DNA from: a virus | UHGV virus genome: UHGV-1809260 | DNA length: 16,081 nt | Reading direction: 5' to 3' (one strand) | In this document: positions 1 through 16,081 of the stretch, piece after piece | Numbering within the stretch: position 1 is the first letter of the stretch | How the letters are laid out: each line of letters opens with the position of its first letter | Program-made: the position numbers and the translations under genes | Notes under the pieces: model-generated | Database searches by the model: none | The model's input: only the letters and a program-made list of their open reading frames with translations | Told to the model about the DNA's origin: nothing

Positions 1-118
1 TAGTGTTTAAATGTCATGAATCCTCCCGGTCGGGATAATGTTGTGAGTCAGATAAGGAGCGAGCTGAAGTCCGGAAGTTACAGGACAATTGCAGGAGGAA
101 GACTACAGCCCGCAATAC

Positions 119-144
119 GAAAAAGGCCGCGCAGTTGCGCAGCC
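119..144 (-). terminator. Intrinsic terminator-like hairpin (minus strand)
   Basis: Plus-strand ggccgcgcagttgcgcagcc (125-144) forms an 8-bp stem with one G-U pair when read on the minus strand; followed on the minus strand by a run of six U (plus-strand A-run 119-124). Confidence 0.5.
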
Positions 145-199
145 TTATGAATTCTGGTTAAAATCCATTCGATTATAAAAATGTATATCTCATGCTGTT

Positions 200-225
200 G
201 CCCGAACCCACTCGGGCTTTTTTTT
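200..225 (+). terminator. Rho-independent terminator (plus strand)
   Basis: Perfect hairpin gcccga-acccac-tcgggc (200-217) immediately followed by eight T (218-225). Confidence 0.6.
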
Positions 226-233
226 GCCCACAA

Positions 234-485
234 GAAAGCCCCTCCGGAGAGGGGCTAAAGCCGCGTATCTGTATCATCATGCACATGGTGCCGGGTGCCT
301 CCCGGTGAGTTCAGCCCGGTGCCACTAAACCCGCGTCATTCTCGTTTTGATAATCAGAGATTATACCGTCACCAGTCGCCCCTCCGCTCAGGGGGATTCA
401 CCATGCGAAATTTTTTTAACAAATGCCCAGTCTGACAGGCAACTGTCAACTTACTGAATTGTGAGCAACATAGCATTTAACGGGG
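234..485. repeat. Paralogous structured unit A (~250 bp), copy 1 of 2
   Basis: Shares conserved blocks with 721-969: gaaagcccctccggagaggggct; catggtgccgggtgcctcccggtgagttcag; gcccctccgc-cagggggattcaccatgc; ttttaacaaa; ctgaattgtgag; aacggg. The blocks are separated by divergent spacers. Contains perfect hairpins gcccctc-cgga-gaggggc and ccggg-tgcct-cccgg. Confidence 0.6.
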
Positions 486-502
486 AACCTGTTTTCTGCA
501 GT

Positions 503-529
503 AAAAAGGCCCACCGGAGCGGATGGGCC
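503..529 (-). terminator. Intrinsic terminator-like hairpin (minus strand) between the two repeat units
   Basis: ggccca-(10 nt loop)-tgggcc at 508-529; on the minus strand it is followed by five U (plus-strand A-run 503-507). Confidence 0.5.
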
Positions 530-720
530 TGGAAGGATAGCGGTCATGTGATGCCGGTTTCCCGGTAACTCAGCACCGGTATCTGAGTCAACGTTTTCTC
601 TACTGGGTCATTTCCGATACGCCCTGCCTGCTGACAGGCTTTCATCACATCTGAAAATATAGCACCCTGACTGATACTGTAGTACCCAAGGTTCCAGAAA
701 CTGTGATGTATCCGGCACAG

Positions 721-969
721 AAAAGCCCCTCCGGAGAGGGGCTGGAGAGTGGCGCTATGTGCCATTGCATGGTGCCGGGTGCCTCCCGGTGAGTTCAGTA
801 TCAGCACCTGAACCCGCACAGAAAGGATAAGGGTCGGTGACAAAACACCAGTTGCTGATTGCCCCTCCGCACAGGGGGATTCACCATGCCAGTTTCTTTT
901 AACAAACTCCCCGCAAACCAGACAACAGTCAACCGCCTGAATTGTGAGGTATTTAAAAATTTCAACGGG
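721..969. repeat. Paralogous structured unit B (~250 bp), copy 2 of 2
   Basis: Same conserved blocks and the same two hairpins as unit A, in the same order and orientation; on the minus strand the gcccctc-cgga-gaggggc hairpin is followed by uuuucugug. Confidence 0.6.
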
Positions 970-1058
970 TAACTGATACCCTGCTAATCGCCTGATGCTT
1001 TCTTTTTCAGCAACGGGAAAGCAACAACCACCACACCCACCAGCCGCCCATTTACCAC

Positions 1059-1086
1059 AAATAAAAAAGCCTTCACTGCGGAAGGC
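1059..1086 (-). terminator. Intrinsic terminator (minus strand) at the 3' end of the 59-codon ORF
   Basis: Hairpin gccttc-actgcg-gaaggc (1069-1086); on the minus strand followed by uuuuuuauuug (plus-strand A-run 1063-1068). Confidence 0.5.
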
Positions 1087-1252
1087 GTCTGTAACAACCG
1101 AACTGATAGTCTGCCAGACCCGCCATAACCAGCTGGGTCAGTATTAACTGGCAGCGTTCGCGTGAAAGGTAAGTATTCTGCGCAATCTCCCCGACTGTCG
1201 CCGGGTAGGTGACGCTTAATTCATTAAACACCACTCTGGCGGTTTCTGTCAT
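1073..1252 (-). CDS. Small hypothetical protein (59 aa), not in the supplied ORF track
   Basis: Hand-translated from ATG at 1252 to TGA at 1073-1075: MTETARVVFNELSVTYPATVGEIAQNTYLSRERCQLILTQLVMAGLADYQFGCYRRLPQ. Lies between the tR'-like terminator and another terminator. Ribosome-binding site is weak (AGGA only one nt from the ATG). No family recognised. Confidence 0.25.
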   Translation of the reverse strand: MTETARVVFNELSVTYPATVGEIAQNTYLSRERCQLILTQLVMAGLADYQFGCYRRLPQ

Positions 1253-1387
1253 ATCCTACTGTTTTAGCATGTCTTTTTCCCTTTTCCGGTTAACGTGACA
1301 TACCAATAACTCTTGTCTAAAAAGCCAGCAAGCTGAAAGACAGGTATTCACCACCAGCACGTTTACTGTACTGATGCGATTTCAGTC

Positions 1388-1412
1388 ATAAAAAACCCGC
1401 CAGGCGGCGGGT
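1388..1412 (-). terminator. tR'-like intrinsic terminator immediately downstream of the Q gene
   Basis: Hairpin acccgcc-aggc-ggcgggt (1395-1412); on the minus strand followed by six U. It sits ~60 nt downstream of the Q stop codon, the arrangement expected for the terminator that Q-modified RNA polymerase reads through. Confidence 0.6.
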
Positions 1413-1471
1413 TTAAGTTGTGTGGCGTAGTAACCACTCTTAACATACTGACATACTTTTTGCGGACCGCG

Positions 1472-1864
1472 CTAATCATTTTTTACTTTTTTGGGCAGCC
1501 AGTCGTCCATCTCCAGCCTTACACCCAGCATCGACAGACATCCGTCAATAAATCCTTCAGCAATCTGCATCTCAATTCGTATTGCCTTTTCGCTCTTCTT
1601 TCTTGTTCTGGCAATCTGCCTTTTTGATATGCGCAGCAGATAATGAGCTACCAGCAGCGAATACTCGTCCGGTTTTTTCTTCTTCAGGCGCGTAAGGCAG
1701 TTTTCGATGATAAGGCCGTCATCATCGCTGCAGGCCGGGCGAGGTTTAGCGGTGGATGGTAAAAGGCCTTTAAATCCAGCAGCTATCGGAGAATAGTCCA
1801 CCCCGGCGTTACCACTTGCCGCCCATGCCCCCCAGCGTTCGAGAACCATCTGAATATCACGCAT
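1472..1864 (-). CDS. Late-gene antitermination protein Q (QuuD / phage 21-82 type)
   Basis: Translation from the ATG at 1864 begins MRDIQMVLERWGAWAASGN...SPIAAGFKGLLPS, which I recognise as the small Q-family N-terminus. GGAGA Shine-Dalgarno 6 nt upstream of this ATG. The ORF-track start at 1879 is a TTG extension. Confidence 0.8.
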   Translation of the reverse strand: MRDIQMVLERWGAWAASGNAGVDYSPIAAGFKGLLPSTAKPRPACSDDDGLIIENCLTRLKKKKPDEYSLLVAHYLLRISKRQIARTRKKSEKAIRIEMQIAEGFIDGCLSMLGVRLEMDDWLPKKVKND

Positions 1865-1881
1865 CAACTTTCTCCACAAAA

Positions 1882-2871
1882 TCAGGACAGCACACCAATC
1901 GCCAGCGCGCGATCGATAAAACGAAATATCAGCTCCAGCTGGGAGCCATACTTCTCTTCAAATGCCACGGTATCCGCATGCAGCTCGTCGTGATGCTTTC
2001 TGCACAAAGGCAACACAAAGAGGTCATGCGCTTTTGTACCCATTCCGCCCTGACCGTGACCTATCAGGTGGTGGGGATCATCAGCAGGTTTTCCACAACA
2101 TGCGCACGGCTGCGTCTTAACCCAGCGCGTGTACTTTTCATTAACCCAGCGGCGACGTTTTGGGCGTAACATAAAAGACTCCGGCGACTCCGGATCCACT
2201 TTCAGCGCCAGCACCTTTTTCGCTTTATCCCGGATAATACTGGTGGCGGGAACCGAAGGCACAAGGTCACTTTCCCGGGTGACAGACGGCACAACCGTCT
2301 TCGGTAATCTCAGTACCTTACGGGCTGCACTTTCCGGTAAGGCATCCGCCAGGTCATTACGAACCAGCCACCAGCACAGTTCCGGCATTGTCACAACGTG
2401 ACTGTCATCAAAACCAAGATCACGGCGCACAACAGACAACACCCAGCGGGCACAGTTATCCGTTGCCATTGATTCCAGCCGTTCCGTGAACTGGTCACGG
2501 AGGAGATTGTCACAGTGCCAGCACAGACGGATTGCGCCTGGCGCGTGCCGCATTGTGGTCATGTTCTCGCTGTGCCAGTCGGAATGAGGCCACTGACAGC
2601 CCTTTTCACGAAGTAACCAGCTCTCAAGGCATTCCACGCCACCAGCACGACGGATCACCGCCTCATTGCGGAACACGGCCCGAACGGCAGGATCATCCGC
2701 CAGCGGTTGTGATGCCGCCGGAACGGCACCACTGGCGAAAGATGAATAACGCTCCGGCTCAGGCTCCAGCAGGACACGCCCCTGCATAAACAGGGGCATC
2801 AGCTCTGAACCAGGCCTGAACAATACGATCCCCATACGCGGGGCAATTTCAGGGGTCAGTAGTGCTCTCAA
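1882..2871 (-). CDS. DUF968 (YdfU-like) prophage protein with C-terminal HNH-like Cys/His motif
   Basis: 329-aa ORF; C-terminus CACCGKPADDPHHLIGHG...LPLCRKHHDELH has a CxxC...HH...CxxHH pattern typical of HNH/zinc-finger nuclease-like modules. Position immediately upstream of Q matches DUF968 genes in lambdoid prophages. Confidence 0.7.
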   Translation of the reverse strand: MRALLTPEIAPRMGIVLFRPGSELMPLFMQGRVLLEPEPERYSSFASGAVPAASQPLADDPAVRAVFRNEAVIRRAGGVECLESWLLREKGCQWPHSDWHSENMTTMRHAPGAIRLCWHCDNLLRDQFTERLESMATDNCARWVLSVVRRDLGFDDSHVVTMPELCWWLVRNDLADALPESAARKVLRLPKTVVPSVTRESDLVPSVPATSIIRDKAKKVLALKVDPESPESFMLRPKRRRWVNEKYTRWVKTQPCACCGKPADDPHHLIGHGQGGMGTKAHDLFVLPLCRKHHDELHADTVAFEEKYGSQLELIFRFIDRALAIGVLS

Positions 2872-2880
2872 CGTAGAACC

Positions 2881-3396
2881 TCACAGCACAATCTGTTTCA
2901 GTTTCTGTACCGCTTTCCCCATATCCGCCATAGCATCAACAAACTCATCAAATTTACGACTTGCCATTCCATACGCCTGGAGGATTTCCAGTTTCAGAGG
3001 ATCCAGTTGCTTTTTAATTTCCGCACGATCATTAAATTTCTTCTCTGCTTCTTCCGCAGCCCTGATCAGCTCCTCAGCATGCCTGCGTAATTCATCCGGA
3101 GTAACGGTCTTTTTAATCACAACGGGTTCCTCTGTTTTTACTGGTATTTCACTATTTACTGCCTGATGTCCAAATTTAGGATGATGTAACGTTGTAGTTC
3201 TTCCATCATTCGCAACGACCAGAAGTCCACTGTCGCGGATAATGCCAATGAGTATCTCCTTATCCCTTTTATTCAGTAGACTGTACGCCTGCACTTTCTG
3301 TGATATCTGGGTCAGTGTTGCGCCTTCCGGCATTCGTTCAACAAAACGTTTAACCCTGGATAAAACTGGCTGCAGATGGGGTGGTGTAATTCTCAT
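2881..3396 (-). CDS. Hypothetical phage protein (171 aa), possible winged-helix N-terminus and coiled-coil C-terminus
   Basis: ORF with GGGAGG Shine-Dalgarno 8 nt upstream of the ATG at 3396. C-terminal region is rich in E/K/A heptad-like sequence. No family recognised. Confidence 0.6.
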   Translation of the reverse strand: MRITPPHLQPVLSRVKRFVERMPEGATLTQISQKVQAYSLLNKRDKEILIGIIRDSGLLVVANDGRTTTLHHPKFGHQAVNSEIPVKTEEPVVIKKTVTPDELRRHAEELIRAAEEAEKKFNDRAEIKKQLDPLKLEILQAYGMASRKFDEFVDAMADMGKAVQKLKQIVL

Positions 3397-3411
3397 GCTC
3401 CACGCCTCCCA

Positions 3412-4227
3412 TCAGTGAACGGTATCGAGCAGCTTTAACAGCTCAGGGAATCGGGATTCGAAGAAATGCGGCTGCGTCTCGCGCGGATTTGCAGGACTGG
3501 TGATGTTCTTGCCGAACATGCAGCCTTTCGCTGTCAGCGACCAGAATTTTTTGATGTTGTTAATCGCGGTACGGCTGTATCGTTCGCGTTGTTCAACGAT
3601 CCCCAGCTTCGCCATCTGGTGATATGCCTGATTAGCCGTCAGGCGGATACCATACTGCTTCAGCAGTGCACTCAGCGACAGCGTAGGGCGGCTTGAACCA
3701 TCTGGCGCATCAGCAGGTGCATCAATGGCATAGATCGGCATAAGTTCAGGAAGACCAGCTACCTTTGATAATTTCTGGTATGCACCAAGTTTCGAGGAGT
3801 TTGACAGATTTAGAGTCTTTGCTGCTGATTCAAGCAGAATGACCCCGGATTTAATTTTGTCGGATGTGGTTTCTTCTGGTGATGAATTATGAAGCGCATC
3901 AAAAGTACGTATCACTTTTAAGCTGAATGCCGGGCTGATCCACATTGCATATGCATAGACCAGCTCTTTACAGACATACGTCCCACCATTGCGCCCCTGA
4001 ATGGTGATGACAGGAATACTACGGGAATCTCCCGTAGTTTCTTCTTCCAATAATTCCACAAGAGCCTTCGTTTCAGGACGACGCATAAACTCGTGAACTT
4101 CCAGCGAACGGGAGGAGCGATTCTCACCAGCGGCAAGAAGAGCAGCTTTCTGAAGGTCGTTAAGACAGTAGTTAGATTCGAAGTACTGGCGCACAGAAAC
4201 GCCATCAATTACAAGCAACTGATTCAT
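3412..4227 (-). CDS. KilA-N-like domain protein (antirepressor-like)
   Basis: ORF 3412-4239; preferred start is the ATG at 4227 (MNQLLVIDG...), preceded by GGAGA; the track start at 4239 is GTG. N-terminal segment with WISPAFSLKV resembles KilA-N/APSES-type DNA-binding domains (recollection only). Confidence 0.55.
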   Translation of the reverse strand: MNQLLVIDGVSVRQYFESNYCLNDLQKAALLAAGENRSSRSLEVHEFMRRPETKALVELLEEETTGDSRSIPVITIQGRNGGTYVCKELVYAYAMWISPAFSLKVIRTFDALHNSSPEETTSDKIKSGVILLESAAKTLNLSNSSKLGAYQKLSKVAGLPELMPIYAIDAPADAPDGSSRPTLSLSALLKQYGIRLTANQAYHQMAKLGIVEQRERYSRTAINNIKKFWSLTAKGCMFGKNITSPANPRETQPHFFESRFPELLKLLDTVH

Positions 4228-4389
4228 TGGTTTCTCCACAAATTTTTATCCACGAGCGGGACTGCACTCCCTTTTCGTTGATGCAGGATGAACTTACTGC
4301 GATTTTTAATAGTTATCAAGGATACACTGTTCATAAATACAGTATCTTTAACGAGGTAATACCCAAATTTAGGGTGTTGCTCAATTCCG

Positions 4390-4785
4390 TTACCGAGTTG
4401 CTAATTTGCAACTCGCTTTTTCGTACTTACTGATAGTGATCTCGACCTTCCCTTCCGGGATAACCGGTCCCCACTCCACCAGCATTCTTTTCACCTGGCT
4501 GTCGTCTTCCCACACACCCGCGTGGGTCAGGGCGTCAAACAGCGCCTTGTTATAGTTGTCCAGATCGCGGATCCGGTTATCCGGAGGAAACAACACGATC
4601 TCCACTGAAGCAGGTGCCGACGTTGGTTTCGGCAGACGACGTAACTGCTCAACTATTGCTGCACACGCCGCGCTCTGGAATTTTCGCCCCGCCGCGCTTA
4701 TCAGGCTCTTACCAGCAAACGCCCCTTTGTTAGGGTGTCGCCAGTACGTGTTCACGCTGGGCGGAAAAGGCAGTATTAGCTTCAT
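4390..4785 (-). CDS. rusA: Holliday-junction resolvase RusA
   Basis: 131 aa; MKLILPFPPSVNTYWRH...RDLDNYNKALFDALTHAGVWEDDSQV matches the conserved RusA pattern (PPS-N-YxRH...RDLDN...A.FDAL...DD.QV). Start ATG overlaps the upstream stop (ATGA). Confidence 0.85.
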   Translation of the reverse strand: MKLILPFPPSVNTYWRHPNKGAFAGKSLISAAGRKFQSAACAAIVEQLRRLPKPTSAPASVEIVLFPPDNRIRDLDNYNKALFDALTHAGVWEDDSQVKRMLVEWGPVIPEGKVEITISKYEKASCKLATR

Positions 4786-5108
4786 ACTTTCAGGCCCCTC
4801 TCATGTAACCAGTGGGTTGCACGCAGCCTTGCGTTTTCCTCACCGGCAAGCAGTGCGCGGATAATCCCGACCGCCTCGCTGTCGTCGTCCTTCATCGCAG
4901 TATGAAGCGTTATCCCCCGGGCCACGCCACGCTTTATCGTGATGACGCCTTTTTTCTCCAGTGCGCGAAGATGCTCCACCGCTGCATTCACCGAACGGTA
5001 TCCCAGCATGGTTGCCACCTCCTGATTGGTTGGCGGGAAGCCACGTTCTTTCTGATAAGAAATCAGCATATCCAGCACCTGCTGCTGGCATTGAGTTAAT
5101 GTCGTCAT
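4782..5108 (-). CDS. LexA N-terminal DNA-binding-domain-like protein lacking the S24 peptidase domain
   Basis: 108 aa; LTQCQQQVLDMLISYQKERGFPPTNQEVATMLGYRSVNAAVEHLRALEKKGVI parallels the LexA winged-helix domain. No Ser/Lys peptidase module follows. ATGA overlaps at both ends. Confidence 0.7.
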   Translation of the reverse strand: MTTLTQCQQQVLDMLISYQKERGFPPTNQEVATMLGYRSVNAAVEHLRALEKKGVITIKRGVARGITLHTAMKDDDSEAVGIIRALLAGEENARLRATHWLHERGLKV

Positions 5109-5758
5109 GCCGCCATCTCCCTGACCAGTTTTTCCGCCTGCTGGCGAGCCTGCGCCAGAAATGCCTCACCACATGCCTCAAGTTCATCGCGCCCGATGTA
5201 GCTGATTGCCGCTCCCTTCCAGGTCTTGTCGAAAACAGCAATAGCACCAGCGAAGAAAGCACCTGTTGGCACCTGCTTTTCGTCTTTCGGGATAAACCAG
5301 GCTGGCAGTTCAAAACCAATACGCCCGCGAATAAAAGCAATATGATCTGCATCTTCCGGCCACCACACTTCGCTGGTGGCCGCTTTGATCAGGAAAACAT
5401 AGCGCCCGCCTTTATCACGCATGGCACTGGCATGCTTCATGATGTAACGCATGCCGGTGATGTATTGTCCCTCATGCTGACTGGCGCGGCTGTACGGGGG
5501 ATTACCAAAGGCAGCACCTTTAAGCTCCGCAAGACGTTCTGACCAGTCATGTGCCAGCGCGTTGTCTTCCGCCGTGTAATACGCGGCACATTTGGCGTTA
5601 TCACCGTCAGTAAACAGATCCAGAACAAACGGGCCAAACAGGGTGTTAATTCCCCAGAAAATGTTGTCCGGCGTGCGCCACTGATCGCCCACTTCCTTCA
5701 GTTCATGGGCTGGTTTGTTCCGTAGTTCCACCAGCGCCTGGCAATATTTATTACTCAT
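5105..5758 (-). CDS. Phage DNA N6-adenine methyltransferase (Dam-like)
   Basis: FGNPPYS catalytic motif IV (NPPY) within the 228-aa ORF. Preferred start is the ATG at 5758 (MSNKYCQ...) with GGGGG Shine-Dalgarno; the track start at 5791 is GTG. Confidence 0.85.
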   Translation of the reverse strand: MSNKYCQALVELRNKPAHELKEVGDQWRTPDNIFWGINTLFGPFVLDLFTDGDNAKCAAYYTAEDNALAHDWSERLAELKGAAFGNPPYSRASQHEGQYITGMRYIMKHASAMRDKGGRYVFLIKAATSEVWWPEDADHIAFIRGRIGFELPAWFIPKDEKQVPTGAFFAGAIAVFDKTWKGAAISYIGRDELEACGEAFLAQARQQAEKLVREMAA

Positions 5759-6246
5759 TAAGCCCCCACGTAATTCCCTGACAGATACCACTCATCACCC
5801 GCTACAGCGCGCTTTCTGCTTTTCCGTAAGCACCGCTCACGACGCGCCAGAAAATTGTTTCGTTCTGGCTGGGAGTGGCTTTCACGGAATGCCGCCATCC
5901 ACACGGTTGCAGCACGACGGTATAAGCCCCTGGACTCCAGTTCTTCCGCCTGGCGGGTCAGGCACAAAATCACCCGGGGATCGTTAGTGCCGACATAGAA
6001 ATTGCGCACAGGTATGGTTTCAAGAACAGGTTGCAGTTTCTCCTCCTGCGATATCTCAGCCTGGTGTGGGAAATGTCTGCGTGTTTTCCCTTCACAACAG
6101 TGAGCCACACGGCCACTCTGACGTAACTTGCTTGCTGACTGCAGAACGCACTGTCGTGAGTAACCAGCAAAAGCATCCGCAATGTCACCTGAAGTACACC
6201 CCGGATGGGCTTCAATGAATTTCTGTACATCGTTCATCAGACTCAT
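5758..6246 (-). CDS. Hypothetical regulatory protein, possibly PerC/ANR-like
   Basis: ORF 5758-6252; preferred ATG at 6246 preceded by GGGGG. C-terminal LTRQAEELESRGLYRRAATVWMAAF resembles the motif of PerC-family small regulators (recollection, low certainty). Its stop overlaps the methyltransferase ATG (TAATG). Confidence 0.5.
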   Translation of the reverse strand: MSLMNDVQKFIEAHPGCTSGDIADAFAGYSRQCVLQSASKLRQSGRVAHCCEGKTRRHFPHQAEISQEEKLQPVLETIPVRNFYVGTNDPRVILCLTRQAEELESRGLYRRAATVWMAAFRESHSQPERNNFLARRERCLRKSRKRAVAGDEWYLSGNYVGA

Positions 6247-6248
6247 GA

Positions 6249-7232
6249 TCACCCCCTGAATCCTGTCGGGATCTGGCTGTAGTCCACGTTGTCGTAACTG
6301 GCTTTGAAGTACGGGTCCTCGCGTCTGGCTGCAGATACCGCAGGAACTTCCCAGGATTCTTCGAAATGACGATCCGGACCAAAGAACGTGACAGCCTGTT
6401 TCACAAATTGTGTGCCGCTATTGCCCATCGCAGATACCCAGCCCGCGTAGCGTTTCACACCTTCCAGCATGGTTTCGGGGTTTACCCCCTCGTTCAAACG
6501 GGCTTTCCAGGCTTTGAAGGCTGCTGATTTTGAATTGCCACCAGCACGTTTGGGATATTCCTGCCAGGCCTGTTCAAATTCCGGTGAATATTCCTGTCGG
6601 GCAGAACGCGCTGGCGCAGACGCGTCAGCGGATGCATCAATAGTGTTTTTAGTCTCCGTTGTAATCTCTGTAGTAATCTCTGTATTTGTATCAACATTCG
6701 GCGTATCCCCTGTTCCGTTATGACGTCGGGGGGTGTTCCGTTTTAACGTAATAGCTGTATCGCTGATTGCATTATTGCTGTTACTTTCTGGCGAAACAGA
6801 AGAAGGTGTGGTGATGGCCGCAATTGCCTGTGGGTTGATCCCGACAAACAAAATATTGCTGCATTTCACCCCATCGAGCATTTCCACCGTGCGTAAATCC
6901 AGAGTAATAAACCCTGCATCGCGCAGACGCTTCAGCGCATCTGCGGTTTCCCTTTTCCCGAAACCAAACTGCTCAGCAAACGCCTGGTAGCTTCTTTGCA
7001 GTTTGTCGCCCTGAAAACGCTTGCGATATCCCAGCAACGCTCCGGTGTGCTCATCCCTGACCTCTGTCGGGCGGTACCAGTAAACGATCTCTGAAAGCAG
7101 AGCGATAGCCGTCGCATCCGGACGCCCACTGGGTAGTCGAATATATTTCCACCAGGTCGCAGGTGTAACATTGCCGGAAATATTAATTTGACCAATAGCC
7201 ATAACTTCCGGTGTGGGGGCGTAACGGCTCAT
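6249..7232 (-). CDS. Phage replication initiation / replisome-organiser protein (O-like; YdaU/DUF1376-like C-terminus)
   Basis: 327 aa with perfect AGGAGG Shine-Dalgarno 4 nt upstream of the ATG at 7232. Has a winged-helix-like N-terminal region, a low-complexity linker (TEITTEITTE, DASADASA) encoded by tandem DNA repeats, and a conserved-looking C-terminus (EFEQAWQEYPKR...FKAWKARL). Confidence 0.65.
   Translation of the reverse strand: MSRYAPTPEVMAIGQINISGNVTPATWWKYIRLPSGRPDATAIALLSEIVYWYRPTEVRDEHTGALLGYRKRFQGDKLQRSYQAFAEQFGFGKRETADALKRLRDAGFITLDLRTVEMLDGVKCSNILFVGINPQAIAAITTPSSVSPESNSNNAISDTAITLKRNTPRRHNGTGDTPNVDTNTEITTEITTETKNTIDASADASAPARSARQEYSPEFEQAWQEYPKRAGGNSKSAAFKAWKARLNEGVNPETMLEGVKRYAGWVSAMGNSGTQFVKQAVTFFGPDRHFEESWEVPAVSAARREDPYFKASYDNVDYSQIPTGFRG
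6661..6684. repeat. Tandem 12-bp iteron-like repeat inside the replication gene (candidate origin)
   Basis: GTAATCTCTGTA occurs twice in perfect tandem (6661-6672, 6673-6684), flanked by partial copies (ccgttgta; tttgta). This is analogous to lambda ori iterons lying inside gene O. Confidence 0.4.
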
Positions 7233-7528
7233 ACAACCTCCTTCCGCAGCATGAGAATTGTGTAGCCACGCGCAGGTTGTAGTCTGGCTTTTGCATCAAT
7301 AGTAAGCGTTGCAATTTTTCGGATATGAAGATAACCAGCTCTTTCCAGTGCCAGGGTTTCCCTGAATATCGCTTGCTTAGAACAACAGCAGAAATCAGCA
7401 AGCACCTGATGATCAATAACTCTCTCGCCTTCACCGTCTGAAGAACCCGACATCAAAACGCGCAACATAATCAGGCGCTGAATCGGGTTATCGAAAGCAC
7501 ATCCGCACACAAACTGAAAACAGTTCAC
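7229..7528 (-). CDS. Small helix-turn-helix-like protein (99 aa)
   Basis: GTG start at 7528 preceded by GGGAGG with a 6-nt spacer. Segment VLADFCCCSKQAIFRETLALERAGYLHI looks like a helix-turn-helix. Stop overlaps the replication gene start. Confidence 0.6.
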   Translation of the reverse strand: MNCFQFVCGCAFDNPIQRLIMLRVLMSGSSDGEGERVIDHQVLADFCCCSKQAIFRETLALERAGYLHIRKIATLTIDAKARLQPARGYTILMLRKEVV

Positions 7529-7749
7529 GCCACACCTCCCAGACGCTTAAACATTTTTCCGGAGCAAAAGGCTATAAGCGGCATACTGACGCGGTAATTA
7601 CGGCCCAGCGGTTCACAAATCACCTTCTGACATTCACGGTCAACCAGGCTAACACGTAGAACATGCCCTGCAGGCGTGGTGTACCACTGACCCGGACGAG
7701 GACAACGGAAAGTCTGATTGGTAAAACGTTTGAAAATATTCCGGATCAT
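7525..7749 (-). CDS. Hypothetical small protein (74 aa, four Cys)
   Basis: ATG at 7749 preceded by GGGGG with a 5-nt spacer; GTGA/ATGA overlaps with both neighbours. No family recognised. Confidence 0.55.
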   Translation of the reverse strand: MIRNIFKRFTNQTFRCPRPGQWYTTPAGHVLRVSLVDRECQKVICEPLGRNYRVSMPLIAFCSGKMFKRLGGVA

Positions 7750-8897
7750 TTGCGCCCCCTTGCCTCTGAAGGGTTCAGCGACAAATTTATGAGGCAGGCC
7801 AGCGCCGAAGCATCATTAATATAGTCATATAAGCTAACAGCCAGCGGAGATTCGGCTTTTGCCAACATAGGATAAAGCTGCTGCAGCCAGACCTGATGAA
7901 TTGATGAAATGTAGGAACAGAGAACGCTGGCGTTATGTGCAACGTCGCTCGGTACAGCAGGCTTTGAAAGCTGTTTCTCCATCTGGTTAAAGGCATTGAT
8001 GTATGCCTCTTTGAACTTGGCAGCACGTTTACCCGTGAAACCCATAGCAAGAAACGCAAAACCGTCGCGGGTGATTTGGTAACAAGGGAGTTTGCGGCCT
8101 GATGCGTCGGTGTATTCACTTAACACAAAAATGTGTTCAGTAAATTCAGCGGAACATTCGAGGTTTCTAATTCTATCTAAAACCCGCTCATGCCGTTTAG
8201 TAAAGTAATTAGCTACTGCAAGAGATGTGGTGACAACGCGACCATTGATAATCGTGATTTCAGGGTGAGATTGGGTTGGGAGAGTAGTCATGGTGACAGC
8301 CCCTATGTTGAATTCAATGAACTCACCACCAAGGCTTTCCACGACCATATAGGTGGTGAGACGTACAGGGGTGGAAATACCGGTCAACATAGAACCCGGC
8401 CCAACCGAAGTTGGCCCTGCACGCCCCACCATAATTTGGGCGTAACGATGCTCATGACACGAAAAAACCGCATGAGCGCGGTTGTGCTCTATATTGAATT
8501 TCGGGTTTCCACGCCCGGCACCCGCTTTATAAGGTGCCGGAACAGTGTAACGTCCCGGAATTGCAGAATCAATATGCTGGTGTTCCTTCACACTCAACAA
8601 AATCACGCCTGAATTTCCACAAAGGACTAAAGCACTCATGCGGGTAGTCTTTGCGAAGATAGATAACGCGCTGTGTTTCTGGCTCCCAACGAATAACATG
8701 GACATAAAGCCCTCTTCCGTCACGAAACCAGCGGTTAAGTTCCTGCACAACTCGCCCCCCACAGTCAGGTAAAGTTCTCTGTGGTTACTTACAGCCAGGT
8801 GATTTGGTAATCTGCATTCATGCCGTAACAACAGGTGTTCAGCGACGCTGACCACCAGCTGTTGCGACAAACGGTTATTTGCCGTTAAACTGTTCAT
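7746..8897 (-). CDS. Rha-family phage regulatory protein with an unusual ~200-aa N-terminal extension
   Basis: Residues ~203-305 (MTTLPTQSHPEITIINGRVVTTSLAVANYFTKRHERVLDRIRNLECSAEF...) match the Phage_pRha pattern. The frame stays open upstream to the ATG at 8897, which overlaps the upstream stop (ATGA) and has a GGAGA site. An internal ATG at 8291 also has an AGGGG site. Confidence 0.65.
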   Translation of the reverse strand: MNSLTANNRLSQQLVVSVAEHLLLRHECRLPNHLAVSNHRELYLTVGGELCRNLTAGFVTEEGFMSMLFVGSQKHSALSIFAKTTRMSALVLCGNSGVILLSVKEHQHIDSAIPGRYTVPAPYKAGAGRGNPKFNIEHNRAHAVFSCHEHRYAQIMVGRAGPTSVGPGSMLTGISTPVRLTTYMVVESLGGEFIEFNIGAVTMTTLPTQSHPEITIINGRVVTTSLAVANYFTKRHERVLDRIRNLECSAEFTEHIFVLSEYTDASGRKLPCYQITRDGFAFLAMGFTGKRAAKFKEAYINAFNQMEKQLSKPAVPSDVAHNASVLCSYISSIHQVWLQQLYPMLAKAESPLAVSLYDYINDASALACLINLSLNPSEARGRK

Positions 8898-9478
8898 GCG
8901 TTAGTTTCTCCACAACCAGAAGCAATCGACGCCACGACGCCCGGAGCTGCACACTCGCGGGCGTTACTCTTTTCCGGCGCACAAAAAACACGAAATAACA
9001 GTGTTAAATGCTCCTGCCACTTCGCCATTACTTGGTAGCTGTTCTCTTCGATTTGCTCACGCTCAGCCTGGTCAATAACTCCATCAGCAGTTGCCTTGCG
9101 TAAGTACTGGGAATGCTTGCCAATCCATTCTATTGACTCCATCAGCCGCTGATTAATGTCACCATTGTCAATGTCATCAATGTCCACCAGCGGCACAAAC
9201 ACCCCATTACAACGACGCGCTATCGCATCCGTTACATGCCTGGTACCACTGGCATCCTGTAAAACCATGGCCCACTCAAGTGGAAAAATTTGATCCCCAC
9301 CGCTACGCAGTCTGTTATGCAATTGATCTTTCGCTGGGGTGATATCATCAGATTTATACAAACCAAGAATTTCCGCTGCTTCCTCATAGCCATGAGGTAA
9401 ATCAGCAATCGTTCTTCGTATTGCTGCCACCAGCCATGCTGGTTGCTTATCAACTTTCCATTCAGGTTCTTTACCCAC
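8894..9478 (-). CDS. CII-like regulatory protein (phage 186 CII / CP76-like), start uncertain
   Basis: Segment KDQLHNRLRSGGDQIFPLEWAMVLQDASG...CNGVFVPLV parallels 186 CII (LRNKLNPEQPHQFTPPELWLLTDL...CLPCVPV) from memory. Chosen start is the GTG at 9478 with GAGGAA Shine-Dalgarno; the frame is open to ATGs at 9556 and 9589, which lack a Shine-Dalgarno and overlap cro. Confidence 0.5.
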   Translation of the reverse strand: MGKEPEWKVDKQPAWLVAAIRRTIADLPHGYEEAAEILGLYKSDDITPAKDQLHNRLRSGGDQIFPLEWAMVLQDASGTRHVTDAIARRCNGVFVPLVDIDDIDNGDINQRLMESIEWIGKHSQYLRKATADGVIDQAEREQIEENSYQVMAKWQEHLTLLFRVFCAPEKSNARECAAPGVVASIASGCGETNA

Positions 9479-9530
9479 GGTTAATTCCTCGTTTCTGTGG
9501 TTACGTTTACGCAGTTGAACCGCTAACTTT

Positions 9531-9770
9531 TTAATAGCACTCAGGTAATCCATCATTTGGATTGGGGTAAATATCAGGACGCAGTTCATGAGGGGTCACG
9601 GACCAGTTTCCCAACTCACAAAGTTGTAAAACCCGTTCTGACGGGACTTGATTGTTAATTACCCAATTGGCGACGGATTGAGTGGACTTAAAACCAAAGC
9701 GACGGGCTACTTCAGATAAAGATTTTCCCGCAGCCTTTACTGCTTTCTCTGTGTAGTTTTGAGATGACAT
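9531..9770 (-). CDS. Cro-like (YdaS-like) HTH repressor
   Basis: 79 aa; AGGAG Shine-Dalgarno upstream of the ATG at 9770. HTH segment KSLSEVARRFGFKSTQSVANWV and a C-terminal HELRPDIYP motif. Divergent from the cI-like gene across an operator-containing intergenic region. Confidence 0.8.
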   Translation of the reverse strand: MSSQNYTEKAVKAAGKSLSEVARRFGFKSTQSVANWVINNQVPSERVLQLCELGNWSVTPHELRPDIYPNPNDGLPECY

Positions 9771-9840
9771 ACCTTTCTCCTCTGAAATTCAGAGGGATAA
9801 TGCTACTTAAAATAGCAAATTGCAACTACTTAAAATAGAA
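9771..9840. promoter_or_regulatory. Divergent PR/PRM-like promoter-operator region
   Basis: Two copies of CTACTTAAAATAG (9803-9815, 9826-9838) within 17-bp near-palindromes (TGCTACTTAAAATAGCA at 9801-9817). Separate palindrome CCTCTGAAATTCAGAGG at 9779-9795 overlapping the cro ribosome-binding site. Candidate PR on the minus strand: -35 TTGCAA (9820-9825), 17-bp spacer, -10 CATTAT (plus-strand coordinates 9797-9802). Confidence 0.5.
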
Positions 9841-10581
9841 ATGACTAGCGCGTGCGATGTGAGTAATCTTCTACCTATGGTAGAAGAACAGAAGTATCCA
9901 GATTTCGCCAAGAGACTAAACGAATTGATGACAATCAAAGGAATCTCTGTCACTCAACTCAAAAGTCTTGTGGGCGTTACATATGAAATGGCTCGTCGAT
10001 ACACAATCGGCGCAGCGAAGCCACGTGTCTCTGTCATGAGTAAACTTGCGTTGGCTCTTGGAGTATCAGCTTCATATCTAGAATATGGTGTTGGAGATAG
10101 AGAGGAATGTAAGGAAATGGCAAGCATCCCCAATCCAACAAAGCCCGATGTATACAGGATAGAAGTTTTGGATCTTAGCGTTAGCGCAGGACCTGGGACC
10201 TATATGCTTTCAGACTATGTTGATGTGCTCTACGCCATTGAGTTCACAACTGAACATGCCCGTTCTCTTTTCGGAAACCGTTCTCAGAATGATATAAAAG
10301 TTATGACGGTAAATGGAGATAGTATGTCCCCAACTCTTGTTTCCGGGGATCGATTGTTTGTCGACATTTCCGTTCGCCACTTCCAGACTGATGGAGTTTA
10401 CTCTTTCGTTTACGGTAAGACTTTCCATGTTAAACGTCTACAAATGCAAGGCAACAAACTAGCTGTTCTTTCGGATAACCCCGCCTATGAGAAATGGTAC
10501 ATTGATGAGAAGTCGCAAGATCAGCTTTATGTTATGGGTAAGGCACTGATTCATGAGTCGATTAAATATAATCGACTTTAA
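9841..10581 (+). CDS. cI-like prophage repressor (N-terminal HTH plus C-terminal S24 LexA-type autopeptidase)
   Basis: HTH segment ISVTQLKSLVGVTYEMARRYTIG; Ala-Gly cleavage site (SVSAGPG); catalytic Ser in VNGDSMSPT and Lys in FHVKRL. The track start at 9820 is TTG; I prefer the ATG at 9841, with 9877 as an alternative. Confidence 0.85.
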   Translation: MTSACDVSNLLPMVEEQKYPDFAKRLNELMTIKGISVTQLKSLVGVTYEMARRYTIGAAKPRVSVMSKLALALGVSASYLEYGVGDREECKEMASIPNPTKPDVYRIEVLDLSVSAGPGTYMLSDYVDVLYAIEFTTEHARSLFGNRSQNDIKVMTVNGDSMSPTLVSGDRLFVDISVRHFQTDGVYSFVYGKTFHVKRLQMQGNKLAVLSDNPAYEKWYIDEKSQDQLYVMGKALIHESIKYNRL

Positions 10582-10815
10582 TTAGGCATCTAGCAATCGT
10601 TAAAGCAAACGAGCACAGATGATAAAAGATAAGGATAGAAAATCTTTATACAAATTTTATTTGGCACATTGGTCCATAAAAATGGATTAACACTGAGCTG
10701 TTACCCTAAGTAAGAAAAGATAAAGACCATATGTTATCTTTGGGTGCGTTACTAACACAAAAAAAACCAAAATAAAACATAAATAATAGACAATTCTATA
10801 CAACAGGATACGATA

Positions 10816-11901
10816 ATGATTAATGAACGTACTGAAGCGACAGATGGGGTAGCAGATATGATTTCCACCAATACAAAATATTTAGTATGGAACAACAAAG
10901 GTGGTGTAGGAAAAACTTTTCTTACATATAATCTTGCCGTTGAGTTTGCTATATCTCATCCGGATCAAGATGTTGTGGTTATTGACTCATGCCCTCAATC
11001 AAACGTTTCAGAAATTATTCTTGGTGGCAATGGTACCGGGGAAGAAAATCTAAATAAATTGCGAGACAGAAATGTTACAATCGCAGGTTATATCAAGGAG
11101 CGTTTTAGCAAATCTCCTTTGTCTCGTTTAGGAAATGAATCTTCTTACTTTGTACGAGCCCATGATGTTAATGCAAAAATGCCAGAGAACTTATATATTC
11201 TTCCTGGTGATGTCGATCTTGATATCTGTTCACGCTTAATATCTCACATTGGCTCATCCCCAGTAAAAGAAGCATGGAAGAAAAGCCGATCTTTGCTGGT
11301 AGATCTAATAGCATCTTTTGAAGCCGATAAAAACATTTCTGACAGAGCAAAAACATTTTTTATTGATTGTAATCCAAGTTTTGCCAGCTACACAGAATTG
11401 GGAGTAGTCGCGGCAAATAGAATAATTATCCCTTGCACTGCCGATGCTGCATCAATTCGCGGAATAAAAAACCTTGTTAAACTTATTTATGGAGTGTCTA
11501 TTGACAAGTCAGAACAAGATGAAATGTTCTTAGATTTCAACAAAGAAGCAAAGCAAAACCTTATCGAACTACCTGAACTACACCTTTTCGTACAAAACCG
11601 CTCAAGAACTAATGAAAGTGATGCAGCAAAAGCATTCAAATCACATGCAGAAGAGATCAAAAGAATCACGGATGACCTGTTAAATACACATCCTCATCTG
11701 TTCACAAATGTGGCTACTTTCGAGAGAGTTCAAAATGTCAAAGATGGTAATACTCTTGCAGCAATAATAAACCATGAGGGATGCCCTTTAAGTAGGCTGC
11801 AGCATAAGAGTTACACTATCTATGGTATGGCGACCCAAGCTAATAGAGCACAAATTGAAGCACTAGAATCTGATGTTTCAACAGTAGTCAAGTGTCTGTA
11901 A
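10816..11901 (+). CDS. Orphan ParA/MinD/Soj-superfamily P-loop ATPase (361 aa) in an AT-rich island
   Basis: Deviant Walker A WNNKGGVGKT, Walker A'-like VVVIDSCPQSN and Walker B-like TFFIDCNPSF. About 130 extra C-terminal residues with no recognisable family. AGGA site upstream of the ATG. No ParB-like gene adjacent. Confidence 0.8.
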   Translation: MINERTEATDGVADMISTNTKYLVWNNKGGVGKTFLTYNLAVEFAISHPDQDVVVIDSCPQSNVSEIILGGNGTGEENLNKLRDRNVTIAGYIKERFSKSPLSRLGNESSYFVRAHDVNAKMPENLYILPGDVDLDICSRLISHIGSSPVKEAWKKSRSLLVDLIASFEADKNISDRAKTFFIDCNPSFASYTELGVVAANRIIIPCTADAASIRGIKNLVKLIYGVSIDKSEQDEMFLDFNKEAKQNLIELPELHLFVQNRSRTNESDAAKAFKSHAEEIKRITDDLLNTHPHLFTNVATFERVQNVKDGNTLAAIINHEGCPLSRLQHKSYTIYGMATQANRAQIEALESDVSTVVKCL

Positions 11902-11935
11902 TACAATAACCATGATTTAGAACGAACATAATTCT

Positions 11936-11962
11936 CGCCCGACCAACAGGTCGGGTTTTATA
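11936..11962 (+). terminator. Rho-independent terminator after the ParA-like gene
   Basis: Hairpin cccgacc-aaca-ggtcggg (11938-11955) followed by tttta. Confidence 0.6.
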
Positions 11963-12189
11963 CTCGTAGCCTGCTTAATAACACTGTTCCTGACCCGTTG
12001 TATCCATAGTTCCCACTATTTTCCCCAAAATTATTACTATCTAATTAACCTAATAATTAAACCAAAACAAAAGACACTCGATATTTTCTATACGTAACTA
12101 CACCACATCCCCCCATCTGTGAAAAACCTTTTAATTCATAACGTTATATAGAAAACTAAAAATTAAATACACACTTCTACTTTTTGTTG

Positions 12190-12218
12190 TTGATTTTTGC
12201 TACTTTTAGTAGCATCAT
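12190..12218 (+). promoter_or_regulatory. OL/PL-like operator-promoter
   Basis: Perfect 17-bp palindrome TGCTACTTTTAGTAGCA (12198-12214), closely related to the OR sites. Flanking TTGATT (12190-12195) and CATCAT (12213-12218) mirror the proposed PR -35/-10 with a near-identical 17-bp spacer. Confidence 0.4.
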
Positions 12219-12239
12219 TATCTGAACAAACAACAGACT

Positions 12240-12630
12240 GTTGTTAACGAAAGGTTGGTTGTAACACGGCGTATGGCACATGCGTCGTTAGCGGTCTGGG
12301 GACGTTAAAGGGGACAATCCACTCCTTGCTCGGGCAAACAAACCAGGTAGCCGGAATGTGCAAGTCAATGATGATGCTGATAAGACGCCTAACCAGCGTG
12401 GCGATTCGGTTTGACGCTTGGGAAGAGACCAGGGTGCAACGATGAGGGCATTTATGGAGCCGCGACAAAGTGTGGTGCCGTAACTGGCTAAGTGCTCTCA
12501 GCGTTGTGGTAATCCGCGAAATGGCGCGGCGGTAAGTATGGCGGGGTTACTCTTTCCCCGTTGAGGACACCGGATTGTCAGGTTGACCATACGCCTGAGT
12601 GACAACCCCACCACAACAGCCACTGCTTTG
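12240..12630 (+). other. Long GC-rich untranslated leader (possible structured RNA)
   Basis: No plus-strand ORF longer than 25 codons between OL/PL and the internal terminator; composition contrasts sharply with the AT-rich island upstream. The listed ORFs crossing it are minus-strand or frame read-through. Confidence 0.35.
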
Positions 12631-12678
12631 GCGGTACCAGTTTGTACACTTGCTTCCGGCTGGTACCGCTCTTTTTAC
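12631..12678 (+). terminator. Strong intrinsic terminator / attenuator inside the PL leader
   Basis: Perfect 10-bp stem gcggtaccag ... ctggtaccgc (12631-12640 / 12660-12669) with a 19-nt loop, followed by tctttttac. Confidence 0.55.
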
Positions 12679-12813
12679 AAAACAGAGAAGAGCATCACCG
12701 GACGACGGGCTCATAACCCAATCCATCCGGGCGGCTGCCACCGCAGGTGTTCTTCTCTGTTTTGTGGAGAAACCAACCGACCTTTCAGGGTCGATATGAT
12801 GAGGAGCAGCAAA

Positions 12814-13176
12814 ATGGCTAGCGAACGCAGTACTGATGTGCAGGCATTTATCGGGGAGCTGGACGGCGGCGTATTTGAAACCAAAATCGGCGCAGTTCTC
12901 AGTGAAGTCGCTTCCGGTGTGATGAACACGAAAACCAAAGGTAAGGTCTCACTCAACCTGGAAATCGAACCATTTGATGAGAACCGTGTGAAAATCAAAC
13001 ACAAACTCTCATATGTTCGCCCGACTAACCGCGGCAAAATTTCCGAAGAAGACACCACCGAAACGCCGATGTATGTCAATCGCGGTGGTCGCCTGACTAT
13101 TCTGCAGGAAGACCAGGGACAATTACTGACTCTTGCCGGTGAACCTGACGGAAAACTACGCGCAGCAGGTCATTAA
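12814..13176 (+). CDS. Hypothetical early protein (120 aa), YfdP-like
   Basis: ATG at 12814 preceded by AGGAG with a 7-nt spacer (MASERSTDVQAFIGELDGG...). The longer listed ORF from 12583 is a read-through extension across the terminator. Size and position resemble CPS-53-type yfdP (recollection). Confidence 0.65.
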   Translation: MASERSTDVQAFIGELDGGVFETKIGAVLSEVASGVMNTKTKGKVSLNLEIEPFDENRVKIKHKLSYVRPTNRGKISEEDTTETPMYVNRGGRLTILQEDQGQLLTLAGEPDGKLRAAGH

Positions 13177-13241
13177 TATCGTTCTTAATTAACTGATTAT
13201 TTATCTCATCACTGAATATCTTTATATAGTGAGGACTTATT

Positions 13242-14066
13242 ATGTCTCAGAACTTAGACGCAACCGCAATTAATCAAATCCATGCCCTTATTTCTGCTCA
13301 GGGTGTTAATGAAATTATCAGTAAGATTGGTGCCGATGCTGTGGCATTGCCTGAGAATTTCCGCATTCATGATCTGGAAAAATTTAATTTAAATCGCTTC
13401 CGTTTCCGTGGTGCGCTTTCCACTGCCAGCATCGATGACTTTACCCGTTATTCTAAAGATCTTGCAGATGAAGGCACCCGCTGCTTTATCGATGCTGATA
13501 ATATGCGTGCCGTCAGTGTACTTAACCTGGGTACTATTGATGAACCAGGTCACGCAGATAACACCGCCACTCTCAAACTGAAAAAGACAGCACCGTTCTC
13601 TGCCCTGCTGTCTGTTAACGACGAGCGTAACTCCCAGAAGTCACTGGCAGAATGGATTGAAGACTGGGCCGACTACCTTGTGGGCTTTGATGCTAATGGT
13701 GACGCTATTCAGGCAACAAAAGCGGCTGCGGCAGTCCGTAAAATCACGATTGAAGCAAACCAGACCGCTGATTTTGAAGATAATGACTTCAGCGGCAAAC
13801 GCTCCCTGATGGAATCTGTCGAAGCGAAGACCAAAGACATTATGCCAGTGGCATTTGAATTTAAATGCGTTCCGTTTGAAGGTCTGAAAGAACGTCCGTT
13901 TAAATTACGCCTCAGCATTATCACTGGCGATCGTCCTGTACTGGTTCTGCGCATTATTCAGCTGGAAGCGGTGCAGGAAGATATGGCTAACGAATTTCGT
14001 GATCTGCTTGTTGAGAAATTCAAAGACAGCAAAGTAGAAACCTTTATTGGTACTTTCACCGCCTGA
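13242..14066 (+). CDS. DUF2303-family prophage protein (274 aa), YfdQ-like
   Basis: GAGGA Shine-Dalgarno upstream of the ATG. Length and sequence character match my recollection of the YfdQ/DUF2303 family. Confidence 0.7.
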
Positions 14067-14194
14067 TTTCATTACTGCAAATGCCCCTGCGGGGGCATTT
14101 ATGGAAACGTAATTAACTCAATAATCGCCGGATGGTGCGGGATTCCTTTTACCCGAATTCAGCGCGGTGCAGCGCATATAAAGTGGAGAACGAA

Positions 14195-14731
14195 ATGTCA
14201 TTTATTAAAACTTTTTCCGGGAAGCATTTTTATTATGACAAGATAAATAAAGACGACATCGTTATTAACGATATCGCGGTTTCCCTTTCAAATATCTGTC
14301 GCTTTGCAGGACATCTTTCACACTTCTACAGTGTCGCCCAGCATGCGGTGCTTTGCAGCCAGCTGGTGCCGCAGGAATTTGCTTTTGAAGCGTTAATGCA
14401 TGATGCAACAGAAGCGTATTGCCAGGACATCCCCGCACCACTGAAACGACTTCTTCCTGACTATAAACGGATGGAAGAAAAAATAGACGCCGTAATCCGT
14501 GAGAAATACGGGTTACCTCCTGTTATGAGCACGCCAGTGAAATATGCCGATCTCATCATGCTGGCAACCGAACGCCGCGATCTCGGGCTTGATGATGGCT
14601 CTTTCTGGCCAGTACTGGAAGGTATCCCGGCAACAGAAATGTTCAAAGTTATTCCACTGGCTCCGAGCCATGCCTACGGGATGTTTATGGAGCGCTTTAA
14701 CGAGTTATCGGAGTTACGCACATGCGCATGA
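14195..14731 (+). CDS. HD-domain phosphohydrolase (YfdR-like putative 5'-deoxynucleotidase)
   Basis: H...HD metal-binding signature (SVAQHAV ... LMHDATEAY). Preferred start is the ATG at 14195 (MSFIKTF...) preceded by GGAGAA, giving 178 aa; the listed ORF starts 21 codons upstream. Confidence 0.75.
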   Translation: MSFIKTFSGKHFYYDKINKDDIVINDIAVSLSNICRFAGHLSHFYSVAQHAVLCSQLVPQEFAFEALMHDATEAYCQDIPAPLKRLLPDYKRMEEKIDAVIREKYGLPPVMSTPVKYADLIMLATERRDLGLDDGSFWPVLEGIPATEMFKVIPLAPSHAYGMFMERFNELSELRTCA

Positions 14732-15333
14732 ATGTTTTCGAAATGGAAGGGTTTCTTCGCGGGAAATGTGTACCACGAGATCTGAAAGTGAATGAAACAA
14801 ATGCTGAATATCTGGTGCGTAAATTTGCTGAAGCGGAGGCCAAGATTTTGGCTCTGTCCGAAGACCAACAGAAAGCGATTGAGTCAATTAAGCAGGCTGA
14901 TGCAGCTGTTAAGTTGGCACACGAGAAGTTTTCGGCGCTGGCGGCGGAGAATGCGGGGCTGAAACACGCAATGGCCGTAACTCTTGAGCATGTGTCGGTC
15001 ACGGATGCAGGGCAGGCTGGTGTTGCTGCAATGATTATCAACGATGCCCTGCACCACAGCGAAACTCCAGCCACCGATGCTTTCCTGGCTGAAATTCGTG
15101 CGGAAGCACGCAACGAGGGGATTAACTATACCGCAAGCCGTCTTGCTGCTGCTTTCAATCACGGATTTATCAATAAGTCTTTACGTGAAGTTTTCGACGT
15201 TACACGCATGATTCTGTCAGCGAAAGAAGAGTTGGCTAATGAACCACACCCGATTGATGGCCTGTCCGGTGAATATGCGGAGAAATCCCTAGAAGAATGG
15301 GCGGAACAGATTCGCAAAGGAGGCAACCAGTGA
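14722..15333 (+). CDS. Hypothetical phage protein (203 aa), alanine-rich, predicted helical
   Basis: ORF overlaps the upstream stop; GGAG upstream of the ATG. No family recognised. Confidence 0.55.
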   Translation: MRMNVFEMEGFLRGKCVPRDLKVNETNAEYLVRKFAEAEAKILALSEDQQKAIESIKQADAAVKLAHEKFSALAAENAGLKHAMAVTLEHVSVTDAGQAGVAAMIINDALHHSETPATDAFLAEIRAEARNEGINYTASRLAAAFNHGFINKSLREVFDVTRMILSAKEELANEPHPIDGLSGEYAEKSLEEWAEQIRKGGNQ

Positions 15334-15554
15334 GCGGAAAAAGAATGACTAACAGAGAGCTTGTTGATGCCGCGATTAAGCTTGCTGGTGATTTTTATTC
15401 AATGATGGGGTACGCGCATCGCCCTGGATTCAAATATTGGGAATCACCGCATCCGCAAGAGCAACTGGTATTTCAAATGGCCTGCCGTGCTTTTGAGGTT
15501 ATTCGCGGTTCTGATGTGATGGACGCCGTTGCCGACTTGGAGGATGAAGAGTGA
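15330..15554 (+). CDS. Hypothetical small protein (~74 aa)
   Basis: GTG at 15330 preceded by GGAGG with a 6-nt spacer and overlapping the upstream stop (GTGA); the ATG at 15345 is an alternative. The listed ORF from 15297 is a frame extension. Confidence 0.5.
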   Translation: MSGKRMTNRELVDAAIKLAGDFYSMMGYAHRPGFKYWESPHPQEQLVFQMACRAFEVIRGSDVMDAVADLEDEE

Positions 15555-15901
15555 CCCAAATTAACTATCAGGCACTGCGTGAGGCAGCAGTAGCAATTGA
15601 AACAGTGGCAACGCCTCAAAAATTGCAGGCGTTTCGGATGAAGGTCACACCGTCGGTAGTACTGGCGCTGCTGGATGAAATTAAGCGCCTGGAGGACACA
15701 AATATTGATGCTATGTGCCGAATTGCAGAACTGGAAGCGAGGGAAGTTCAATTACCGACTCGCTACGACCTTCGATATGGACACCCGATAAATGCAGATG
15801 AGCGACAAGTCATGATACCTAAAGAAAATGGCAGTTGGCTTTACCTGATTGACCTAGAACACGCATTACGCGTCGCTGACATTCGCATCAAAGGAGAGTG
15901 A
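15551..15901 (+). CDS. Hypothetical phage protein (116 aa)
   Basis: GTG start overlapping the upstream stop, preceded by GAGGA. No family recognised. Confidence 0.55.
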   Translation: MTQINYQALREAAVAIETVATPQKLQAFRMKVTPSVVLALLDEIKRLEDTNIDAMCRIAELEAREVQLPTRYDLRYGHPINADERQVMIPKENGSWLYLIDLEHALRVADIRIKGE

Positions 15902-15902
15902 T

Positions 15903-16081
15903 ATGGCGTTAACACACCACGAACTCTGTCAGATTGCGTACAAGTTCCTTAAGCGCAACGGGTTCAAGGTTTGCTTTCATGACCGCTTTGTTGCTGTAAC
16001 CAGTACCGGAGAACAGCCAGATGCTATGGGATTCAGAAATTCAGCATCATGCCTGATAGAGGCGAAGTGTTCTCGTGCTGA
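15903..16081 (+). CDS. Hypothetical protein, 5' partial (truncated by window end); possible PD-(D/E)xK nuclease-like N-terminus
   Basis: ATG at 15903 preceded by GGAGAG; hand translation MALTHHELCQIAYKFLKRNGFKVCFHDRFVAVTSTGEQPDAMGFRNSASCLIEAKCSRA. The D...E-A-K spacing is suggestive only. Confidence 0.45.
   Translation, partial: MALTHHELCQIAYKFLKRNGFKVCFHDRFVAVTSTGEQPDAMGFRNSASCLIEAKCSRA

Follow-up and report, generated by a model that had tools for sequence, protein, structure and literature searches.

The window analysed here, a stretch of 16,081 nucleotides of the virus genome UHGV-1809260, carries at its left end a region (positions 1-1471) that follows a Q antiterminator gene on the minus strand. 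Folding of this region revealed seven strong hairpins of the terminator type. Six of them are located on the minus strand, which is the strand of the late operon, and the seventh lies in convergent orientation on the plus strand. All seven had been listed in a first-pass annotation made from the sequence, and they fold as claimed there, at coordinates within a few bases of the re-folded ones. On the minus strand, the hairpins at 1394-1414 (U-run to 1389; -16.3 kcal/mol, z = -3.8), 724-743 (-22.2 kcal/mol, z = -3.6), 507-530 (-16.3 kcal/mol), 237-256 (-21.1 kcal/mol) and 123-146 (-19.5 kcal/mol) are accompanied by a weaker one at the end of a small ORF; the hairpin on the plus strand (200-217, with U8) reached -11.1 kcal/mol. 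A scan for consensus terminators gave 10 hits in 1-1471 (7 distinct sites and 3 nested sub-stems), in comparison to 1.9 ± 1.6 hits in dinucleotide shuffles. The 7 distinct sites include one extra weak site at 424-441. The hairpin at 1394-1414 was missed by the scan, apparently because its stem is extended into the U-run.

Searches of Pfam and PHROGs with the ORFs of at least 40 amino acids in 1-1471 gave no family of holins, endolysins or spanins, and the absence of holin and endolysin genes from this stretch, which had been stated before, was thereby upheld. Likewise, tRNA genes were not found in 1-1471, and tRNAs as they occur in this slot in Stx phages are thus not the content here. Repeats at a spacing of 484 bp are present within the stretch.

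The Q module and the small ORF

The gene at 1472-1864 (minus strand) encodes a protein of 130 amino acids of the Q21/Q933W family. It matched PF06530 (E = 2.8e-52) in Pfam, PHROG 79 ('anti-termination protein Q-like') and the solved Q21 structure PDB 6P18 (E = 1.4e-7), and it shares 48% identical amino acids with Q of phage 933W. The gene is a Q antiterminator gene of a recognised family and lies immediately upstream of the hairpin stretch.

A putative late promoter pR' with a Q-loading region was assigned to positions 1427-1492 (minus strand), the positions of promoter and transcription start being predictions. The region comprises an A-rich UP-like tract (1478-1492), an 8-bp direct repeat AGTATGTC/AGTATGTT (1442-1457), a -10-like TATGTT (1442-1447), a conserved AAGAGTGGTTAC (1430-1441) and, as a candidate pause element, the -10-like TACTAC (1427-1432). 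The direct repeat resembles the two-subsite QBE of Q21 (bioRxiv 10.1101/651190). Since the -35 is poor and the pause element is devoid of the usual final T, this placement of pR' is tentative.

The Q module is directly followed by a tR'-type intrinsic terminator (1389-1414, minus strand) with a 9-bp GC stem and U6. A tR'-like terminator had been proposed at 1388-1412, and both the hairpin at 1394-1414 with its U6 and the module boundary found at this position bear this out. In the annotation of 933W, the homologue of this hairpin is the first 'possible rho-independent terminator', and the block consisting of AAGAGTGGTTAC and the hairpin aligns with the annotated pR'/qut/terminator region of that phage. 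Furthermore, the pR' segment co-varies with the type of Q: a genome with a different Q is homologous only from the tR' hairpin downward, and its Q module possesses its own, unlike hairpin at the tR' position. This break in homology shows that Q, pR' and tR' form one module.

It is known that pR' is constitutively active in lysogens and that its transcripts are terminated at tR' (PMC7547250). As for lambda 6S RNA and StxS (PMC7547250), the Q gene is here followed by a promoter-like region and an intrinsic terminator, and a short RNA is expected in the lysogen. While StxS is derived from a precursor of 258 nt (PMC7547250), the predicted pR'-tR' RNA would have a length of ~45 nt if transcription started near 1435, and outside the qut-like block and the first hairpin its sequence does not resemble StxS. 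An assignment of the STnc100 RNAs described below as such a pR'-tR' leader was rejected, because the Q-linked module stops at the hairpin 1394-1414, and because the STnc100 unit of 933W is located after stx2B, ~2 kb from pR'.

The small conserved ORF downstream of tR' (1073-1252, minus strand; PHROG 331, E = 6.5e-33) encodes 59 amino acids here and 65 in relatives, in which it is annotated as a hypothetical protein after Q (loci L001 and L003-L006). A C-to-T change has generated a TAG in the present sequence, and the start has moved to position 1252. The product is possibly a winged-helix protein, as weak hits to TrmB/Crp HTH proteins suggest. The terminator of this ORF (1059-1086, stem 1069-1086, minus strand) consists of a 6-bp stem and UUUUUUAUUU (U6), overlaps the stop codon and is weaker than all the others (z = -0.5 in a fold that includes the flanks).

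The small RNA genes

Three tandem units on the minus strand follow the small ORF. The promoter-proximal copy (713-925; RNA predicted at ~889-717, terminator 724-743) and the distal copy (226-442; RNA predicted at ~406-230, terminator 237-256) are STnc100-family sRNA genes, which matched Rfam RF02076 with 141.4 bits (713-918) and 165.5 bits (226-435), respectively, at a gathering score of 47. The homologue of the distal copy in 933W, located in the same place after stx2B, reached 207.7 bits. The proximal copy folds into a closing helix, a multibranch core and the terminator. Closing helix, multibranch core, single-stranded linker and terminator are common to all three units and to PasD1, PasD2 and STnc100. 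Among 22 diverse members of the family, double-sided changes were found in 16 of the 33 consensus pairs, for example, the compensatory change of CCCC/GGGG to UUUC/GAAA.

A consensus promoter scan of the minus strand revealed no convincing sigma-70 promoter, and promoters were therefore assigned from alignments instead. For the proximal copy, for which the mapped 5' end of the homologue PasD2 was also used, the promoter-like elements are TTGTCT (920-925) and TAAAAG (896-901), and for the distal copy TTGCCT (437-442) and TAAAAA (413-418), each pair with an 18-bp spacer. The predicted -10 and 5' end of the units align with those of PasD2, which has its mapped 5' end 8 nt downstream of the aligned -10 TAAAAA. 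Such elements occur at a fixed distance in all intact STnc100 copies of the alignment, and in diverged subfamilies, some of them with good TTGACC-17/18-TAAATT promoters, their spacing from the RNA core is likewise constant. In both copies here the -10 (TAAAAA, TAAAAG) as well as the -35 (TTGCCT, TTGTCT) are imperfect. TTGACA and TTGACT further upstream are an alternative and possibly the real -35 elements.

The middle unit (503-665, minus strand; RNA predicted at ~650-505, terminator 507-530) possesses an extended -10 TGCTATATT (657-665). With 30.1 bits (501-674; E = 3.2e-4) it remained below the STnc100 gathering score of 47; it is a diverged relative of STnc100 and not a member by the Rfam criterion, and it folds like a member. 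Its STnc100-type multibranch architecture is formed by different helices, with AUGUGAUG/CAUCACAU as the closing helix (-54.9 kcal/mol, z = -2.6). In comparison to a phage homologue with different flanks, only one base differs in the core of ~90 nt, and the substitutions are distributed 6/9/8 over the three codon positions, which indicates that the unit is non-coding. It was found in 673 of 5426 complete E. coli genomes (~12%) and was unannotated in the records sampled.

Other identities of the middle unit were rejected. A decayed pseudogene does not agree with the full architecture with its compensating helices, the extended -10 and the single base difference in the core between phages with different flanks. 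The ORF 547-843, which overlaps this unit, matched PHROG 23557 (E = 1e-29), but the matched part lacks a start codon, and the distribution of the substitutions over the codon positions also speaks against a small protein gene. This match is probably due to ORFs that were called automatically across conserved RNA genes, and the same is probably true for the ORF 295-435 (PHROG 24488), which was likewise rejected as a protein gene. The middle unit is also not PasD, which is an STnc100 core fused to a terminator of the type found at 123-146. Only this diverged middle paralogue and the three-gene array are new here; the remainder was already known. Being structurally intact and below the threshold in Rfam, the middle unit could join the STnc100 family.

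On the plus strand, an AsxR/AgvB-type anti-sRNA gene (135-225; RNA predicted at 170-225, terminator 200-217 with U8) was detected, which is convergent with the distal STnc100 copy; their 3' ends abut, at 222-225 and 226, respectively. Promoter-like elements are TTGCGC (135-140) and TAAAAT (159-164) with an 18-bp spacer. The gene scored 63.0 bits against RF02703 (AsxR), which is exactly the gathering score of 63, and 43.4 bits against RF02702 (AgvB), below the gathering score of 56; AsxR of 933W has the same convergent position and scored 88.1 bits. Members of the AsxR/AgvB family are RNAs of 51-60 nt encoded between a moron and a conserved phage ORF. Their 5' ends are complementary to core sRNAs, namely to the FnrS terminator loop (AsxR) or the GcvB seed (AgvB). 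The model alignment revealed the traits of this family also here, i.e. a conserved 3' part of ~42 nt, a variable 5' end and a convergent second sRNA, with ~6 positions of the 5' 'variable' (targeting) region differing from AsxR. Tree et al. 2014 (PMC4104026) reported such convergent pairs of sRNAs for Sakai prophages, in which they occupy the moron site 3' of pR', and also described the function of AsxR and AgvB.

Homologues of the STnc100 units are well documented. In EDL933, eleven STnc100 copies were listed, all with RNA-seq reads and with no inducer reported, and one of them was confirmed by Northern blot (PMC5331693). For PasD1 and PasD2 of EPEC, Northern blots confirmed the transcripts, and both RNAs depend on Hfq (PMC8550237). 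A relationship of PasD to STnc100 has been described, as has its linkage to the genes for Q, esterase and holin/lysozyme (bioRxiv 10.64898/2026.05.13.724894). Overall, the homologues form discrete RNAs of 160-210 nt, which are associated with Hfq in vivo (PMC5331693, PMC8550237, PMC4104026), and expression of the copies at the present locus is likely to follow the same pattern.

These reports are also relevant for the question of whether the STnc100-type units are independent genes. All three are oriented as the late operon and have imperfect predicted promoters; in 933W, the unit begins ~75 nt after stx2B, and its hairpin is the first terminator after stx2AB (PMC12370729). In addition, the neighbouring sRNA family PasA is reportedly cleaved from a longer transcript (bioRxiv 10.64898/2026.05.13.724894). 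The units might thus be pieces of the late pR' transcript, i.e. 3'-UTR-type or processing products of moron mRNAs, which would appear only under upstream transcription, and the main role of the hairpins would then be that of mRNA 3' ends or of stabilisers. We regard this as quite unlikely. The -35/-10-like elements are kept at a fixed distance from the core even in diverged subfamilies, the 5' end of PasD2 was mapped 8 nt downstream of the -10, and the homologues are abundant without a reported inducer, when tR' blocks pR' transcripts (PMC5331693, PMC8550237, PMC7547250). Moreover, an RpoD ChIP-exo signal was observed at STnc100 copies of Salmonella (PMC10794520). After induction, transcription from own promoters and from pR' may both contribute.

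The core itself is highly conserved, covarying and multibranched, and thus more elaborate than a typical base-pairing sRNA, and it is always located upstream of late genes on the same strand. This could point to a cis-acting RNA which, like put of HK022, binds RNA polymerase and promotes read-through independently of or besides Q. Such a function is extremely improbable. The STnc100 covariance model gave no match at E ≤ 1 in the early and late regions of HK022 (27600-38200), which contain putL and putR. A strong terminator closes each of the units, and the RNAs that accumulate from homologues are terminated and have lengths of 160-210 nt (PMC5331693, PMC8550237). Homologues including PasD are bound by Hfq and base-pair in trans with many mRNAs (PMC8550237), and the Q gene present here is of a known family, which suffices in related phages. 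A put-like cis-antiterminator was therefore rejected.

The elaborate core could also act in its own right as a modular scaffold, e.g. as a platform for protein binding or stability that presents interchangeable seeds. In that case, unequal crossing-over over 484 bp would generate tandem arrays which diversify the targeting of the host, and the units would not be three redundant Hfq sRNAs. This idea is speculative and on the whole unlikely. The linkers, which are short, variable and presumed to be the seeds, differ in sequence from that of PasD, and the targets of the units are therefore probably unlike those of PasD.

The esterase leader and the probable lysis genes beyond the edge

The last minus-strand hairpin is a PasD-type intrinsic terminator (117-146) with a 10-bp stem and UUUUUCGUAUU, located at the head of an esterase leader. 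The -35 of the AsxR-like promoter overlaps with it on the opposite strand; the hairpin is conserved in 933W and other prophages and is homologous to the terminator at the end of the EPEC sRNA PasD2. In PasD the core is joined directly to this terminator, whereas it stands separately here. Positions 1-116 (minus strand) comprise the leader, ribosome binding site and start codon (ATG, 15-17) of a nanS-p-type SASA sialate O-acetylesterase, which is the first gene of the late operon to the left of the window. The leader is highly conserved and folds as a long hairpin (z = -3.9).

In an E. coli genome with 99.9% identity (locus L001), the coding sequence of the SASA esterase starts at locus position 9017, which corresponds to position 17 of the window. 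There, the nanS-p esterase is followed on the same strand by genes for DUF1378 and DUF826 proteins, a class II holin, YdfR, a lysozyme, an Rz-like protein and terminase. In near-identical E. coli genomes the holin gene starts ~2.7 kb and the lysozyme gene ~3.7 kb to the left of position 1, on the same strand. The SASA esterase was annotated under the match in 9 of the 9 genomes that cover at least 80% of positions 1-1900; lysis and terminase genes were read in one of these nine, L001, and the window itself extends no further than the start codon of the esterase gene. In near-identical genomes, the extension to the left which had been suggested by the first-pass annotation thus leads to the esterase, holin, lysozyme, Rz-like and terminase genes. 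Its statement that no lysis cassette follows Q is correct for 1-1471, but it describes an effect of the window edge. Lysis genes immediately to the left together with a lack of discrete small RNAs had been named as evidence against the first-pass reading, and this combination does not apply, as homologous units give discrete RNAs in uninduced cells (PMC5331693, PMC8550237, PMC4104026).

A stretch without lysis genes, a small ORF with a premature TAG in comparison to its relatives and the repeats spaced at 484 bp would also be compatible with a defective prophage, in which the lysis cassette was deleted and replaced by non-functional repeat debris with hairpins as relics. This is very improbable, as the window ends exactly at the conserved esterase leader and ATG, the esterase is annotated in all nine well-covered genomes and lysis and terminase genes follow in L001. 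Furthermore, the repeats are high-scoring and structurally intact sRNA genes, the same array is found again in other phages between other flanking sequences, and the viable phage 933W is organised alike.

A probable moron slot at the start of the late operon

Most probably (probability roughly 85%), positions 1-1471 represent the 'moron' slot at the start of the late operon, on the minus strand, of a Stx-type lambdoid E. coli prophage, in which sRNA units are combined with read-through by Q. In this model, the order after Q is the putative pR' with the Q-loading region and tR', the small ORF with its terminator, the three tandem STnc100/PasD units, the convergent AsxR-type gene and the PasD-type terminator; past the window edge, the lysis cassette and then structural genes would come next, and each of the three sRNA units would possess a sigma-70-type promoter beside its own strong intrinsic terminator. 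In the lysogen, tR' would halt the pR' transcripts, while the sRNA units would fire from their own promoters and end at their own terminators, so that discrete Hfq-binding RNAs would be formed and nanS-p, holin and endolysin would stay off. Upon induction, Q would load onto the polymerase paused just downstream of pR', and the modified polymerase would pass all six terminators and transcribe first the sRNA cluster and then the genes for lysis and morphogenesis. Q-loaded polymerase is known to 'ignore terminators' (bioRxiv 10.1101/651190), and from this mechanism of the family and the viability of 933W, Q-dependent read-through is also to be expected here.

The first-pass annotation had offered two alternatives, a cascade of terminators that Q-modified polymerase must pass or a cassette of small independent transcription units. 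The late genes, which lie on the same strand in near-identical genomes, can be reached only through six minus-strand terminators, and the slot contains known sRNA genes with their own terminators (two Rfam STnc100 matches, the diverged third unit and AsxR). Both readings are thus supported, and they are not alternatives.

Own terminators and a presence that varies among related phages, as expected for morons, were both found. Among relatives (L001-L006 and L128), the slot contains tRNAs, an HTH protein, a DNA methyltransferase, and one or two STnc100 copies. Where many hairpins and few ORFs are found after Q in E. coli prophages, the stretch should be annotated as an sRNA/moron slot of the late operon and not as a missing lysis cassette. 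In pathogenic E. coli, the Hfq networks of the host are rewired by prophage sRNAs of the STnc100/PasD and AsxR/AgvB types. As these RNAs are encoded where Stx phages carry the Shiga toxin genes, their variants and the number of copies are relevant to differences in regulation between strains.

The arrangement is not an oddity and corresponds to the normal published layout of Stx-type lambdoid prophages. In 933W/Sp5 of EHEC, the order is Q - pR' - tR' - tRNAs - stx2AB - STnc100-type sRNA/AsxR - nanS-p - S R Rz (Tree et al. 2014, PMC4104026), and the 933W record contains three annotated terminators between pR' and stx2A. The present locus shares the gene order, the strands and the family of Q with 933W, as well as a homologous qut-like block with the first terminator, a homologous STnc100 unit abutting a convergent AsxR-type unit, and a homologous esterase leader with genes for holin and lysozyme further downstream; the units of PasD and STnc100 likewise adjoin Q and the sialate esterase. 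In contrast to 933W, neither stx genes nor tRNAs are present here, the slot comprises the ORF of 59 amino acids and three STnc100-family units instead of one, and the AsxR-type RNA possesses a different 5' region.

Hairpins and the genes around them

All hairpins listed by the first-pass annotation for positions 1-1471 were present within a few bases, and in each of them folding gave a GC-rich stem with a U-run downstream. Six lie on the minus strand, on which this region is read (1394-1414, 1069-1086, 724-743, 507-530, 237-256 and 123-146) and one on the plus strand (200-217). Scanning the region for consensus terminators gave 10 matches, and dinucleotide shuffles 1.9 ± 1.6, so that there is a real excess. 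Three of these matches were nested sub-stems, which leaves seven distinct sites, among them an extra weak one at 424-441. The scan missed the hairpin at 1394-1414, apparently because it prolonged the stem into the U-run.

Neither Pfam nor PHROGs gave a lysis-protein match for any ORF in 1-1471, and tRNAs were not found in this region. The statement that no lysis cassette follows Q is thus correct for the region itself, but not beyond position 1. In E. coli JNEC-KY203, which is 99.9% identical to window positions 1-1900, the gene from position 17 (minus strand) encodes a SASA-family sialate esterase of the nanS-p type. Next on this strand come DUF1378, DUF826, a class II holin, YdfR, lysozyme and an Rz-like lysis protein, and then HNH and terminase genes. 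The leftward extension in this near-identical genome thereby located lysis and terminase genes, with the lysis cassette beginning approximately 2.7 kb beyond position 1. Since the esterase was annotated under the match in all nine genomes with at least 80% coverage of this query (1-1900), the missing cassette is an effect of the window edge. A defective prophage with deleted lysis genes is contradicted by the same observations.

The hairpin at 1069-1086 forms the end of a small conserved ORF (1073-1252, minus strand; PHROG 331, E = 6.5e-33), which is located 3' of Q in several related prophages, too. At codon six of the 65-aa form of this ORF (1253-1270, minus strand), near-identical genomes possess CAG and the window TAG; due to this C-to-T change, only a start at the internal ATG (1252) is left, giving 59 aa.

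The leader of the esterase gene (17-113, minus strand) is near-invariant in 933W and in several prophages. A long hairpin (GCGGGCUG...CAGCUCGC) and a small RBS-sequestering one were obtained by folding this leader (z = -3.9), which may be cis-regulatory.

Small RNA units

An Rfam search at gathering thresholds identified two STnc100 copies (RF02076) on the minus strand, a distal one (226-435, 165.5 bits) and a promoter-proximal one (713-918, 141.4 bits), as well as AsxR (RF02703; 170-222, plus strand) with 63.0 bits, exactly at the threshold. An additional permissive scan revealed a weak third STnc100 match between both copies (501-674, minus strand; 30.1 bits, E = 3e-4). Thus, four of the seven hairpins terminate sRNA genes.

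The middle unit shows the fold of both strong copies, in which a closing helix encloses a multibranch core, and a single-stranded linker and a terminator complete the RNA; its helices, however, differ in sequence (e.g. AUGUGAUG/CAUCACAU in place of CAUGGUG/CACCAUG). With the same architecture built from different helix sequences, the unit is not a wreck. Its homologue in phage vB_EcoS-640R1 is 86% identical, with a single base difference in a core of about 90 nt. Outside this core, substitutions are distributed 6/9/8 over codon positions 1-3 of the overlapping ORF, which shows that the region does not code for protein. A predicted extended -10 element (TGCTATATT, 657-665, minus strand) lies upstream. 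The unit was present in 673 of 5426 complete E. coli genomes; the full-length matches that were sampled lacked any annotated feature at this place. Furthermore, 22 diverse family members, collected from viral contigs by a conserved-core pattern, were aligned; double-sided compensatory changes in 16 of 33 pairs support the STnc100-family fold. Though diverged and below the Rfam threshold, the middle unit is an intact STnc100-like RNA.

ORFs at 295-435 (plus strand) and 547-843 (minus strand) overlap the sRNA genes and match PHROG 24488 and 23557, families without known function. In relatives, the upstream STnc100 copy is covered by a PGAP pseudogene call. Both PHROGs are probably ORF-calling artefacts over conserved RNA genes.

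Candidate promoters precede the distal (TTGCCT-18-TAAAAA, 413-442, start near 406) and the promoter-proximal copy (TTGTCT-18-TAAAAG, 896-925, start near 889), both on the minus strand. Their placement is supported by the mapped 5' end of PasD2, which lies 8 nt downstream of a TAAAAA -10 and 2 nt upstream of CAUGGUGAAUC. PasD1 and PasD2 of EPEC are Hfq-dependent, Northern-validated RNAs of 172-173 nt (PMC8550237); PasD is related to STnc100 and linked to Q, esterase and holin/lysozyme genes (Zhu et al., bioRxiv 10.64898/2026.05.13.724894). The 11 STnc100 copies listed for EDL933 were all covered by RNA-seq reads from a culture for which no inducer was reported, and one was confirmed by Northern blot (Neuhaus et al., PMC5331693). 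In Sakai prophages, sRNAs occur as convergent pairs at the moron site on the 3' side of pR', and AsxR and AgvB serve there as anti-sRNAs (Tree et al., PMC4104026). After induction, the sRNAs may arise from upstream transcripts that are terminated or processed; as the sole route this is disfavoured by the conservation of the promoter elements, by the position of the PasD2 5' end and by the expression without reported inducer.

The hairpin at 123-146 lies at the head of the strongly conserved esterase leader and overlaps, on the opposite strand, the -35 of the AsxR-like promoter. By its homology to the terminator of PasD2 (E2348/69 locus L129, 1805-1829), it is a PasD-type terminator. PasD is apparently an STnc100 core joined directly to such a hairpin, whereas in the window an extra terminator and the convergent AsxR-like gene lie between them, which suggests that PasD and STnc100 are related by a simple deletion or insertion in the interval from core to hairpin.

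Q module and proposed read-through

The Q antiterminator ORF (1472-1864, minus strand; PF06530, E = 2.8e-52; PHROG 79) is preceded by a DUF968 gene. Its product is 48% identical to Q of 933W and matches the solved Q21 protein 6P18 (E = 1.4e-7). In a genome with an unrelated 229-aa Q, homology to the window starts at the hairpin 1394-1414 and extends only downward; that genome has its own, different hairpin at the equivalent spot. Judged from these comparisons, the hairpin 1394-1414 is the terminator of the Q module.

AAGAGTGGTTAC and this hairpin can be aligned with the 933W region annotated as pR', qut and first terminator. On this basis, pR' is tentatively placed on the minus strand with a -10 TATGTT (1442-1447), an A-rich UP-like tract (1478-1492) and a start near 1435. 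An adjoining 8-bp direct repeat (1442-1457) resembles the two-subsite Q21 binding element (bioRxiv 10.1101/651190). This promoter has a poor -35, and TACTAC is an imperfect pause element.

Further upstream, Rfam detected C4 antisense RNA (8349-8436, 82.4 bits) and isrK (8461-8537, 61.6 bits) in tandem on the minus strand, both inside the same-strand ORF 7749-8897. Its Pfam Ash match (residues 117-213, nt 8259-8549) lies exactly over these RNA genes and is followed by a Rha domain. The upstream part of this ORF, and perhaps part of the Ash family, may be a translated RNA-coding immunity region of the P1 c4/Gifsy isrK type. The genes for an S24-peptidase/HTH (CI/LexA-like) repressor (9820-10581, plus strand; divergent from the early-right operon), a subsequent ParA-like AAA ATPase (10816-11901, plus strand) and a CII-like (CP76) protein (8894-9589, minus strand) are the immunity-region context of the prophage.

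pR' is constitutive and terminated at tR' in lysogens (Sy et al., PMC7547250), and Q-loaded polymerase ignores terminators (Yin et al., bioRxiv 10.1101/651190). Beside the observed hairpins, RNA families and synteny, promoter use, expression of these sRNA copies and read-through by this Q are predicted from homologues and the established Q mechanism. In the lysogen, each sRNA unit would be transcribed from its own promoter and stopped at its own terminator; tR' would stop pR' transcripts, and the hairpin 123-146 would back up the last unit. We propose that nanS-p, holin and endolysin are thereby kept silent. Upon induction, Q would load at the pause close to pR', and polymerase modified in this way would pass all six minus-strand terminators and transcribe the late genes. 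A put-like cis-antiterminator function of the STnc100 core is argued against by the lack of similarity found in HK022 and by the units' own terminators. A terminator cascade and small independent units, formerly posed as alternatives, both apply: the units are sRNA genes with own terminators, and the late genes follow downstream, most probably reached by Q read-through.

Comparison with Stx-type prophages

The sRNA region matched 354 phage records, mostly of Stx-converting phages. The three-unit array also occurs in a phage that has another Q and lacks the esterase, and the tandem pair with 484-bp spacing in at least five of the 113 viral-contig loci listed with extractable copies. Two related prophages (L003 1001-1250; L006 1280-1530) carry, in place of the AsxR-type unit, a different convergent hairpin unit (GCCCGCGTCTCCCAGCGCGGGC and T-run, opposite strand) below every Rfam threshold, which is probably another anti-sRNA variant.

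Related E. coli prophages have tRNAs and an HTH protein, or a DNA methyltransferase, in the same slot, and some possess one strong STnc100 copy instead of two. The layout is shared by 933W, which shows a Q of the same family, pR'/qut, and STnc100 (207.7 bits) abutting a convergent AsxR (88.1 bits), followed by esterase, holin, lysozyme and Rz; between pR'/qut and the STnc100 unit it carries two putative terminators, tRNAs, another terminator and stx2AB. The region is thus the sRNA/moron region already known from Stx-type lambdoid prophages, to which the diverged middle unit and the PasD-type identity of the hairpin 123-146 are two small additions.

Follow-up and report, generated by a model that had tools for sequence, protein, structure and literature searches.

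What occupies the space between the antiterminator gene Q and the lysis genes of this prophage, where a first-pass annotation had placed two paralogous structured non-coding units (positions 234-485 and 721-969), and what might such units do there? The window, to which all positions refer, is the whole stretch of 16,081 nucleotides that was analyzed from UHGV virus genome UHGV-1809260. Its segment 226-969 consists of three tandem small RNA (sRNA) genes of the STnc100 family (Rfam RF02076), an identification that is routine, since the family is already known. The RNA strand, which the earlier annotation had left unspecified, is the minus strand, and a third, diverged copy that it had overlooked lies between the two units.

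The ordered blocks shared by the two units are real and lie where they had been placed. A repeat search recovered an 88-nt block with 80% identity (378-465 and 861-948), a 31-nt block with 100% identity (284-314 and 768-798), and a 28-nt block with 93% identity (229-256 and 716-743). The global identity of copy 1 (the first unit) and copy 3 (the second) is 69% over 261 columns, compared to a mean of 46.8% and a maximum of 51.5% for shuffled sequences, a likeness that far exceeds chance. A covariance-model scan (cmscan), which had been proposed as a check, matched both units to one RNA family, RF02076, over its full length and on the minus strand, with 165.5 bits (E = 6e-38) for copy 1 at 435-226 and 141.4 bits (E = 9e-32) for copy 3 at 918-713, scores that exceed the 47-bit gathering threshold by a factor of 3-3.5. 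The view that the units are paralogous structured RNAs is borne out by these full-length memberships and by stems that covary across 150 homologues. The novelty that the earlier annotation implied, having matched the units to no sRNA, is not, as the units are Rfam STnc100 RNAs, equivalent to EcOnc27/sRNA103 and related to PasD; given the match to RF02076 and the orthology with EcOnc27/sRNA103, the family is known and the RNA is not new. Within the window, ARAGORN found no tRNA or tmRNA genes, no Rfam family besides RF02076 overlapped the units at E <= 1 except for weak chance matches to Ysr49 and ncS025, and no toxin-antitoxin RNA family appeared at E <= 1 in positions 1-1500. IpeX and the K-12 DLP12 prophage were considered as homologues and rejected, with neither Rfam nor a model of the conserved core giving a match in DLP12 571500-578500. 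The element is multi-copy; E. coli genomes carry it at a median of 2 places and at up to 19.

Copy 1 (226-485, minus strand) contains a conserved core at 283-406 that was delimited by the minimum free energy (MFE) fold, the core model, covariation, and pseudoknot tests, and that scores 93.0 bits over 406-280 against core model R1. Helix P1 pairs 406-399 with 290-283 and is followed by the P2 hairpin (394-378), a pseudoknot strand CUGGUG (375-370), helix P4 (330-309) with the loop CACCGG at 321-316, and helix P5 (305-291). Downstream of the core, the terminator scan and the fold place a Rho-independent terminator at 231-256, formed by a hairpin at 256-237 followed by UUUCUU. The 5' leader (413-480) carries putative promoter-like elements, namely a -35 hexamer TTGCCT (442-437), a -10 hexamer TAAAAA (418-413), and an upstream -10-like TTAAAT (480-475), together with the conserved block CTCACAATTCAG (465-454), an exact repeat that recurs in copy 3 at 948-937. 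These elements are conserved among 52 E. coli-type leaders; a scan with the sigma-70 consensus did not report the putative promoters, the hexamers being weak matches. Copy 3 (713-969, minus strand, cmscan) has the same layout, with a core at 889-767 (95.2 bits, core model R1), a pseudoknot between AUCAGCA (859-853) and UGCUGAU (806-800), P5 at 789-775, and a terminator hairpin at 743-724 followed by UUUUCU.

The two perfect hairpins that had drawn attention to the units are both present. The hairpin ccggg-tgcct-cccgg lies at 291-305 and 775-789, the coordinates of P5. The hairpin gcccctc-cgga-gaggggc is found as described at 238-255 and 725-742 on the plus strand, but what it represents is the Rho-independent terminator of each gene on the opposite strand. 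Short open reading frames overlie the units at 295-435 (plus strand) and 801-965 (minus strand), and RefSeq annotates a pseudogene for a 'hypothetical protein' at 759-899 on the plus strand, as PasD loci too are overlain by hypothetical proteins.

The middle copy (copy 2; 501-674, minus strand) was located by cmscan, the core model, the MFE fold, and the terminator scan. It matches RF02076 at 650-543 on the minus strand with 30.1 bits (E = 2.6e-4), which is under the gathering score of 47, and core model R1, which had been trained without it, with 29.4 bits (E = 7.7e-6). Its fold has the architecture of copies 1 and 3, with a core at 650-546, a terminator hairpin at 530-507, and an extended -10-like sequence TGCTATATT directly upstream of P1. 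By these scores and this fold, the middle copy is a diverged relative. Its sequence type (at least 90% identity) is kept in 673 of 5426 E. coli genomes, which rules out a decaying pseudogene. Nor is it a stand-alone gene in UTI89 or strain Evo1, where canonical cores detected with the core model flank it, making the three-gene array a recurrent module.

The surroundings of the array confirm the location downstream of Q. The Q gene lies upstream at 1472-1867 on the minus strand (PF06530, E = 3.3e-52, in agreement with the RefSeq annotation of a 99.9% identical locus), while a SASA/NanS-p-like sialate O-acetylesterase, a holin, and a lysozyme follow downstream. The start of the esterase gene (1-17, minus strand, ATG at 17-15; L001 annotation and alignment) aligns with the nanS-p (yjhS) start of an Stx2a phage, and the late genes downstream of the array begin with this esterase. 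Q, the three copies, and the esterase are all co-directional on the minus strand, and the array occupies the late-operon 'moron' slot, which in Stx phages holds stx2. Directly after stx2B of an Stx2a phage lies L244:4530-4744, with which copy 1 shares about 90% identity; copy 1 is the orthologue of EcOnc27/sRNA103, the sRNA just 3' of stx2B. The arrangement recurs: in a tblastn survey of all collected loci, of which about 60 genome loci matched neither the Q, holin, and lysozyme seeds nor kdgM, each detected Q lay upstream and each holin or lysozyme downstream, on the same strand as the core.

About 500-1250 nt separate the units from the Q stop codon upstream of them, an interval that includes a further minus-strand terminator at 1413-1389 and a small open reading frame. 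Another intrinsic terminator on the minus strand (123-146, terminator scan) stands between the array with its convergent partner and the esterase; the hairpin at 146-123 resembles the PasD terminator, and this region is conserved in the Stx2a phage. The putative partner is an AsxR/AgvB-type anti-sRNA-like gene at 170-222 on the plus strand, which scores 63.0 bits against RF02703 (AsxR), exactly the gathering score, and 43.4 bits against RF02702 (AgvB), under the gathering score of 56. The 3' terminator part of its RNA is conserved, and the 5' variable region is unlike both AsxR and AgvB. The terminator of copy 1 (256-237, minus strand) faces that of the AsxR-like gene (200-217, plus strand), and the two are convergent like the AsxR/AgvB-STnc100 dyads that Tree et al. 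(2014) described at the lambdoid moron site. EcOnc27 and AsxR form such a dyad in at least eight prophages of strain Sakai (PMC4104026, PMC7873438). The present locus differs from the published dyads in that two more STnc100-type genes precede the dyad.

A comparative alignment, the other computational check that had been suggested, reveals compensatory changes in the core. Across the roughly 150 homologues compared, which come from many genera of the Enterobacterales, covariation is strong in two helices: P1 (91% paired) and P4 (87% paired) each contain 7 pairs in which both partners have changed. P2 (90% paired) and P5 (99% paired) are conserved, and P3 is variable. The covariation score of 0.222 compares to 0.116 +/- 0.003 for shuffled alignments, none of 500 reaching the observed value, and to 0.05-0.08 for slid controls. 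The outer helices 1, 4, 5, and 8 of the Rfam consensus were discarded, being only 32-43% paired and unsupported by the alignment. The core architecture is common to the MFE folds of all three copies (z-scores of -2.0, -2.7, and -2.7). In alignment-free tests, a pseudoknot between the J2/3 strand and the P4 loop covaries among homologues; the Rfam STnc100 structure line that cmscan prints lacks a pseudoknot, whereas the homologues support one. In a plain MAFFT alignment its signal is divided over two registers, 0 (52% paired, score of 0.306) and +1 (47% paired, score of 0.216), because the loop sits one column off in some rows, and we therefore rely mainly on the alignment-free tests.

Conservation within the family is unevenly distributed. 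In 46 sequences chosen at <80% core identity, about 30 core positions are invariant and 13 nearly so, and a 20-mer spanning P5 and P1 occurs exactly in more than 120 genome loci from genera of the Enterobacteriaceae, Erwiniaceae, and Yersiniaceae. The structured 5' core is near-invariant across genera, while the linker, i.e., the putative seed, and the terminator vary. This is the reverse of the pattern in a typical seed-driven Hfq sRNA and is unusual, and the comparison of homologues shows selection that acts mainly on the pseudoknotted core rather than on the linker or terminator. A strict terminator scan of contigs from other genera placed a terminator at most 170 nt away for just 78 of 152 cores. 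Cores are also present outside prophages, upstream of a chromosomal locus with kdgM and pectate lyase, and in Pantoea 2-3 back-to-back cores share a transcript unit without terminators between them. The 3' strand of P2 is complementary to the 5' strand of the terminator in the E. coli copies. A riboswitch-like antiterminator formed by these two strands was rejected: the pairing is unconserved in PasD and in other genera and is therefore not a family feature. The core is aptamer-like, but it precedes genes of diverse kinds, among them holins, a porin, an esterase, and Ivy, and with neither a coherent downstream gene class nor a conserved alternative pairing of the terminator the family was not assigned to the riboswitches.

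The reading that we consider likely is that the array comprises three tandem, independently terminated STnc100-family sRNA genes on the minus strand, in the slot between Q/PR' and nanS-p/lysis of a lambdoid prophage late operon, that act as follows. Each gene would have its own sigma-70-type promoter region, as its leader sequence suggests, followed by a conserved core of about 110-125 nt in which P1 is predicted to close a junction with P2, a variable P3, P4, P5, and the pseudoknot, then a short, variable, and largely single-stranded linker (about 283-257 in copy 1, 545-531 in copy 2, and 766-744 in copy 3), and finally the Rho-independent terminator. In the lysogen each gene would be transcribed separately and then terminated, and the expected products are stable RNAs of about 175 nt for a start at P1, or of about 230-250 nt if transcription begins farther upstream. 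Their homologues EcOnc27 and PasD suggest that these RNAs may bind Hfq through a 3' module of linker and terminator, and that their variable 3' region may pair in trans with mRNAs of host and island genes. Once the prophage is induced, RNA polymerase that comes from PR' and is modified by Q would pass all terminators and proceed into the esterase and lysis genes.

The conservation pattern also suits a somewhat different account, which overlaps with the one just given and does not exclude it. The functional unit could be the pseudoknotted core itself, an autonomous domain that either has catalytic activity or recognizes a conserved protein or small molecule, and that serves as a decoy, sponge, or sensor present at a steady level in lysogens and abundant in the late transcript, with Hfq-dependent base-pairing by the 3' tail being secondary or lineage-specific. 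We regard this as a reasonable possibility that is nonetheless on the weaker side of even. The invariant positions, the 20-mer that is exact across genera, and the five helices with their covarying pseudoknot speak for it, as do the unconserved linker and terminator, the cores that have no terminator nearby, the cores at the chromosomal kdgM/pectate-lyase locus, and the multi-core arrays of Pantoea. There is, however, no partner, ligand, or cleavage product on record, and no consistent metabolic gene class accompanies the core in the way that defines riboswitches; the sizes of EcOnc27 and PasD on Northern blots fit RNAs that run from promoter to terminator rather than cleaved fragments, and a structured 5' domain could merely stabilize the RNA against 5'-end-dependent decay.

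The terminators themselves could instead be what is selected, the units acting mainly in cis as insulators, with a terminator cascade that blocks read-through from PR' or from the moron into the lysis genes of the lysogen and that only Q-modified polymerase passes; the short RNAs would then be by-products, as was once assumed of the PR'-tR' transcript. Positions 1-1600 hold ten terminator-like sites, nine of them on the minus strand, compared to 1.8 +/- 1.5 in shuffled sequences, and this excess fits such a cascade; the ten sites reduce to six distinct ones, and of the five that are on the minus strand, three are the units' own. The units are co-directional with the late operon, with Q always upstream, and in StxS a late-leader RNA that ends at a terminator is already known (PMC7547250). 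We nevertheless judge this reading unlikely: a terminator requires no more than a hairpin and a U-tract, which does not account for the core of about 115 nt with its five helices, pseudoknot, covariation, and conservation across genera, many cores elsewhere lack terminators, each unit has promoter-like elements of its own, and homologous RNAs accumulate and bind Hfq. Far less probable again is that the units are small or decayed coding sequences, or that they repeat at the DNA level, as a recombination site or miniature mobile element would, for all that short open reading frames and RefSeq hypothetical proteins overlie them and the element is multi-copy. The best reading frame is open in 46 of 139 homologues, so that no frame is open in more than 33%, and core lengths are evenly spread modulo 3. 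No reading frame is conserved in these 139 sequences, in keeping with the earlier opinion that this is not decaying coding sequence, and the absence of a conserved open reading frame from the homologues speaks against a small protein or type I toxin gene. Compensatory substitutions fall in RNA helices and in the pseudoknot, the units keep a fixed orientation with respect to Q and to the lysis genes, and the repeat search showed them to be free of flanking terminal inverted repeats and target-site duplications.

For annotation, the region should be described as three STnc100-family genes plus one AsxR-like gene. The family adjoins stx2 in Shiga-toxin phages, and a machine-learning study ranked variants in it among the leading predictors of haemolytic uraemic syndrome (PMC12711010). 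Beyond this, the core of about 115 nt that is common to STnc100, PasD, and the middle-copy type might constitute an undescribed autonomous class of structured RNA, with about 30-45 invariant or near-invariant nucleotides and either a specific protein or small-ligand partner or a catalytic activity, to which the Hfq-binding tail is a lineage-specific add-on, a speculative proposal that we put forward as less probable than not by some distance. If true, it would mean that lambdoid phages place such a core, often in multiple copies, in the late-operon leader, and it would account for the retention of dyads and arrays in the interval from Q to the lysis genes as well as for the presence of the core upstream of kdgM and in multi-core arrays. 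The core-centered selection offers a concrete experimental handle on why lambdoid phages keep RNAs between Q and the lysis genes.

Several known RNAs resemble the array in part. The riboswitch-derived or riboswitch-controlled sRNAs SreA/SreB and EutX/Rli55 combine a structured 5' domain with a variable tail and a terminator and act in trans; the STnc100 family differs from them in having neither a conserved expression platform nor a coherent downstream gene class. StxS (EcOnc15) is an Hfq-binding sRNA that phages of the same group produce from their late-operon leader; it corresponds to the short PR'-tR' transcript of Stx phages (PMC7547250), whose termination is overridden by Q. It arises from PR' itself, directly after Q, whereas each unit in the window carries its own promoter-like elements, and the structured domain of the units is a different one and far larger.

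PasD1 and PasD2 of EPEC E2348/69 (homologue EcOnc13) share the core architecture of the window copies as well as the location between Q and the esterase/holin genes. Both are Hfq-dependent and validated by Northern blot, with RIL-seq chimeras that map to the 3' ~50 nt (PMC8550237), and a common origin of PasD and STnc100 has been proposed (bioRxiv 10.64898/2026.05.13.724894). PasD scores 37.7-41.4 bits against the STnc100 model, under the gathering score, and 31.5 bits against the core model, and the estimated 5' end of PasD2 is the first nucleotide of P1. The middle copy stands at a similar distance from canonical STnc100, but it is not PasD. Identity of any window copy with PasD was rejected, as the PasD 3' seed CCUUGUGAGUUCUGG (CCUUGUGAG) is missing from all three RNAs; the sole near match, at 143-157 on the plus strand, has 2 mismatches and is no better than chance. 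Only the core fold is common to PasD and the window copies.

The closest counterparts are the STnc100 RNAs of Stx phages, EcOnc27 of O157 Sakai and sRNA103 of EDL933, which occupy the same slot on the same strand and also have a convergent AsxR-type gene beside them. EcOnc27 was crosslinked to Hfq and detected as 235- and 247-nt forms on Northern blots, the 247-nt form being destabilized without hfq (PMC4104026 supplement). Eleven STnc100 copies are transcribed in EDL933, one of them confirmed by Northern blot (PMC5331693), and overexpression of sRNA103 raises fimZ and espA transcripts (PMC7873438, PMC12711010); the literature establishes a direct target or phenotype for no canonical STnc100 RNA. 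Compared to the Stx phage, this prophage is without the methylase, the tRNA, and the stx cassette, and in place of a single STnc100 gene it carries three copies in tandem.

The two units that the first-pass annotation had drawn at 234-485 and 721-969 share 69% identity across 261 alignment columns (mean 46.8% and maximum 51.5% after shuffling), and a repeat search recovered the ordered conserved blocks that it had described, at 378-465 and 861-948 (88 nt, 80% identity), 284-314 and 768-798 (31 nt, 100%), and 229-256 and 716-743 (28 nt, 93%). Both hairpins that it had reported are present as well, gcccctc-cgga-gaggggc at 238-255 and 725-742 and ccggg-tgcct-cccgg at 291-305 and 775-789. The annotation could match the units to no RNA family, a point on which it is superseded by the covariance-model scan that it had itself proposed: Rfam identifies both as STnc100 RNAs (RF02076, gathering score 47), encoded on the minus strand at 435-226 (copy 1; 165.5 bits, E = 6e-38) and 918-713 (copy 3; 141.4 bits, E = 9e-32). 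On the opposite strand, the first hairpin corresponds to each gene's Rho-independent terminator, as a terminator scan shows, and the second hairpin to the RNA helix P5. Between copies 1 and 3 lies a third, diverged copy (copy 2), which Rfam places at 674-501 under the gathering score (30.1 bits, E = 2.6e-4). It was also found at 650-543 (29.4 bits, E = 7.7e-6) by a covariance model of only the core (helices P1-P5) that was trained on 46 diverse homologues with copy 2 and PasD left out, and which gives 93-95 bits to canonical copies and 31.5 bits to the cores of the related PasD RNAs. In sequence, copy 2 shares only 51-52% identity with copies 1 and 3; by minimum free energy it folds into the same architecture. 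The core-only model detected no further cores in the whole 16 kb, and no tRNA or tmRNA was found in the window.

According to minimum-free-energy folds, all three copies share one plan, in which an 8-bp P1 encloses a junction. The helices on this junction are, in turn, P2 (CCCCCU/AGGGG; its 6-nt loop includes GCGG), the variable P3, P4 of 7-9 bp, and P5 (CCGGG-AGGCA-CCCGG), the last lying directly against the 3′ strand of P1; past the core follow a largely unpaired linker of 20-35 nt and the terminator. The matches listed by exact-pattern scans for homologues comprise over 120 genome loci and over 120 viral contigs, from which nhmmer extracted at least 285 units (at least 234 unique), and 150 of these, thinned to below 90% identity except for the three window copies, were aligned. 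P1 and P4 are paired in 91% and 87% of cells, with seven of eight and seven of seven pairs, respectively, changed on both sides (for P1, e.g., GC 89/AU 46 and UA 55/CG 40), while P2 (90% paired) and P5 (99%) are largely invariant in sequence. The covariation score of 0.222 was reached by none of 500 shuffles (0.116 ± 0.003), and slid controls gave 0.05-0.08; four helices of the Rfam consensus, outer or auxiliary ones, were unsupported in this alignment (32-43% paired). Compensatory change in homologues, which the annotation had put forward as a test, is thus found in P1 and P4. The observation of the first-pass annotation is confirmed, and its interpretation of the units as paralogous structured non-coding RNAs is supported by the RF02076 matches, the covarying helices and the lack of a conserved reading frame on either strand.

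The 6-8 nt that follow P2 (J2/3) are complementary to the P4 loop, and both segments change together. The duplexes are AUCAGCA/UGCUGAU in copy 3, CUGGUG/CACCGG in copy 1 and GUAUCGG/CCGGUGC in copy 2, and homologues have, for instance, CCAGUC/GACUGG, UAAUGAC/GUCAUUG, AAGUCACA/UGUGACUU and AUUAACC/GGUUAAU, with 104 distinct duplexes of at least 5 bp among 148 sequences. The longest complementary run averages 6.59 nt, compared with 5.03 ± 0.09 (maximum 5.27, 300 trials) for cross-pairing between sequences and with 4.61, 4.04 and 4.55 nt for the reversed loop, the RNA's own 3′ linker and the shuffled loop; runs of at least 6 nt occur in 84% of sequences versus 7-19% in controls. The mean duplex energy is -9.65 kcal/mol, versus -6.02 ± 0.22 when J2/3 is cross-paired to the loop of another sequence. 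A plain MAFFT alignment splits the pseudoknot signal over two registers and still gives 0.306 versus 0.181 ± 0.026, above 500 of 500 shuffles. The STnc100 consensus structure as printed by cmscan contains nested pairs only, and RNAalifold was the tool of the 2026 preprint linking PasD with STnc100 (bioRxiv 10.64898/2026.05.13.724894); going by these two sources, the pseudoknot appears to be undescribed.

The estimated 5′ end of PasD2 (NC_011601:741157) corresponds to the first nucleotide of P1 (L002:1658 in the PasD comparison locus). Across genera, two hexamers, one TTGAC-like and the other A/T-rich and -10-like, lie ahead of P1 at proper spacing in the alignment consensus; their counterparts in copy 1 are TTGCCT (442-437) and TAAAAA (418-413). 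Transcription of copy 1 would then start near 406 and end near 231, yielding a 176-nt RNA, and a start at P1 would give about 173 nt for copy 3. Further upstream, E. coli-type copies have in common a leader block, TTTTTAAAT..CTCACAATTCAG..GTTGAC..TTGTCTG..TTTGTTAAAA, from which a predicted start would produce an RNA of about 230-240 nt, fitting both the 235/247-nt bands of EcOnc27 and the unit length of the first-pass annotation. A simple promoter scan reported none of these sites, so all of the promoters are regarded as putative. The 12-mer CTCACAATTCAG, the best-conserved leader block across 52 E. coli-type copies, occurs exactly at 465-454 and 948-937 (minus strand), in the long-form leaders of copies 1 and 3. 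Within it lies CUCACAA, which is complementary to the PasD seed UUGUGAG and matches the PasD target motif CUCACA; cross-talk between family members by this route is speculative.

The 1.5-kb region has partial matches in 3442 of 5426 complete E. coli genomes (places per genome: median 2, maximum 19), 19 of which have places covering at least 80% of it, and it matches 366 phage records, mostly of Stx-converting phages. The middle-copy type is present, unannotated, at 90% identity or more in 673 of the E. coli genomes. Canonical-diverged-canonical arrays lie between tRNA genes and holin in other lambdoid prophages (L245:2839-3433 in E. coli UTI89, and L246:2793-3370), where RefSeq annotates no RNA gene, just small fragments of pseudogenes opposite one flanking canonical core. 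Since the middle-copy type is again flanked by canonical cores in both UTI89 and strain Evo1, the array is a recurrent module, and about ten viral contigs have the same spacing of ~450-500 bp between canonical cores. Among the matches listed, the 20-mer TCACCGGGAGGCACCCGGCA is found exactly in Kosakonia, Citrobacter, Enterobacter, Salmonella, Klebsiella, Raoultella, Kluyvera, Pantoea, Erwinia, Rahnella, Serratia and other genera. Wherever tblastn seeds detected them among these matches, Q lies upstream and holin or lysozyme downstream, on the same strand as the core (Q, holin and lysozyme in 75, 58 and 46 of 113 viral contigs and in 23, 19 and 20 of 117 genome loci). In a strict scan, 121 of 125 viral-contig cores had a terminator no more than 170 nt from P5, as against 78 of 152 cores in genome contigs.

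Some cores lie outside this setting. In at least 18 genome loci the core is followed by a gene for a KdgM-family porin, after which come, in Kosakonia, a periplasmic pectate lyase gene and one for a GGDEF/EAL protein, with no terminator in the ~190 nt between core and porin start. At the Kosakonia oryzendophytica locus (L013:812-938) and 17 similar ones, a full STnc100-type core with covarying P4 precedes the chromosomal kdgM-family gene by ~190 nt, and no phage genes are nearby. A Pantoea megaplasmid prophage carries two to three cores in succession, spaced ~125-130 nt apart, with one terminator after them and directly past a DUF1133 (Q-like) gene; such back-to-back cores (L040:878-2037, minus strand, on the Pantoea sp. 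App145 plasmid, and L066, L074 and L079) appear to form multi-core transcripts.

We infer the function of the window locus throughout from homologues. EcOnc27 crosslinks to Hfq under UV light, and loss of hfq destabilises its 247-nt form (PMC4104026 supplement); PasD1 and PasD2 are abundant and Hfq-dependent, with RIL-seq chimeras in the 3′ ~50 nt, the site of the UUGUGAG seed (PMC8550237). When sRNA103, the EDL933 counterpart of EcOnc27, is overexpressed, transcripts of fimZ and espA rise through a mechanism that is unclear (PMC7873438, PMC12711010), and in EDL933 eleven STnc100 copies are transcribed and one is Northern-positive (PMC5331693). By homology, the three genes would encode Hfq-binding, trans-acting sRNAs, in which the variable linker and terminator would form the pairing and Hfq module, and Q-modified polymerase would read through their terminators after induction.

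It is possible that the core of STnc100-type RNAs has a partner or activity of its own, a reading that we keep because the conserved part is the structured core, not the seed, and because cores also occur without an sRNA-type tail. A purely cis-acting cascade of terminators is possible as a side function, but would leave the core unaccounted for. Hfq-dependent action in trans is the role proposed here.

E. coli JNEC-KY203 carries a 99.9% identical locus, whose annotation, in window coordinates, places all of the following on the minus strand: antiterminator Q at 1867-1472 (PF06530, E = 3e-52), a 198-bp ORF at 1270-1073 and, after the three RNA genes, a SASA/NanS-p-type esterase (start codon 17-15), past which lie genes for DUF1378 and DUF826 proteins, holin and lysozyme. 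About 60-80 nt past the Q stop codon is a strong intrinsic terminator at 1413-1389 (minus strand; CCCGCC-GCCU-GGCGGG, then UUUUUU), missing from the terminator scan because part of its U-run had been taken as stem. As a candidate tR′, it would give a short PR′ leader RNA analogous to StxS. Elsewhere in the window, a C4 antisense RNA (8349-8436, 82.4 bits) lies beside an isrK RNA (8461-8537, 61.6 bits), both on the minus strand and within an ORF annotated by RefSeq as a Rha-family regulator in the identical locus. The pair has the look of a c4/isrK and antirepressor module of a P1 immI-like or Gifsy-1-like kind, and the true CDS start may lie downstream of the annotated one.

Convergent with copy 1, an AsxR/AgvB-type anti-sRNA-like gene occupies 170-222 on the plus strand (AsxR 63.0 bits, exactly the gathering score; AgvB 43.4 bits against a gathering score of 56). 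Its 5′ variable part is unlike both AsxR and AgvB, and therefore a different sRNA may be sponged. The terminator at 146-123 (minus strand, AAGGCUGCGCAACUGCGCGGCCUUUUU), directly upstream of the esterase and conserved in an Stx2a phage, resembles that of PasD (GGCUGCGCAUUGCGCAGCCUUUUUUUU); it may be what is left of a PasD-type gene whose place the STnc100/AsxR block has taken.

Both the RNA family and its location here are known, and the novelty of the element as a finding is therefore low. A convergent sRNA pair just like that of the window has been described in Sp5, where EcOnc02 (= AsxR) and EcOnc27 lie 3′ of stx2B, and seven more Sakai prophages have the same convergent layout (Tree et al., PMC4104026); the EcOnc27 Northern probe of that study matches the linker of one family member in our alignment. 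Added here are the strand, the third copy, the covariation-supported pseudoknotted core and the exact relation to PasD and to the stx2-adjacent EcOnc27. The Stx2a phage has, in order, Q, the same 198-bp ORF, a methylase, three tRNAs, stx2A, stx2B, one STnc100 copy (160 bits) and nanS-p, and from copy 1 through the esterase start codon the window is ~86% identical to it overall and ~90% over the RNA. The position downstream of Q, where the first-pass annotation had expected a toxin or tRNA moron, is correct from the gene order of both phages; in contrast to the Stx2a phage, the window prophage has the RNA genes without the toxin cassette.

Follow-up and report, generated by a model that had tools for sequence, protein, structure and literature searches.

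The sole characterised phage analogue that we found for the protein described here is gp6 of the Bacillus tectivirus GIL01, a truncated LexA homologue of 66 aa that binds GaCACAnnTGTGaC, a palindrome other than the LexA box (PMC6182141). This palindrome overlaps the −35 element of the late promoter P3, which is activated by gp6 and repressed by host LexA together with gp7 (PMC6182141). As gp6 illustrates, both the target site and the regulatory sign of a LexA domain can change once a phage has captured it. Regarding LexA itself, the free N-terminal domain is reported to retain some SOS-box binding and repression, and has to be removed by ClpXP (PMC10584840).

A further family of phage-encoded LexA-like proteins, PHROG 362, with Orf42 of SfV as a member, is already catalogued and named, and the gene studied here is not a new kind of system. 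No experimental paper on the PHROG 362/SfV Orf42 family was found in the full-text literature. The label 'transcriptional repressor' that PHROG 362 carries is an annotation and not an experimental result. A 'bully phage' preprint on 1720a-02, one of the carriers of the LexA-like gene, ascribes cross-repression to Cro and leaves the LexA-like gene unmentioned. Here, we analysed a member of this family in a stretch of 16,081 nucleotides from the UHGV virus genome UHGV-1809260 (the whole stretch is referred to as the window), and conclude that its 108-aa product most likely regulates lytic growth as a DNA-binding protein that is insensitive to RecA.

Gene organisation and genomic context

The LexA-like gene starts with ATG and is flanked by no non-coding DNA at all, as ATGA overlaps are found at both of its ends. 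The following features define the gene and its immediate surroundings:

4782..5108, minus strand: LexA-like gene of the SfV Orf42/PHROG 362 family; ORF of 108 aa plus TGA stop, PF01726 E = 2.9e-19, phrog_362 E = 1.2e-59 over the full length
5105..5108, minus strand: ATGA overlap between the Dam methylase stop and the LexA-like start; the sequence reads tcat, in agreement with the ORF ends
4782..4785, minus strand: ATGA overlap between the LexA-like stop and the rusA start; the sequence reads tcat, in agreement with the ORF ends
5117..5121, minus strand: Shine-Dalgarno sequence GGGAG, 8 nt upstream of the LexA-like ATG and within the end of the Dam gene (read from the sequence)
5105..5791, minus strand: phage Dam N6-adenine methyltransferase, upstream neighbour (PF05869, E = 6.4e-45)
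4390..4785, minus strand: RusA Holliday-junction resolvase, downstream neighbour (PF05866, E = 6.4e-15; synteny)

The coupling of the gene to the methyltransferase and RusA genes, which had been proposed in a sequence-only reading of this DNA, is borne out by the overlaps on both sides and by the GGGAG motif upstream. The window as a whole represents the early region of a lambdoid prophage, with a cI-type repressor carrying an S24 domain on the plus strand (9820-10581) and, on the minus strand, successive genes for a CII-like protein, Rha/Ash, replication protein(s), a PerC-like protein, Dam, the LexA-like protein and RusA, followed after a gap of 150 bp by KilA-N, a 171-aa ORF, DUF968/HNH and the antiterminator Q. 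An identical gene order is annotated in mEp460. The LexA-like gene thus belongs to the delayed-early, nin-type stretch of the rightward operon in a lambdoid prophage of the SfV/mEp460/Stx2c type, and from this position we infer its expression from the rightward early promoter in lytic growth. Taken together with the ATGA overlaps, the position renders the previously suggested timing during lytic growth plausible.

Across eight lineages, the order was found to be constant, running from replication genes through (usually) a DNA methyltransferase, the LexA-like gene, RusA and KilA-N/Rha-ANT/DUF968 to Q. RusA follows the LexA-like gene either directly or after one small gene in 8/8 lineages, mostly with a 4-bp overlap, while a DNA methyltransferase belonging to one of two unrelated families (Dam PF05869 or PF00145/D12) directly precedes the gene in most of them. 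The overlaps on both sides and the position kept in the eight lineages fit a factor that acts in trans on a site away from its own gene. The same neighbourhood can be read in favour of an accessory DNA-binding protein that is not a transcription factor and that binds or bends DNA to aid or target resolution by RusA or the activity of the upstream methyltransferase; in the lambda nin region, the small DNA-binding protein NinH is likewise encoded beside the junction resolvase Rap/NinG. We consider such an accessory role quite improbable, as RusA and methylases are present without the LexA-like gene in the close relatives ST64B (sb44-sb45) and phiNP, the methylase is missing in the P0130 and P0139 contexts, and the lambdoid nin-region order is conserved for many unrelated genes.

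Distribution and conservation

Of 5426 complete E. coli genomes, 2233 (~41%) carry the LexA-like gene at 95-100% DNA identity, and PGAP labels it "LexA family transcriptional regulator" in them. Matches in 61 phage records were obtained by tblastn, among them SfV (orf42, "unknown"), SfII, SfIV, cdtI, mEp460, 1720a-02, Stx2a_1447 and Stx2c phages, with "LexA DNA binding domain protein", "LexA-like protein" and "repressor, lexA family" among the labels used elsewhere; carriers comprise Stx2c phages, some Stx2a phages and O104:H4 strains. The match to phrog_362 (E = 1.2e-59) extends over aa 1-108 and profile positions 1-106 of 106, including the C-terminal tail. Relatives that are 40-52% identical over the whole protein plus tail were recovered in an exhaustive HMMER search (P0123, P0126, P0127, P0130, P0139, P0160, P0171, P0209 and P0219).

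These data bear on the possibility that the gene is a decaying, functionless remnant of a captured lexA, for which its shortness relative to LexA and a score of 70.4 bits against the cut-off of 110.95 of the LexA equivalog TIGR00498 could be cited. An intact full-length ORF is present in all 80 IMG/VR loci, which were gathered with a single protein as query and are all close relatives, and in 2223/5426 E. coli genomes; moreover, length, tail and synteny are kept within the PHROG 362 family down to ~40% identity and across several genera, and the gene combines a good Shine-Dalgarno sequence with coupled translation. This conservation effectively refutes a functionless remnant, which we regard as extremely improbable.

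Domain architecture and absence of the protease module

Three regions can be distinguished within the protein, the second being part of the first:

4914..5108, minus strand: winged-helix LexA DNA-binding domain, aa 1-65 (Pfam; AlphaFold2 secondary structure; 0.9 Å rmsd to 3jso_B)
4953..4991, minus strand: recognition helix, aa 40-52, VNAAVEHLRALEK, with N41, A42, E45 and H46 kept and V44 in place of LexA E44 (alignment to E. coli LexA, column counts)
4800..4892, minus strand: family-specific two-helix tail, aa 73-103, a putative dimerisation or interaction module (AlphaFold2 helices 73-88 and 93-103, pLDDT 85-88)

The Pfam model LexA_DNA_bind (PF01726) covers aa 1-65 over its whole 65-position profile (E = 2.9e-19, 69 bits, cut-off 23.7), and a sequence search of solved structures gave LexA entries as the best matches throughout, headed by 1lea (E. 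coli LexA DNA-binding domain, E = 6e-16) and followed by 1jhh and 3jso. An AlphaFold2 model of the 108-aa protein, computed as a single chain from a 20-sequence family alignment (mean pLDDT 83.8), predicts a winged helix composed of helices 6-22, 28-35 and 40-52 and strands 56-58 and 66-68, which is followed by helices 73-88 and 93-103. Superposition with Foldseek on 3jso_B, LexA in its DNA complex, covered 68 columns at 0.9 Å rmsd and 50% identity. Both the profile matches and this comparison, which had been proposed as a check on the earlier assignment, agree with a LexA-like winged-helix domain at the N-terminus.

Beyond this domain, the likeness to LexA ends. According to the alignment, the protein stops 94 residues short of the LexA end, i.e. 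before the LexA C-terminal domain, and the S24 peptidase/dimerisation domain with its Ser119/Lys156 dyad is absent and replaced by the two-helix tail. A Pfam search of the 108-aa protein gave no match to Peptidase_S24 and no second significant domain, and only model positions 1-91 of 203 of TIGR00498 were matched. A LexA-like cleavage loop within the tail, perhaps cleavable in trans, was considered, as the single-sequence alignment reaches LexA residue 86 and places LLAGEE (aa 86-91; A88-G89) opposite VAAGEP, the Ala84-Gly85 site of LexA. This candidate was rejected: relatives in the family read LLAKEE, LLANEE or LLVGEE at this place, so that AG becomes AK, AN or VG, the alignment of the family profile to LexA ends at approximately residue 77 and leaves LLAGEE outside the aligned part, and the region is predicted to be helical. 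Since RecA-stimulated self-cleavage is impossible without the S24 module, these observations support the view that the protein is not cleavable, and the corresponding claim of the sequence-only reading, namely that a Ser/Lys S24 module and hence self-cleavage are lacking, stands.

The tail itself is conserved to ~40% identity, with A97 and L101 invariant and positions 80, 83, 86/87 and 100 remaining hydrophobic in the family alignments, a pattern that fits two predicted amphipathic helices. A search with Foldseek matched nothing to the tail, and neither a PDB homologue of the tail nor a solved structure of the PHROG 362 family was found. Judged from the conservation and the model, the tail may serve as a dimerisation or interaction module.

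Recognition helix and DNA-contact residues

The residues of LexA listed as DNA contacts are S39, N41, A42, E44 and E45 (PMC3091678, PMC13416735). The window protein shares four of these five helix-3 contacts (S39, N41, A42 and E45) and additionally H46, K53, R64 and G65 with LexA, while an asparagine is found at position 28 in place of R28 and a valine at position 44 in place of E44. The retained base-contacting residues suggest that the protein would recognise DNA in a sequence-specific manner, which also speaks against the accessory role discussed above. The roles of R28 and E44 in LexA are taken here from secondary citations.

When 17 members of the LexA-like family were compared column by column with 18 true LexA proteins, R28 was present in 17/18 true LexA proteins and E44 in 16/18, and neither residue occurred in any of the 17 family members. 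Across the family, the residue at position 28 changes to a nearly random degree, and positions 42, 43 and 45, which are invariant in true LexA, vary among its members, as exemplified by SVNTIAGHL in P0086 (a Citrobacter relative) and SQNTVFIHL in P0209. An invariant host SOS box would be expected to constrain a mimic in the same way as LexA; the family is not constrained in this way, which argues against strict mimicry. The variation of the recognition helix in the face of an identical host SOS box argues for diversifying specificity rather than for mimicry.

Such a pattern favours an alternative according to which the domain originated from a captured host lexA, evolved an operator specificity of its own and now controls, positively or negatively, a small number of phage promoters or a single one (e.g. 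of late or antirepressor-type genes), leaving the SOS regulon untouched. The family-wide loss of R28 and E44 and the variable positions 42, 43 and 45 are in line with it, GIL01 gp6, which binds its own palindrome instead of the LexA box and activates P3, provides a precedent, and stand-alone LexA DNA-binding-domain proteins of 65-150 aa occur in many phages. On the other side, the recognition helix of the E. coli clade departs from LexA at one listed contact residue only. The gene also has overlapping genes on both sides and no adjacent non-coding DNA, and does not form a regulator-plus-operator module, although a private operator should travel with its regulator in mosaic lambdoid phages.

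SOS boxes and candidate operators

Potential targets were searched for with a LexA-box position weight matrix (PWM) derived from 20 E. coli operators that were not drawn from a curated table. The sole strong site within the window was the following:

4325..4344, no strand assigned: canonical SOS (LexA) box CACTGTTCATAAATACAGTA between rusA and the KilA-N gene, a candidate target not confined to phages with the LexA-like gene (perfect CTGT-N8-ACAG; PWM 21.3 bits)

Its score of 21.3 bits falls in the mid-range of the operators used to train the matrix, and the box is also found at +764 in 21/80 related loci. Another perfect CTGT-N8-ACAG, found within the Rha/Ash gene at 8779-8794, did not reach 12 bits with the same matrix and was treated as a chance occurrence. 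A consensus scan of positions 4100-6400 for a promoter that could be assigned to the window box returned none with at least 9/12 matches, the best candidate by eye being TTGAGC-17-TATTAC with 8/12. The PWM scan revealed no SOS-like box where the cI/cro operators of the window would lie, which makes phage operators in the OR/OL sense, as had been suggested earlier, unlikely targets.

In the 80 gene-positive IMG/VR loci (1.32 Mb), 72 sites of at least 16 bits were detected, compared with 1.4 per Mb in shuffled sequences, i.e. ~40 times the chance expectation. Three main types of box were recognised: the window box (21 loci), a box TACTGTATGTAAAAACAGTA located inside cI in immunity regions of the mEp460 type (22 loci, and near-variants in 4 more), and a box CACTGTTTATTTTTACAGTA in the first codons of a DNA methylase gene that follows Q (20 loci). 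The idea that these boxes co-occur with the LexA-like gene was rejected after comparison with five relatives, ST64B, phiP27, phiNP, Stx2_EH2201 and Flotzy, in which tblastn found no match to the gene and which nevertheless retain, at the homologous place and at a similar density (7 in 0.162 Mb), the cI-internal or methylase-start box. As the boxes are kept without the gene, they belong to the modules in which they lie and are accounted for by host LexA alone; they are possible targets of the LexA-like protein and not evidence for binding. The same lack of co-occurrence is in keeping with an operator of the protein's own.

Two distant lineages, L006 and L097, place an SOS box upstream of a small ORF that is followed by the LexA-like gene, RusA, DUF968 and Q. 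The small ORF is 54% identical between the two loci, and the L097 copy matches phrog_1813. In L006, a promoter-like TTGCAA-17-AATAAT (5531-5559) directly abuts the box (5560-5579), and a hairpin ahead of the box, followed by a run of Ts, appears terminator-like by eye and was uncalled by the scan; in L097, the box (7561-7580) follows a terminator-like hairpin called by the scan, which found no promoter-like site there. By analogy, this placement recalls the autoregulation of lexA and is suggestive. The L097 protein, P0209, has the most diverged recognition helix, which points once again to host LexA as the binder.

A private operator was also sought directly. Scanning the window for perfect palindromes with 7-bp arms yielded terminator-like hairpins and isolated palindromes and no repeated motif, and this candidate was set aside; the outcome weighs against a captured domain with an operator of its own. 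Considering the evidence on both sides, we hold this alternative to be possible and on balance somewhat doubtful.

Proposed function

We are highly confident that the gene encodes a non-cleavable, sequence-specific DNA-binding regulator that is made during lytic development. In the mechanism we envisage, the LexA-like protein would be made once the cI repressor is lost and the replication and recombination genes are on, and activated RecA would be unable to inactivate it, given that both a cleavage site and the Ser/Lys active site are lacking. The protein would dimerise through its tail, and the dimer would bind palindromes with CTGT-like half-sites, that is, operators overlapping or resembling SOS boxes, among which would be the strong phage boxes and probably some host boxes. 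It could thereby act as a RecA-proof repressor at a time when host LexA has been cleaved. In its favour count the retained helix-3 contacts, the reported activity of the free LexA N-terminal domain, the conserved tail and the excess of strong SOS boxes in these phages. This complete mechanism, in which a RecA-proof repressor occupies SOS-box-like operators, is put forward tentatively and falls a little short of an even chance in our judgement.

The idea of an uncleavable LexA mimic, as originally formulated from the sequence, survives in part. The absence of cleavage and the LexA-type domain hold, while the occupancy of SOS boxes is in part contradicted by the loss of R28 and E44 in 17/17 family members, the variable recognition helix, boxes that are equally common without the gene, and the non-LexA site of gp6. 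In its strongest form, the protein would be a RecA-proof surrogate LexA that re-occupies SOS boxes after SOS induction has destroyed both host LexA and cI, which we consider unlikely. If true, such a surrogate would re-silence the host SOS regulon and the LexA-controlled genes of competing prophages or colicins, and would bind the phage boxes upstream of KilA-N, inside cI (mEp460-type) and, in Stx phages, at the methylase start between Q and stx. It would then set the timing of lytic development or commit the phage to it, would affect the output of Shiga toxin, and, with the gene present in ~41% of complete E. coli genomes, would constitute a common, unrecognised layer of SOS control.

More generally, if the protein does bind SOS boxes, the SOS response could be blunted or reshaped at prophage induction, with a bearing on the competition between co-resident prophages, mutagenesis and toxin release. 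If it recognises an operator of its own instead, it would be the second captured LexA domain turned phage regulator after GIL01 gp6, and the first in Gram-negative lambdoid phages.

Comparison with known systems

Compared with E. coli LexA (TIGR00498; 1lea, 1jhh, 3jso; N-terminal fragment 1-84), the window protein has the same winged-helix fold at 50% identity over 68 residues. Unlike E. coli LexA, it has no S24/dimerisation domain and no conserved Ala-Gly site, scores below the TIGR00498 cut-off, is phage-encoded and is placed within a lytic operon. It also differs from the LexA fragment, which ends in a ClpX-recognised VAA terminus, in that it possesses a two-helix tail of its own.

Stand-alone viral LexA DNA-binding-domain proteins in BFVD (Caudovirales, Tectiviridae, Mycobacterium phage Wildcat) are 65-150 aa long and lack a protease, as is the case here. 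They share 22-39% identity with the window protein and match its winged helix, but not its tail, with query-normalised TM-scores of ~0.55-0.6.

Like the window protein, GIL01 gp6 is phage-encoded, consists essentially of a LexA DNA-binding domain and is not cleavable, and its gene resembles the window gene in being located among early genes beside replication functions. In contrast to the window protein, gp6 is devoid of a helical tail. BLASTP gave no alignment between the two proteins, and they are assigned to different PHROGs: the window protein matches phrog_362 (E = 1.2e-59) far better than phrog_3502 (E = 3.3e-15), whereas gp6 matches phrog_3502 (1.8e-21) better than phrog_362 (2.8e-5). 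The lack of BLASTP similarity and the different PHROG indicate that gp6 is an independent capture, derived from a Gram-positive LexA.

The closest relatives are found within the PHROG 362/SfV Orf42 family, in which the window protein is 96-99% identical to the products of the SfV, SfII, SfIV, cdtI, mEp460, 1720a-02 and Stx2c-phage genes, and which shares the order Dam, LexA-like gene and RusA with the window.

SOS boxes ahead of the LexA-like operons

In L006 and L097, two phage or prophage loci from distant lineages, an SOS box is followed by a small open reading frame (ORF), the LexA-like gene and the genes for RusA, DUF968 and the antiterminator Q.

L006 5531-5579, promoter-like site and SOS box
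L097 7476-7580, terminator-like hairpin and SOS box

The two small ORFs are homologous (54% identical), and the L097 copy matches phrog_1813. In L006, a hairpin with a T-run, which was read as terminator-like by eye, is followed by the promoter-like site and directly afterwards by the SOS box; in L097, the terminator-like hairpin preceding the box was called by the scan, which called no promoter-like site near this box. The arrangement in both loci implies that Q can be expressed by a route under LexA control. Two further gene pairs were observed in these loci, the first of which sits just upstream of the promoter-like region with the SOS box and is inserted in opposite orientation.

L006 3863-5232, minus strand, bacterial RNase A-like toxin gene and CdiI-like immunity gene
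L097 11794-13390, minus strand, adjoining Cas1-like and AcrVA2-like genes in the prophage late region

Among the proteins found by HMMER search with the LexA-like family, P0132, P0133, P0147, P0148, P0153-P0155, P0159 and P0161-P0163 (140-350 aa) carry two LexA_DNA_bind stretches per polypeptide as tandem DNA-binding domains and may represent covalent pseudo-dimers.

SOS box upstream of the KilA-N gene

Within the intergenic segment 4240-4389 of the window lies a canonical and strong SOS box (21.3 bits on the LexA-box matrix).

Window 4325-4344, minus strand as written, SOS box TACTGTATTTATGAACAGTG

The box precedes the KilA-N gene (3412-4239) by approximately 85 bp, which suggests SOS control of a KilA-N or antirepressor-like gene in the nin region. 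PhiR49_1, SfIV and VIT_AJPSC were the only phage records matching the segment, which occupies an identical relative position, including the SOS box, in 21 of 80 IMG/VR loci.

Other features were noted elsewhere in the window, where a search for tRNA genes found none.

Window 10816-11901, plus strand, ParA/MinD-like ATPase gene (AAA_31, CbiA), directly downstream of the cI repressor gene
Window 12229-12245, intergenic perfect palindrome AACAACAGACTGTTGTT
Window 237-256 and 724-743, two identical copies of the 20-bp GC-rich palindrome AGCCCCTCCGGAGAGGGGCT

The ATPase gene is an unusual cargo next to cI. In AACAACAGACTGTTGTT, ACAG and CTGT stand tail-to-tail, the reverse of the SOS-box arrangement. 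Both AGCCCCTCCGGAGAGGGGCT copies lie downstream of Q, at a spacing of 487 bp.

SOS boxes within cI-type and methylase genes

Near-consensus SOS boxes (22.8-26.7 bits) were located inside the coding sequence of cI-type repressors in three different phages, including ST64B, which is devoid of the LexA-like gene.

L001 (mEp460) 12522-12541
L088 (ST64B) 11611-11630
L002 836-855

Another conserved box (21.5-23.8 bits) covers the first codons of a DNA methylase gene downstream of Q.

L001 3471-3490
L089 (phiP27), L090 (phiNP), L091 (Stx2_EH2201) and L092 (Flotzy), each 20092-20111

In Stx phages, this methylase gene is placed between Q and the tRNA/stx genes, and host LexA may thus bind at the methylase-start box, ahead of stx on the path of the late transcript.

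Follow-up and report, generated by a model that had tools for sequence, protein, structure and literature searches.

Among the described systems that resemble the locus analysed here, the immunity region of satellite phage P4, ORF88(vis)-eta[seqA-cI-seqC]-kil, presents its parts in the same order. In P4, ATGATGATG at 8767 overlaps the ORF88 stop (ATGA 8767-8764), and the long frame crosses the isrK and C4 matches into the kil ATG at 8365. PMC10111431, summarising the work of Forti et al. (1999), describes eta as coupled to the gene before it; only on transcripts from the upstream promoter is eta translated, and this translation keeps transcription from terminating, overriding RNA immunity. The P4 leader was formerly mis-annotated as a 137-aa 'cI protein', an ORF that the Pfam Ash family matches exactly at the CI RNA.

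In Salmonella, the Gifsy-1 cassette IsrK-orf45(STnc1160)-AnrP (Hershko-Shalev et al. 2016, PMC4825925) harbors homologous IsrK and C4-like RNAs; its IsrK activates translation in trans, and its cargo is described as an antirepressor-like protein (PMC4825925). This cassette lies alone in an intergenic region, without an enclosing long ORF, and its orf45 ends on the anrP start (AUGA). In the immI region of P1 and P7 (c4-icd-ant1/ant2), C4 is said to be processed from the transcript that also carries its targets, of which a1/b1 precede it and a2/b2 follow it at the ribosome-binding site of the first gene, and the cargo is reportedly an antirepressor made as two in-frame isoforms; the present locus would have counterparts of all of these. 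Unlike the present locus, the first regulated gene of P1 is reportedly the small icd, to which ant is coupled, and the operon is said to have its own promoter and not to be nested in an early-operon ORF.

The window, that is, the whole stretch of 16,081 nucleotides of UHGV virus genome UHGV-1809260 that was analysed, carries another case of the arrangement already known from P4, here in the early operon of a lambdoid (e14/ST64B/mEp460-like) prophage instead of a satellite. The frame in question is probably a nested dual-start gene of the P4 eta/kil type, wrapped around an RNA immunity cassette. The open reading frames concerned are the following:

8894..9589, minus strand: upstream YmfL / CII(CP76)-like gene, given as context (Pfam Phage_CP76, 1.9e-7; PGAP 'YmfL family')
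7746..8897, minus strand: long open frame of 383 codons with an ATG start, from the ORF listing; putative Eta-like read-through ORF
8569..8748, minus strand: hidden DUF4222 gene of 59 codons, read in frame +2 from a GTG that follows GGGGGG
7746..8291, minus strand: short ORF nested in the long frame, encoding the Rha-family protein itself (181 aa), with ATG 8291-8289 and Shine-Dalgarno (SD) AGGGG 8304-8300
7525..7749, minus strand: downstream 74-codon ORF, given as context, whose ATG overlaps the Rha stop (ATGA)

The long frame comprises 1152 nt, and direct reading shows that its ATG (8897-8895) shares bases with the stop of the upstream gene (TGA 8896-8894), forming an ATGA. GGAGA (8911-8907) lies 9 nt upstream of this start. 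The in-frame ATG at 8291-8289 is Met202 of the long frame and follows its AGGGG with an 8-nt spacer. The preliminary description had proposed two plausible starts in one open frame on the basis of these same signals, and reading confirmed the overlap and both ribosome-binding motifs; the frame is likewise open for about 200 codons upstream of 8291, as it had stated, with 0 stops in 606 nt against 8-15 in the other two frames. The first codons of the 74-codon ORF start a second long frame in relatives with tandem cassettes. A tRNA scan of the window found none.

The Rha domain occupies residues 223-308 of the long frame (DNA ~8231-7974; Pfam PF09669 Phage_pRha, 6e-30, 104.1 bits vs a cutoff of 29.9), and TIGR02681 matches too (98 bits vs 45.95). 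It starts about 20 codons past Met202, in agreement with the earlier statement that the Rha region begins near ATG 8291, and in the product initiated at 8291 the domain takes the N-terminal place usual for its family. Counted at the three codon positions, the variable sites number 36/30/81 in the Rha part and 21/15/48 in the C-terminal part, and the frame-0 amino acid identity of the Rha part far exceeds that of the other frames. Judged from these substitution patterns, the amino-acid-constrained, functional protein of the locus is the 181-aa Rha-family product initiated at ATG 8291.

The preliminary description missed why the extension exists: an IsrK/C4 RNA cassette and the out-of-frame DUF4222 gene lie inside it. 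The elements of the cassette are, in the order of transcription:

8544..8572, minus strand: putative internal sigma-70 promoter, TTGATT 8572-8567, 17 nt, TACACT 8549-8544
8461..8537, minus strand: IsrK / P4 seqA-type RNA (Rfam RF01394, 61.6 bits vs a gathering threshold of 50)
8512-8506, minus strand: C4 target box a1, GUGGAAA, inside the IsrK-type RNA
8498-8489, minus strand: C4 target box b1, UUCAAUAUAG, inside the IsrK-type RNA
8483-8466, minus strand: stem of the intrinsic terminator of the IsrK-type RNA, with a U run to 8462, from a terminator scan
8349..8436, minus strand: C4 / P4 CI-type antisense RNA (Rfam RF01695, 82.4 bits vs 45)
8392-8384, minus strand: loop b' of C4, CUAUGUUGA
8378-8371, minus strand: single-stranded a' of C4, AUUUCCAC
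8289..8342, minus strand: downstream C4 target region with box a2, box b2, SD and ATG 8291-8289
8342-8336, minus strand: box a2, GUGGAAA
8312-8303, minus strand: box b2, UUCAACAUAG, which overlaps the SD AGGGG 8304-8300

Between P4 and the window, the correspondence begins with a long-ORF ATG placed over the upstream stop (ATGA). Next come an internal promoter (a putative one in the window), the seqA/IsrK RNA, which contains a1/b1 and ends in a terminator, and the CI/C4 RNA; last are the downstream target boxes, which adjoin the SD and AUG of a short ORF that shares the reading frame of the long ORF. Matches to Pfam Ash and to Rfam isrK and C4 occur at both loci, and the short ORFs begin alike, with MATTLTPSHPE in P4 and MTTLPTQSHPE in the window. 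They differ in the short product, a 181-aa Rha-family protein here and the 65-aa Kil in P4, and in the long ORF, which has 383 codons against 199 and also overlaps the out-of-frame DUF4222 gene.

The C4 match spans the full model (1-87), and the minimum free energy fold of the cassette reproduces its structure (z -5.5). The long closing stem and two hairpins of C4 are backed by compensatory changes: 16 of 22 pairs are compensatory in an alignment of 12 sequences, and among 49 distinct sequences, whose alignment had been fitted to the covariance model, 98.1% of cells form pairs and both sides have changed in 21 of 27 pairs; slid controls give 35-48% paired. The a' and b' sequences are complementary both to a1/b1 (8512-8489) and to a2/b2 (8342-8303), and they covary with both sets of boxes across 12 distant cassettes, drawn from E. 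coli, Citrobacter, P4, Marinomonas and Endozoicomonas. The duplex of the C4 loops with the IsrK target boxes has a predicted energy of -32.7 kcal/mol (z -3.6), and that of C4 with a2-b2, -28.2 kcal/mol. At the IsrK-type RNA, RF03163 c4-a1b1 also scores, at 25.8 bits, below gathering. Box b2 adjoins the SD and AUG in all 12 cassettes, in which an SD and AUG directly after b2 are kept.

An invariant AUG at the 5' end of C4 (8432-8430, Met156 of the long frame) is the equivalent of the Gifsy-1 orf45 start; in Gifsy-1 a promoter also lies where the window has its putative one, and b2 sits beside the SD of the cargo gene as in the window, but in the window the AUG 8432 frame is fused in frame to the cargo. 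The Rha protein was also considered as a homologue of AnrP and set aside (BLASTP E 3.9), only the RNA cassette being common to both. From the C4 AUG to the regulated AUG there are 141 nt, a number divisible by 3; across 61 cassettes this spacing is divisible by 3 in 38, and in one subgroup the regulated AUG is out of frame with the long ORF. In-frame nesting is thus common, not obligatory.

The putative promoter ends 7 nt before the IsrK 5' end and matches the consensus at only 8 of 12 positions; a generic consensus scan of 8200-9000 called no site, and the candidate came to light only when the cassette was aligned with that of Gifsy-1 and with others. Its position matches that of PisrK in Gifsy-1 (TTGACA/TATATT), it lines up with TTGACC/TTGCCA-type hexamers of other cassettes, and direct reading outside the aligned stretch finds TTGCCT-N17-TATAGT just upstream of the isrK match in P4. 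The promoter-like stretch is the least variable part of the extension (pi 0.029), and rearranged cassette copies all start at ~8577-8582, just upstream of it.

The DUF4222 gene overlaps codons 50-110 of the long frame and matches Pfam PF13973 at 8748-8569 (9.4e-14, 51.2 bits vs a cutoff of 27). Over positions 150-329 of the long frame the variable sites are distributed 5/23/10, the excess falling on the third position of the DUF4222 frame (p=0.001), and amino acid identity to Citrobacter is 0.85 in this frame vs 0.75 and 0.68 in the others. The same ORF is present in e14, with a TTG start, and in an Stx1a phage, with an ATG start, and PGAP annotates it as WP_001341559.1 in NZ_CP116197. Translation of the long frame would have to pass across this real gene in another frame, which is unusual and counts against such translation.

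In E. coli K-12, ymfM of e14 (SfiC, annotated as 'cell division inhibitor YmfM') opens in an identical context (MNSLT..., its start overlapping ymfL as ATGA) and likewise contains the out-of-frame DUF4222 ORF. The ymfM frame, however, stops after 112 codons, and neither the RNA cassette nor the Rha gene is present in e14. In the parts that do not overlap DUF4222, YmfM and the long-frame peptide are not recognisably similar, and alignment of the two DNAs in those parts needs gaps of 14, 5, 20 and 1 nt. No Pfam family matches YmfM or the first 100 residues of the long-frame peptide, no NCBIfam family matches the first 202 residues of that peptide, and PHROG 1170 matches only residues 48-98, the stretch overlapping DUF4222.

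Nowhere upstream of 8291 does the extension show a codon-position signal or frame-specific amino acid conservation in the long frame. Variable sites by codon position are 13/20/10 at positions 1-149 and 41/43/41 at positions 330-606 (chi-square p 0.97). Apart from the open frame that they carry, the first 150 nt (8897-8749) have no significant RNA structure (z -1.4), no alternative ORF and no coding signature. The preliminary description had found the N-terminal region unassignable, but Pfam PF10554 Phage_ASH matches residues 117-213 (2e-8, 35.1 bits vs a cutoff of 26), and this match coincides base for base with the Rfam isrK and C4 matches. Within it, frame-0 amino acid identity is about that of the other frames and lower than nucleotide identity. 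The extension, the first 200 codons, is not an unknown protein domain.

The open frame is nevertheless more than chance. Among 51 distinct relatives, sampled with the Rha part alone as query, 46 are stop-free in the long frame over the 606 nt above ATG 8291. Relatives in E. coli, Salmonella ST64B and Citrobacter (70-98% amino acid identity) normally have the frame fused, and in Stx1a phages it is stop-free at 54% amino acid identity. Three independent rearrangements have each given the cassette a new ATG, joined to it in frame and overlapping the stop of the gene before it, and an overlap of the long-ORF start with the upstream stop is found in at least 16 other cassette contexts. Across the cassette, 42 of 70 distinct sequences have no stop in this frame, compared with 7 and 4 in the other two. 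Two of the 51 relatives have lost the long frame, so that it is dispensable at least in some copies; cassettes of Marinomonas and Endozoicomonas have the same RNAs with 1-5 stops in the Ash frame, and stand-alone cassettes (Gifsy-1, Marinomonas) occur without any long ORF. In a stop-avoidance test, the alleles observed were set against every allele possible on the consensus background; it 'found' stop-creating alleles in the genuine Rha coding part as well, an effect of diverged haplotypes that differ at several bases within one codon.

On our best reading, the short form is a regulated 181-aa Rha protein and the long form an Eta-like read-through frame. A sequence of events modelled on P4, P1 and Gifsy-1 can be proposed. 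In a lysogen, a CI-like repressor would shut the early promoter, the internal promoter would then make IsrK, and C4 would arise by read-through and processing. By pairing with a2/b2, C4 would block translation of the Rha (antirepressor-like) gene, and the untranslated RNA would then be free to terminate. After induction, transcripts from the early promoter would carry the ymfL-like gene, and the ribosomes finishing it may re-initiate at the overlapping ATG 8897 and cross the IsrK terminator, C4 and the target sites. The expected outcome is read-through insensitive to immunity, together with a 383-aa long isoform in whose first 200 residues the translated length would count, not the sequence. 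We infer translation from 8897, C4 processing and termination control alike from these described systems.

Of the three readings offered by the preliminary description, the evidence thus favors the dual-start gene, since ATG 8291 is the conserved C4-targeted start and the frame from 8897 has the anatomy of P4 eta; the novel fusion and the pseudogene remnant found no support. A fusion would amount to a genuine two-domain protein, an N-terminal 'Ash' (PF10554) with its own function joined to the Rha domain. The Ash match above cutoff, and the recurrence of an Ash plus Rha architecture in Stx and other phages, where it has been discussed as a domain combination (PMC8951638), speak for it, yet we hold it improbable: the match lies exactly on the RNA matches; the Ash model also fits P4's obsolete 'cI protein' ORF at the CI RNA; substitutions lack codon periodicity, amino acid identity is equal in three frames, the nucleotide changes are those that preserve RNA pairs, and the Marinomonas and Endozoicomonas cassettes interrupt the Ash frame. 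Less credible still, to the point of being nearly discounted, is a decaying fusion in which a ymfM-like remnant was joined to Rha by accidental stop loss. K-12 e14 might seem to preserve the unfused state, with its homologous frame ending after 112 codons and neither cassette nor Rha gene beyond it; but e14 is itself a defective, deleted prophage, so its condition is the derived one, and the fused frame is usual, intact in nearly all relatives, and re-created at the three new junctions.

A more serious competitor of the nested dual-start gene, although an unlikely one, holds that only the short products are real, namely DUF4222, the 181-aa Rha protein and possibly a 228-aa form from AUG 8432, and that the 8897 start is never used, the frame being a mis-annotated accident of ancestry, RNA and overlapping-gene constraints. 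The lack of any coding signal upstream of 8291, the presence of an intrinsic terminator and two structured RNAs inside the frame, the stand-alone cassettes without such an ORF, the two relatives that lost it, and the 'cI protein' once annotated on the P4 leader are all in keeping with this. Against it are the zero stops, vs 8-15, in 46 of 51 independently sampled relatives and also in the Stx1a phages at 54% identity, the in-frame outcome at all three rearrangement junctions, where a new coupled ATG arose each time, the recurrence of the ATGA-type overlap in those other contexts, and the P4 precedent, where eta is reported, in PMC10111431 citing Forti (1999), as translated and needed for read-through. 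The view that the long ORF is simply spurious gave way as the leading interpretation once relatives had been sampled without bias, the junctions had proved to be in frame and P4 had supplied a precedent.

The nested dual-start gene also admits a more extended form, which is offered tentatively and which we regard as rather doubtful, in which the first 600 nt are read three ways: as a sequence-independent 'ribosome conveyor' that overrides RNA immunity and is kept open solely for the passage of ribosomes coupled from the upstream gene, as the DUF4222 protein, and as two regulatory RNAs. If this were true, the 112-aa YmfM (SfiC) of K-12 would be the decayed stump of the conveyor frame, and the filamentation would be due to the unannotated, out-of-frame 59-aa DUF4222 protein, which is also on the cloned fragment.

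In many prophages of E. coli, Shigella and Salmonella, Stx-converting phages among them, the gene family follows directly on the cro and cII-like (ymfL-type) early genes. DNA related to the 2.2-kb region from the ymfL-like gene through the Rha gene occurs in 2255 of 5426 complete E. coli genomes, although coverage of the region reaches 80% or more in only 42; the cassette alone has matches in 117 phage records. PGAP annotates a homologue as a single 383-aa 'Rha family' CDS, and database names are inconsistent, with 383-aa, 340-aa and 297-aa 'Rha', 'Ant', 'peptidase' and 'transcriptional regulator' entries; no RNA features were seen among the annotations of the matches listed. PGAP, Pfam-based papers and phage records describe the gene as an Ash plus Rha protein.

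The IsrK/C4 immunity cassette explains the odd architecture of the gene and pinpoints its regulated start codon, and it leads one to expect that lysis-lysogeny control in these prophages has a second layer, acting through RNA. The Pfam 'Ash domain', which serves as a protein marker in surveys of satellites and Stx phages, largely tracks an RNA element. At the ymfM locus of K-12, which product inhibits cell division becomes a concrete, testable question.

The long ORF is set in a lambdoid prophage's immunity and early region. A Cro-like gene, a YmfL/CII-like gene and then the long ORF run divergently from the gene for a CI-like repressor, and are followed by HTH-type genes at the replication-gene position and by Dam, RusA and KilA-N genes. 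The preliminary description of the starts was confirmed by reading of the sequence: the frame is open, ATG 8897 is preceded by GGAGA and overlaps the TGA that closes ORF 8894-9589 upstream (ATGA), and ATG 8291 (Met202) is in frame, with AGGGG upstream and an 8-nt spacer. The Rha domain covers residues 223-308 (Pfam and NCBIfam), and a start at ATG 8291 places it N-terminally, its usual position. PGAP (NCBI) calls the closest E. coli homologue as a single 383-aa CDS, 'Rha family phage regulatory protein', and full-length relatives with 75-86% amino-acid identity are held by Stx-converting phages, mEp460, cdtI and Salmonella ST64B. Four separate elements are located between the two ATGs: a hidden gene, a promoter-like site and two RNAs.

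Features of the locus (window coordinates)
9820-10581: CI-like repressor gene, HTH plus S24
7746-8897, minus strand: long ORF, 383 codons, ATG start
8748-8569: DUF4222 ORF, in another frame than the long ORF (Pfam DUF4222, 9.4e-14)
8572-8544: promoter-like site, TTGATT-17-TACACT, just 5' of the IsrK start
8537-8461: IsrK-like RNA (Rfam isrK RF01394, 61.6 bits vs gathering 50)
8436-8349: C4-like RNA (Rfam C4 antisense RNA RF01695, 82.4 bits vs 45)

Several neighbours deserve mention. The YmfL-like ORF, mechanically called at 231 codons (8894-9589, minus strand), shares 59 nt with the Cro-like ORF (9531-9770, minus strand); its true start is probably further downstream, because PGAP gives its homologue 192 aa. 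A ParA-family ATPase gene (10816-11901, plus strand), an unusual neighbour for a lambdoid immunity region, immediately follows the CI-like repressor gene, also in the closest E. coli relative. The minus strand of the window carries two strong copies (226-435 and 713-918) and one weak copy (501-674) of the STnc100 sRNA family (165, 141 and 30 bits), and an AsxR/AgvB-like sRNA match at the left end (170-222, plus strand) scores 63 bits, at gathering. Both sRNA families are described in Stx and lambdoid prophages.

The preliminary description regarded the extension upstream of ATG 8291 as an N-terminal region that could not be assigned to any family. This is not borne out, as the region is explained by an RNA cassette (Rfam isrK and C4) and an overlapping gene (Pfam DUF4222). 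Variable sites were counted per long-frame codon position in 55 distinct aligned homologues.

Variable sites at codon positions 1/2/3 of the long frame
ORF positions 1-149: 13/20/10
ORF positions 150-329: 5/23/10; the excess is the third position of the DUF4222 frame
ORF positions 330-606: 41/43/41, p 0.97
ORF positions 607-930, Rha part: 36/30/81, p 1e-7
ORF positions 931-1149, C-terminal part: 21/15/48

Pairwise amino-acid identity follows the same division: frame 0 is conserved far above the other frames downstream of 8291, the three frames are equal and below nucleotide identity at positions 331-606, and the DUF4222 frame is highest at positions 151-330. Amino-acid selection therefore does not act on the extension as read in its own frame.

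The RNAs are real, and compensatory changes back the C4 structure: an alignment of 12 sequences, drawn from E. coli, P4, Marinomonas and Endozoicomonas, shows them at 16 of 22 pairs. In an alignment of 49 distinct C4 sequences, fitted to the model, 98% of cells pair and 21/27 pairs change on both sides; slid partners pair in 35-48%. The cassette of IsrK-like and C4-like RNAs folds with a z of -5.5 vs shuffles, the C4 architecture is recovered in the MFE fold, and the IsrK-like RNA ends in a terminator hairpin and U run. The promoter-like site lines up with the isrK promoter of the Salmonella prophage Gifsy-1 and with conserved hexamers of other cassettes, and direct reading of P4 gives TTGCCT-N17-TATAGT at the equivalent place; a generic promoter scan found the site too weak to be called. 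The Pfam 'Ash' match (aa 117-213) corresponds exactly to isrK, C4 and target DNA. Among the matches listed, no RNA features were seen in phage-record annotations under the match. Labels of the long ORF vary among such records (OQ243220, MT225100, OP745618; matches H6, H15, H23, H71, H75), being 'peptidase' in several and elsewhere 'Ant', 'Rha', 'transcriptional regulator' or 'hypothetical'.

The same out-of-frame DUF4222 ORF is found in a Stx1a phage, with an ATG start, and in e14 of E. coli K-12, with a TTG start, within ymfM; in another E. coli genome it is a separate PGAP CDS, and the Rha CDS there is cut to 297 aa. The ORF of e14 in MG1655 is unannotated, has 59 codons with AAGGAGA upstream (e14 locus L004, 802-981; NC_000913.3 about 1204001-1204180), sits within ymfM ('cell division inhibitor YmfM') in a different frame and extends 20 nt beyond its stop into ymfN. 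Published experiments on division inhibition by ymfM cloned the whole ORF, and in a text search of that source (bioRxiv 10.1101/2020.11.19.390815) neither start or stop codons nor truncations, the signs of a frame test, were mentioned; the cloning therefore does not settle the filamentation product. After the Rha gene, a 74-codon ORF (7525-7749, minus strand) shares by eye the pattern W[FY]..G..V.V...Q[KR]VI...PL..F with the DUF4222 ORF that precedes the cassette, and had no Pfam match at E<=0.1; two paralogous small genes may flank the cassette and the Rha gene.

C4 exposes two segments, b' (hairpin-2 loop, CUAUGUUGA) and a' (the single strand after it, AUUUCCAC). IsrK contains GUGGAAA...UUCAAUAUAG (boxes a1/b1), complementary to both, and so is a downstream GUGGAAA...UUCAACAUAG (a2/b2), whose second box overlaps the AGGGG site. 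The exposed segments differ among all 12 cassettes examined, both target pairs varying along with them, and in each GGAGG, AGGGG or GAGG comes after b2, ahead of an AUG. ATG 8291 is therefore a conserved, RNA-targeted start. At the C4 5' edge, AUGG (window 8432-8429; columns 5-8 of alignment A2) is invariant in the 12 cassettes, which range from E. coli to Marinomonas, and occurs in 70/74 distinct cassettes surveyed; its AUG is the start codon of Gifsy-1 orf45, and its conservation may serve either translation or RNA processing. A Stx2c phage cassette (L002 3361-3837) has the b' loop and b1/b2 boxes of window 8537-8289, with ACGCCAA vs UUUCCAC as a', a1/a2 changed to match and, as cargo (the gene controlled at b2), an unrelated 77-aa ORF after common MTTLPT codons; thus specificity boxes and cargo appear to be swapped as modules.

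Homologues could have carried an in-frame stop between the two parts. Relatives were sampled by a query limited to the Rha part, which gave 51 distinct upstream regions; in 46 of these the long frame was stop-free over 202-203 codons, the other frames holding 8-15 stops. In a Stx1a phage (54% amino-acid identity, different upstream gene) it is open from beside the upstream stop via DUF4222, IsrK and C4 into Rha. Of the five exceptions, L123 has a 291-nt in-frame deletion that has removed DUF4222 and joined MNSLTANNRL to the IsrK region; in L111 and L138 a second tandem cassette continues in frame from the opening codons of the next gene, the ATG of which overlaps the stop before it; in L135 and L175 the long frame has been lost. 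Tandem promoter-IsrK-C4-Rha modules (two copies) occur in L095 (1501-3521), L111, L135 and L138, the second starting at about window 8577-8582, fused to the next gene's first codons; that of L135 has a frameshift in the T run of the IsrK terminator.

A DNA pattern and our own covariance model yielded a survey set of 70 distinct C4 cassettes; the long frame crosses the cassette without a stop in 42, vs 7 and 4 for the two other frames. This stop-free set takes in the cassettes examined from E. coli, Citrobacter and P4; those of Marinomonas and Endozoicomonas and stand-alone ones (e.g. Gifsy-1) have stops in frame or no enclosing long ORF. At least 16 contexts show the ATG of the long ORF overlapping the stop of an upstream ORF. 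The spacing between the C4 AUG and the regulated AUG is divisible by 3 in 38/61 cassettes, and a subgroup that is out of frame still has an open long frame. In this subgroup (viral contigs L246, L239, L211, L215 and L250; L223, L240), an SD plus AUG after b2 opens a 64-76-codon ORF in another frame, both frames being open and overlapping, an arrangement reminiscent of P1 icd/ant. The conserved feature seems to be ribosome passage across the cassette, not a fusion protein.

Satellite phage P4 has the same anatomy. Its seqA and cI regions are likewise matched by Rfam isrK and C4, and its obsolete 'cI gene product (137 aa)' CDS has a Pfam Ash match exactly at these regions. At 8767 (P4 coordinate), ATGATGATG overlaps the ORF88 stop and opens a 199-codon frame that encloses the isrK/C4 RNAs; an SD plus ATG at 8365 (P4 coordinate), in the same frame, starts a 65-codon ORF. 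These sizes match those that Forti and co-workers are said to have given. According to PMC10111431, summarising Forti et al. 1999, eta is the long gene, coupled to the upstream gene; transcripts of the upstream late promoter are the only ones from which it can be translated, and this translation prevents immunity-dependent termination, while kil is the nested short gene, whose product is controlled by immunity. IsrK-C4 systems like that of P4 were already noted in some lambdoid Salmonella prophages (Barquist et al. 2013, PMC3632133). The Gifsy-1 IsrK-orf45-AnrP cassette, located here in sequence, was characterised by Hershko-Shalev et al. 2016 (PMC4825925), who described orf45, the C4 region, as conserved in nucleotides and variable in amino acids and as translationally coupled to the cargo gene, with an orf45-cargo fusion in Shigella dysenteriae. 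The Gifsy-1 cargo AnrP is unrelated to the window Rha protein.

Beyond the observed parts, their order, complementarities, coding signatures and persistent open frame, the systems of P4, P1 and Gifsy-1 suggest a regulatory model by analogy. In the lysogen, IsrK and C4 would come from the internal promoter, and C4 would cover the ribosome site of ATG 8291, keeping the antirepressor-like Rha gene and the downstream genes silent. Once the prophage is induced, ribosomes arriving by coupling from the ymfL-like gene would initiate at 8897 and produce the long isoform; early transcription would become insensitive to immunity because they translate through terminator, C4 and targets. AUG 8432 (Met156), the counterpart of the orf45 start codon, may act as a third start. 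Among the readings first offered, a dual-start gene, a novel fusion or a pseudogene remnant, the dual-start gene is the best supported, by the RNA-targeted ATG 8291 and the P4 eta/kil anatomy. The locus belongs with the known P4 eta/kil and IsrK/C4 immunity types; what mainly makes it notable is that public annotation omits the RNAs and presents the peptide read from them as an 'Ash' protein domain, and that a second frame conceals a DUF4222 gene, as it does inside ymfM of E. coli K-12.

Follow-up and report, generated by a model that had tools for sequence, protein, structure and literature searches.

What kind of control region lies between the two divergent genes that flank bases 9771-9840, and what might the repeats and palindromes within it do? 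We compared this short segment with the whole stretch of 16,081 nucleotides to which it belongs (the window), and with related loci in bacterial and viral genomes. Judged from these comparisons, bases 9771-9840 form the OR/PR region that controls an immunity module of the lambda type, carried by an E. coli prophage. The genes on either side, and the end of the repressor transcription unit, are:

9531..9770, minus strand: cro-like gene, 79 aa, Pfam YdaS_toxin/HTH_3, recognition helix QSVANW
9841..10581, plus strand: cI-like repressor ORF, 246 aa from ATG 9841, with HTH helix VTYEMARRYT and the motifs SAGPG, GDSM and VKRL
11937..11956, plus strand: terminator-like hairpin 3' of the ParA-like gene, closing the cI transcription unit ahead of OL/PL

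By Pfam domains and motifs, the gene pair has the lambdoid form, a repressor with an HTH and a LexA-like S24 autopeptidase diverging from a small Cro-type HTH gene. The repressor ORF (9820/9841-10581) matched Peptidase_S24 (2.3e-16) and HTH_3, and shows the motifs typical of self-cleavage under RecA stimulation, namely Ala-Gly (in SAGPG), GDSM and VKRL. A ParA-like gene follows it on the plus strand; on the minus strand, 3' of the cro-like gene, lie a CII-like (CP76 domain) gene and then an Ash/Rha antirepressor-type gene. The original prediction of an OR-type region between divergent cro-like and cI-like genes is borne out; the gene starts flank both repeated sites.

Among 5426 complete E. 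coli genomes, 206 (~4%) have the 1.1-kb immunity segment at an identity of at least 80%. In STEC17-183 the copy is part of a prophage adjoining yecE/cmoA, with Q, a replicative helicase, YmfL (CII-like), xis and int nearby. The match to the window's region is 99.6-99.8% identical in STEC17-183 and in O145:H28 RM12761. A phage isolate collection queried with the Cro protein, the cI N-terminal domain and the OR DNA of relatives contained no characterised close relative, and a PDB sequence search with cI gave no match. A contig search with the cI protein yielded three loci and no others, all of them heteroimmune; their operators are different and uninformative on the two repeated sites described next.

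9801..9817, no strand: putative operator O1, TGCTACTTAAAATAGCA, within the PR spacer; 7/8 symmetric pairs, 20.8 bits
9824..9840, no strand: putative operator O2, AACTACTTAAAATAGAA, 23 bp from O1; 5/8 symmetric pairs, 15.8 bits

Two copies of the 13-mer CTACTTAAAATAG, and no more, are present in the 16-kb window; they lie at 9803-9815 and 9826-9838, with their starts 23 bp apart. A check of the sequence showed that this repeat between the cro and cI starts had been correctly located and described. Each copy had also been placed inside a 17-bp near-palindrome, an apt term for site 1, with its 7 of 8 pairs, and a generous one for site 2, with only 5 of 8. As operators, the repeated sites are upheld by their OL paralogues and by conservation (both below). 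Their definition is not: the operator is better described as CTAC-N5-GTAG (17-mer TGCTACTnnnAGTAGCA), and the A at 9814 and at 9837 is where the window departs from that symmetry. This fourth-from-last operator position is often G in BLAST relatives, which restores the symmetry (CTACTTAAAGTAG).

We scanned the window with a weight matrix trained solely on O1 sites from foreign contigs. Five sites were recovered, all of them at two regulatory regions: 12198 (25.7 bits), 9801 (20.8), 9869 (16.2), 9824 (15.8) and 12175 (9.2). The next best match scored 1.7 bits, and the 95th percentile of shuffled-window maxima was 14.3. The OL pair at 12175-12214 and the third CTAC-N5-GTAG palindrome (9867-9887) had no place in the original prediction.

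More than 80 diverged relatives retain the operator core together with the cI helix YEMARRYT and the Cro helix QSVANW. Pattern scans of viral contigs added >100 further loci with matching OR and OL modules; these scans required CTAC/GTAG and a 10-bp gap, so that conservation of core and spacing there is partly circular, and the independent evidence for both comes from the loci found by BLAST. The cI helix is conserved as (V/I)(T/S)YEM(A/V)RRY(T/S) in 84 unique proteins, and the Cro helix as QSV(A/F)NW in all but a few divergent Cro sequences; in both families the remainder of the protein diverges. The conserved recognition helices of cI and Cro thus match an invariant operator core. A literature search for the operator strings produced nothing relevant. 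The comparison supports well a role for O1 and O2 as operators of the cI-like repressor, whose binding we infer, and the Cro-like protein probably recognises them too. As in lambdoid phages generally, several related and partly symmetric operators would lie between the two genes and overlap an early promoter.

That promoter, PR, and the distal module that resembles it comprise the following elements:

9820..9825, minus strand: PR -35 hexamer TTGCAA; TTGnnn in 25/26 relatives
9797..9802, minus strand: PR -10 hexamer CATTAT; among unique leaders 18/26 have CATTAT and 6/26 CATCAT
12175..12191, no strand: putative distal operator OL2, TTCTACTTTTTGTTGTT, with a degenerate right half, containing CTACTT, 23 bp from OL1
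12198..12214, no strand: putative distal operator OL1, TGCTACTTTTAGTAGCA, with perfect 7-bp arms, the best site in the window; 25.7 bits
12190..12218, plus strand: candidate PL, -35 TTGATT (12190-12195), 17-bp spacer, -10 CATCAT (12213-12218), a PR-like layout

The PR hexamers are separated by a 17-bp spacer that is filled by O1. They match 8 of 12 consensus positions, one below the threshold of our promoter scan, which is why PR is missing from the scan list. The predicted +1 is G9790 or A9789. We compared 26 unique leaders of the window's own subgroup, termed group A. In the group B relatives both hexamers have moved by 3 bp (TTGnnn, 17 bp, TAGTAT), and such a joint shift is consistent with a real promoter. 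OL1 was found by a mismatch search, 2.4 kb to the right of OR, and the two regions can be set out side by side:

OR, minus strand: TTCTATTTTAAGTAG TTGCAA TTTG CTATTTTAAGTAG CATTAT
OL, plus strand: TTCTACTTTTTGTTG TTGATT TTTG CTACTTTTAGTAG CATCAT

The two regions are paralogous, with a common order (O2, -35, O1, -10) and a common 23-bp spacing. The PR that had been proposed, TTGCAA and CATTAT around a 17-bp spacer that contains site 1, is sustained both by its PL paralogue and by the conserved TTGnnn and CATTAT hexamers. Every E. coli BLAST relative (65-99% identity) has the OL module; it is placed between the early-left genes and the cI unit, whichever accessory genes follow cI. The window therefore has the lambdoid arrangement of a second operator cluster, with its own early promoter, beyond the repressor gene. 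Repressor bound at O1, in the PR spacer, and at O2, just upstream of the -35, would turn leftward PR off; on the 12175-12214 pair it would do the same to rightward PL.

Between PR and cro lies a further palindrome, which had been put forward either as a site for Cro or another regulator or as a translational operator:

9776..9797, minus strand: inverted repeat P0 (core 9779-9795); the cro-sense RNA has a predicted folding energy of -10.7 kcal/mol, and the 5' arm is the PR discriminator
9777..9781, minus strand: cro Shine-Dalgarno (SD) AGGAG, 6 nt before the ATG; 3/5 nt in the 3' arm of the hairpin

The core, CCTCTGAAATTCAGAGG, reads CCTCTGAA-A-TTCAGAGG, with perfect 8-bp arms around one central base, and occurs once in the window (expected 0.02). 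It is present where it had been described and overlaps the SD, by 3 nt. No LexA box or CRP, Fur or IHF site was recognised here when we inspected the palindrome for a consensus match, and no U-run follows it on either strand, as an intrinsic terminator would have. The identical 17-mer does form the stem of a bidirectional terminator elsewhere, in viral contigs that are unrelated and have A and T runs on either side of it.

Could all of these repeats and palindromes be chance features of AT-rich intergenic DNA, with no regulatory role? About one perfect 8-bp inverted repeat is expected by chance per 16 kb, which leaves some room for such a reading; the window has 9 distinct ones, vs 1.6 in shuffles, and two of the 9 fall within 110 bp here. 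Chance fits badly with an exact 13-mer repeat, with five matrix matches confined to OR and OL, and with the conservation of these features over 206 E. coli genomes and many diverged contigs, among which the hairpin covaries. The comparative data have effectively refuted it already, and we give it a negligible probability.

Within P0 an anti-SD (CCUC) is paired with the cro SD. The relatives always have the SD in one arm and a CCU-type anti-SD in the other; the arms at this position include CCTCTAC/GTAGAGG, CCTGTGA/TCACAGG, CCTATGA/TCATAGG, CCTTGG/CCAAGG, CCCTTTTGTGG/CTATAGGAGGG and others. Sequence, arm length and loop length (1-12 nt overall, 3-12 nt for the arms of relatives just named) all vary, and pairing is retained through compensatory changes, which RNAalifold identified in 3 of 6 consensus pairs. 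When 24 distinct sequences were aligned to a covariance model, 86.8% of cells paired, vs 77.8% in shuffles. The covariation score of P0 was 0.315, vs 0.178 when shuffled (0/500 shuffles reach 0.315), and slid controls gave 0.09-0.16. In a strand-neutral stem search, 186 pairs were Watson-Crick; of the G-U pairs, 28 had the cro sense and 3 the other. Shared ancestry inflates these wobble counts, and we estimate ~12 independent events vs 3. In the window itself the signal is modest, with a z-score of -2.0 and a plus strand that folds equally well, and in the group B relatives (-10 TAGTAT) the hairpin is mostly weak or absent.

These data bear directly on the idea that the palindrome is a DNA operator at which Cro, or a third phage or host regulator, would block initiation by binding at -5 to +12 of PR. 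Its perfect 8-bp symmetry and its position over the predicted start suit such a role, as does the retention of an outer CCTCT-N7-AGAGG in several variants of the closest Cro subgroup. The repeat, however, changes completely in sequence among relatives whose Cro and cI recognition helices are conserved, and an inter-arm spacing of anything from 1 to 12 nt is unfit for a single family of dimeric binders. Nor would a DNA site be expected to have its mismatches as G-U on one strand (28 vs 3), or the complement of the SD always in one arm. We therefore regard a protein operator here as improbable, and the first of the two roles that had been proposed is not sustained. The combination of varying arms and loops, retained pairing and cro-sense wobbles points instead to an RNA hairpin, and the palindrome at 9779-9795 is probably a structure in cro-sense RNA that is conserved by its pairing, rather than an operator for a protein. 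Of the proposed roles, that of a translational element fits best, as a hairpin in which the cro SD is bound by an anti-SD, with the complication that the 5' arm is upstream of the predicted PR start. Rfam, searched over 9700-12900 at gathering thresholds and at E<=1, contained no family matching the hairpins or the PL leader.

The complication concerns where the 5' arm lies relative to PR. It begins 0-2 nt after the -10 hexamer, or inside it, in 25 of the 26 leaders, and ends 6-11 nt after it in 25 of 26; the pairing takes in the -10 itself in several relatives. The arm lies within -4 to +11 nt after the -10, upstream of the predicted start, and the geometry of a fold-back holds insofar as that prediction does. 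With the arm between the -10 and the predicted +1, cro mRNA initiated at PR would lack it and would be translatable. The hairpin could then form only in leftward transcripts begun upstream of PR: on read-through past a repressed PR it would fold and hide the SD. Cro synthesis would be tied strictly to the firing of PR, by the logic of fold-back inhibition in IS10/IS50.

Predicted folding agrees with this scheme in part. RNA from G9790 is predicted to be unstructured (-0.6 kcal/mol), vs -10.7 kcal/mol for the hairpin of the window. Mean predicted SD accessibility in group A was 0.51 for the native transcript, 0.11 for the read-through transcript and 0.25 for a control with shuffled upstream sequence. 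For the window's own sequence, the read-through value was 0.24 vs 0.20 with shuffled upstream sequence, so that masking was no stronger. The accessibility test thus supports a fold-back for the group A family overall, not for the window sequence. A search for a promoter that would supply leftward read-through found none.

The same covariation and cro-sense wobbles would be equally expected of an ordinary 5'-leader hairpin in PR-initiated cro mRNA, if the true start were further upstream. Such a hairpin would constitutively damp cro translation or stabilise the 5' end of the mRNA, and the operators would be unchanged. The SD does sit in the 3' arm, and the PR start is a predicted one; were it upstream of 9797, the hairpin would merely belong to the cro leader. 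SD-sequestering leader hairpins are also common, and a stem of this type is documented for IS200 tnpA (PMC4513863). What weighs against an ordinary leader is the position of the 5' arm, 0-2 nt past or inside a conserved -10 in 25 of 26 leaders, and the pairing of the -10 itself in several relatives; a sigma-70 start ~7 nt after the -10 would leave the arm untranscribed. We also looked for another upstream promoter and none was evident: TAGCAT is only 14 bp from TTGCAA, or can be matched at 17 bp with TAGTTG, which is a poor -35, and TATTTT in O1 or O2 is without a usable -35. On balance we consider the ordinary leader unlikely, if less so than the protein operator.

The best reading of the pairing data and of the analogy with IS10/IS50 is that the hairpin masks the cro SD in read-through transcripts only. 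As an explanation of the locus as a whole, a lambda-type module with operators, PR and PL, and a cro hairpin confined to read-through RNA seems to us reasonably likely. We are more tentative, and would put it at somewhat below even, about the stronger proposal that the inverted repeat is a promoter-coupled translational insulator, with the PR discriminator as its 5' arm and with Cro made solely from PR transcripts. If that proposal is true, stray leftward transcription, for instance out of morons or by late read-around of a circular genome, would yield untranslatable cro RNA. Lambdoid lysogeny would then be kept stable by a previously undescribed layer of control, in an immunity family that is widespread among enterobacteria. 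Other families possibly have such an insulator, with a similar layout at e14 ymfT.

On the cI side of the region, two further elements overlap the operators or the start of the coding sequence:

9867..9887, plus strand: palindrome P3, TCTTCTACC TAT GGTAGAAGA, with a CTAC-N5-GTAG core, enclosing ATG 9877; 16.2 bits
9807..9836, plus strand: candidate cI maintenance promoter, TTAAAA, 18 bp, TAAAAT, from the promoter scan, with a predicted start at ~9843; embedded in O1 and O2

P3 may be a third operator, an mRNA hairpin or both. Its CTAC-N5-GTAG core scores higher than O2, and synonymous sites within it are fixed in very diverged cI genes, as would be expected of a true O3 at which cI, or preferentially Cro, throttles cI from about +35 of the cI promoter in an OR3-like role. 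Some relatives have shifted symmetrically to CCAC-N5-GTGG, via a plus-sense U-G intermediate, where O1 and OL keep CTAC/GTAG. A symmetric change of this kind fits an mRNA hairpin, for which we calculate -11.6 kcal/mol and z -3.8 with ATG 9877 in the loop. The two readings are not exclusive, and a true third operator is in our view a real possibility that falls a little short of an even chance.

The start of cI is annotated inconsistently. PGAP places it at ATG 9877, and uses three different starts among the relatives, an annotation problem within a single cI gene family. No stop interrupts the 12 codons between ATG 9841 and ATG 9877 in ~50 unique diverged relatives, where the length of this segment is also constant, and the AAATGAC that follows O2 is invariant. 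Both observations suggest that the protein may start at 9841. The sole conserved candidate for a cI promoter is TTAAAA, 18 bp, TAAAAT, with O1 centred near -34. The conserved ...AAAATAG half of O2 doubles as its plus-strand -10 (TAAAAT, 9831-9836), where nA(A/T)AAT is conserved. ATG 9841 is only 5 nt past this -10, so that a canonical start at ~9843 would exclude it, and neither ATG 9841 nor ATG 9877 is preceded by an SD. We also considered, and rejected, coupling into cI from a plus-strand mini-ORF (ATG 9800-TAG 9838), which has GAGGG before it and ends 2 nt before ATG 9841; its length is unconserved, and in many relatives a stop occurs after 3-6 codons.

Taken together, these results define a predicted immunity specificity: a CTAC-N5-GTAG operator with a YEMARRYT cI helix and a QSVANW Cro helix. 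Of complete E. coli genomes, ~4% have this immunity type, as do many enterobacterial viral contigs. Knowledge of the operator makes homo-immunity between prophages predictable and allows reporter and induction experiments to be designed. If the hairpin limits Cro translation to PR-initiated transcripts, a simple insulation mechanism would be added to the classic model of the genetic switch.

How does the locus compare with known systems? Among immunity types, that of e14 (ymfK/ymfT) can be set aside, as the e14 palindromes are different and GTAC-based. For the hairpin, the closest parallel is the fold-back inhibition of IS10 and IS50 transposase translation on read-through transcripts, reportedly described by Davis, Simons and Kleckner in 1985 and by Krebs and Reznikoff in 1986. 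As there, one arm is upstream of the (predicted) start of the gene's transcript and the other covers the ribosome-binding site, so that only transcripts from outside would fold. The gene that would be protected here is cro, in a phage switch, where IS10 and IS50 protect a transposase; the 5' arm falls on the promoter discriminator; and the arrangement is known here by prediction.

The parallels with lambda are more extensive. The operators of lambda are 17-bp sites of partial symmetry, and neighbours are 23-24 bp apart centre to centre. There are three at each end, with sites over the -10 and the -35; rexAB follows cI, and the cI mRNA from PRM is leaderless. The window shares with lambda the divergent cro and cI genes and 17-bp, partly symmetric operators that are 23 bp apart and overlap PR and PL. 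It also has an accessory gene (ParA-like in place of rexAB) and a terminator between cI and OL/PL, an OL-OR distance of ~2.4 kb, and an HTH-S24 repressor with Ala-Gly, Ser and Lys. A CII-like gene follows cro, with the Q antiterminator downstream, the whole layout being in mirror image.

The differences lie in the details of the switch. The operator here is CTAC-N5-GTAG, with two clear sites per end instead of three. The promoter spacer contains O1, and O2 is placed upstream of the -35; in lambda it is the -10 and the -35 that the sites cover. The candidate cI promoter is within O1 and O2, so that activation in the lambda style, from a site at -42, is not evident. AAATGAC directly after the candidate -10, with no SD, recalls the leaderless lambda PRM mRNA; unlike in lambda, the candidate start at ~9843 is past ATG 9841, and ATG 9877 is in a hairpin loop. 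Lambda also has no counterpart to the third palindrome at the start of the cI coding sequence or to the covarying hairpin over the cro SD. Every feature that can be assessed from sequence marks the locus as a lambda-type immunity region; its operator and repressor specificity is new. Overall, the switch is an ordinary lambdoid one of an uncharacterised immunity type, with a single modestly novel detail: the promoter-coupled anti-SD hairpin which, if confirmed, would be a modest new variation on the lambda plan.

Two promoter registers occur within this family of immunity regions. In the window's own subgroup of relatives (group A), the promoter reads TTGnnn, 17 bp, CATTAT, and it begins 3 bp farther from the operators O2 and O1; in the second subgroup (group B; L010, L090, L094, L072 and others), it reads TTGnnn, 17 bp, TAGTAT, and the operator ends are used. 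The strong hairpin that pairs with the cro Shine-Dalgarno sequence is confined to the window group and is not seen in group B.

A comparable arrangement was found in a prophage that is heteroimmune to the window, at the following site:

L143 (E. coli K-12 e14), ~3490-3520: 8-bp inverted repeat ATATGTAC...GTACATAT at the cro-like gene ymfT

The repeat has one arm overlapping a -10-like TAATAT and its second arm in the gap from the Shine-Dalgarno sequence to the ATG, a layout resembling that of the cro hairpin. Other immunity types may thus, as a hint, share this layout, although the ymfT repeat could equally be a GTAC-type operator. The exact 17-mer of the window, CCTCTGAAATTCAGAGG, is also present in unrelated viral contigs (L013, L015-L017, L027, L029, L041 and L044). 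It has A-runs and T-runs on its flanks in those contigs and provides the stem for an intrinsic terminator that is bidirectional.

The start of cI was assigned by PGAP in three different ways across the repressor family. The features that bear on this region are:

9820, 9841 and 9877 (window), 4301 (L010) and 4288 (L012): candidate cI starts
9867-9887: perfect palindrome with 9-bp arms and a CTAC-N5-GTAG core, around the PGAP cI start ATG 9877
9800-9838, + strand: mini-ORF of 12 codons, ATG 9800 to TAG 9838, preceded by GAGGG and stopping 2 nt before ATG 9841

None of the candidate starts is preceded by a Shine-Dalgarno sequence. The 12 codons 5' of ATG 9877 are without stops and of fixed length in ~50 diverged relatives, and the palindrome shows both synonymous-site conservation and covariation (CTAC/GTAG to CCAC/GTGG) among relatives. 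The mini-ORF is probably fortuitous, because its length is not kept among the relatives.

Searches against Rfam returned matches to small RNAs in the window:

8349-8436, - strand: C4 antisense RNA (82 bits)
8461-8537, - strand: isrK (62 bits)
170-222, + strand: AsxR sRNA
226-435, - strand: STnc100 sRNA, tandem copy
713-918, - strand: STnc100 sRNA, tandem copy

The C4 and isrK matches suggest that the PR operon carries an antirepressor module of the P1/P7 type, controlled by c4. Both fall inside the long 'Ash/Rha' ORF (7746-8897), and therefore the 5' portion of the annotated ash-family CDS may be non-coding RNA. Separately, the AsxR match and the two tandem STnc100 matches cluster close to the left end of the window; a terminator-like repeat, AGCCCCTCCGGAGAGGGGCT, is present in both STnc100 copies.

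On the far side of cI, the features are:

10557-10576: perfect 8-bp inverted repeat GTCGATTA-AATA-TAATCGAC at the extreme 3' end of the cI CDS
10816-11901: ParA-family ATPase gene, between cI and OL
11937-11956: terminator-like hairpin 3' of the ATPase gene
12175-12218: OL/PL-type module, two operators 23 bp apart, -35 TTGATT, -10 CATCAT
12229-12245: 8-1-8 palindrome AACAACAG-A-CTGTTGTT at the start of the predicted PL leader

The inverted repeat, just ahead of the cI stop codon (10579-10581), has no T-run 3' of it. The predicted PL leader drew no Rfam match; in many relatives its place is taken by a leader with conserved CAACAGCGAACAGGCAGGACGCCCAC, a possible nut- or put-like site. Between the leader palindrome and a yfdP-like gene (ATG 12815) lies a G+C-rich stretch of ~570 bp (12240-12800), in which no convincing ORF was seen. 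OL and OR are 2.4 kb apart, the same distance as in lambda, which makes looping between them conceivable. Where lambda has rexAB, between cI and OL, the window instead has the ParA-family ATPase gene; other relatives have unrelated small genes there, so the position is a moron slot.

Follow-up and report, generated by a model that had tools for sequence, protein, structure and literature searches.

Gene content of the cI–OL interval

The window, i.e. the whole stretch of 16,081 nucleotides that was analysed, contains the features collected in Table 1. As described in an earlier note on this DNA, a cI-like gene stops at position 10581 and an OL-like operator is present at 12198–12214. The former encodes an S24 repressor, and the latter matches the two OR copies at 9801–9817 and 9824–9840. 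OL and OR regions are also related by an inverted repeat (I1) of 47 nucleotides with 77% complementarity. PGAP places the start of the repressor at 9877, and in identical loci this ORF is annotated as an XRE family regulator. The slot is bounded on the right by OL, from which the PL operon extends to the right. The AT-rich stretch that had been noticed between cI and OL was confirmed by windowed GC, with values of 0.33–0.40 across 10401–12400 compared to 0.41–0.55 (about 0.5) in the flanks.

Table 1. Features of the cI–OL slot and its surroundings (positions in the window)
Feature	Position	Strand	Remarks
cro	9531–9770	−	OR operators sit between cro and cI
OR operators, two 17-nt copies	9801–9817, 9824–9840		repeat family D1/D4, inverted repeat I1
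cI-like repressor (HTH and S24 peptidase)	9820–10581	+	from ORF and translation; left border of the slot
AT-rich non-coding leader, 234 nt	10582–10815	+	GC 0.33; all ORFs ≤48 aa, implausible
Shine-Dalgarno AGGA	10805–10808	+	precedes start 10816; spacing kept in enteric alleles
Solo ParA-type ATPase, DxCPQ family, 361 aa	10816–11901	+	intact ORF
Deviant Walker A NNKGGVGKT, aa 26–34	10891–10917	+	signature Lys28, P-loop Lys33
Switch I (A') motif IDSCPQSN, aa 56–63	10981–11004	+	Cys59 codon at 10990–10992
Walker B FFIDCNPS, aa 181–188	11356–11379	+	Asp184, Asn186, Pro187 and Ser188 invariant
NRSRTN, aa 261–266	11596–11613	+	Asn261, Ser263 and Arg264 invariant
Intrinsic-terminator-like hairpin and T-run	11937–11961	+	8 bp with 6 G-C pairs, 36 nt past the stop codon
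AT-rich non-coding island tail	11962–12146		no ORF, no Rfam match
OL operators	12175–12214		clear copy 12198–12214, weaker copy 12175–12191; family D1, inverted repeat I1

The island occupies exactly the interval from the cI stop codon (10581) to OL (from about 12147). The claim that it carries one gene plus its own terminator holds, since the plus-strand ORF at 10816–11901 is followed by a hairpin at 11937–11956 and then a T-run. No second credible ORF was found in the island, and an Rfam scan of it gave no match even at E ≤ 1.

Homology to sister prophages ends at 10574–10583, i.e. where cI stops, and starts again at 12147 with the OL block, which is conserved in these prophages. When the slot was compared across related prophages, as the note had recommended, its content differed from one to the next. 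One sister prophage of E. coli, with a 91% identical cI, has another ParA-like gene in this position. The product of this gene shares 23% identity with the window protein (E = 9e-14), looks unrelated to it and occurs in 109 genomes. Because of its divergence this second allele was missed by distant blastn searches and was found via synteny. Another sister prophage contains three small ORFs between cI and OL. The suggested equivalence to the rexAB position as a site for cargo is supported by these breakpoints, and the cI–OL slot is a genuine cargo hotspot. The island shows the marks of a moron, namely discrete insertion between conserved modules, atypical base composition and a terminator of its own; it represents one-gene cargo (a "moron"), acquired by horizontal transfer, in an integrated lambdoid prophage of E. 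coli.

A ParA-type ATPase with a cysteine in switch I

Pfam profiles place the protein in the ParA/MinD superfamily (AAA_31, 3e-16; CbiA, 1.5e-8), and phrog_164 matches it across residues 9–350 (2e-46). The former view that about 130 C-terminal residues form an unassignable domain is not supported. The three-dimensional fold is that of ParA/MinD proteins. Among known structures, DNA-segregation ParAs match it best, a viral structure library returned generic ParA proteins and kinases only, and databases label the protein a ParA-like partition protein.

The deviant Walker A box (KGGVGKT) recognized in the note is confirmed by an alignment of 40 family sequences, in which eight of the nine positions are invariant, Lys28 and Lys33 among them, and Gly29 is kept in at least 90%. 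This motif is present in all but two of 85 family proteins, and both exceptions are disrupted copies. Concerning the ParA-like A' and B motifs that were also claimed, the Walker B motif stands with an invariant Asp184. The A' motif, however, is present in an atypical form, DxCPQ instead of DxDPQ. Within its context (VVVIDSCPQ) Asp57 is present and invariant, but the two acidic residues of a DxD switch I are not both found, as the second position is Cys59. The variant DxCPQ[SA]N occurs in 83 of 83 family copies in which the motif was found intact. Cys59 aligns to Asp in the IHE3034 ParA-like protein and in pdb entry 3pg5. The latter is the uncharacterised DIP2308 from Corynebacterium diphtheriae (361 aa), which has about 20% identity to the window protein and keeps the canonical DCDPQ in place of DSCPQ.

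Arg264 of the NRSRTN motif presumably sits at the position of Arg189 in B. subtilis Soj, a residue for non-specific DNA binding. If this correspondence holds, the window protein shares the DNA-binding arginine with partition proteins of the ParA/Soj kind (type Ib ParA, Soj, McdA, pSM19035 δ), in addition to the deviant Walker A with its signature lysine and the Walker B motif. Differences from these proteins are about 100 residues of insertions and the invariant Cys in place of the catalytic second Asp of DxDPQ.

A rare family conserved across phyla

Together with its sequence relatives, the protein makes up a rare family, about 345 aa in length, with DxCPQ for DxDPQ as hallmark. At E ≤ 1e-30, 124 clusters among 1.84 billion representatives belong to it. 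They reach more than ten phyla, with 418 species matches in bacteria and archaea, and the identity across phyla is 55–65% with 83 invariant columns in the alignment of 40 sequences. The GC content of the gene lies at the median 10 points below its flanks; in 49 of 61 loci it falls short of them by more than 3 points. A search of the phage nucleotide collection with the island gave no match at the DNA level, and protein matches were obtained in five phage records only. Ten longer matches (438–595 aa) were considered as informative domain fusions and discarded, as Pfam found AAA_31/CbiA only. Those longer matches in which the motif was read carry the canonical DxDPQ and therefore belong to a neighbouring family.

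In comparison to the Klebsiella allele, the gene is under strong purifying selection (pS 0.80 with synonymous sites saturated, pN 0.11). Among 5426 complete E. coli genomes 71 carry it with an identity of 99% or more; none of these copies is truncated, and their identity is never below 99.6%. Of 73 places of the gene in E. coli, 72 are chromosomal. The exact protein is found on at least 1000 contigs. This pattern of conservation already contradicts the explanation that the gene is a silent, decaying passenger without function. E. coli often silences foreign DNA of high AT content, and one copy, from Leclercia, is split into ORFs of 62 and 232 aa, which would both fit such decay. However, a pS of about 0.8 against the low pN, the identity across phyla with its invariant columns, the intact state of all 71 E. 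coli copies and the frequency of the exact protein argue against it, and we regard it as extremely unlikely.

Genomic contexts of the relatives

The gene is nearly always solitary across about 85 loci. Phages of E. coli, Klebsiella (e.g. ST11-VIM1phi8.2), Siccibacter, Pseudomonas (e.g. phi297, 38% identity) and Salmonella (e.g. S.Inf 5-2, 30% identity) carry family members right after cI. Further copies were found on the opposite strand within a lambdoid nin region, in an Acinetobacter prophage adjoining HicAB, in a primase-bearing element adjoining DinI and IS200, and in a Campylobacter integrative element. Many solitary copies are located among housekeeping genes and not in defence islands. 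Clustering of the ORFs within 5 kb at the roughly 85 loci yielded no universal partner gene, and the tightly linked downstream genes are mostly housekeeping enzymes according to a Pfam scan. A shared cis element was not found in the flanks of 39 homologues; what these flanks have in common is limited to pairs of nearly identical sequences and a short stretch resembling a terminator.

Two kinds of neighbour recur. In three betaproteobacterial relatives (L074, L078 and L095) a HEPN_RiboL-PSP RNase gene follows directly downstream in the same operon, and an IS1595 transposase adjoins the gene in 7–11 alphaproteobacterial loci. These associations, of which that with IS1595 is persistent, would suit a selfish or addictive element, i.e. 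one half of a toxin-antitoxin-like pair whose partner is missing or encoded at another site, or a gene that assists transposition or is carried along by it. In addition, dyads of a ParA/Soj antitoxin and a HEPN toxin have been predicted (Anantharaman et al. 2013, PMC3710099), although the published dyad uses the MAE_18760 HEPN family and the three distant relatives have the RiboL-PSP type. More than 85% of the examined loci, however, have neither HEPN nor transposase next to the gene. The window gene also has no HEPN partner, its island has no second ORF, and the solo gene is under strong purifying selection across phyla. Consequently, an addictive or selfish role is improbable in our view.

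Lack of a partition partner

Neither a ParB gene nor a centromere repeat had been noticed before, and the proposed search of the flanks and of homologous prophages for ParB/parS led to the same result. No ParB was found in the window, in near-identical annotated loci, in the complete STEC17-183 prophage or in the roughly 85 homologue loci. Centromere-like repeats were not detected in the window, where Tandem Repeats Finder gives only a low-score A-rich run at 10754–10786; the repeats present otherwise are the cI operators. The STEC17-183 prophage, which was examined in full, is integrated and carries integrase and excisionase genes. Partition ParA/Soj proteins have a ParB, McdB or ω partner as well as a centromere and are encoded in replicon-maintenance operons, whereas the window gene has neither and is a solitary mobile cassette. 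The island is not a partition module, and as far as gene content and repeats can tell, a ParA-type family here has neither ParB nor centromere.

An ordinary partition ATPase, either as the remnant of a ParABS system or with ParB and parS located elsewhere, is therefore largely refuted and highly improbable. The structural matches to DNA-segregation ParAs and the partition label in databases agree with such a function. Furthermore, the ParA protein of pSM19035 (δ) partners with the transcriptional repressor ω as centromere-binding protein, hence cI could in principle act as partner. Most copies, however, have no cI neighbour. The missing ParB and repeat arrays, the chromosomal location of nearly all E. 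coli copies, the int and xis genes of the complete prophage and the replacement of the catalytic Asp for ParB-stimulated cycling also disagree with partition.

Expression signals

A terminator-like site was not found between cI and the ParA gene, hence the cI transcript could continue into the latter. In the window, no sigma-70 promoter is conspicuous ahead of the gene, and shuffled sequence yields more promoter-like sites; a weak site (9/12) is present at 10787–10814. Upstream of the homologues an extended −10-like motif was found in 11 of 36 cases versus 2.6 expected. Translation of the ParA gene could start at 10816 (361 aa) or at 10858 (Met15, 347 aa). Non-enteric homologues begin at the position of the second candidate, and some database records annotate the 347-aa form. 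The DNA homology to the Klebsiella/Siccibacter alleles begins at 10855/10867, just by this start candidate.

Comparison with other prophage cargo and possible service to the prophage or host

The window gene shares slot and orientation with lambda rexAB-type cargo, 3' of cI with a terminator just before OL, and in both cases the content is variable among related prophages. There is no relation in sequence or fold to the window protein, for which exclusion is a candidate role only. Another example of lysogen-expressed cargo between cI and OL/PL is BstA in Salmonella BTP1.

Regulatory roles are established for ParA proteins of the partition type, for instance that of B. subtilis Soj on DnaA, and lambda RexA acts on the CI/Cro switch. 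The window protein could also serve the prophage or the host, as a nucleoid-bound ATPase which tunes the lysis-lysogeny decision, induction, host replication, division or nucleoid organisation. This is conceivable, although we lean against it. In at least five phages a family member directly follows cI, and a gene in this position would be co-regulated with the repressor. In Gifsy-1 of S. Typhimurium 14028s a ParA-like gene and two partner genes (STM14_3218–3220) adjoin the repressor; the RtcR RNA-repair response on SOS requires this locus, which also reduces the phage yield 2–4 fold, so that both a host stress response and the yield of its own prophage are altered (PMC9879122). It is strain-variable and, unlike the neighbouring lytic genes, not induced by mitomycin C (PMC9879122). 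Compared by description, STM14_3218 and the window gene both encode a ParA-family ATPase without ParB beside a prophage repressor, but STM14_3218 is shorter (840 bp) and two further genes are implicated, in contrast to the single gene in the window. A survey of lambdoid genomes also suggested that distant ParA/ParB relatives in early-left regions have changed their function (PMC12315714), which is in line with a service to prophage or host. On the other hand, most members of the family are solitary genes that do not belong to a prophage, and their hosts come from many phyla; therefore their function cannot hinge on one phage circuit or on one partner in the host. Extreme mobility and foreign GC are also more typical of conflict genes.

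Exclusion or defence as the leading reading

Lysogen-expressed exclusion or defence is the reading that we favour, with a confidence that falls just short of even. It would account for an island that fills the cI–OL slot exactly, with its own terminator and none after cI, and for the use of this slot as a hotspot together with the recurrence of the gene downstream of cI in independent phages. Wide transfer, low GC, strong selection and the lack of a shared neighbour may likewise be counted in its favour, as may the links to conflict systems through HEPN operons and IS1595 neighbours, the predicted ParA/Soj-HEPN dyads and the Gifsy-1 locus. The moron-like and island contexts of other copies, the fold and the DxCPQ hallmark also speak for it. 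Weighing against it are the many solitary copies in housekeeping surroundings, the want of a standout sigma-70 promoter in the window and of a PADLOC v2 match, and the fact that genes in the cI–OL slot can serve the phage's own switch. With PADLOC-DB v2.0.0 no significant match was obtained (only Drt5 with E = 0.007 over 90 residues), and the family relatives gave no matches with PADLOC v2. A single-gene ParA-type defence system is not described in the publications open to search; both results agree with the earlier note, whose author knew of none.

Regarding a mechanism, the protein would be made in the lysogen by read-through of the cI transcript, as in the case of lambda rexAB, or from a separate promoter. 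It probably binds ATP and forms a nucleotide-sandwich dimer, as suggested by the invariant residues Lys28, Lys33, Asp57 and Asp184. This dimer may bind DNA non-specifically, considering the invariant Arg264 and the partition-type fold. Since Cys59 replaces the catalytic Asp, ATP hydrolysis is presumably slow or dependent on a cue, which would make the protein a switch that stays on DNA for long, as opposed to an oscillator driven by ParB. A Cys could still support hydrolysis, and slow turnover is what we infer from the exchange. In MinD and Soj, replacement of the equivalent Asp leads to hydrolysis-dead, trapped ATP-bound dimers (PMC13246001), and the structural matches of the window protein include the trap mutants HpSoj D41A and McdA D38A from the PDB. 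In conflicts between mobile elements, the putative switch would exclude or abort superinfecting phages or plasmids, with the DNA of the invader, ParB-like proteins or replication proteins as possible targets.

In its most specific form, the DxCPQ ParA would be the first single-protein ParA-type factor of immunity or exclusion: an ATP dimer with attenuated hydrolysis that clamps invader DNA, or is triggered by the ParB-like or replication protein of the invader, blocks the phage or plasmid and is spread through bacteria and archaea by prophages, satellites and IS elements. We consider this scheme unlikely.

Significance

ParA-type ATPases are textbook positioning machines, the ATP cycle of which is driven by a partner protein. 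Throughout the present family the partner has been lost and the catalytic aspartate replaced, and the gene is solitary yet strongly selected. This gene moves among phages, satellites, IS elements and the chromosomes of many phyla. If the protein tunes lysogeny or host replication, it would represent a new kind of prophage-host regulator. If exclusion or defence is its true role, a new protein class would be added to bacterial immunity, and the nucleoid-binding switch would have found a new use. This would also account for the "orphan parA" genes that are repeatedly annotated beside phage repressors, among others in Stx-converting prophages of pathogenic E. coli.

Anatomy of the cI-OL island

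The window covers part of a lambdoid E. coli prophage of the CPS-53/yfdP-yfdQ-yfdR type. Two 17-nt operators are situated between the divergent cro-like and cI-like genes, and a third copy, OL, was found within a 47-nt block in which the OR region recurs in inverted orientation. From the cI stop codon to OL there is a single ORF, which encodes a ParA-type protein and has a hairpin plus T-run downstream of it. The GC content is 0.33-0.40 for windows across 10401-12400, compared to 0.41-0.55 on both flanks. Neither a second credible ORF nor repeat arrays were found in the island, and no Rfam family matched it even at E<=1. The ORF, operator, hairpin and GC data thus bear out the coordinates and the description of the island in the earlier note.

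Positions of features in the window and in compared loci
Feature	Sequence	Position	Strand
AsxR (Rfam)	window	170-222	+
STnc100, first copy (Rfam)	window	226-435	-
STnc100, second copy (Rfam)	window	713-918	-
Rha-family ORF, 383 aa	window	7746-8897	
C4 antisense RNA (Rfam, 82 bits)	window	8349-8436	-
isrK (Rfam, 62 bits)	window	8461-8537	-
cro-like gene	window	9531-9770	-
17-nt operator	window	9801-9817	
cI-like S24 repressor	window	9820-10581	+
17-nt operator	window	9824-9840	
ParA-type ORF, 361 aa	window	10816-11901	+
Hairpin with T-run	window	11937-11961	
Third operator copy, OL	window	12198-12214	
GC-rich stretch, ~400 nt	window	12245-12640	+
rdgC homologue	L001, strain STEC17-183	14219-15136	
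358-aa ParA-like gene	L014, E. coli IHE3034 (NC_017628.1)	4973-6049	
Split ParA-type gene	L027, Leclercia adecarboxylata NCTC13032	~7971-8833	
HEPN_RiboL-PSP gene	L074	9026-9628	
HEPN_RiboL-PSP gene	L078	3518-4123	
HEPN_RiboL-PSP gene	L095	1685-2287	

Several further elements were observed in the prophage. The GC-rich stretch just 3' of OL/PL is without a convincing ORF, and many phages, among them cdtI, Ayreon, 2H10 and Stx2c-converting phages, share it at 98-99.7% identity. It has no Rfam match and folds slightly better than shuffled sequence (z -1.9); one possibility is a structured PL leader or antitermination element. The C4 and isrK matches fall within the region of the Rha-family ORF, an arrangement resembling a P1/P7-type antisense-controlled antirepressor module and so, presumably, a second immunity layer of the prophage. 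Rfam also reports AsxR ('anti-stx2 sRNA', right at threshold) and two copies of STnc100 at the window's left end. In strain STEC17-183, which has an identical cI-ParA-OL block, the PL operon opens with an rdgC homologue, not with yfdP-yfdQ; the fold of RdgC resembles that of lambda RexA (PMC12315714).

The slot is a cargo hotspot

Of 5426 complete E. coli genomes, 71 carry the island at >=99% identity, with its gene annotated as 'ParA family protein' (WP_000606712.1). It occupies 73 places in E. coli, 72 of them chromosomal. The cI allele of the window is likewise found in 71 genomes at >=99% identity, and 133 further genomes carry a 91-92% identical allele. The equal numbers suggest that island and cI allele travel together, the two genome sets having been matched by count.

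Related prophages hold other content. In IHE3034 a 91%-identical cI is followed by a different 358-aa ParA-like protein (WP_000167381.1; 23% identity over 300 residues, E 9e-14), the gene of which occurs in 109/5426 genomes. Thus, two distinct solo ParA-like families alternate at one slot. The IHE3034 protein has a canonical DLDSQ motif, and its gene is followed by a convergent 170-aa gene with a weak sub-threshold TMF_TATA_bd match and no significant Pfam match. Strain CX08 contains three small ORFs instead. In pairwise DNA comparisons with these sisters, homology ends at 10574-10583 and restarts at 12147 or 12175; consequently, the swap is limited to the cI-OL interval. It corresponds to the rexAB position of lambda, where the earlier note had placed the slot. 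The interval is a cargo hotspot.

In O157:H7 146N4 and O157 FDAARGOS_293, the ParA gene and stxA1a are among the features of the best whole-window match; the gene may lie in or beside an Stx1a-converting prophage in these strains.

A ParA gene without a partition partner

PHROGs assigns residues 9-350 of the protein to phrog_164, 'ParA-like partition protein' (2e-46). As the earlier note had claimed, the gene stands without ParB and centromere repeats: no ParB was found in the annotated near-identical loci or in the complete integrated STEC17-183 prophage (int/xis through tail fibres), the island has no repeat arrays, and no shared motif was found in the DNA flanking the homologues. For phi297, a parA without parB was already remarked on by its authors (PMC3564109), and a lambdoid survey describes very distant ParA and ParB relatives as 'encoded separately' in a few early-left regions (PMC12315714). 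The window gene is not a partition module, and we consider a role in ordinary partition extremely improbable. In this hotspot it is a solo, intact gene of foreign origin that encodes a ParA fold.

Fold and ATPase switch

Pfam matches are AAA_31 (3e-16) and CbiA. An AlphaFold2 model from 40 homologues is confident (pLDDT 87, pTM 0.88), and its match to DNA-segregation ParAs ranks above those to MinD (20.7), NifH (19.0) and Get3 (13.3), in agreement with Foldseek. Alignment columns extend along the full length of the protein, and its C-terminal third (VKDGNTLAAIINHEG, Y333, Y336, TQAN) is conserved like the remainder. Hence the C-terminal 130 residues, previously regarded as unassignable, complete the ParA fold, and the extra length of the protein is due to insertions.

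Cys59 aligns with the second Asp of the canonical DxDPQ switch I in PDB entry 3pg5 and in the IHE3034 protein. Among 85 family proteins (29-100% identity, more than 10 phyla) the motif is found in 84, 83 of these 84 reading D-x-C-P-Q-[SA]-N; the deviant and the motif-less protein are both disrupted copies. In database matches, DxCPQ is present in 119 of 120 close homologues and in 83 representative clusters, with Ser in two. Weaker, longer matches (438-477 aa) have DxDPQ, so that the Cys substitution marks the family boundary. The catalytic Asp is replaced family-wide.

MinD and Soj with the D40A exchange no longer hydrolyse ATP and stay locked as nucleotide-sandwich dimers (PMC13246001, citing Leonard 2005 and Wu 2011); two trap mutants, HpSoj D41A and McdA D38A, also came up in the structural comparison. 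Signature Lys28, P-loop Lys33, Asp57 and Asp184 are invariant in the alignment, as is Arg264 in NRSRTN, presumably at the position of the DNA-binding Arg189 of B. subtilis Soj. The protein would be an ATP-dependent dimer with non-specific DNA binding. From the sequence we infer that Cys59 affects hydrolysis so as to give a slow ATP switch on DNA; slow or conditional turnover would be consistent with the absence of any ParB-type activator.

Distribution and selection

Among 1.84 billion representative proteins, a profile search found 124 clusters at E<=1e-30, rising to 503 at 1e-10; the DxCPQ family is rare inside the enormous ParA superfamily. In a scan of one genome per species, 418 species had a relative, including Proteobacteria, Bacteroidota, Planctomycetota, Verrucomicrobiota, Spirochaetota, Firmicutes, Cyanobacteria, Acidobacteriota, Chloroflexota and archaea. 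At least 1000 contigs encode the exact E. coli protein, and Salmonella has close variants of it.

Identities of 55-65% persist between proteins of distant phyla, and 83 alignment columns are invariant. Between the window and Klebsiella alleles (83% amino-acid identity) pS is saturated at 0.80, versus a pN of 0.11. The gene has a median GC 10 points below its flanks; the deficit exceeds 3 points in 49 of 61 loci, and one locus has an excess of more than 3 points. The sequence is strongly selected and its distribution horizontally mobile. A decaying gene, for which the Leclercia copy (ORFs of 62 aa and 232 aa, 88% identity) is the only clearly disrupted close example, is hardly credible. Together, conservation and distribution bear the signature of a functional gene spreading horizontally as a single cassette.

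Genomic contexts

When all ORFs up to 5 kb from the gene were clustered across about 85 loci, none proved to be a universal neighbour. Six loci have the gene directly 3' of an S24 cI-type repressor: E. coli, a Klebsiella genome contig and Klebsiella phage ST11-VIM1phi8.2 (same allele), Siccibacter, Pseudomonas phi297 and Salmonella phage S.Inf 5-2. In another lambdoid prophage it lies in the nin region on the opposite strand, and in an Acinetobacter prophage it adjoins HicAB. One element combines it with a D5/P4-type primase, DinI and IS200, and a Campylobacter integrative element with SNase, ParE and RhuM genes; in Pantoea it belongs to a block of mostly unannotated ORFs that looks phage-like. 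Aggregatibacter, Moraxella and others have a lone copy among housekeeping genes, sometimes adjoining tRNA-like genes as judged by eye.

In 11 of 36 loci the 120 nt ahead of the gene contain an extended -10-like element (2.6 +/- 1.5 in shuffles), one of these elements lying in an apparent tRNA gene; none occurred in the far-upstream control or in the window's own leader.

Two sub-clades come with a partner gene, and both contexts bear on a selfish, toxin-antitoxin or transposition-linked role. An IS1595-family (ISXO2-like DDE) transposase adjoins the gene (<100 bp, either orientation) in 7-11 alphaproteobacterial loci (L024, L051, L053, L056, L059, L062, L070; also L055, L061, L087) despite 65-73% nucleotide divergence, and the ParA gene may be a passenger of such elements. 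A convergent 143-aa ORF is often also present there. In three betaproteobacterial loci a gene for a 200-aa HEPN_RiboL-PSP protein (predicted RNase) begins 0-3 nt 3' of the ParA stop codon, which suggests a two-gene ParA-HEPN variant within the DxCPQ family. ParA/Soj-HEPN dyads are predicted toxin-antitoxin systems (PMC3710099). The window gene, however, does not have a matching architecture, and such a role is improbable for it.

Possible function

The closest precedents are these dyads and STM14_3218-3220 in the Gifsy-1 immunity region of S. Typhimurium 14028s, where a ParB-less ParA-family gene adjoins the repressor gene gfoR. Together with the region's two small genes it is required for activation of the RtcR RNA-repair regulon during SOS, and the locus lowers phage yield 2-4 fold (PMC9879122). 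The architecture of the window gene differs from the published description of this locus. A role in lysogeny or host physiology is possible, but we consider it rather unlikely.

Neither the protein nor its relatives matched any PADLOC v2 model. The large defence-screen literature, so far as searchable, does not mention ParA, MinD, Soj, AAA_31 or CbiA, and no literature pairing 'ParA-like ATPase' with 'phage defense' was found. We tentatively favour exclusion or defence: the gene would be expressed in the lysogen and would play a part in conflicts among mobile elements. The finding itself stands, and its interest exceeds that of a routine 'ParA family protein' annotation.

Follow-up and report, generated by a model that had tools for sequence, protein, structure and literature searches.

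Positions 12172 to 12218 of the window (the entire 16,081-nt stretch of viral DNA that was analyzed, UHGV-1809260) very probably form the left operator and promoter (OL/PL) of a lambdoid prophage of E. coli whose early-left genes are of the SfV/CPS-53 type. We put the probability at roughly 85% that this is the correct reading, in which the block would be repressed by cI and the stretch between cI and OL2 would be an exchangeable cargo slot. The case is a computational one: it draws on the sites and on their mirror symmetry and conservation, as well as on the boundaries of the cassettes and the terminators. The OL/PL block follows the lambda/HK022 paradigm and is ordinary, unsurprising phage anatomy. 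With it, however ordinary, a complete immunity module (cro, OR1 to OR3, cI, cargo, terminator, and OL2-OL1/PL) is defined for a prophage type found in about 200 of 5,426 complete E. coli genomes, and exact targets are provided for binding and reporter assays. The features are collected in Table 1. RefSeq annotates the same DNA with a YmfL-family regulator, a Cro-like regulator, an XRE/S24 repressor, a "ParA family protein," and yfdP, yfdQ, and yfdR of the CPS-53/SfV type.

TABLE 1 Features of the window and, in the last three lines, ParA-superfamily genes in the repressor-OL slot of other loci (own coordinates)
Feature	Position	Strand	Description
AsxR and STnc100 matches	170-222; 226-435; 713-918	+; -; -	Rfam
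cro-like HTH gene	9531-9770	-	Pfam YdaS/HTH_3, PHROG 35, RefSeq
PR	9797-9825	-	-10 CATTAT (9797-9802), -35 TTGCAA (9820-9825), 17-bp spacer; would drive the cro-like gene
OR1	9801-9817	.	TGCTACTTAAAATAGCA; in PR spacer
OR2	9824-9840	.	Overlaps PR -35 by 2 bp; abuts proposed PRM -35
Proposed PRM	9841-9869	+	ATGACT (9841-9846), 17-bp spacer, TAATCT (9864-9869)
OR3	9869-9885	.	TTCTACCTATGGTAGAA; perfect 7-bp arms; 19.3 bits; centered on cI ATG (9877)
cI repressor	9877-10581	+	HTH and S24 peptidase; Ala104-Gly105 cleavage site, Ser149, Lys186
ParA/MinD-superfamily ATPase, orphan	10816-11901	+	361 aa, deviant Walker A KGGVGKT; AAA_31, CbiA, PHROG 164; in repressor-OL slot
Intrinsic terminator after cargo	11937-11964	+	11937-11956 plus T run; positional counterpart of lambda tIMM
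OL2	12175-12191	.	TTCTACTTTTTGTTGTT; weaker predicted operator; left half-site good, right half degenerate
PL -35	12190-12195	+	TTGATT; counterpart of PR -35 TTGCAA
OL1	12198-12214	.	TGCTACTTTTAGTAGCA; TGCTAC-TTTTA-GTAGCA; inside PL spacer; strongest predicted operator
PL -10	12213-12218	+	CATCAT; 17 bp from -35; predicted start near 12225
PL leader, untranslated	12225-12813	+	About 590 nt without annotated gene; followed by yfdP (12814-13176)
Structured RNA module	12254-12453	+	About 200 nt; first part of PL leader
Terminator-like hairpin	12631-12676 (approx.)	+	GGCGGTACCAG...CTGGTACCGC, then TCTTTTT; between PL and yfdP
Long hairpin, about 25 bp, perfect	12679-12765	+	Between PL and yfdP
Orphan ParA-superfamily gene, L165	2498-3574		In repressor-OL slot
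Orphan ParA-superfamily gene, L166	2510-3562		In repressor-OL slot
Orphan ParA-superfamily gene, L002	3858-4934		In repressor-OL slot

Mirror-image sites on the two sides of cI

The original prediction had described OL1 as a perfect 17-bp palindrome that matched the OR 17-mers at 14 of 17 positions. Its position was confirmed, but its symmetry is less complete than claimed: OL1 is a 7+3+7 inverted repeat whose 7-bp arms (TGCTACT/AGTAGCA) are perfectly complementary, and it is not a perfect 17-bp palindrome because a T stands at both position 8 and position 10, which leaves the TTT center asymmetric. The agreement at 14 of 17 positions was true of OR1 on the same strand (15/17 in reverse orientation) but not of the other OR sites, as OR2 matched OL1 at only 11 to 12 positions and OR3 at 12. 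Both half-sites of OL1 fit the consensus TGCTAC. OL1 is the only site with two such half-sites and is therefore predicted to be the tightest operator.

The window was searched for copies of these sites. When as many as 3 mismatches were allowed, OR1 had five matches, on three sites, all of them in OR or at OL1, compared with 0.04 expected from shuffled sequence. A symmetrized weight matrix derived from the three OR sites only gave OL1 a score of 20.1 bits, the best non-training match in the 16 kb; this exceeds the maxima of all 200 shuffles, which averaged 11.4 bits and reached 17.5 bits at the highest. The sole other operator-like 17-mer in the window, TGCGATTTTTAATAGTT at 4298-4314, scored 12 bits. 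It was rejected as an operator, its score being at the level of the shuffle maxima, and is probably a chance match.

The flanks of OL1 had been said to parallel the PR arrangement, and here the likeness proved to be stronger than claimed. A repeat search of the window identified a 47-nt inverted repeat between 9797-9843 and 12172-12218 in which 77% of the positions are complementary. PR reads TTGCAA-tttgctattttaagtag-CATTAT and PL reads TTGATT-tttgctacttttagtag-CATCAT. Going outward from cI, both arms begin with the weaker operator (OR2 or OL2), the last 2 bp of which are shared with a -35 hexamer; next come a 17-bp spacer that coincides with the strong operator (OR1 or OL1) and a -10 hexamer that overlaps the latter by 2 bp. 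OL2 was absent from the original prediction. The starts of OL2 and OL1 are 23 bp apart, as are those of OR1 and OR2. OL2 alone scored 11.0 bits, which is at chance level against the shuffle-maximum mean; its status rests on spacing and conservation. Its half-site TCTAC is invariant in relatives, and one of these, L003, has a fuller palindrome, TTCTACTTTTTGTAGTT. A search for a third OL site upstream of OL2, where the flanks are not conserved, gave nothing above background.

Short T/A-rich palindromes are common in DNA of low GC content, which is 0.34 to 0.35 locally, and the resemblance to OR could be imagined to be a chance similarity in AT-rich DNA that has no function. This explanation is effectively refuted by the excess of OR1 matches over the shuffle expectation, by an OL1 score above every shuffle, by the 47-nt span of the similarity, and by the persistence of the block as a conserved island between unrelated flanks in five lineages (see below).

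The predicted PL is directed away from cI and into the early-left genes yfdP, yfdQ, and yfdR. Each of its hexamers matches the sigma-70 consensus at 4 of 6 positions, and PL was not called by a generic promoter scan because the total of 8/12 is below the threshold of 9/12. PR is alike in geometry and in the quality of its hexamers, and the scan found no better promoter-like site on the + strand of 11960-12813. The block has an operator sequence shared with OR, two adjacent sites about two helical turns apart, which would allow cooperative binding, a predicted promoter that is directed outward, and a location at the edge of the immunity module.

On the other side of cI, OR3 is a site that the original prediction did not contain. 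It reads TTCTACCT-ATG-GTAGAA around the start of cI and, together with OR2, brackets a putative PRM: OR2 abuts the proposed -35, and OR3 covers the proposed start. This start would coincide with the cI ATG or lie beside it, and the cI mRNA would then be leaderless, as is likewise the case for lambda PRM. The RefSeq start of cI is the equivalent of the ATG at 9877 and is not preceded by a Shine-Dalgarno sequence. In the distant relative L040, both PRM hexamers and the 17-bp length of the spacer are kept and the spacer sequence differs. The annotated cI start in L040 is an in-frame upstream ATG, at 9841 in the window; an apparent conservation of amino acids after this ATG coincides with the promoter hexamers and OR3. 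The phage repressors nearest to cI are those of HK639 (58% identity) and HK022/HK75 (43%), and a comparison of cI by sequence with solved structures gave no match.

An exchangeable slot between cI and OL

Next, the distribution and variation of the module were examined in E. coli. Positions 9500 to 12300 of the window match 71 complete genomes at 99.6% identity or more, the cro-cI module (at least 80% covered) is present in 206, and some part of an 11905-12260 query, which includes OL, matches in 203. Carriers of this prophage type include O157 and O145 strains. Four lineages were distinguished whose repressor proteins are 96.6 to 100% identical, and 35 viral contigs could be sorted into these four classes as well. 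In the interval from cI to OL, the window type has a ParA gene (type 1), L002 (strain PK8261) has a ParA gene whose product is only 22.8% identical to that of the window, L003 (ACN002) has two small ORFs, and L004 (GPEC1240) has two other ORFs. The cI-to-OL2 interval thus holds four different cargos in close lineages, and it is empty in the distant L040.

Homology among the four classes ends at the cI stop codon, resumes at 12173-12176, spans OL2, the -35 hexamer, and OL1, and disappears once more past the -10, so that a block of about 40 bp is conserved in all four lineages while both flanks are unrelated. When L040 was included with the four lineages, 26 of 38 positions were invariant in 12176-12213, compared with 4 of 66 positions before it; OL1 is conserved in all five. 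L040, with a cI protein 44% identical, lacks cargo: a terminator comes after cI, and OL2/-35/OL1 lies about 95 bp beyond the stop codon (TTCTACGTTTTGTTGTT-(TTGCAA)-ATCTACTTAAAGTAGCT), in the same arrangement as in the window. The -35 hexamer TTGATT is invariant in the four close lineages. The -10 hexamer occurs as CATCAT, CAACAT, CAATAT, or CAGAAT; A2 and T6, the two positions that matter most, are retained and the others drift. Close relatives all have nearly the same operators, and the evidence that pairs repressor with operator is one of conservation and not of covariation.

Single-base variation was also seen in L001 (STEC17-183), a prophage that is otherwise 99.9% identical to the window. 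Its OL1 has TTCTAC for TGCTAC (equivalent of window position 12199), and its PR has a -10 of CATCAT and a -35 of TCGCAA (equivalents of window positions 9800 and 9826). The DNA beyond 12776 is replaced in L001 by rdgC.

From 12245-12255 on, about 30 bp past the -10, the DNA is common to phages with other immunities, including cdtI, mEp460, and Stx2c phages. In mEp460, which is of a different immunity type, a repressor gene and a terminator are followed by operators of its own, TTGCATATCTCGCAA and TTGCATAATGCGCAA, which match the OR of mEp460 and lie at an equivalent distance before the shared leader DNA. The homology with foreign-immunity phages and the separate operators of mEp460 therefore show that an exchangeable immunity module has its left edge exactly at the OL/PL block.

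These data also bear on whether the block could be a true cI/Cro site that is not the operator of a promoter, for instance a relic or a site that mainly anchors looping between OL and OR, in which case another promoter would drive the early-left genes. The weak hexamers that escaped the promoter scan would be accommodated by such an explanation, as would the 590-nt leader with a terminator-like hairpin between the site and the first gene. We consider it improbable, however, given the invariant -35, the retention of A2 and T6 of the -10 in all lineages while other bases vary, the like geometry and hexamer quality at PR, the identical -10 of the annotated HK022/HK75 pL (CATCAT), the absence from the + strand between 11960 and 12813 of a better candidate, and the joining of other phages' modules immediately past the -10. 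An operator that overlaps a functional PL remains the preferred reading.

The cargo itself behaves like a moron. It occupies the DNA from the cI stop codon to OL, shares its strand with cI, differs in content among phages of the same immunity, and is atypical in base composition (GC of 0.31 to 0.38 versus 0.42 to 0.45 for cI). The original prediction likened the ParA-like gene, lying between cI and OL, to rexAB in lambda, and the comparison was upheld: the gene is on the cI strand and has a terminator behind it, and the order in lambda is cI-rexA-rexB-OL. Downstream of the cargo, an intrinsic terminator is present in the window, L002, L004, L165, and L166, and in L040 one comes directly after cI; none was found after the cargo in L003. 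Between cI and the cargo, an intrinsic terminator was not detected in the window, L002, or L004. By its sequence features, the order cI-cargo-terminator is the cI-rexAB-tIMM pattern. A terminator-like hairpin precedes ParA in Klebsiella phage phi8.2 (ST11-VIM1phi8.2), and cotranscription with cI therefore need not be general.

The cI-to-N interval of lambdoid phages has been described as a mosaic hotspot of diversity that harbors rexAB and bstA (PMC8585504). In the Salmonella prophage BTP1, bstA is a single accessory gene directly downstream of the repressor gene that has its own terminator and presumably uses the repressor's promoter (PMC8585504). Its position and its terminator are like those of the ParA-like gene here, but BstA is not a ParA-type ATPase, and a defense phenotype has been shown for BstA whereas none is known for the ParA-like protein. 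PADLOC gave an insignificant match to the ParA-like gene (E = 0.007) and weak or partial matches to the alternative cargos. The slot is clean, sharply bounded, and naturally exchangeable.

The original prediction held that one repressor controls both operators, and all the sequence-level predictions of the OL/PL reading that could be tested agreed with it. The binding, repression, transcription start, cotranscription, and cooperativity that we infer would combine as follows. A single LexA-like, self-cleaving cI would recognize 17-bp sites with the half-site T(G/T)CTAC; it would bind to OL1 in the PL spacer and, probably cooperatively, to the weaker OL2 over the -35. RNA polymerase would be occluded at PL by OL1/OL2, as it would be at PR by OR1/OR2, and the Cro-like protein presumably acts on the same sites as cI. 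In the lysogen, the PRM transcript would run through cI into the ParA-like gene and stop at the terminator before OL, and the cargo would be insulated from PL by that same terminator. Upon induction, cI would cleave itself and PL would fire rightward (in window coordinates) through the long, structured leader into yfdP, yfdQ, and yfdR.

An orphan ParA-like gene as cargo

Partition loci often have repeats or palindromes beside their par genes. With a ParA-superfamily ATPase encoded directly upstream, OL2 and OL1 might instead be a partition centromere (parS or parC-like) or an operator for ParA autoregulation. This is most unlikely, and the centromere reading was rejected because relatives without ParA (L003, L004, and L040) keep the palindromes. 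The sites are, moreover, copies of those between cro and cI; the ParA-like protein scored 48.9 bits against NCBIfam ParA_partition, for which the cut-off is 180 bits; and the prophage is an integrated one, with an integrase and an excisionase at the end of the element in L001. A search for a ParB-like partner in 10582-12243 found no ORF of at least 40 aa except those that overlap ParA. A ParABS partition system was rejected on the same grounds, namely, the score below the cut-off, the lack of an ORF for ParB or another adaptor, and the retention of the palindromes without ParA. The sites are best assigned to OL, and the ATPase gene upstream of them to the cargo.

The closest relative of the ParA-like protein among solved structures is 3pg5, an uncharacterized protein of 361 aa. 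Across 74 loci of the ParA family from many phyla, a conserved neighbor was not found; ResIII was upstream in 6 loci and an integrase in 3. The position behind a phage repressor gene is seen repeatedly. A homologue with 83.5% identity follows the repressor gene in Klebsiella phage ST11-VIM1phi8.2, and further downstream of ParA lies that phage's own copy of its OR-type operator (CAATACGTATTGCTAT, 15/16). In Pseudomonas phage phi297, a homologue with 38% identity follows the repressor gene, and an OR-type operator copy of its own (ATAAGCACGCTTATAT, 15/16) is located further downstream, at annotated promoters. The operators are unrelated among the E. coli, Klebsiella, and Pseudomonas phages that have ParA in this slot. 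In E. coli, the slot behind one and the same repressor can hold either of two ParA alleles, which share only 23% identity.

This recurring orphan gene is a reasonable candidate for an accessory function expressed in the lysogen. We tentatively suggest, as one possibility among others, that the ATPase has a single-gene, non-partition role in the lysogen, such as phage exclusion or interference with plasmids or phage-plasmids that use ParA-type segregation, and that unrelated immunity regions of E. coli, Klebsiella, and Pseudomonas phages have each acquired it between cI and OL. Literature searches found no paper with the protein accessions or with the core sequence of the leader RNA described below.

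The PL leader and comparison with characterized phages

The predicted transcript from PL begins with a long leader that folds far better than shuffled sequence (z = -5.3). Its first part contains a structured RNA module, which is conserved in lambdoid, phiV10-like (just before tRNA-Arg), P1/P7-like (between tRNA-Ile and ban), and epsilon15-like phages. The module was found in 1,832 of 5,426 complete E. coli genomes, with 554 copies on plasmids, and in a sample of 30 matches, none had an annotated feature under it. A search of Rfam with 12150-12850, at the gathering threshold and at E values up to 5, returned nothing credible. The consensus structure has 40 pairs, 98.3% of them paired, compared with 27 to 43% for slid controls, and compensatory changes are present in two helices; G-U pairs assign the RNA to the + strand. 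The covariance model of the module had no match in the leaders of L002 to L004 and L040 or in HK639, HK75, phi8.2, and phi297. The module is therefore an optional mosaic element and not an obligatory part of PL operons.

The part of the leader with the two hairpins at 12631-12765 is common to all sister lineages and is also found in SfIV, ST64B, and others. The hairpins suggest that read-through is regulated in this phage, where PL is not followed by an N gene.

The nearest characterized layout is that of HK022 rather than lambda. The record of HK75, which carries HK022-derived annotation, was used for pL, oL1 to oL3, and oR1 to oR3. In HK022/HK75, pL is TTTACA-17-CATCAT with oL1 in the spacer, so that the -10 hexamer and the position of O1 are the same as at PL here; oL2 is about 23 bp upstream, as is O2 here; and oR3 of HK75 (TGAACTTATGGTTCA) is centered on the cI ATG, as is OR3 here. 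The two differ in their half-sites (TGAAC in HK022 versus T(G/T)CTAC here), in the number of OL sites (three in HK022, two detectable here), and in the OR2-OR3 spacing (45 bp here, 33 bp in HK022). HK022 also has no cargo between cI and OL, unlike the window, whereas in HK639 the DNA from cI to the annotated pL contains three ORFs and a terminator, like the cargo slot described here.

Both HK022 and HK639 have put antiterminator RNA after pL. No put-like sequence was seen here beyond a 9-mer: when putL of HK75 and the putL-like RNA of HK639 were compared with four leaders by blastn-short, only 8- to 10-mers were found, including the shared 9-mer CATGCGTCG. The Rfam search likewise gave no match to a put family.

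Lambda has the order cro, OR1-3, cI, rexA, rexB, OL3-1, and N, compared with cro, OR, cI, cargo, terminator, OL/PL, and early-left genes here. As in the window, cI and PL of lambda are on the same strand, and 17-bp operators are common to OL and OR. The operator sequences and the cargo proteins of the two are unrelated, and lambda has three OL sites and an N gene and nutL after PL, whereas neither N nor nutL follows PL here. The distance between OL1 and OR1 is 2,397 bp here and 2,407 bp in lambda. This near equality is coincidental, since cI and OL are much closer together in relatives that carry other cargos.

Additional features were noted elsewhere in the window. A tRNA scan of the window found none. 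Rfam matches to C4 antisense RNA and isrK, at 8349-8436 and 8461-8537 on the - strand, lie within a long ORF on the same strand (7746-8897) that has Ash and Rha domains. This region resembles the P1-type immI antirepressor control module and would belong to the PR operon; toward its 5' end, the ORF may represent an RNA leader and not be coding. Near the start of the window, a match to AsxR (an anti-stx2 sRNA) scored exactly at the gathering score, and two full-length copies of STnc100 are present about 490 bp apart.

Follow-up and report, generated by a model that had tools for sequence, protein, structure and literature searches.

The small RNA DicF originates from the repressor-controlled early operon ydfABC-dicF-dicB of the lambdoid prophage Qin in E. 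coli K-12 by an established pathway, combining early termination with RNase E processing and with RNase III cleavage of the read-through RNA, and downstream protein genes of this operon depend on read-through (PMC9438474). K-12 DicF carries a 12-nt complement to ftsZ at positions -12 to -1; binding of Hfq and a 5′ end made by RNase E are further hallmarks of DicF. For another RNA, sRNA-17 of the E. coli K1 strain RS218, RACE and Northern blotting delineated a 193-nt transcript (Sun et al. 2020, PMC7719688); its deletion elevates the reads of yfdP from 0.49 to 47 and those of yfdR from 0 to 8.5, which the authors interpret as trans regulation, proposing an ArcA-controlled promoter. In HK022 and HK639, lambdoid phages devoid of N, structured put RNAs are transcribed directly from PL, their consensus spanning about 70 nt with two stem-loops and conserved CGAACGGCGCG...CAUGCGUCGG...GGCGGG...CAAU; the terminator read-through typical of them occurs in cis and requires the beta-prime zinc-binding domain. 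STnc100 (RF02076) and PasD, small RNAs of prophages, exemplify a layout in which a helix-closed cassette, a short spacer and an intrinsic terminator occupy the leader of a phage operon. GOLLD and ROOL are large phage-borne structured RNAs of about 580-800 nt often located beside tRNA genes.

Here, we compare these systems with positions 12240-12813 of a viral genome (UHGV-1809260; the whole stretch of 16,081 nucleotides is referred to as the window), preceding the first convincing gene. The GC-rich appearance of this leader noticed in the preliminary description is reproduced by calculation (GC 0.475-0.565 over 12200-12800 against 0.285-0.41 in the flanks), and G prevails over C throughout 12200-12600, this positive GC skew being compatible with resistance to Rho. 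The OL/PL-like site proposed at ~12190-12218 is backed by the presence of two repressor operators, CTACTTTTTGTTG and CTACTTTTAGTAG, with a spacing of 23 bp; since the cro-cI interval contains two related sites with identical 23-bp spacing (9803-9815 and 9826-9838), the assignment gains further support. The hexamers of the putative PL, as read by eye, are weak (TTGATT at 12190-12195 and CATCAT at 12213-12218 separated by a spacer of 17; 8/12). What follows is not a plain leader but a mosaic of RNA modules, designated A, B and C (Table 1), each found separately in other phages, and its parts separately match phiV10/TL-2011b, P1/P7, SPN1S, PPompW-type prophages, SfV and ST64B. Phages cdtI and Ayreon and an Stx2c phage share 99% identity with this stretch. 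Folding of the entire leader yields z of only -1.9 for the plus strand and -2.7 for the minus strand and is thus uninformative, leaving module-by-module comparison as the only decisive approach; carried out in this way, the folding and covariation analysis recommended earlier revealed conserved pairing and compensatory base changes in A, B and C. Accordingly, the idea of a structured riboregulator is valid only in a wide sense, structured RNA being conserved along the full length of the region; its composition of separately mobile modules and its homology to the dicF locus had been overlooked. Rfam 15 contains no family matching the leader, whether the whole window is searched at gathering thresholds or the limit is relaxed to E = 10 for 11900-12900 and for 12590-12700; a tRNA/tmRNA scan of the window revealed none, and BLAST against the HK022 immunity region returned an operator-like 11-mer and nothing more.

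Table 1. Features of the leader and its borders, in coordinates of the window
Feature	Positions	Strand	Basis or remark
OL: two repressor operators, CTACTTTTTGTTG and CTACTTTTAGTAG	12177-12189 and 12200-12212 (12177..12212)	.	overlap putative PL
Module A, whole, pseudoknotted	12253-12510	+	no Rfam 15 family; covariation
Module A, core domain	12253..12436	+	covariation, 27 sequences <90% identity
Module A, P1 hairpin	12267-12274/12280-12287	+	consensus fold
Module A, P2, variable hairpins inside	12295-12299/12343-12347	+	consensus fold
Module A, invariant 19-mer GGUAGCCGGAAUGUGCAAG	12346-12364	+	followed by variable hairpin
Module A, P4, 7-nt loop	12385-12388/12396-12399	+	consensus fold
Module A, pseudoknot	loop 12391-12394 with 12408-12411	+	consensus fold
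Module A, P5, loop GAAGAGA	12417-12421/12429-12433	+	consensus fold
Module A, P6 domain: long helix with variable insert	12437..12506; helix 12437-12450/12493-12506	+	covariation
GTG/TTG-start ORF, 39 aa	12326-12445	+	not conserved
Predicted small RNA, 173 nt (module B and terminator hairpin)	12503..12675	+	positional counterpart of sRNA-17
Module B cassette	12503..12617	+	covariation; Qin homology
Module B, closing helix GUUGUGG/CCACAAC	12503-12509/12611-12617	+	consensus fold
Module B, hairpin	12514-12518/12525-12529	+	consensus fold
Module B, pseudoknot	helix 12536-12541/12587-12592 with helix 12572-12580/12600-12608	+	consensus fold
Module B, variable hairpin	12542-12546/12556-12560	+	consensus fold
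GTG/TTG-start ORF, 66 aa	12599-12799	+	not conserved
Intrinsic terminator/DicF-position hairpin	12630..12676; stem 12630-12642/12658-12670, U-tract 12672-12676	+	folding
Module C: 21-bp stem closing three-way junction	12675..12779; stem 12675-12696/12746-12767	+	folding, covariation
yfdP start region	12778..12816; hairpin 12778-12783/12788-12793, Shine-Dalgarno GAGGAG 12801-12806, ATG 12814	+	folding

The statement that the leader is free of ORFs is true for ATG starts and fails for GTG and TTG ones, which open plus-strand frames of 39 and 66 aa (Table 1); ORFs with GTG or TTG starts of up to 74 aa exist, and the reading frame of yfdP is already open from 12583. Minus-strand hypothetical ORFs are annotated here in phage records. 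Comparison of 27 homologues, GTG and TTG starts included, revealed no conserved ORF in 12240-12813: the longest open stretch switches strand and frame, and 123 of 159 indel runs (77%) are not multiples of three. N-like Pfam domains are absent from all six plus-strand ORFs in 12814-15901, so that the proposed lack of an N gene is substantiated. Antitermination of the lambda N/nut type was rejected, an N-like first gene after PL not being found and the combination of conserved boxA and boxB being missing as well. Both an N-like gene with a non-canonical start and a decayed pseudogene had been foreseen as objections. An origin of the leader from a decayed gene, of N or another early function for example, or from a protein gene with an unusual start could appeal to the annotated minus-strand ORFs and to the GTG/TTG ORFs of at most 74 aa, but is hardly credible given that helices of all three modules are maintained by compensatory base changes, that open frames and indels behave among homologues as described, and that the same modules are non-coding by position in phage P1 and epsilon15-like phages. 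The first convincing gene, expected at 12814, is a yfdP homologue of 120 aa annotated from the same ATG in phage records.

Module B provides the link to the dicF locus. In K-12 Qin, the stretch immediately 5′ of dicF, between ydfC and dicB, shares 93.5% identity with it, and the Rfam DicF model matches the locus sequence at 3133-3184, right after the module. A copy ~75% identical lies in the C1-controlled ban leader of phage P1, overlapping the start of the annotated “dicF-like region”; in Qin, P1 and the window alike module B precedes a terminator. Over 16 sequences 93.7% of cells are paired, with 8 compensatory pairs, against 35-56% in slid controls. In mEp460 a different cassette (B′) is inserted between the same flanks, and the cassette found at this position in SfV and ST64B carries an STnc100-like hairpin CCGGGAGGCACCCGG. 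The resemblance of the window to STnc100 and PasD is one of layout only: their closing helices are CAUGGUG/CACCAUG versus GUUGUGG/CCACAAC here, the interior of module B adopts another, pseudoknotted fold, and the STnc100 model finds nothing in 11900-12900 at E up to 10. Two copies of STnc100 do occur in the late leader of the window (226-435 and 713-918).

The strong internal terminator reported earlier is fully supported by folding. Its 13-bp stem and 15-nt loop are followed by CUUUUU extending to 12676, with free energy of -21.2 kcal/mol (z = -5.0; 0/200 shuffles fold as well), and a simple terminator scan missed it because the loop exceeds 8 nt. Homologues retain a strong hairpin and U-tract with differing stem sequences. 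As in Qin, the hairpin and U-tract lie in an early prophage operon directly after module B, at equal distance from it, and terminate the RNA; UUUGGCGGUA(U/C)CAGUUU is common to both loci, UUUGGCGGUAcCAGUUU of the window aligns with K-12 DicF, and a long stem follows the terminator in either case. The window differs in lacking the 5′ 19 nt of DicF, in possessing another, longer terminator stem, and in having full module A upstream instead of ydfA, ydfB, ydfC and a remnant of P6. The Rfam DicF model (RF00039) gives no match in the window at gathering threshold or in 12590-12700 at E up to 10, whereas positive controls at the equivalent position score 76.7 bits (K-12 Qin) and 77 bits (locus L143). 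Complementarity to the ftsZ Shine-Dalgarno region is absent too: the best matches of the window RNA, with one mismatch allowed, span 9 nt, one located at +2 to +10, within the coding start, and the other at -18 to -10, where it reaches no further than the 5′ border of the Shine-Dalgarno sequence, and global duplex energies with ftsZ are non-discriminating. Judged from its sequence and position, the hairpin appears to be a diverged small RNA of the DicF position.

sRNA-17 occupies the same locus upstream of yfdP in the same phage family. In mEp460, 193 nt counted back from ...CGCUCUUUU lead exactly to GUUGUGGUGAAUGCG, the start of full-length rows in the sRNA-17 alignment of PMC7719688. From GUUGUGG at its start to CUCUUUU at its end, sRNA-17 thus corresponds to the cassette of mEp460 joined to the terminator also present in the window, and its ends suggest an orientation sense to PL. 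The predicted equivalent of this RNA in the window has the same ends (5′ GUUGUGG, 3′ CGCUCUUUU). Its body is nevertheless the Qin-type cassette B rather than B′, and identity with the 193-nt RNA is limited to 12609-12675, that is to the 3′ ~65 nt including the terminator; the published list of “degenerative sRNA-17” does contain window-type sequences (PMC7719688). The candidate explanation invoking a processed small RNA is thereby supported, as the terminator closes an RNA in the DicF position, the mEp460 allele of which has been mapped as sRNA-17. The accessible text of PMC7719688 draws no relation of sRNA-17 to dicF, PL or a cis-acting terminator, and the rise of yfdP and yfdR upon its deletion may simply be due to the loss of a terminator acting in cis; alternatively, a marker promoter in the deletion construct could be the cause of increased yfdP reads.

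Module C, with free energy of -47.3 kcal/mol (z = -6.55) and 6 covarying pairs, holds conserved GACGGGCUCAUAACCCAAUCCA in its junction and continues into conserved single-stranded GGAGAAACCAAC (12768-12779). It is retained immediately behind the terminator in phage, viral-contig and genome loci (13 distinct variants), which differ in their downstream genes. By analogy with dicBF (PMC9438474), its long stem is a probable RNase III site. We regard it as fairly probable that PL drives a non-coding RNA unit in which most transcription terminates and from which small RNAs arise by processing, and that this unit gates yfdP together with the genes beyond it, as happens in the dicBF operon. Upon loss of the repressor, polymerase starting from PL would make module A first, a pseudoknotted RNA of ~250 nt, then the module B cassette closed by GUUGUGG/CCACAAC, and the majority of transcripts would stop at the hairpin and U-tract. 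Cleavage at the junction of A and B would release a small RNA of ~173 nt, a counterpart of sRNA-17 and, by position and part of the sequence, also of Qin DicF, and module A would be left behind as a structured RNA in its own right. Transcripts that read through, a minority, would probably be cleaved in module C, within its long stem, before yfdP and the following genes are translated from them. Such placement of the terminator implies that it both makes the small RNA and keeps downstream genes low, similarly to the ydfABC-dicF-dicB operon. This interpretation is grounded on structure conserved in every module, on homology to the dicF locus and sRNA-17, on the terminator and on the absence of N, put and conserved boxA; processing sites and enzymes, the extent of read-through, small-RNA targets and whatever module A does other than provide a stable 5′ domain poor in Rho-loading sequence are what we infer. 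Counting against this scheme, the predicted window RNA has just its last ~65 nt in common with sRNA-17, escapes the Rfam DicF model and lacks the ftsZ-binding stretch of DicF. Moreover, termination as efficient as the hairpin suggests, combined with the lack of N, would leave expression of xis, int and other PL genes unaccounted for, and the scheme gives no reason for the high conservation of module A including its 19-nt invariant single-stranded stretch.

Module A, starting ~40 nt after the putative PL, is a new RNA family of ~250 nt with strong covariation, missing from Rfam 15; a divergent copy of it gave no Rfam match either. In 27 sequences with <90% identity, 95.5% of cells are paired (28-48% in slid controls) and compensatory changes affect 18 of 39 pairs; in P6, 5 of 13 pairs covary; the copy present in the window forms all consensus helices (P1, P2, P4, the pseudoknot, P5 and P6) and contains invariant GGUAGCCGGAAUGUGCAAG. 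Viral contigs with this 19-mer number at least 120, and it recurs in 24 stretches from genomes of Enterobacterales species, the taxonomic range of the module being confined to Enterobacterales. Loops of the module containing ACCA and AGA might, speculatively, be read as tRNA mimicry or as T-box-like. The module resides also in phage P1, before ban, with the match ending at 12430, and in epsilon15-like phages, where it abuts tRNA-Arg. P6 is separable from the core, since K-12 Qin has a P6 remnant without the core and phage P1 the core without P6. A gene for tRNA-Arg(UCU) follows module A in 25 of 115 contexts, and P1 types carry a tRNA upstream. Copies with P6 are followed by a terminator-like hairpin and U-tract in 85 of 93 distinct contexts at a median distance of ~60-180 nt, which holds whatever intervenes (B, B′/B″, tRNA-Arg or nothing). 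Sigma-70-like promoter scores upstream of 41 module A clusters average 7.1 compared to 6.8 for shuffled sequences, but ~16 copies have matches of at least 9/12 at a consistent distance of ~50 nt, so an own promoter may be assumed for some copies only.

With respect to GOLLD and ROOL, module A is likewise phage-encoded, complex, highly conserved and often adjacent to tRNA genes, and it differs in its much smaller size, in restriction to Enterobacterales and in having no Rfam match to either family. Shared by lambdoid and epsilon15-like phages and P1, presumably transcribed first from early or dedicated promoters and frequently joined to tRNA or small-RNA cargo, it may tentatively represent a novel class of complex phage RNAs that function in their own right. 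It could act on a conserved host machine, be it RNA polymerase, Rho, an RNase or a defence nuclease that targets tRNA, or else be a general 5′ scaffold directing production of the small RNA or tRNA downstream. A possible though not favoured alternative, compatible with the dicBF-like scheme, is an autonomous trans-acting RNA for which the position after PL only sets the timing of expression, for example a decoy or sponge that engages a conserved host factor such as an RNase or a defence nuclease directed at tRNA. Its occurrence in unrelated phage types (P1, epsilon15-like, lambdoid) without a common neighboring protein gene, the invariant single-stranded stretches and pseudoknot, frequent tRNA neighbors, own promoter and terminator of some copies and the restriction to Enterobacterales all agree with this assumption, yet they fit equally well a cis role in folding, stability or as a processing scaffold, and adjacency to tRNA could merely reflect shared processing.

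The location of module A shortly after the putative PL, in a phage without an N-like protein, is that of put RNA. An unfiltered search of the window and 10 loci, using a covariance model trained on 18 putL/putR sequences, recovered HK022 putL (E = 1.5e-24) and putR (E = 1.1e-11), both belonging to that training set, gave best values of E = 5.7 and 8.6 at unrelated places of the window without any match in the leader, and disclosed no comparable element on the PR side. The suggested put-like antiterminator is therefore not sustained, module A being larger, of another architecture and present also in short terminator-ended units outside early operons. The same applies to the boxA resemblance noted just after the stem: CGCTCTTTTTA is in fact the 3′ strand of the terminator stem with the U-tract and its sequence shifts together with that of the stem from one homologue to another (GCTCTTTTT, GCCCTTTTT, GACCTTTTT, CATTTTTT), there is no conserved CGCTCTTA-like boxA, and module C stands where a boxB-like 15-nt hairpin would be expected. 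Nonetheless, RNA-mediated processive antitermination might be exerted by a non-put element, A and/or B binding polymerase or blocking Rho in place of N and enabling polymerase to pass the terminator at 12676 and later ones. We consider this unlikely. The absence of an N-like gene, the putL-like disposition of structured modules between promoter and strong terminator, and the position of module B ahead of the terminator in Qin, P1 and the window are in its favor, and by-eye comparison provides two leads, a superficial similarity of the P1 hairpin CGGCGUAUGGCACAUGCGUCG to put stem I (CGGCG...CAUGCGUCG) and of the GGAAGAG loop to HK639 stem II. Against it stand the failure of the put model, the termination of the unit in nearly all contexts (85/93), and the short unit of module A with tRNA-Arg in epsilon15-like phages, where a terminator occurs ~150 nt further and no distance is left to antiterminate. 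Module A presumably lies upstream in the RS218 lysogen too, by analogy with phage mEp460. In this lysogen sRNA-17 is detectable, yet yfdP is nearly silent (0.49 reads) unless the terminator region is removed (PMC7719688), which also disagrees with antitermination.

Invariant junction bases within complex pseudoknotted folds might also evoke a ligand- or temperature-sensing riboswitch choosing between termination at 12676 and read-through. By-eye inspection indicates two competing partners for GUUG at 12503-12506, one within P6 and the other within the helix closing module B, making two alternative structures possible. However, no alternative pairing reaches the terminator stem, modules between A and the terminator are freely swapped (B, B′, B″, a tRNA or nothing), a freedom incompatible with an expression platform, and no riboswitch family matches, rendering such a switch highly improbable.

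The dicBF-like organization proposed here recasts dicF: the small RNA becomes the variable tail of a larger conserved modular RNA unit common to Qin, P1, Stx2c, cdtI, mEp460 and SfV-type phages, in which conservation is higher for module B, the upstream pseudoknotted domain, than for the small RNA. The sRNA-17 known from neonatal-meningitis E. coli is now tied to a dicF-type unit, and the loss of a terminator in cis offers a simpler possible reading of the strongest transcriptome effect, that on yfdP and yfdR, in PMC7719688. The lambdoid phages concerned are widespread and have neither N nor put, and a strong terminator lies ahead of their early-left genes. Module A has escaped annotation even in coliphages studied as thoroughly as P1 and the Stx-converting phages.

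The window represents a lambdoid prophage of the SfV/cdtI/mEp460/Stx2c-phage type (see table), and its entire leader, 12240-12813, recurs with 98-99% identity in phages cdtI, Ayreon, and 2H10 and in fifteen Stx2c phages, where it is either unannotated or carries hypothetical ORFs on the minus strand. The preliminary description had portrayed it as a GC-rich, ORF-free region behind the putative early-left promoter with repressor operators (PL/OL), containing a strong terminator and devoid of a gene for the lambda antiterminator N. GC content indeed reaches 0.48-0.57 over 12200-12800 versus 0.29-0.41 in both flanks, G exceeding C as far as ~12600; OL/PL is supported by CTACTTTTTGTTG (12177-12189) and CTACTTTTAGTAG (12200-12212) spaced by 23 bp, and a pair of related, equally spaced sites occupies the interval from cro to cI. 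The terminator is real, combining a 13-bp stem (12630-12642/12658-12670), a 15-nt loop, and a U-tract up to 12676 (-21.2 kcal/mol, z = -5.0), and escaped the consensus scan through its long loop alone. Pfam revealed no N-like protein downstream of the leader, and no separate yfdP promoter reached the scan threshold in 12678-12813. The absence of ORFs has to be qualified, since GTG and TTG starts give plus-strand ORFs of 39 and 66 aa, but none is conserved. From 12583 on, the frame of yfdP is free of stop codons. The longest open stretch keeps neither strand nor frame across 27 homologues, and the length of 123 among 159 indel runs is not divisible by three; this frame analysis, together with covariation, excludes the reading of the leader as a pseudogene.

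Features of the window and related loci
Feature	Position	Strand	Basis or remark
AsxR	170-222	+	Rfam; late-operon leader
STnc100, copy 1	226-435	-	Rfam; late-operon leader
STnc100, copy 2	713-918	-	Rfam; late-operon leader
C4 antisense RNA	8349-8436	-	Rfam; within ORF 7746-8897
isrK	8461-8537	-	Rfam; within ORF 7746-8897
Cro-like gene	9531-9770	-	Pfam
S24-peptidase/HTH repressor	9820-10581	+	Pfam
CII-like gene			Pfam
ParA/AAA_31-like ORF	10816-11901		Pfam; low GC, lambda rexAB position
yfdP homologue	12814-13176		3′ of leader; named from database annotation, no Pfam match
yfdQ/DUF2303	13242-14066		3′ of leader; Pfam
YfbR-like			3′ of leader; weak Pfam match (E = 3.5e-5), under cut-off
Leader piece	12255-12430		P1, P7 (78% identity)
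Leader piece	12266-12509		phiV10, TL-2011b (82% identity)
Leader piece	12343-12452		SPN1S, a Klebsiella phage
Leader piece	12503-12625		PPompW-type prophages, an Actinobacillus phage
Leader piece	12629-12815		SfV, SfII
Leader piece	12671-12777		ST64B
Element CAGGCAGGACGCCCACGAAGTAGCCGCC..GGCATAYGAA	L358 400-470; L357 640-710; L093 ~11190-11250		L358, SfV; L357, ST64B
Module A homologues with tRNA-like P6 insert	L006 1427-1733; L086 967-1264; L105 3508-3787
Cassette B			window, Qin, P1
Cassette B′			mEp460; body of sRNA-17
Cassette B″			SfV, ST64B; STnc100-like hairpin CCGGGAGGCACCCGG
Alternative cassettes between GTTGTGG/CCACAAC	L002 3758-3890; L358 1058-1180; L357 997-1118

All Rfam matches (STnc100 twice, AsxR, C4, and isrK) fall outside the leader, 12240-12813 itself matching no family. 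C4 and isrK lie in a 383-aa ORF named antirepressor or "transcriptional regulator" in phage records, the true coding sequence of which is probably shorter and preceded by an RNA switch of P1 immI/Gifsy IsrK type. Between cI and OL, a 361-aa ParA/AAA_31-like ATPase ORF (GC 0.36-0.40) with its own terminator at 11937-11956 (10816-11956 as a whole) may be a lysogen-expressed accessory or defence gene.

An antiterminator RNA like that of HK022 (put) had been one of the candidates in place of N. The covariance model built from putL-like sequences of viral contigs, HK022 putR, and HK639 putL, and run with filters off over the window and ten related loci, gave no hit either in the leader or at the PR side; HK022 putL and putR, both training sequences of the model, were returned with E = 1.5e-24 and 1.1e-11, respectively. 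Resemblance by eye of the P1 hairpin of module A, described below, to put stem I is only a lead. The supposed boxA, CGCTCTTTTTA, turned out to be the 3′ strand of the terminator stem with its U-tract and is not conserved. PutL-type RNAs (TAAACCATGCGTCGG) are themselves common (at least 120 viral contigs of IMG/VR, loci L236-L349), and their stem II covaries clearly, with compensatory changes in 8 of 15 predicted pairs.

When phage genomes were searched by sensitive BLAST, the 570-nt leader fell into pieces found separately elsewhere, and each was therefore analysed singly. Three structured modules are distinguished—A (12253-12510), B (12503-12617), and C (12675-12779)—and the covariation analysis across homologues suggested earlier revealed compensatory pairs in all of them.

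Module A is marked by an invariant 19-mer, GGTAGCCGGAATGTGCAAG (12346-12364), present in at least 120 IMG/VR contigs (110 distinct sequences in 41 clusters below 90% identity among the matches listed) and in 24 stretches of species-representative genomes, 22 of them from Enterobacterales (Escherichia, Klebsiella, Citrobacter, Kosakonia, Enterobacter, Erwinia, and others) and two from doubtful Bacillota bins. The structure drawn from an alignment of 27 diverse copies comprises hairpin P1, helix P2 enclosing variable hairpins, the 19-mer, a variable hairpin, hairpin P4 with a 7-nt loop, hairpin P5 (loop GAAGAGA), and long helix P6 with a variable insert, the P4 loop (MACC) forming a pseudoknot with GGUK further 3′. 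In these sequences, 95.5% of cells are paired versus 28-48% with partners slid, compensatory changes occur at 18 of 39 pairs, and the covariation score was matched by none of 500 shuffles; the single varying pseudoknot pair is C-G in 21 sequences and A-U in the other 6. Even at permissive thresholds, neither the window copy nor a divergent one matched any Rfam family. The P6 insert of some copies contains tRNA-like fragments, e.g., GGTTCGATTCC followed by an acceptor-like strand.

Among 115 distinct contexts, module A is followed by tRNA-Arg (24-25), module B (24), or other cassettes (16), and is preceded by a tRNA in 13; a terminator-like hairpin with U-tract lies 3′ in 85 of 93 P6-bearing contexts at a median distance of ~60-180 nt. 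A good sigma-70-like promoter ~50 nt upstream (TTGACC-17-GATACT in L015) accompanies some copies and is not general. In epsilon15-like phages, the 3′ end of the module (GUUGUGG) overlaps the initial bases of tRNA-Arg(UCU), and phage P1 has the core flanked by tRNA-Ile2 and ban, within the C1-controlled ban operon. Module A thus forms the 5′ part of short non-coding transcription units, the 3′ cargo of which can be exchanged. Core (P1-P5) and P6 are separable, the former standing alone in phage P1 and a remnant of the latter (AACGCGAAAGCGCA ... TGCGCTTCCGGTT; L008 2960-3000) preceding module B in K-12 Qin, where the core is absent. PL leaders of SfV and ST64B open with another conserved element, CAGGCAGGACGCCCACGAAGTAGCCGCC..GGCATAYGAA, instead of module A, the ST64B leader amounting to another ~700 nt of non-coding, GC-rich sequence; L093 carries this element just 5′ of its module A copy.

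Downstream, 12503-12609 is 93.5% identical to the K-12 Qin sequence between ydfC and dicB, where the Rfam DicF model matches 3133-3184 of the locus, nine bases 3′ of the module B end; in the P1 ban leader, a copy with 75% identity overlaps the start of the annotated "dicF-like region". Module B was drawn as a closing helix GUUGUGG/CCACAAC, a hairpin, a variable hairpin, and a pseudoknot (GUAUGG/CCAUAC with UUGUCA/UGACAA); 93.7% of cells are paired versus 35-56% slid, with 8 compensatory pairs in 16 sequences, support being moderate because the P1 copy supplies most of these changes. Beyond it the window aligns with DicF across UUUGGCGGUA(C/U)CAGUUU but lacks the 19 nt making the DicF 5′ end, has a longer and different stem, and has no counterpart of the 12 nt by which K-12 DicF is complementary to the Shine-Dalgarno region of ftsZ. 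In 15 representative loci, module B is near constant and the small-RNA part hypervariable, always ending in a strong hairpin with U-tract; the DicF model recognises two of nine B-bearing loci tested and does not recognise the window. The predicted small RNA of the window is a DicF-position paralogue. In L015 (9160-9340), module A runs without a B cassette straight into a DicF-like small RNA (GCUGUGUGUAGUCUUGGCGG...), then a terminator and a stem resembling module C; the single-stranded 5′ parts of such RNAs come in a few alternative types that resemble alternative seeds.

The flanks GTTGTGG/CCACAAC (12503-12509, 12611-12617) enclose different cassettes in different phages, a B″-like one also standing directly 3′ of dicF in Qin, and may serve as RNA helix and recombination joint at once. 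STnc100 shares the layout of module B with the terminator—helix-closed cassette (here CAUGGUG/CACCAUG), spacer, and intrinsic terminator.

One cassette-plus-terminator unit has been mapped by 5′/3′ RACE and Northern blot as the 193-nt sRNA-17 of an mEp460-like prophage in E. coli K1 RS218, without Rfam match according to its authors (Sun et al., PMC7719688). Counting 193 nt back from ...CUGGUACCGCUCUUUU in mEp460 leads exactly to GUUGUGGUGAAUGCG, the start of full-length rows in the supplementary alignment. Since mEp460 has a different sequence (B′) between GTTGTGG and CACCACAAC and is identical to the window from 12609 on, sRNA-17 corresponds to cassette plus terminator hairpin; its 3′ U-tract end suggests sense orientation to PL, and its predicted counterpart here is 12503-12675 (173 nt). 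When sRNA-17 was deleted, yfdP reads went up from 0.49 to 47 and those of yfdR from 0 to 8.5, which the authors took as trans regulation (PMC7719688). As both genes lie directly downstream in phages of this type, the rise is more simply read as a cis effect of losing the terminator; a marker promoter in the deletion construct could also produce the rise.

Directly 3′ of the U-tract, a 21-bp stem closes the three-way junction of module C (-47.3 kcal/mol, z = -6.55; six covarying pairs); next come the conserved single strand GGAGAAACCAAC, a small hairpin, Shine-Dalgarno GAGGAG (12801-12806), and the yfdP ATG (12814). Module C succeeds the terminator in 13 distinct variants from phage, viral-contig, and genome loci with differing downstream genes, and we read a comparable long stem 3′ of the dicF terminator in Qin. 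Since RNase III makes 72-nt DicF out of read-through RNA (PMC9438474), module C is by analogy a candidate RNase III processing stem.

By the most likely mechanism, upon loss of repressor, PL would transcribe a G-rich, highly structured RNA which, judging by its excess of G over C, would give Rho little to load on. Polymerases would mostly stop at 12672-12676, and cutting at the A/B junction would release the ~173-nt small RNA, and set module A free as a structured RNA of its own; module C would be the cleavage site of read-through RNA, whose translation would begin at yfdP. The terminator would thereby both make the small RNA and restrain downstream expression, the same logic as in the dicBF operon. 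With its predicted small RNA next to the terminator, the window adds a new allele to the known DicF locus/sRNA-17. Within the limited literature searched, the modular arrangement of cassettes exchangeable between GUUGUGG and CCACAAC appears undescribed, as does module A as an RNA family, which is absent from Rfam 15.
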